Made by a program: the position numbers and the translations under genes. The notes under the pieces were generated by a model. That model was not told the DNA's origin. It saw only the letters and a list, made by a program, of their open reading frames with translations, and ran no database searches. Of a stretch of DNA of 20,217 nt, positions 1-20,217 are shown piece after piece (positions within the stretch are counted from its first letter, which is position 1; the number at the start of each line of letters is the position of its first letter). The stretch is from Elusimicrobiota bacterium (lineage in GTDB: Bacteria > Elusimicrobiota > Elusimicrobia > UBA1565 > JACRDR01): assembly GCA_041694815.1 (NCBI GenBank), contig JBGFSC010000042.1, forward strand, positions 1 to 20,217, written 5' to 3'.

Positions 1-94
1 ATCGCTAATTTCCCTCCCGTGCTTTTAGATCACTATCCCTTCGACTTTAGCCTGCTTCAGCGTTCGTTAGCTGGTAACGATGTGCCCGACGTCC

Positions 95-670
95 TCACTC
101 CTCCGGCAGCGGGGAGAACAGCAGCGAGTTCAGAAAATGGAGATATGGGGCGCGGTATTTTTTCCGCCAGAAATCCTCGCGCCCGGCGCGGTAGAGGATG
201 AGGAATACCCCGCGGGGGTCGGGAACTGCCGAGGCCTCCGCAAGGGAGACCCGCGCTTTCTCACCCAAGAGATACTGGGGGTCGTATTCGTAACGGGTAT
301 ATCGTACCCTAAAAGCCGTATGGCTCGAAATAAGCGTATCGGACACGAGGTGCGGATCCTCGGTGCTGCCCCAGGCGGCCATCTCGCGGCGCAATTCATC
401 GGGGGGCTTATAGCCCTTTTCATCCTTGGCTACGAATATGATGGAAAAATGGGCGCGCCCTTTGGGCTCCCGGAAGCGGACCCCGCCCTCGATGAGTTCC
501 GGCAGCCACCGCCTCGGGTATTGGCAGGAAAACATGGGATCGGCCTGGTAAGGGAGGAACGGGGCCTTGCGGGCCCAGCGCTTGAAAAAGGGGATATGGG
601 AGCACCCCGCCAGCGGGATCAAAAACGCCGACAACACAAGGAGATTTCCTCGCGCCCGCATCCGGGTCAT
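95..670 (-). CDS. Putative lipoprotein, possibly PsbP/DcrB-like fold
   Basis: Basic N-terminus, hydrophobic stretch and lipobox LAGC. FSCQYPRRW resembles the FSxxYPxxW start of PsbP-like domains. TAAAAT lies 6 nt upstream of the ATG. Confidence 0.7.
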   Translation of the reverse strand: MTRMRARGNLLVLSAFLIPLAGCSHIPFFKRWARKAPFLPYQADPMFSCQYPRRWLPELIEGGVRFREPKGRAHFSIIFVAKDEKGYKPPDELRREMAAWGSTEDPHLVSDTLISSHTAFRVRYTRYEYDPQYLLGEKARVSLAEASAVPDPRGVFLILYRAGREDFWRKKYRAPYLHFLNSLLFSPLPEE

Positions 671-676
671 TCTATG

Positions 677-701
677 ATTTTATCCCAACGAATAGTATAA
701 T
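677..701. promoter_or_regulatory. Back-to-back -10 elements of divergent promoters
   Basis: TAAAAT on the minus strand (677-682) and TATAAT on the plus strand (696-701), within a 43-bp intergenic gap. Confidence 0.6.
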
Positions 702-713
702 GATCGCCCGACG

Positions 714-1154
714 ATGACCGACCAATACAATCTGGGCGAGCTCACCAAGGAGATGGTCGCCAGTCGGCTCAAGAGCTTAGAGGACGCGCCCGCGGTCGCC
801 GCGGAGATCGTGAAGAAGACGATCGTGGCGGGGGTCCAAGGCACACGCCACGCGGGGCAGAGCCCGCAGGTATCGGTGCAGCAGATATGCCGCGGGGCCG
901 TCGCCGGCCTGCTGCTCATCGACAAGGATTTGCCCAAGTCGGCCGTATGCATGCTCGACAAGATGGCGGAGGCGTCCCAAGAGATCCAGCTGGCTCCCGA
1001 GGATCTGATGACCTGGGCCATGGAGGGGATCGCCAGCATGGCCAACGTCATCCCCTTAGACGTCCAAGGGCGCATCCGCGACGCGATCAACGACAAGTAC
1101 ATGGGCGCGGGCGAGGTTTTCGAAAAGCTTTGCCTACAACATAAGAAGGGCTAG
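714..1154 (+). CDS. Hypothetical alpha-helical protein, probably co-transcribed with bfr
   Basis: 146-aa ORF with normal composition and GC-rich third positions. TATAAT upstream; 8-bp gap to bfr. Confidence 0.75.
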   Translation: MTDQYNLGELTKEMVASRLKSLEDAPAVAAEIVKKTIVAGVQGTRHAGQSPQVSVQQICRGAVAGLLLIDKDLPKSAVCMLDKMAEASQEIQLAPEDLMTWAMEGIASMANVIPLDVQGRIRDAINDKYMGAGEVFEKLCLQHKKG

Positions 1155-1162
1155 GAGGATAG

Positions 1163-1642
1163 ATGAAAGGAGATTCCAAGATCATCGAAGCGCTTAACCG
1201 AGCGCTCACGATTGAGCTGACGGCCATCAATCAGTATTTCATCCACGCGAAGATGTGCGAGAACTGGGGTTACCATCGGCTGGCGAAAAAGCATCACGAG
1301 GAGTCGATCGGAGAAATGAAGCACGCCGACAGCCTCATCGACCGGATCCTGTTCCTGGAAGGCATCCCCAACATCGCCCGTTACGACGTCATCCGCGCCG
1401 GCACCGGGGTTAAGGACCAGCTCGAGCACGACTTGAAGCTCGAGCTCGGCGGGGTCAAGGTCTATAACGCCGCCATAGACCTCGCCGTGCAGATCAAGGA
1501 CGCCGGCAGCCGCGAGATCCTGGAACATATCCTCTCCGACTCCGAGGCGCATGTCGACTGGCTGGAAAGCCAGCTCAACATCATCAAGGAAGTCGGGTTG
1601 GACAACTACTTGTCGCAGCAGTTGGAGGGAGAGGGCAAGTAG
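1163..1642 (+). CDS. bfr: Bacterioferritin
   Basis: MKGD start, ELTAINQYFIH, ESIGEMKHAD (heme Met and ferroxidase ligands), SEAHVDWLE, GLDNYL. AGGAGG RBS. Confidence 0.97.
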   Translation: MKGDSKIIEALNRALTIELTAINQYFIHAKMCENWGYHRLAKKHHEESIGEMKHADSLIDRILFLEGIPNIARYDVIRAGTGVKDQLEHDLKLELGGVKVYNAAIDLAVQIKDAGSREILEHILSDSEAHVDWLESQLNIIKEVGLDNYLSQQLEGEGK

Positions 1643-1815
1643 CCGAGATACTGCTGGAGCGCGGGGTGGCAGGCGGTGCAGCCGCCGCCCGCCTCGGTGT
1701 AGCGGGTGATGTCTTGAATCGTCTTGATCCGCCCGGACTCCACGGCCTCGAGTATCTCCTCCTCGCTCACTTGGAGGCAGGGGCAGACGATGGTCTTCTT
1801 TTTCCTTGGGCTCAC
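1606..1815 (-). CDS. bfd: Bfd-like [2Fe-2S] protein
   Basis: VCPCLQVS...AGGGCTAC four-Cys Fer2_BFD pattern, adjacent to bfr. Confidence 0.88.
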   Translation of the reverse strand: MSPRKKKTIVCPCLQVSEEEILEAVESGRIKTIQDITRYTEAGGGCTACHPALQQYLGYLPSPSNCCDK

Positions 1816-1822
1816 TGATTTC

Positions 1823-1845
1823 TTATTGAAACGTCATTTCATTAA
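1823..1845. promoter_or_regulatory. Fur-like inverted repeat upstream of bfd
   Basis: TTATTGAAA-CGTCA-TTTCATTAA (8/9 arm match). The core TGAAACGTCATTTCA resembles the 7-1-7 Fur box and sits beside iron genes. Confidence 0.6.
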
Positions 1846-1881
1846 ACCAAAAATGCGGCAGCGTCGGCAACCCCCGCTCCC

Positions 1882-3519
1882 TTGAAAATCGCCTTAGCGC
1901 AGGTCGACACCACCGTCGGGGATATTTCCGGCAACGCCGACAAGATCCTCTCGTTCTACCGGCGCGCCTGCGCCGAGGGGGCCCGCCTCGTCCTTTTTCC
2001 CGAGATGGCGCTCACCGGCTACCCGGCCTGGGACCTGCTGGAACAGCGCGAGTTCATCTCCGCCAATCTCGCCGCCCTCAAGCGGCTGGCGGCCGGCACG
2101 CGCCGCGCGGGGCTGTTGCTCGGCTACGTGGAGGAGAACCCCGGGCCCGGCAAACCCCTCTACAACGCGGCGGCGCTGCTCGGCCAGGGACGCGTGCTCG
2201 CCCGGCGCTTCAAGACGCTGCTGCCTACCTACGACGTCTTCGACGAGCGCCGCTATTTCCAGCCGGCCGAGCAGAACAAGCCCGTCGCCTTCGACGGCGC
2301 GCGGCTCGGCGTGACGATCTGCGAGGACGCCTGGAACGATGAGGCCTTCTGGGGCCGCCGCCTGTACGCGGAGGATCCCGTGCGCTCCCTGGCCAAGGCC
2401 GGCGCCCGGATACTGCTGAACATATCCTCTTCGCCCTTCGACCGCGGAAAGTCGGGCCTACGCCTGAAGATGATCCGAAGCCATGTCCGGAGGCTCAAGC
2501 GCCCTTTTTTCTATTGCAACGGCGTCGGGGCCAACGACGAGCTCATCTTCGACGGCAACAGCCTGGCCTTAGATTCCAGAGGCCGGCTGCTCGCCCGGGG
2601 AAGCCCGTTCGAGGAAAGCCTCGTTTTCGCCGATCCCGAAAGCCCCGCTGGGAGTCCCGACTACGAGTCGATGGAGGATGTCGAGGAGGTCTGCCGGGCT
2701 CTGCTGTTGGGACTCAAGGATTATTCCCGCAAATGCGGCTTCAAGAACGTGCTGGTGGGATTGAGCGGCGGCATCGACTCCGCCTTGGTCGCCAGCCTCG
2801 CGGCGCGCGCCCTAGGTCCCCGGCATGTGACGGGGGTGGCGATGCCCTCGATGTATTCCTCGCCCGGATCGCTCGCCGACGCCGCGCAGCTCGCGCGCAA
2901 TCTCGGCATCGAGTTTATCACCATCCCCATCACGCCCCTCTATAATGCGGCCCTCTCCTCGCTCAAGGAGGCGCTGGGTCCCGGGCCGGAGGGGGTGACG
3001 GAACAGAACCTGCAGGCGCGCCTGCGCGGTCTGCTGCTGATGGCCTTGTCGAACAAGAGGGGGGCGCTTCTGCTTACGACCGGGAACAAATCGGAGATGT
3101 CGGTGGGCTATTGCACGCTCTACGGCGACATGAACGGCGGGCTCGCGGTGATCTCCGACGTTCCCAAGACGACCGTCTACGCCTTGGCCAAATTCATCAA
3201 CCGAGACCGCGAGATCATCCCCATGGCCTCCATCACCAAGGCCCCCTCGGCGGAGCTCAAGCCCAATCAGAAGGACCAAGACGACCTACCGGCCTACGAG
3301 GTCCTCGACCGGATCATCGAGGGGTATGTCGAGAAGGCCTGGGGAGCTGAAACCATCTCCAAACGGGAAAAGATCCCCTTGGGGCTCGTCGTCGACATCA
3401 TCGGCCGCATCGACCGCAGCGAATACAAGCGCCGCCAGGCGCCCCCGGGACTTAAGATCACCACCAAGGCCTTCGGCATCGGCCGGCGCATGCCCATCGC
3501 GCGAGTGGATTATCGCTAA
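1882..3519 (+). CDS. nadE: Glutamine-dependent NAD+ synthetase
   Basis: Nitrilase-like domain (FPEMALTGY, KTLLPTYDVFDE, ICEDAW) plus synthetase domain (GLSGGIDS, NLQARLR, TGNKSE, PSAEL, EYKRRQAP). Confidence 0.97.
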   Translation: MKIALAQVDTTVGDISGNADKILSFYRRACAEGARLVLFPEMALTGYPAWDLLEQREFISANLAALKRLAAGTRRAGLLLGYVEENPGPGKPLYNAAALLGQGRVLARRFKTLLPTYDVFDERRYFQPAEQNKPVAFDGARLGVTICEDAWNDEAFWGRRLYAEDPVRSLAKAGARILLNISSSPFDRGKSGLRLKMIRSHVRRLKRPFFYCNGVGANDELIFDGNSLALDSRGRLLARGSPFEESLVFADPESPAGSPDYESMEDVEEVCRALLLGLKDYSRKCGFKNVLVGLSGGIDSALVASLAARALGPRHVTGVAMPSMYSSPGSLADAAQLARNLGIEFITIPITPLYNAALSSLKEALGPGPEGVTEQNLQARLRGLLLMALSNKRGALLLTTGNKSEMSVGYCTLYGDMNGGLAVISDVPKTTVYALAKFINRDREIIPMASITKAPSAELKPNQKDQDDLPAYEVLDRIIEGYVEKAWGAETISKREKIPLGLVVDIIGRIDRSEYKRRQAPPGLKITTKAFGIGRRMPIARVDYR

Positions 3520-3567
3520 TTATTTTCCCGGCGGATAAGTTTCCGACTATAGAAGCGCTGTTAAATC

Positions 3568-4008
3568 TTAGCCCCAAGCAAACTGAGAGAGGGCACATGC
3601 GAGTCCGACCACGAGTGCCAGGGGTATGCCTATTATAATGTACGGGGCTAGGGGCGGGACAATATGTGCGACTAAGAGTAGGGCGGGAATAGCGCCCCAG
3701 AATGCAATACCGCCGACCACCTGCTTTGCCCTCTCCCTGTGCCGCGGAAGCTCGGAAGGCGCCGGCTCCTTGACGATGATCGGCCCCGTACGCCTGGCTC
3801 CGGGCGTCCGCGCCTTCGCCCGGCCGAACTTAAATAGGGCGGCGAATCGAGACCCGGAAGAGGAACTCGAGGGATTTCCCGCCAAGCCGGCCATGGTCGC
3901 TCCTTCCCCGAAATCATGGCCGGCGCCGGCCTTAATCGACTCGACAGTTTCGGCCGCCAGAGACGGCGCGACGGCGAGCAAACAGCAGAGAATCCACGGC
4001 AAGTGCAC
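3568..4008 (-). CDS. Hypothetical exported/membrane protein (signal peptide, low-complexity linker, C-terminal hydrophobic hairpin)
   Basis: Signal peptide ending SLAA-E; about two TM segments at the C-terminus; TACACT 6 nt upstream of the GTG. Confidence 0.7.
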   Translation of the reverse strand: MHLPWILCCLLAVAPSLAAETVESIKAGAGHDFGEGATMAGLAGNPSSSSSGSRFAALFKFGRAKARTPGARRTGPIIVKEPAPSELPRHRERAKQVVGGIAFWGAIPALLLVAHIVPPLAPYIIIGIPLALVVGLACALSQFAWG

Positions 4009-4014
4009 GGGTAA

Positions 4015-4103
4015 AGTGTACGCGCCAAACGGCTAAGCCGCCTGAGCCTTTAGGGCGTTTATACGTGGTTTTTAGGACTCCGGGAAATAGGCCTAAGGAC
4101 CTA
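4015..4103 (-). promoter_or_regulatory. Promoter with -10 TACACT and array of ~16-bp operator boxes
   Basis: -10 at 4015-4020. Boxes start at 4043 (TGAGCCTTTAGGGCGT), 4066 (weak) and 4088 (TAGGCCTAAGGACCTA). The layout matches 6340-6429. Confidence 0.65.
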
Positions 4104-4164
4104 TAATACTCGCATGTGCGCCAGCACATCGTAACCCCCTAAATTATGTTGTTCGGCGTTTGTC

Positions 4165-4563
4165 CTAGGGGCAGCTGTTTGGCTTGGCTCGCGGCCGAGA
4201 CGTGAAACGATAACCGTCGGCCTGGGAACGTAGCCCGACGTAGGATCGCATGGCTCGAATACTCAAGCCTATCGCCCGAGGGGTCCGTACAATGGCGGCC
4301 AGCATCGCGGCGCCCTGTTCCGTAAACACCCAAGGCCGATGCGAACTGCCTCCCCGGCCGTAACGATGGGAGCGGTAAAAGGCGGCCTCCTCGCGCGTGA
4401 GCTGAAACGCGAAATCGTCCGGGAAACGATCACGGTTGCGCAACATCAGTCGGGTCAATTGCTCCGTCGGCAAACAGAAAAGCCTGGCCAAATCGGAGTC
4501 GAAAAACACCCGCAAGCCGCCGACATTGCGAACCCGACATCCGAAAAAACGCACCGGGAGCAT
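4165..4563 (-). CDS. ORF6N-domain putative DNA-binding protein, divergent and short
   Basis: RVFFDSDLARLF...RNRDRFPDDFAFQLTREE...GRGG...PWVFTEQGAAML matches the ORF6N signature. Confidence 0.85.
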   Translation of the reverse strand: MLPVRFFGCRVRNVGGLRVFFDSDLARLFCLPTEQLTRLMLRNRDRFPDDFAFQLTREEAAFYRSHRYGRGGSSHRPWVFTEQGAAMLAAIVRTPRAIGLSIRAMRSYVGLRSQADGYRFTSRPRAKPNSCP

Positions 4564-4625
4564 GCCACATATACGATCGGACCTGAAAAAAGTTCCCTGG
4601 GGGTGTGTCTATCGGCCAACAACGG

Positions 4626-4658
4626 TTTTTTGCGCCGTCAAAATGACGGCGCAAAAAA
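4626..4658. repeat. Perfect 15-bp inverted repeat with 3-nt spacer
   Basis: TTTTTTGCGCCGTCA-AAA-TGACGGCGCAAAAAA. Confidence 0.95.
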
Positions 4659-4793
4659 AGCGCCTGACTTAGGACACCGCAACCCCTGGCGCGCCCAGAC
4701 GGCCTCCCTAGGCGTCGCGAGGCCGATTAGCTGTCAAAGTGATATACCGAAAGGTGGAATTCCGCTAGGAAGTCTTCCGAAAACACGGATGGC

Positions 4794-5495
4794 TTAGGAA
4801 ATCCGCTTGCCGATGAATCGGATCAGCCCCATCAGGGCGGCAGGAACAATGATCGACCCGATAGCGACGAACAGAAAGAGTAGCGCCAAAACCCCATCCC
4901 CGAGAGTGCTCAGAGCAGCCGGACCCACTAGTTTCGACAATCCAAGGAGAGCGGCAACCCCAGCATACATGCCCACAAGGAAAGTGAACGCGCCGGTTAT
5001 TCCCGCCAATGCGGAAAAAAGTCCCTTCTTGCCGAGCGAACGGCTCTTGCAGGAGAACCAAGCCACCAGAGATGCGACGATCGCCGGACCCAAAAAGAAC
5101 GCTGCGATCGGGGAATGCCCCACGATCATCTCCTCTATCCTACCCACGAACAGCATGGTGCCAAAGGACGCGCCTCCCAACAGCAAATTTTCCATAGCAC
5201 GATCCTTCAGATCAGCCAGCCTTTGCCTCCAGGATTTAGGCGGCTTATTCGGACCTCCGGGGGGCGAGGGGGGATTCTGGCCCTTGGCCGGCGCCGACTC
5301 GAAGACCGTGGGCGGCTGAGCCGAGGGATCTCCGGCATTCGAAAGGGCTTGGGTGGCGGACGCTCCGTCCTTTTGTCCGGTCTTCTCGAAAAGCTCCGCC
5401 GCCTTAGATGCCTGTTCCTCGGCAGGTTGCTCGGCATGGGCCGCGAGGCCCAAACTAAAGGTAAGGGTACACGCCAGAATAATCGCCGGTTTCAT
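4794..5495 (-). CDS. Hypothetical exported/membrane protein, paralog A
   Basis: Signal peptide (AHA-E), N-terminal region shared with paralog B, Pro-rich linker, about 4-5 hydrophobic segments. Confidence 0.85.
   Translation of the reverse strand: MKPAIILACTLTFSLGLAAHAEQPAEEQASKAAELFEKTGQKDGASATQALSNAGDPSAQPPTVFESAPAKGQNPPSPPGGPNKPPKSWRQRLADLKDRAMENLLLGGASFGTMLFVGRIEEMIVGHSPIAAFFLGPAIVASLVAWFSCKSRSLGKKGLFSALAGITGAFTFLVGMYAGVAALLGLSKLVGPAALSTLGDGVLALLFLFVAIGSIIVPAALMGLIRFIGKRIS
5268..5495 (-). repeat. N-terminal coding module, copy 1 (other copy 6083-6310)
   Basis: Colinear 228-nt similarity; 49/57 aa identical from HAEQ to GQNPP. Confidence 0.92.
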
Positions 5496-5530
5496 CGATG
5501 CCGTGATTTGTCCTACCTCTCCAACAGCCG

Positions 5531-6319
5531 CTATTTTTTATCGAACTTCTTGCCTAGCCAGGCGCCGAGCTTGCCGCCGCCATGAAGACCATTGAATATC
5601 CCGGCCATTCCGCCTAATCCCAGGGCTCCCAGTAGATATAAGGGAAAAACAAGGAGCACCAAAAGGTCGAGCGCGCCAAAGAAACCGGCCAAAGGGCCTC
5701 CGGCTAGCCCGAAAGCCAGCGTCAGTCCCGCGGCCGCGCCCGAGATGCCGCCCAAGATGGAACCCAGGCCCTTGCCTAATGCCTGGCCGGCTTTTTCTCC
5801 CGACCCCGGCGTCTCGGTCGGTTTCTCCGGTTTAGGTCCGGAAGAAAAGAAAGAGTTCGCTATATTGCGCCCCCACCTGGCCCCGTAAGAAAGATAGGTG
5901 GGCGCGGCGATTGCGGCGACCGTGAGGAGGAAGCGCAGGCTGTCCGCATAAGTGGGTTCGGCCTGAGAGTATCCCGCAAGCCAGGAAAGAGAGTTGGAGA
6001 ACAGCAATGCCGCGGCGGCTGCGCCTCCCAGAAATCCTCCGATAATACCTGAAGTCTTGGGTCCATTGGATGCAGGCGGAGGCGGGGGATTCTGCCCCTT
6101 GGCCGGCGCCGCCTCGAAGACGGCAGGGGGCTGCGCCGAGGGATCTCCGGTGTTGGAGAGCGCCTCGATAGCGGGAGTTCCGTCCTTTTTTCCGGTCTTC
6201 TCGAAAAGCTCCGCCGCCTTGGATGCCTGTTCCTCGGCGGGCTGCTCGGCATGCACCACGACGCCCAAGCCCAAGGTAAGGGTATACGCCAAAACGATCG
6301 CCGGTCTGATCAATGTCAT
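5531..6319 (-). CDS. Hypothetical exported/membrane protein, paralog B, glycine-zipper rich
   Basis: Signal peptide (VHA-E), shared N-terminal region, GxxxG-rich hydrophobic C-terminus. GGAGG RBS. Confidence 0.85.
   Translation of the reverse strand: MTLIRPAIVLAYTLTLGLGVVVHAEQPAEEQASKAAELFEKTGKKDGTPAIEALSNTGDPSAQPPAVFEAAPAKGQNPPPPPASNGPKTSGIIGGFLGGAAAAALLFSNSLSWLAGYSQAEPTYADSLRFLLTVAAIAAPTYLSYGARWGRNIANSFFSSGPKPEKPTETPGSGEKAGQALGKGLGSILGGISGAAAGLTLAFGLAGGPLAGFFGALDLLVLLVFPLYLLGALGLGGMAGIFNGLHGGGKLGAWLGKKFDKK
6083..6310 (-). repeat. N-terminal coding module, copy 2
   Basis: Colinear with 5268-5495. Confidence 0.92.
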
Positions 6320-6339
6320 TATGCCTCCGTACTGGCTTC

Positions 6340-6429
6340 AGTATAAAGGAAAGCCCCAGGCCGGGCATGAGCCTTTCGGGCATTCCCCCGTGGGAAAACG
6401 ACCCAGCTCCCCGTAGGCCCCAGGGCCTA
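6340..6429 (-). promoter_or_regulatory. Promoter with -10 TATACT and three ~16-bp operator boxes
   Basis: -10 at 6340-6345. Boxes start at 6368 (TGAGCCTTTCGGGCAT), 6391 (TGGGAAAACGACCCA) and 6414 (TAGGCCCCAGGGCCTA), a 23-bp period. Confidence 0.65.
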
Positions 6430-6431
6430 GG

Positions 6432-6460
6432 TTGCTAAAAGCTCCGTTTTTTTCCATAAT
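6432..6460 (+). promoter_or_regulatory. Sigma70-type promoter of hicA
   Basis: TTGCTA-17 bp-CATAAT, followed by a GAGG RBS at 6472-6475. Confidence 0.55.
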
Positions 6461-6480
6461 AATTTCTAGTCGAGGTTTTT

Positions 6481-6669
6481 ATGAAACGACGCGATCTCAT
6501 CCGACATCTGACCGATAACGGCTGCGTGCTGCTCCGGGAGGGGGGGAAGTACTCGGTGTTCCAGAATCCCGCCAATCAGATCGAGGTGCCGGTCACTCGG
6601 CACCCCGAAATGGCCGATCACACGGCGCGCAAGCTGTGCAAGCAATTGGGCATTCCGCCCCTGGCCTAG
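6481..6669 (+). CDS. hicA: HicA-family toxin homolog, orphan, catalytic His replaced by Tyr
   Basis: MKRRDLIRHL..GCVLLREGGK(Y)SVFQNP...VTRHPEM...ARKLCKQLGIP. Confidence 0.88.
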   Translation: MKRRDLIRHLTDNGCVLLREGGKYSVFQNPANQIEVPVTRHPEMADHTARKLCKQLGIPPLA

Positions 6670-6676
6670 CGGGACG

Positions 6677-8704
6677 CTAGAATCGTATTAGCCGGTAACC
6701 GAAGGCGGGCAAGGATCCCTGGTACTGGACGCCTAGTTCAGGGTCCTCGAGTCGGACCTCCGCTTCCCTCTCGGAGGGATTGGCGAGGATGGCCGCCGCC
6801 CTGAGCCGGCCGGGCTTCGACGGCCTCAGCCAGTAGCCGACCCAATCCTTCCCTTCGGCTGCGATCGGCTCCAAGCGGGGCGCCGGGGCGTCCCGCTTCA
6901 ATTCTCCGGCCAGGGAGAAGGTCTGGCGATAAAAACGCGATATCTTGGGGTCGGCGTTCTTCCAATCGACCTGCACCGGGCGGCCGAACGGGATGGACTT
7001 GGGCCCCTCGACGTTCGGGTCGGCGTTGGAGGCGTCGAAGCCGATTTCCTGAGAGCCGTAGAACAGCAGGCTGCCCGGAAGCAGCAGGGTCAGGAAGGAA
7101 GCGCCTTCCATCCACGGCCCCATGGCCCTCAGGGGCGCTGCCTCGTCGTGATTGCCGATGAAGCTCAACATGCCTGAGCCGCCCTCCTGCCAATGCAGGA
7201 AGGCCTGCCGTTCGATCGCCGCGCGGATGTGGGCTGGATCGCGGCTCGTTAGGGCGTCGTACCAGCCCACATGCCCGCCGGGGCGCTCCATCGTGTTCTT
7301 CCCGTAAATGGAGTCGAACCCGACCCTGGAAAGCTCGTCCCAGCCGTCATAGCCCTCAGCAATGAAGGCCGTGCCGGGGTATTTGCCCTTGATCTCGGTG
7401 ATCAACTCCTCGAGGAACTCTCGGCGCGGCATCTGCACCTCGTCCCCCTTCCAGTTCCGCTGGAAATAGCGGTTGAGTATCTGATAGGCCATGTCGACGC
7501 GCAAGCCGTCGACCTGGTAGTCGCGAACCCATCCTTCGACTATCGAAATCATTTTGCGGCGCAGGCGCGGGTTGGAGTAGTCGAGCTGGGCCGTATCCTC
7601 CCAGAAGGCGAGGCTGCCGTAGGAATCGTAGCCGCCGTGCCGGATCCATCGGCGCGAGCCCCGGGCGTCGACGATATCGAAAAAGCCGCGTGGAGGCGGG
7701 CCCTCGCCGGCGGGCCGCCCGATGAAGAACTCGGGATGTTCCTGGAGCAGTTTCGAATCCATCGAGCTGTGGTTGATGACGAAGTCGATAATCACCCGCA
7801 GGCCCGCTCGATGCGCTCGCGACACGAAGGCCTTGAACTCCTGGGAAGTCCCCAAGTCGGGGTGGATCGACTCATAATCCTGGATCGAATAGGGCGACCC
7901 CCCGGCGCTGCCCATCGCGCCCCGTTTGCCGATGGGAAAAATGCCCATCACCCAAATCGTGTCGAACCCCTGCGCCCGGATCCGGCGGAGGTCCTTTTCC
8001 CGGAAATCGGCGAAGAAGCGCTTCTCTTGGAGGGACTGCGGGCGGCCGCCCTCGGCCTCGCGCTTGCCCTTGAGGTTATAGGCGCGGCAGAATATCTCGT
8101 AGATGCGCGCCGTCTTCGCCCAACGCGCCGAATCCGACGCGGCCACCTTGTCTCGCAAGGATTCGGTGTAGCGGCCGACGAAGGACATCAGCTCTGCGTA
8201 TTGCGCCATCGGCCCGGCGGCGGAAGCCTGGATTTCCCGTATCCGAGCGCGGGCGTCCTCGGCCCAGGACACCGAGCCGAGCAGCGCCTCCAGGTACTTG
8301 AAATAATCCCCGAGATAGCCGTGGAGCTCCGAACGGCCCCTCAGGCGCCCGATGCGGTCCTCGGCGTATACGAACCCTTCCAAACCCGAGCCCTGAGCCG
8401 TGAGCGAGCCTCCGTCCGAAAACCGGAAATGGAAGGGCTTGATCGATCCGTCCGTGGGCCCCTCGCTGAGCAGCTGTTTGGTCGCGCGTAAATCGGGGTA
8501 ATCCGAGCGGGGACTGCCCGAAGCTCCGGGCAGTCCAGTGAGCACCCCTTGGGGCCTGGCGCCGTCGTAGCCCCTCGATAAGGAACCTTCGTCCGAGAGG
8601 GACTCAAGCTGCCGAAGGCCTTCATCGGAGGCGAAAGAAAGGGAAGCGGCGAAAAGCGCCGGGAGGCAAAGAAGCAGGAAACGAAGCGAGGGGCGACGCT
8701 CCAT
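6677..8704 (-). CDS. Secreted GH13 alpha-amylase-family glycosidase with long N-terminal extension
   Basis: GSPYSIQDY, IIDFVINH, catalytic DGLRVDMA / IAEGY / GNHDE. Start placed at ATG 8704 (MERRPSLRFLLL... signal peptide; TAAAAT 7 nt upstream) rather than TTG 8740. Confidence 0.92.
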   Translation of the reverse strand: MERRPSLRFLLLCLPALFAASLSFASDEGLRQLESLSDEGSLSRGYDGARPQGVLTGLPGASGSPRSDYPDLRATKQLLSEGPTDGSIKPFHFRFSDGGSLTAQGSGLEGFVYAEDRIGRLRGRSELHGYLGDYFKYLEALLGSVSWAEDARARIREIQASAAGPMAQYAELMSFVGRYTESLRDKVAASDSARWAKTARIYEIFCRAYNLKGKREAEGGRPQSLQEKRFFADFREKDLRRIRAQGFDTIWVMGIFPIGKRGAMGSAGGSPYSIQDYESIHPDLGTSQEFKAFVSRAHRAGLRVIIDFVINHSSMDSKLLQEHPEFFIGRPAGEGPPPRGFFDIVDARGSRRWIRHGGYDSYGSLAFWEDTAQLDYSNPRLRRKMISIVEGWVRDYQVDGLRVDMAYQILNRYFQRNWKGDEVQMPRREFLEELITEIKGKYPGTAFIAEGYDGWDELSRVGFDSIYGKNTMERPGGHVGWYDALTSRDPAHIRAAIERQAFLHWQEGGSGMLSFIGNHDEAAPLRAMGPWMEGASFLTLLLPGSLLFYGSQEIGFDASNADPNVEGPKSIPFGRPVQVDWKNADPKISRFYRQTFSLAGELKRDAPAPRLEPIAAEGKDWVGYWLRPSKPGRLRAAAILANPSEREAEVRLEDPELGVQYQGSLPAFGYRLIRF

Positions 8705-8711
8705 CACTGTG

Positions 8712-8756
8712 ATTTTAGCCCCTCGAAGTGCCGGAAACAAGGGGTCAGAAGGCCTA
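8712..8756 (-). promoter_or_regulatory. Amylase promoter: -10 TAAAAT plus operator box
   Basis: -10 at 8712-8717; box GGGGTCAGAAGGCCTA at 8741-8756. Confidence 0.55.
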
Positions 8757-8785
8757 GGTTCTTAACAGTTAGCTTGGGAATGATA

Positions 8786-8946
8786 TTTACGCGCCTCGGG
8801 CGCGTGACTCGTCGTGCTTGACGTTTACGCGGTGCCAGGGATTGACTTTCGCCTAGGCGAAAGTCAATCCCTGGCACCATCTTCGCGAGAATTCCCGCGC
8901 TCGGCGCGGTCGTTTGCGCCGAGCCCACGCGCCCAAAGCGCGTAAA
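8786..8946. repeat. Nested palindromic element (REPIN/MITE-like)
   Basis: 21-bp terminal inverted repeats (19/21 match) at 8786-8806 and 8926-8946, a perfect 48-bp palindrome at 8831-8878, and a 9-bp stem at 8899-8924. Confidence 0.85.
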
Positions 8947-8958
8947 AACTGCCGTTGT

Positions 8959-11085
8959 TCAATTCGCCGCGACGCCCGATTGCAGATGGGAGATGTCGGC
9001 GATCTCCTTGAAGAGATCTAGCAGGCTGGCCAGTAGGGCGAGGCGGTTGTTCTTAACCGCCGCGTCCTTGTCCATGACGAGGACCTCGTTGAAAAAACGA
9101 TCGACGGGAGACTTGAGCTGCACTAACTCCTTAAGCCCTTCCTGGAAATTCTCCCCGCGCACCTTGTCCTGTACCTCTCCCTTGATGCTCCGGATGGCCT
9201 CCCACAGCGAGCGCTCCGCCTCGGCCGACAGGAGCTCCGGGCGCAACCGCCCCGCCTGCGCGTCATCGGGGGTGGCCTGCTTGAGGATATTGCGTGCCCG
9301 CTTGAAGGCCGAGGCAATGGCGGCGAAATCGGGATGCGGGCGCAGCGCGTGCACCGCGGCCAGGCGCAGCGCCGCCCGCGGCAGGTTCTCCAGGGCGCCG
9401 CCTTGGATGGCGCGGATCTCGTCAGCCCCGTAGCCGCCTTCCTCGAATACAGCCGAGGCCCGCTGCCACAGGAACTCGGCGAGCTCCCGGCGCGCCCGGG
9501 GTAGCGCCGCCGCGAGTTCCGCGGAGCGAGGGGCGAAGAGCTCCAGGGCGCGGCCCGCGGCCGCCTCCAGATCCAACGGGAGCTGACGCTCCAATACGAT
9601 GCGCACCGCACCGGCGGCCGCCCGGCGCAAGGCGAAGGGATCCTCGCTGCCCGTGGGCTTCTGGCCGATTAGGAAAAGCCCCGCCAACGTGTCGAGCTTG
9701 CCGGCCAAGGAGGCCAGCGCCGCGTCGAGGCGGGCGGGCAGGGGCGCCTTCGCCGATAACGGGAAGTGGAACTCCTCCAAGCCCATCGCGACCCGCTCGT
9801 CCTCGCCGTCGCGACGGGCGTAGACACCCCCCATCGTGCCTTGCAGCTCCGGGAACTCCTTGACCACCTCGGAGGCCAGGTCCGCGTAGGCCAGGCGCGC
9901 GATCCGTTGGACGCGTCCTAAGTCCTCCAAGGACAATTGCTTGAGGTCAACGCGCGGCGAAATCTCCCGAAAAAGCCATTCGGCCAGCGCCTCGACCCGT
10001 TCGGCCTTCTCGAGCATGCTGCCCAGCCCCTGTTGGAACGTCACGCTGCCCAGCCTCCGAAGTTTGGCCTCCAGGCGGGTCTCTAGGTCCCGCTGGAAAA
10101 AGAACTGCGCGTCGGAAAAGCGCGCGGTCAAGACCCGTTCGTAGCCTTCCTGGACCTGGGTCTGCCCTTCGGAGACACCGTCGCGCACCCCGACGAACCC
10201 GGGCTCCAGGCTCGAGTCCTCCTTAAGCAGCGGGAAAAATTTCAGCTGCTTCTTGAGCACCGACGACAAGAGCGCCTTGGGCAGGCACAGGTATTCCGGA
10301 TCGAAACGGCCGGCCACCGGGACCGGATGCTCGGTGAGGAATACGATCTCCTCGAGCAGCGCCTCGTCCTTGTCGAGCTGCGCTCCGGCGCGCCGGGCGG
10401 CCTGCTCTAGCGCCTTGGAGAGGGCCTGTCTCCGGGCGTCGATATCGGCGATGATGCAGAGATCCTTGAGCTTGGAGGCGTAGCGCTCCGCCTCCGCGAT
10501 GGGGATCGGCTTGGCGCCGACCCCCAGGCCCTGGGCCTTGTTGCCGGAGCGTATCCCGGCCAGGGAAAAGGCCACCACCTTCCTCCCGTAGAGGGCGAGG
10601 ATGTTGCGGATGGGCCGGCCGAATCGAAAGCGCGTCTGCTCCCACTCCAGGCTCTTGGGGAACTGTATCTTGGCGATGAGTTCGGGCAGCACCCGGGCTA
10701 GCACCCGGGCCGCCGGCTCTCCTTGGACCAGCAAGCGCGCCTGCAGCATCTCGCCCTTGGGCGTCGACACGACCCGCAGCTCCTCGGGCCTCACGCCGGC
10801 GGACTTCGCGAACCCCAGGGCCTGAGGGGTGTATCGCCCCTGTTCGTCCTTGAAAAGCTTGGCGCTGGGGCCGGTCCTCAGGCGCTCCTCGGAGTCGGAT
10901 TTCTCCGCGACTCCCTTCAGGATCAAGGTCAGGCGCCTGGGGGTGCCGAGCGTGATGGCCTGGGAAAATTTGAGACGCTCGGCCGAGAGCATCTGTTTGG
11001 CCAGGGCCTCCATCTGAGCCAAGGCGGGAGAGATGAAGCGCGCGGGGAGATTCTCGGTCCCGATCTCGAGGATCGCGTTTTTCAT
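8959..11085 (-). CDS. glyS: Glycine--tRNA ligase beta subunit
   Basis: [55 protein letters not shown] overlap with glyQ. Confidence 0.98.
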
Positions 11086-11930
11086 GCCGTTGGGGCCGGC
11101 TCCAGGTGGGCGGCGATCACCTTCTTGGCCAAGGCGCGCACGCGCGCGATGAGCTGCGTGCGCTCGCTCACCGAGACGGCCCCTCGGGCCTCGAGCACGT
11201 TGAAGGCGTGGCTGCAGCGTAGCACCATGTCATAGGCCGGCAGCGGCAGGCCCGCCTCGGCGAGGCGGCGGCACTCCGCTTCGCAGTCGTCGAAATGCCT
11301 CAGGAGCATGGCGGTATCGGCATCCTCGAAGTGGTACTTGGAAAACTGCCGCTCCGACTCCTTGAAAAGGTCGCCGTAGCGGAAGCGTTCGTTGTAGTCG
11401 AGATCGAAGACGTCCGCCTTTTTCTGGGAGAACATCGCCAGGCGCTCGAGCCCATAAGTGATCTCGACCGAGATCGGATCCAGCGCCACGCCGCCCATTT
11501 GCTGGAAATAGGTGAATTGGGTCACCTCCATCCCATCGAGCCATACCTCCCAGCCGACGCCCGCAGCGCCCAACGTCGGCGATTCCCAGTCGTCCTCGAT
11601 CCAACGCAGGTCATGCTTGCGGCAGTCGAGGCCGATCGCCTTGAGCGAGCGCACGTAGAGCCCCTGCACGTCGGCCGGGACCGGCTTGAGCACCACCTGG
11701 TATTGGAAATAGCGCGCCAGGCGGTTGGGGTTCTCGCCGTAGCGGCCGTCGGTGGGCCGTCGCGAGGGCTCGACGTAGGCGACGGCGGTCGGGGCCTTCC
11801 CGAGCACGCCGAAGAAGGTGGCGGGATTGAATGTCCCGGCGCCCTTTTCTAGGTCGTAAGGCTGCAGCAACAGGCAGCCCTCGCGGGCCCAATAATTCTG
11901 CAGCCGCAAAATGATCTCTTGGAAGGTCAT
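11082..11930 (-). CDS. glyQ: Glycine--tRNA ligase alpha subunit
   Basis: [50 protein letters not shown]. Confidence 0.99.
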
Positions 11931-12568
11931 GATCGCGCCGGGGCCAGGGACTTCTGGAACAGGCTGGTGCGCAAGGGCATCTCCAGTTGCCGCAGGATCG
12001 CCGACTCCAAGGCCGCCTCCAGGCGCTGGGCTTCGGCTGCGTCCGCCGGCCGGCGGGCGATGGCGGAGAAGTCCGCAGACAGCAGGAAGTCCCGCGCCGC
12101 CTGATCGCCAGCCTCGACCGGCGCCCCGAACCCCGCCAACTCCAACAGCTTAAAACCGAAGGCCAAAGAAACCCATTTCGAACCCGCGTACTCGAGCGCC
12201 GCCAAGGCTTCTAGGATGAGCCGGTATTTCCTCGGGTTGGGGGAACGCTCCGGAGTCAGTCGCAGCAACATCTCGCAAAGCCTCAAGGCCGCGCAAGTCT
12301 TGCCGAAATCGGCGCGGATGGCGGGGTAGGAGTCGTGGAGGCGTCCGCCGGTGACCGTCGCCCAGGGAGACCCAGGACGCAGATACAGGCGGTACTCGCC
12401 GTGCACCATGGGCTCGCTTAAGGCCTTGAGTTTGCCGCGCGCCTTACGCACCCCGATAAAGCGCACGGCGATTTTCCCGAGCTCCATGGTGTAGAGGGAG
12501 GCGAGGATATCCGTCTCGGCGTACGGCTTGCGCTCGAGCAGCACTCCCCAGACGGTGCTCGTGCTCAT
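11927..12568 (-). CDS. recO: DNA repair protein RecO
   Basis: [13 protein letters not shown]...LYT.ELGKI...GVRK.RGKL...EP, plus KLLELAGF. Conserved recO-glyQ-glyS order. Real start is ATG 12568, not 12835 (which lies inside the ALDH gene). Confidence 0.92.
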
Positions 12569-12572
12569 CGGC

Positions 12573-14078
12573 TCAATTGAGATCGATCCAGACCGTCTTG
12601 ACCTCGGTATAGAGCCGGATGGCCTCCGCTCCGGTTTCCCGGCCCCAACCGCTGGCTTTAAAGCCTCCCCAGGGAGCGGTGACGTCCGCCAAGTTGTAAT
12701 TATTGACCCATATGTTGCCGGCGCGCAACGCGGAGACCGCTCGGAACGCCTTCTTGATATCCTTGGTCCATATGCCGGCCGCCAGGCCGTAGGGAGTCCG
12801 GTTGGCGCGCGCGATGACCTCCTCGTAGGAGTCAAACGGCATCACGGCGGCCACGGGCCCGAATATCTCCTCGCGCGCGATGCGCATCTCGTCCTTGACG
12901 TCCAGGAAGACGGTGGGGTTGAGGAAGAAGCCCTTCTGCGAAGGACGATCGCCGCCCACGGCCAAACGAGCGCCTTCATTCTTGCCGGACTCGACATATT
13001 CTTCGACGCGGCGCAGCTGTTCCTCCGACACCAACGGACCCATCTGCGTCTTAGGGTCGATGCCCGGGCCCAGCCGGACCTTTCTGGCCCGCTCGATGAG
13101 GGCCGAGCTCAAGGACTCAAAAGCGGATCGCTCCACGTAGATCCTTGATCCCGCCGAGCAGCATTGTCCCTGGTTGTAGAAAATGCCCATGAAGGCATTC
13201 TTGGCCGCGGCCTCGAGATCCGCGTCGGCAAAGATGATGTGCGGTGATTTCCCTCCCAACTCGAGGGACACCCGCTTAATGTTTCCGGCCGAGGCCTCTA
13301 TGATCTTGCGTCCCACCTCCGTGGAGCCGGTAAAGCTCACCTTGTCGACGTCGGGATGCTCGACCAAGGCGCGGCCGGTTTCGCCGGCGCCCGAGAGCAC
13401 CTGGAGTACGCCCGGAGGCAGGCCCGCCTCCTCGAGTATCTCGGCCAGGCGCAGGGCGCTCAAGGGGGTCTGCTCGGCGGGTTTTAAGATCAGGACATTG
13501 CCGCAGGCCAACGCCGGCGCGATCTTCCAGGCCGCCATCTGCAGGGGGAAATTCCACGGGATGATGCCGGCGACGACGCCGACCGGCTCCTTGACGGTGT
13601 AGGTGAAGAACTTGGCCTTGGGCGCGTACGGGGTGGCCGACGGAAAGGTCTCGCCGAATATCTTCGTGGTCCAGCCCGCCCAATACCTGAAATTCTCGAT
13701 GACCATGGGCAGATCGCCGTAACGCGCCTCGCGGATGGGCTTGCCGTTGTTGAGCGTCTCGAGCGCCGCGAGCTCGTCGATCCTGGACTCGATGAGGTCG
13801 GCCGCGCGCCAGAGGATCTTGGCGCGCTCCGACGGGTTCATACGCGCCCAGTCGCCGCGATCGAAGATCTCTCGGGCCGCCCTGGCCGCGGCGTCGACGT
13901 CGGCCGGCCCTGCCTCGAAGACCTCCGCCAATACCTCGCCGGTGGCGGGATTGACGGCCGGGAAGGTCTTGCCCGAAGAGGAAGAGACCCACTTGCCTCC
14001 GAGATAAAGCTTCTTGGGTCCCGAAGAAAGGAACTTAGAGACATCGGACGGCAAGGCCGCGCTTTCAACGGTGGTCAT
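12573..14078 (-). CDS. NAD-dependent aldehyde dehydrogenase
   Basis: IIPWNFP, KPAEQTP, FTGSTEVG, LELGGKSP, NQGQCCSAGSR, EEIFGPV. GGAG RBS. Confidence 0.97.
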   Translation of the reverse strand: MTTVESAALPSDVSKFLSSGPKKLYLGGKWVSSSSGKTFPAVNPATGEVLAEVFEAGPADVDAAARAAREIFDRGDWARMNPSERAKILWRAADLIESRIDELAALETLNNGKPIREARYGDLPMVIENFRYWAGWTTKIFGETFPSATPYAPKAKFFTYTVKEPVGVVAGIIPWNFPLQMAAWKIAPALACGNVLILKPAEQTPLSALRLAEILEEAGLPPGVLQVLSGAGETGRALVEHPDVDKVSFTGSTEVGRKIIEASAGNIKRVSLELGGKSPHIIFADADLEAAAKNAFMGIFYNQGQCCSAGSRIYVERSAFESLSSALIERARKVRLGPGIDPKTQMGPLVSEEQLRRVEEYVESGKNEGARLAVGGDRPSQKGFFLNPTVFLDVKDEMRIAREEIFGPVAAVMPFDSYEEVIARANRTPYGLAAGIWTKDIKKAFRAVSALRAGNIWVNNYNLADVTAPWGGFKASGWGRETGAEAIRLYTEVKTVWIDLN

Positions 14079-14087
14079 GGTTCTCTC

Positions 14088-14491
14088 CTAATCGATCTCG
14101 ACGAGTTCAACGGCCGAATAACGCCCGGATGCGGTCGCTTTCGAGTCGCCCAACCGAGGCTTATTCTTGAGGACGAGGGCCGCGGCGATATCGCGCAGGT
14201 CCTCGGGCCCGAGCTCGCAGTCGGGCATGACATAATCGAAGTAGACATCCTTGCTGATCCGGAAAAGCTCCTCGCCGGTGGGGCGCTTGTTGCCCATCAA
14301 ATGCGCGGCCAAGGCCTCGCGCAGGCCCTGCGGCGAGGAAAGCCCGACGTAGATCACCTCCGGCTTGAGCTGCGCGTCGAAGACCACGAACTCATAGACG
14401 CCGGGCATCGGCGGGGCGTGGGAATCGAGCGCATCGGGCTTAAAGCGGAAGCAGCGCTCCGACATCCGGATCTTGAACGTTTTCCTCTCGC

Positions 14492-14495
<4 letters not shown>
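14088..14495 (-). CDS. Stand-alone GIY-YIG-like protein, catalytic residues apparently lost
   Basis: PPMPGVYEF...VIYVGLS...LREALAAH...[10 protein letters not shown]. Start at ATG 14495 (ATGA overlap with the acs stop, GAGGA RBS). Confidence 0.75.
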
Positions 14496-16468
<1,973 letters not shown>

Positions 16469-16477
16469 AACTCGGCT

Positions 16478-16486
16478 AGTCTAACA
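16478..16486 (-). promoter_or_regulatory. Extended -10 (TGnTAGACT) of the acs operon
   Basis: Minus-strand TGTTAGACT, 9 nt upstream of ATG 16468. Confidence 0.5.
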
Positions 16487-16525
16487 TTTTTTGCTCTCGC
16501 ATTTTTCGGGATGGGGGACGGGGCG

Positions 16526-16554
16526 TTGAAATCTCTCCATCCGGGCCCTATACT
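16526..16554 (+). promoter_or_regulatory. Sigma70 promoter of the metalloprotease gene
   Basis: TTGAAA-17 bp-TATACT, 8 nt before ATG 16563. Confidence 0.7.
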
Positions 16555-16562
16555 TGGATCGA

Positions 16563-17624
16563 ATGCGTCTCTTGAAGCTCGCCGTCCTGCTTTATTTGAC
16601 GAGCGTCCGTTCCGCATGGGGAAGGGAGCCCCCTAATGCGGACGATTTCTTTTTTCGCCGACCCCGCGACCTGAATCGGACCGCCGTCCTCCTGGTTAAT
16701 TTTAAAAATCTTCCCTGGAAGACGACTTCTCGAGAAGAGGCGCGCGCGACCGTATTCGATCAAACGGCGCGATTCTTCCGCGAGCAGTCCTACGGTCAAG
16801 TCAACCTCCACGGCGACGTCTTTGATTGGAGAACGCTCGATATCGACCAGACCTGCGAGGAGCTCGAAATCCTGGATGCCTCGCTTCGCGCGGCGCAACG
16901 GCATCCGATTATTCCCGTATCGAGCTACGATCGCCTCATCCTGATCTTTCCCTCGAGGCCGATCATCGGCTGCGGTTGGGCCGGCAAAGGCAGCATCAGG
17001 GGCTGGAGCATCGCCAAGGGCTGGCGGCCGATGAGCGTCAGCTGGATCGCGGGAAGCCCTAATCTTCGCGTATTGGCCCATGAACTAGGGCATAATCTGG
17101 GATTGGAACACGCCAGCTCCGTCAATTGCTTTCTTGGAATACCCGGAGCCTTTTGCAACGATGACGAATACGGCGATGAACGCAATGCGATGGGCGGCGA
17201 CGAGCCGCTCTATCTCGGCGCGTATGAACGCTATCGCGCCGGATGGATTCCCTTATCGGAGCTACCCGAGGAGCCGGGACGCACGGTCATTCGCCTTTCA
17301 CCCCTCGACAAGATCGTGGGCACCAAGGGAATTTTGATCCGCAAGAAGTACGTGGTGGAATTCTTTCGCCAAACTAGCTCTACGCCGTTGATCGGCAACT
17401 GGGTCGACCCGAATTCCGGCGCCCTTGTCCGAGTCCTTACCATGGAGCGGCACGGGAAGGAGCGCGAAGCCTTTCTCCACCCCCATGTGCTCGACCTATC
17501 TCCCGGGCGCGCGGGTTACGCGCTGCCCGTGGGCGGAAAATGGGATTTCGACGAGGATGCCTTCTCGCTGGAGGTGCTCGGCATCGCCGACGGGGAACTG
17601 GAACTCGCCGTCGAGCTCCGTTGA
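16563..17624 (+). CDS. Secreted metzincin metallopeptidase (M11 gametolysin/M6-like)
   Basis: Signal peptide MRLLKLAVLLYL..AWG; FFREQSYG; AHELGHNLGLEHA zinc motif; EYGD..NAMG Met-turn. Confidence 0.9.
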   Translation: MRLLKLAVLLYLTSVRSAWGREPPNADDFFFRRPRDLNRTAVLLVNFKNLPWKTTSREEARATVFDQTARFFREQSYGQVNLHGDVFDWRTLDIDQTCEELEILDASLRAAQRHPIIPVSSYDRLILIFPSRPIIGCGWAGKGSIRGWSIAKGWRPMSVSWIAGSPNLRVLAHELGHNLGLEHASSVNCFLGIPGAFCNDDEYGDERNAMGGDEPLYLGAYERYRAGWIPLSELPEEPGRTVIRLSPLDKIVGTKGILIRKKYVVEFFRQTSSTPLIGNWVDPNSGALVRVLTMERHGKEREAFLHPHVLDLSPGRAGYALPVGGKWDFDEDAFSLEVLGIADGELELAVELR

Positions 17625-17649
17625 CGGATGCTTCTGTAATGAATATAAT
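17621..17649 (+). promoter_or_regulatory. Near-consensus sigma70 promoter of the rpmH operon
   Basis: TTGACG-17 bp-TATAAT, 8 nt before ATG 17658. The -35 overlaps the protease TGA stop. Confidence 0.8.
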
Positions 17650-17657
17650 GCTTTTCT

Positions 17658-17795
17658 ATGCTACCTACCTACAGGCCGAATGTGCGCAAACGGGCCAAAC
17701 ATATCGGGTTTCGGGCGAGAATGAGCACCCCTGGAGGCCGGAAGGTTTTGTCCAAGCGGCGGCAGAAAGGCCGTTGGAAGCTGATCCCTGACTAA
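17658..17795 (+). CDS. rpmH: 50S ribosomal protein L34 (not in the ORF track)
   Basis: Manual translation: [45 protein letters not shown]. Confidence 0.97.
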
Positions 17796-18147
17796 AAGGA
17801 GTTTCGGACGAGAGTCCCGGCTTTCCGGCCGGGACTGCTTCGACCGGGTTTTCGCCGAGGGACGCAAGGTCGTGGGATCCGACCTGCTGCTATGGTTCCT
17901 TCGGCGGGAATCCAAGGACGGGCCCCGTCTCGGCCTTTCGGTGAGCCGGAAGCTGGGCGGGGCAACGCGCCGCAATCGGGTCAAGCGTCTGTTGCGCGAG
18001 GCCTTCCGCCTCAACCGACAACGCATAGAGCCGGACTGCGACCTGGTGCTGTACCCGCGGCCCGGATGCCGCTGGAAGTCCCTCGGAGACGCCGAGGGCT
18101 CGCTGCTAAAGATTTGCGACAAGGCGGGGATTCTCGACAGAACTTGA
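17788..18147 (+). CDS. rnpA: Ribonuclease P protein component, probable CTG start
   Basis: [29 protein letters not shown]. The conserved N-terminus (FGRESRL...FDRVFAEG) lies upstream of GTG 17872. Confidence 0.93.
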
Positions 18148-18374
18148 ACACCGTACGCGTCCTGCTTTTAGAGATTTTGGCCGTTTTCAAGACGCTCCGC
18201 GGCGCTTTGCCGCCGAGCTGCCGCTTCGCGCCGTCCTGCAGCGCGTACGCCGAGGAGGCCTTGGAGCGGCGCCGTCTTTCCGAGGCCCTCTGGCTCATCC
18301 TCAAGCGCCTCTTAAGCTGCCACCCCTTCCATCCGGGGGGATGGGATCCCCTTCCCCGCGCCCCGCGAGGCTGA
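18144..18374 (+). CDS. yidD: Membrane protein insertion efficiency factor YidD
   Basis: CRFAPSCSAYAEEAL...RLLSCHPFHPGGWDP. TTG start overlaps the rnpA stop (TTGA). Confidence 0.93.
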   Translation: MNTVRVLLLEILAVFKTLRGALPPSCRFAPSCSAYAEEALERRRLSEALWLILKRLLSCHPFHPGGWDPLPRAPRG

Positions 18375-19895
18375 ATGGAACGGAACTTATTCCTCGCGGT
18401 GCTTCTTTCGATGGGCGTCTACGTCGCCTGGTTCAGCTACATGGACCGCAAGAGCCCTCCTGCCGCTCCCTATATTGAAGCGCCGCGACCTCCAGAGGCG
18501 AAGCCCTTCGACGCGGCCGCGCCCGCCCCGCCGGAGGCGACCAAACCGGGGGCGACCCGGCCGGAGATATCGCTCAAGCTCGAGGACGCCGAACTCCGCT
18601 TCTCGCTACACGGGGGCGCGCTCTCGAGCTACCGCTTCCGGGGGCCCATGGGCTACGTGGAACTCGTGGAGAAGCCGGCCTCGTTGTTCGCTTCCTGGCC
18701 AGAACTCCCCTTTCAAGAACTCAAGATCCGCGACGGCAGGGCGTTGCACCTACAGGCCAGGCACCCCGCGGGCTTCGACATACGCAAGACCTTCCGCCTA
18801 GGCCCCGCCGGGCAGCTGAGCTTCATGCGCATCGAGCTGCGCAACCCCGGCCGCAAGGCCGTCCAGGTTCCGGCCTGGGACTTCTCCATCGGCCCGGGCC
18901 TGGGGACGGTGGAAAGCGAGCTCAAGGACAACCCCCAGACCTTGCGCGCCATCGGGCTCTTCCCGCCGCCCGCCGGCAGGAGCAAGGAACGCGTCGAAAC
19001 CCTCGATCCCGAGGCCTCCCCCTCGGATTGGCGCTGGCTGGCGGTCGATAACCGCTATTTCATCGCCGCGGTCTTTCCCTCGAGCGCTGAGTTCTCCGGC
19101 TACGGCGTCGACAACCCGCCGCCGGACAAGCTGCCGCGTCTACGCGTCATCGCCAAGGCCGAAACGCTGGCCCCGGGATCCGTCAGCATCCACGACATCC
19201 CGTTCTATCTGGGCCCGAAGGGGTACATCCATCTCAAGAAGCTTAACCGCGGCCTCGAACGCTCCGTCGACTTCGGCTGGTTCGATTCCCTGGGACGGCT
19301 GATCCTCCGAGCGCTGCAATCGCTGCACCGCCTCACCGGCAATTACGGCTGGTCGATCATCCTGCTGACGCTGCTGATCCAGGTCCTGCTCTTCCCCCTG
19401 ACCTTCAAGAGCCTCAAGGCCGCCGCCGCGATGCGCCGGCTGCAGCCGGAGATCGCCCGAGTGCAGCAGAAGTTCAAGCAGGACCCCCAGAGGCTCAACA
19501 CGGAGCTCATGCAGCTCTATCGCTCCAAGGGGGCCAATCCCTTGGGGGGCTGCCTGCCGATGCTCGCACAGCTGCCCGTCTTTTGGGCGCTGTTCACCAC
19601 ACTGCGCAACGCCTGGGAGCTGCACGGCTCACCGTGGGTACTTTGGGTGCGGGACCTCTCCGCGCATGACCCGTTCTACATCCTGCCCCTCATCATGGGC
19701 GCGGTGATGTTCGTCCAGAACAAATATACCCAGCCTCCGGCCGGCGATCCCACGCAGGCGAAGATCATGACCTACATGCCGTTGATCTTCACGTTCATGT
19801 TCCTCAATTTTCCCGCGGGACTGGTTCTCTATTGGTTGACCAACAGCCTGCTGAGCGTCGCGCAGCAATTCGCGCTCAAGGACAAGCTTTCGTAA
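18375..19895 (+). CDS. yidC: Membrane protein insertase YidC
   Basis: VDFGWF, GNYGWSIILLT, NPLGGCLPML, DLSAHDPFYILP, PAGLVLYWLTNS. Confidence 0.98.
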   Translation: MERNLFLAVLLSMGVYVAWFSYMDRKSPPAAPYIEAPRPPEAKPFDAAAPAPPEATKPGATRPEISLKLEDAELRFSLHGGALSSYRFRGPMGYVELVEKPASLFASWPELPFQELKIRDGRALHLQARHPAGFDIRKTFRLGPAGQLSFMRIELRNPGRKAVQVPAWDFSIGPGLGTVESELKDNPQTLRAIGLFPPPAGRSKERVETLDPEASPSDWRWLAVDNRYFIAAVFPSSAEFSGYGVDNPPPDKLPRLRVIAKAETLAPGSVSIHDIPFYLGPKGYIHLKKLNRGLERSVDFGWFDSLGRLILRALQSLHRLTGNYGWSIILLTLLIQVLLFPLTFKSLKAAAAMRRLQPEIARVQQKFKQDPQRLNTELMQLYRSKGANPLGGCLPMLAQLPVFWALFTTLRNAWELHGSPWVLWVRDLSAHDPFYILPLIMGAVMFVQNKYTQPPAGDPTQAKIMTYMPLIFTFMFLNFPAGLVLYWLTNSLLSVAQQFALKDKLS

Positions 19896-19908
19896 GGAGG
19901 CATATCTA

Positions 19909-20217
19909 GTGAAAACCATCGAGATCGAAGGAAAGACGGTGACGTTGGCGGTGGAGAAGGGCTTGGCCGAGCTGGGCCTACGCCGCGACCAGGTGGAAGT
20001 GCAGGTCTTGCAGGACCCCAACCCCGGCTTCTTGGGGCTGGGATCGAAGTTCGCGAAGGTACGCATTACGGAAAAGATATGGGGAGCGGAGGACCGCCCG
20101 CAGGGGCCGAGCGACGCCCCGCGCGCGGAGGCCCCCGCCGCCTATACCCGGCGCTCGTACGAGGCCCGTCCGCCGGCGGCGCCGTTTAAGGCCGCGGGGC
20201 GCCCCAGCCGCTCCGAG
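19909..20217 (+). CDS. jag: Jag/EloR (KhpB) RNA-binding protein, N-terminal part, truncated by the window end
   Basis: GTG after AAGGAGG; MKTIEIEGKTVTLAVEKGLAELGLRRDQVEVQVLQDPNPGFLGLGSKFAKVRI matches Jag_N; located downstream of yidC. Confidence 0.92.
   Translation, partial: MKTIEIEGKTVTLAVEKGLAELGLRRDQVEVQVLQDPNPGFLGLGSKFAKVRITEKIWGAEDRPQGPSDAPRAEAPAAYTRRSYEARPPAAPFKAAGRPSRSE

Follow-up and report, generated by a model that had tools for sequence, protein, structure and literature searches.

We propose that a 16-bp palindromic box with the consensus TRGGHCYWWRGDCCYA is probably the binding site of the only NarL-family regulator found in the genome of an uncultured member of the Elusimicrobia (G000), which would activate about 100 promoters with a weak -35 that drive largely orphan predicted secreted proteins. 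The motif, its phasing and spacing, the enrichment in signal peptides (called by a heuristic), the sole LuxR-HTH protein, its gene position and its co-occurrence with the boxes are computed, and from these we infer binding and activation. The first-pass annotation had postulated, from three promoters in the window (the entire 20,217-nucleotide stretch of DNA that was analysed), that a LuxR/NarL-type regulator encoded elsewhere co-activates dispersed genes for exported proteins; the computational evidence supports such a regulon at a size far above three genes.

Box promoters in the window and across the genome

The window contains the following genes and promoter elements (boxes are listed without a strand):

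3568..4008, minus strand: gene for a 146-aa orphan with two hydrophobic helices at its C-terminus, in addition to a predicted signal peptide
4015..4020, minus strand: -10 hexamer TACACT of the 4008 gene promoter
4043..4058: proximal box TGAGCCTTTAGGGCGTT (9.2 bits), separated from the -10 by 22 bp and centred at about -42.5
4066..4081: middle box, degenerate (-0.1 bits)
4088..4103: distal box TAGGCCTAAGGACCTA, strong (21 bits), at 45 bp from its proximal partner
4794..5495, minus strand: gene for a 233-aa orphan with a predicted signal peptide
5531..6319, minus strand: gene for a 262-aa orphan with a predicted signal peptide, whose C-terminal helices are hydrophobic and Gly-rich
6340..6345, minus strand: -10 hexamer TATACT of the 6319 gene promoter
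6368..6383: proximal box TGAGCCTTTCGGGCATT (7.3 bits), separated from the -10 by 22 bp
6390..6405: middle box, degenerate (-1.5 bits)
6414..6429: distal box TAGGCCCCAGGGCCTA, strong (18.3 bits), at 46 bp from its proximal partner
6677..8704, minus strand: GH13 alpha-amylase-family gene with a predicted signal peptide, ATG 7 nt past the -10
8712..8717, minus strand: -10 hexamer TAAAAT of the amylase promoter
8741..8756: single proximal box GGGGTCAGAAGGCCTA (10.1 bits), separated from the -10 by 23 bp

As first noticed, the 4008 and 6319 genes lack coding homology (BLASTP E 0.16-5.7, not significant), the sequences at 4043 and 6368 are identical at 15 of 17 positions, and both boxes lie at the same offset from their -10, with 22 intervening bases each rather than the 23 given initially. 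The proposed series of boxes at a period of ~22-23 bp holds for the distal boxes at 4088 and 6414 but hardly for the middle ones near 4066 and 6390, which score around or below zero bits. The amylase box at 8741 was found where it had been placed, with 23 intervening bases to the hexamer at 8717-8712; however, no box lies upstream of it, so that the multi-box design does not extend to this promoter, which also carries a partial -35 (TTGTTT, as read from the sequence) and thus qualifies the claim that none of the three has a good -35. The sequence GGCCTAGGTT does recur at 6424 and 8751 (three copies in the genome) but represents a box half plus flank and not a separate element.

Because the GTG start of the 3568..4008 gene lies 6 nt past the -10, this gene is likely leaderless, while a ribosome site, GGAGG, precedes the ATG of the 5531..6319 gene. 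The product of the 4794..5495 gene is a paralog of the 6319 gene product over its first 74 aa (77%); because this gene sits 35 bp downstream of the 6319 gene and has no box of its own, the two are likely co-transcribed. A search of the ESM Atlas with the 6319 protein gave no usable match, and an Rfam scan of the window gave none. For the amylase, a box was present upstream in 13/13 orthologs and a full unit of box and -10 in 10/13; this comparison used lenient thresholds and took the best 13 among 19 relatives that had an amylase match.

Genome-wide, the box is intergenic, its half-site is TRGGHC and its best-conserved columns are G3, G4, C6 and G11. With a matrix trained on the same genome, 170 intergenic sites exceeded 12 bits in 343 kb, compared with 5-22 for five column-shuffled matrices. 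Box-to-box distances peak at 22-24 and 45-47 bp, and box-to--10 distances at 22, 44-47 and 68-69 bp; of 732 site-orientations, 60 have a generic -10 that begins 22 bp past the box, as against 0-13 at other offsets outside the three phased peaks. The anticipated fixed spacing was thus observed: box end and -10 are separated by a constant 22±1 bp, which places the box centre at about -42.5 (the TSS being inferred from the -10) next to a weak -35 (match of at most 3/6 in 61/69 promoters). Full units numbered 118 at a spacer of 22 and 8-22 at six alternative spacers, a count that is partly circular because the scoring model was trained on such units. Among 97 signal-peptide units, 82 have an in-phase upstream box and two an out-of-phase one. 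Sites are enriched upstream of genes, as had been predicted, with densities of 0.79 per kb in divergent, 0.50 in tandem and 0.21 in convergent gaps.

This depletion in convergent gaps bears on whether the boxes could be what is left of a REP-like hairpin or of a copied promoter cassette, like other Elusimicrobia repeats. The genome does hold other dispersed palindromes, and the promoter of the 3568..4008 gene recurs with 91% identity at a paralog of this gene on contig C38. However, the arms lack covariation (pairing is at the level expected for independent arms, and below expectation at the centre), and the box-to--10 spacers of 86 units are unrelated (mode 4-5 of 18) apart from a small number of pairs, of which the closest two belong to paralog promoters. 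A hairpin repeat is largely refuted by these data, and we regard a repeat or cassette origin as extremely improbable.

Targets of the box promoters

The predicted enrichment for exported proteins was borne out. Signal-peptide genes follow 69/87 box promoters and 496/2583 controls (promoter-centred; OR 16), with signal peptides called by an in-house heuristic that is also positive on 7.6% of internal fragments. The gene-centred count is 64/112 versus 180/827 (OR 4.8) and is an underestimate, since many regulon genes, the 4008 gene among them, were missed by the gene caller. In the distant relative G104, 25/29 targets have a predicted signal peptide. A predicted signal-peptide ORF is absent from 27/124 units, and 10 of the 124 have no ORF at all. 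The targets are mostly orphans together with WD40s, hydrolases and, all with predicted signal peptides, Lon, FtsH-like and AAA ATPases; a single-sequence fold of this Lon was uninformative (pLDDT 40.7). The protein scan covered 100 targets chosen from the 124 units; among the 24 omitted are the 10 that have no ORF and two from the window, which were scanned separately. As a separate matter, a post-signal F[DE]G tag was considered as a regulon marker and rejected, as it is not enriched (5/97 versus 13/574, p 0.16); among seven post-signal patterns, one reached p 0.003 post hoc.

Regulon genes have a GC3 of 0.69 compared with 0.83 in other genes, which would suit a regulator that relieves silencing of foreign genes without recruiting polymerase, and the proximal box touches the -35 position, as would suit repression. 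Nevertheless, the rigid 22±1 spacing, which resembles that in DosR activation as far as excerpts of the DosR literature describe it, suits polymerase contact, and because the -35s are poor there would be little to repress. We therefore consider it improbable that the regulator acts in either of these ways, and favor activation.

The candidate regulator and its distribution

A regulator of the type suggested initially exists: the only LuxR-HTH (GerE, PF00196) protein found in the genome is of NarL type (G000:C27:50865-51545), with a receiver domain (PF00072, residues 9-120), the HTH (PF00196, residues 156-209) and an intact phospho-acceptor set (D13, D14, D59, S87, K109). In the PDB, VraR/LiaR match its sequence best (E 1e-39). 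Its gene closes a Tad-pilus/kinase gene cluster, a position that is conserved; the cluster encodes Flp-like, TadE, RcpC, secretin and TadB/C proteins as well as a TadA ATPase that carries a fused ParA-like domain. None of the 124 units lies in front of this cluster. The adjoining kinases, a Cache-domain kinase and a REC-kinase hybrid, are of HisKA type, whereas the usual partner of NarL proteins, a HisKA_3 kinase (PF07730), was not found in G000 (97.8% complete). Members of the DosR/LiaR ortholog group form an autoregulated operon with a family kinase. We rejected membership of the candidate in this group, as only 2/40 loci have a box in the 350 bp upstream of the regulator and no NCBIfam equivalog cut-off was reached among the matches listed (25 families).

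Residues K186/K189/N190 align with K174/K177/T178 of LiaR (PMC4482077) and, via LiaR, with K179/K182/N183 of DosR, the residues that recognize GGGACT in a box whose centre is near -43.5, beside a suboptimal -35 (PMC13486717; here and below, likenesses to published systems draw on excerpts of the cited sources). All regulator stretches at ≥65% identity carry KT[VI]KN in the recognition helix and, therefore, the K-x-x-K-N pattern of DosR.

Judged by motif matches, the box recurs over most of the class, and the strict palindrome is present in 40/41 genomes of the order (reversed-pattern controls, 0-6). Among 161 genomes of the phylum, at least three units were found in 64/67 with a close regulator ortholog and in 0/94 without; for five genomes of the same class that lack the ortholog, the unit counts are 0, 0, 0, 1 and 0. 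This co-occurrence is essentially one clade trait and thus not independent, and any clade-specific gene would track the units, as a close TadC ortholog does. For this reason we considered that the boxes are activator sites of another clade-specific DNA-binding protein, the NarL regulator merely belonging to the same clade. G004 (88% complete, 26 units) and G001 (79%, 11 units) have no close regulator ortholog; because both also lack the neighbouring kinase (best 37-42%), this fits an assembly gap. The near absence of boxes upstream of the regulator and a survey that covered the GerE, OmpR and CRP families only would likewise leave room for another protein. OmpR-family domains were not found in G104 (29 units) and G111 (25 units), and CRP-family domains also occur in the box-less G100 and G102. 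On the other hand, just one protein of LuxR-HTH fold is present, it has matching contact residues, and the motif agrees column for column with the DosR, LiaR and CesR boxes as given in the excerpts. Taken together, another protein is unlikely and the NarL regulator remains our candidate. Of note, G102 and G043 carry 51-52% relatives of the regulator with the same KTVKN helix yet have no units; the relative in G102 adjoins a Tad cluster. No variant box was found in 399 kb of G102, a weak negative because the de novo scan also missed the motif in the G000 positive control.

Relation to known systems and possible function

The circuit is of the familiar DosR/LiaR kind. Box positions G3, G4, C6 and G11 correspond to Dev-box G4, G5, C7 and G12 (PMC3177182), and Mycobacterium tuberculosis DosR/DevR likewise uses tandem, helically phased palindromes with GG-x-C half-sites (PMC3177182, PMC13486717), combines strong and degenerate boxes, and has its proximal box at -42.5 or -43.5. 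Differences are a period of about 23-24 bp here versus 21 in DosR (-42.5/-63.5 at tgs1), half-sites TRGGHC versus GGGACT, about 100 promoters of predicted secreted orphans versus dormancy genes, and, here, HisKA-type neighbour kinases within a Tad-pilus cluster and no autoregulation found. The box also fits the 16-bp LiaR frame T(X)4C(X)4G(X)4A; the CesR box TCAGHCTnnAGDCTGA departs from the box described here only at positions 2-3 and 14-15 (PMC4482077, PMC4447274). Unlike LiaR, the candidate has Asn in place of Thr178; unlike in LiaR, VraR and CesR systems, the HisKA_3 kinase was not found and the targets are secreted hydrolases, WD40s and orphans instead of membrane-stress genes.

By analogy with DosR, binding would be phosphorylation-dependent and cooperative and would lead to activation. 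Specifically, phosphorylated dimers would bind the strong upstream box, which would help further dimers to occupy the in-phase proximal box (about -42.5) cooperatively; there, in the manner of DosR, they would recruit sigma70 RNA polymerase. Input would probably come from the adjoining Cache-domain kinase and REC-kinase hybrid, the weakest step of this scheme.

We found no description of this regulon in the literature outside subscription papers, including the available parts of PMC7739468, PMC10385382 and 10.1101/2023.11.21.568195. A poorly known bacterial class gains a readable master regulon, in which one short promoter pattern points, in each genome, to dozens of secreted orphans and to a single candidate regulator amenable to in vitro tests on synthetic DNA.

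The position of the regulator at the end of the Tad cluster and the exported ATP-dependent proteases suggest a lifestyle hypothesis of contact with prey or a host. We speculate, and hold it possible though doubtful, that most of the class runs a contact-triggered attack or host-exploitation programme in which a TadZA-type pilus and kinases signal through one regulator to about 100 promoters of fast-evolving exported effectors, including Lon, FtsH-like proteins and AAA ATPases. Because these three need ATP, their export would be sensible only inside a prey or host cell; if so, the box would be a sequence tag that reveals which effectors any member of the class encodes. The cluster can be likened to those of predatory bacteria, i.e. 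Myxococcus Kil (PMC8460266) and Bdellovibrio Tad (10.64898/2026.07.08.737194), and its ParA-like-TadA fusion resembles Bdellovibrio TadZA, called atypical in the latter source. Elusimicrobia, which the available parts of both sources do not mention, are not known to be predatory. The cluster studied here differs further in ending in kinases and the NarL regulator, and it is kept in genomes of 1.2-1.9 Mb.

Putative operator boxes and promoter geometry

All operator motifs that the first-pass annotation had placed in the window (at 4043, 4088, 6368, 6414 and 8741) were found in the sequence where claimed. They precede three of the four genes below.

3568..4008, minus strand: 4008 gene
4794..5495, minus strand: 5495 gene
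5531..6319, minus strand: 6319 gene
6677..8704, minus strand: amylase gene (GH13)

The annotated box-to--10 offsets of 23, 23 and 24 captured the spacing, the intervening bases actually numbering 22, 22 and 23; of the further boxes proposed at a ~22–23-bp period, the distal ones held up while the middle ones, at -0.1 and -1.5 bits, are degenerate. The amylase promoter has its proximal box as its only box. Coding homology between the 4008 and 6319 proteins was, as annotated, undetectable; the 5495 and 6319 genes are paralogs across 74 residues. Among amylase orthologs (the best 13 of 19 relatives with an amylase match, examined with lenient thresholds), an upstream box was present in 13/13 and a full unit, i.e. 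a box plus a -10 at a spacer of 22±1 bp, in 10/13.

Iterative training of a box matrix on the intergenic DNA of the source genome (G000) gave the 16-bp consensus palindrome TRGGHCYWWRGDCCYA, in which G3, G4, C6 and their mirror positions are the strongest columns. With this matrix, trained on the same genome, sites above 12 bits numbered 170 in 343 kb of intergenic DNA vs. 94 in 2.43 Mb of coding DNA; five shuffled matrices gave 5–22 intergenic sites each. Box-to-box spacing peaked at 22–24 and 45–47 bp. Enrichment upstream of genes, on which the annotation had staked its proposal, was evident from box density, which was highest in divergent gaps (0.79/kb), intermediate in tandem (0.50) and lowest in convergent ones (0.21). 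Because covariation between the box arms is absent and the centre favours AA/TT steps, the box fits a protein site and not a hairpin.

Using a generic -10 matrix independent of the boxes, we found the -10 to start 22 bp past the box in 60/732 site-orientations (20 at 21 bp, 19 at 23 bp), with secondary peaks at 44–47 and 68–69 bp; the predicted fixed box spacing, measured to the -10, is thus seen as a peak at 22 bp. A composite model returned 118 units at spacer 22 vs. 8–22 at six alternative spacers, and by this partly circular count the regulon comprises about 100 promoters. The -35 matched at three or fewer of six positions in 61/69 units, and an upstream box was in phase in 82/97 units vs. 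out of phase in 2. In 47/97 signal-peptide units the start codon lies 5–9 nt past the -10, and such leaderless-type starts are frequent across the genome (-10 ending 6–9 nt ahead of the start codon in 270/2183 called genes, ~3–4x background). Because these starts indicate the position of the TSS, the proximal box would lie at about -50 to -35, centred at about -42.5. Spacer sequences were unrelated across 86 units except for a few pairs, chiefly paralog promoters (e.g. C11:4043, in the window, and C38:18675), which argues that the layout is maintained by selection and not by promoter copying.

At its outer end, the 4088 box overlaps a perfect TATAAT (window 4102–4107, +) that is directed away from the 4008 gene and is absent from the C38 promoter copy. 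Just past the end of that copy lie an ORF6N gene (window 4165–4563, -), which has at least three relatives in G000, and an adjoining 33-bp palindrome (window 4626–4658), repeated on contigs C13, C14, C27 and C35. An identical ~30-bp terminal sequence at the ends of C12, C17 and C33, directly adjoining box arrays, is likely from an insertion element.

Predicted exported targets

Signal peptides were called with our own heuristic, which was positive on 7.6% of internal fragments. By this heuristic, the anticipated enrichment for exported proteins downstream of boxes was recovered both by unit (69/87 units with an ORF vs. 496/2583 box-less -10s treated equally, OR 16) and by called first gene (64/112 vs. 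180/827, OR 4.8). GC3 of regulon genes was 0.69 vs. 0.83 in other genes. In a Pfam scan of 100 downstream proteins, picked from 124 units, 63 had no family; the others included 11 WD40 propellers, 5 FGE-sulfatase-like proteins, 9 proteases, 2 nucleases, a lytic transglycosylase and a carbon-nitrogen hydrolase. Three targets, each downstream of a box promoter, combine a predicted signal peptide with a Walker A motif.

G000:C9:33955-35661: Lon without N-domain
G000:C9:20388-22457: FtsH-like protease without second membrane helix
G000:C20:63846-66542: large AAA_5 ATPase

Conventional Lon and FtsH are encoded by separate genes. A signal-peptide-like Lon N-terminus was recognized by eye at 4/11 relatives' loci, all in another family, with a full unit in G020 and degenerate boxes in G012, G034 and G040. 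In G104, from another order, heuristic signal-peptide proteins followed 25/29 units; none of 26 scanned targets had a Pfam family, and several of them are truncated at the locus edge.

One box array (G000:C34:37086-37239) serves the divergently arranged genes for a TPR protein and tRNA-His, the latter with a full unit. The M11/M6-like metalloprotease at window 16563–17624 (+) begins with a signal-peptide-like segment, lacks a detectable box and is a predicted secreted gene outside the regulon.

A candidate NarL-type regulator

The annotation had postulated a LuxR/NarL-family regulator encoded elsewhere; one such protein exists, the sole PF00196 (GerE) protein found in G000 (97.8% complete, 2.77 Mb), a 226-aa receiver–HTH protein at C27:50865-51545 with all phospho-acceptor residues intact. 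Its best solved-structure relatives are VraR/LiaR and DevR, and its K186, K189 and N190 align with LiaR K174, K177 and T178. According to the respective papers, LiaR K177 corresponds to DosR K182 (PMC4482077); DosR K179, K182 and N183 read GGGACT, with the box centre near -43.5 and a suboptimal -35 (PMC13486717); Dev boxes are phased tandem sites whose conserved G4, G5, C7 and G12 equal G3, G4, C6 and G11 of the G000 box (PMC3177182); and the CesR site is TCAGHCTnnAGDCTGA (PMC4447274). The box layout is a real, class-wide secretome promoter code, probably read by a DosR/LiaR-like activator. The system would work like that of DosR but is not orthologous to DosR/LiaR, because its period is longer, its targets differ, autoregulation is lacking (a box upstream of the regulator in just 2/40 loci) and G000 yielded no HisKA_3 kinase. 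The open-access literature searched yielded no published description of this regulon.

The regulator is the last gene of a cluster encoding Flp-like, TadE, RcpC, secretin, ParA-like/TadA fused ATPase and TadB/C proteins together with TPR and receiver proteins, a kinase (a dCache-HAMP sensor in its G104 counterpart) and a REC-kinase hybrid; gene order is conserved in G104 and G111. The hybrid kinase is directly upstream of the regulator at 41/80 ortholog loci, many of the others being short contigs or a second paralog beside nuo genes. Since G000 lacks a detectable HisKA_3 kinase, the neighbouring kinases likely feed the regulator. Tad systems serve prey contact in Myxococcus (PMC8460266) and in Bdellovibrio, whose system has a TadZA fusion (10.64898/2026.07.08.737194); the accessible text of both papers does not mention Elusimicrobia. 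This gene neighbourhood and the ATPases with predicted signal peptides are all that point to a contact-triggered effector programme, which we regard as rather unlikely.

Distribution in the phylum

We scanned 161 phylum genomes for units and for regulator orthologs (at least 65% identity). All 67 genomes with an ortholog had at least one unit (64/67 at least three, median 16), and the 94 without had at most two each. Five ortholog-less genomes of the same class had 0, 0, 0, 1 and 0 units, and the two of these that were checked contain other GerE proteins. Two box-rich genomes yielded no OmpR domains, and CRP domains are present even in box-less ones. Against the regulator as reader of the boxes counts that its co-occurrence with units is one clade trait; the close TadC ortholog is distributed in the same way. 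Units without an ortholog occur in G004 and G001, both of which are incomplete and likewise lack the neighbouring kinase. In G102 and G043 the KTVKN helix is retained at 51–52% identity, without units.

A second regulator copy, about 80% identical, occurs in many genomes from two related families, where it is divergent from nuo genes (L064, L069, L071, L072, L082 and others). Two further elements of the window were noted. A HicA-family toxin gene (PF07927; 6481–6669, +), with no evident adjoining HicB gene, has its own promoter, TTGCTA-17-CATAAT, abutting the 6414 box. A 48-bp perfect palindrome (8833–8880), in the gap between glyS and the amylase promoter, is likely a member of a REP-like family, because its end words (CCTGGCAC, GTGCCAGG and AAGTCAAT) rank among the intergenic 8-mers most over-represented in G000.
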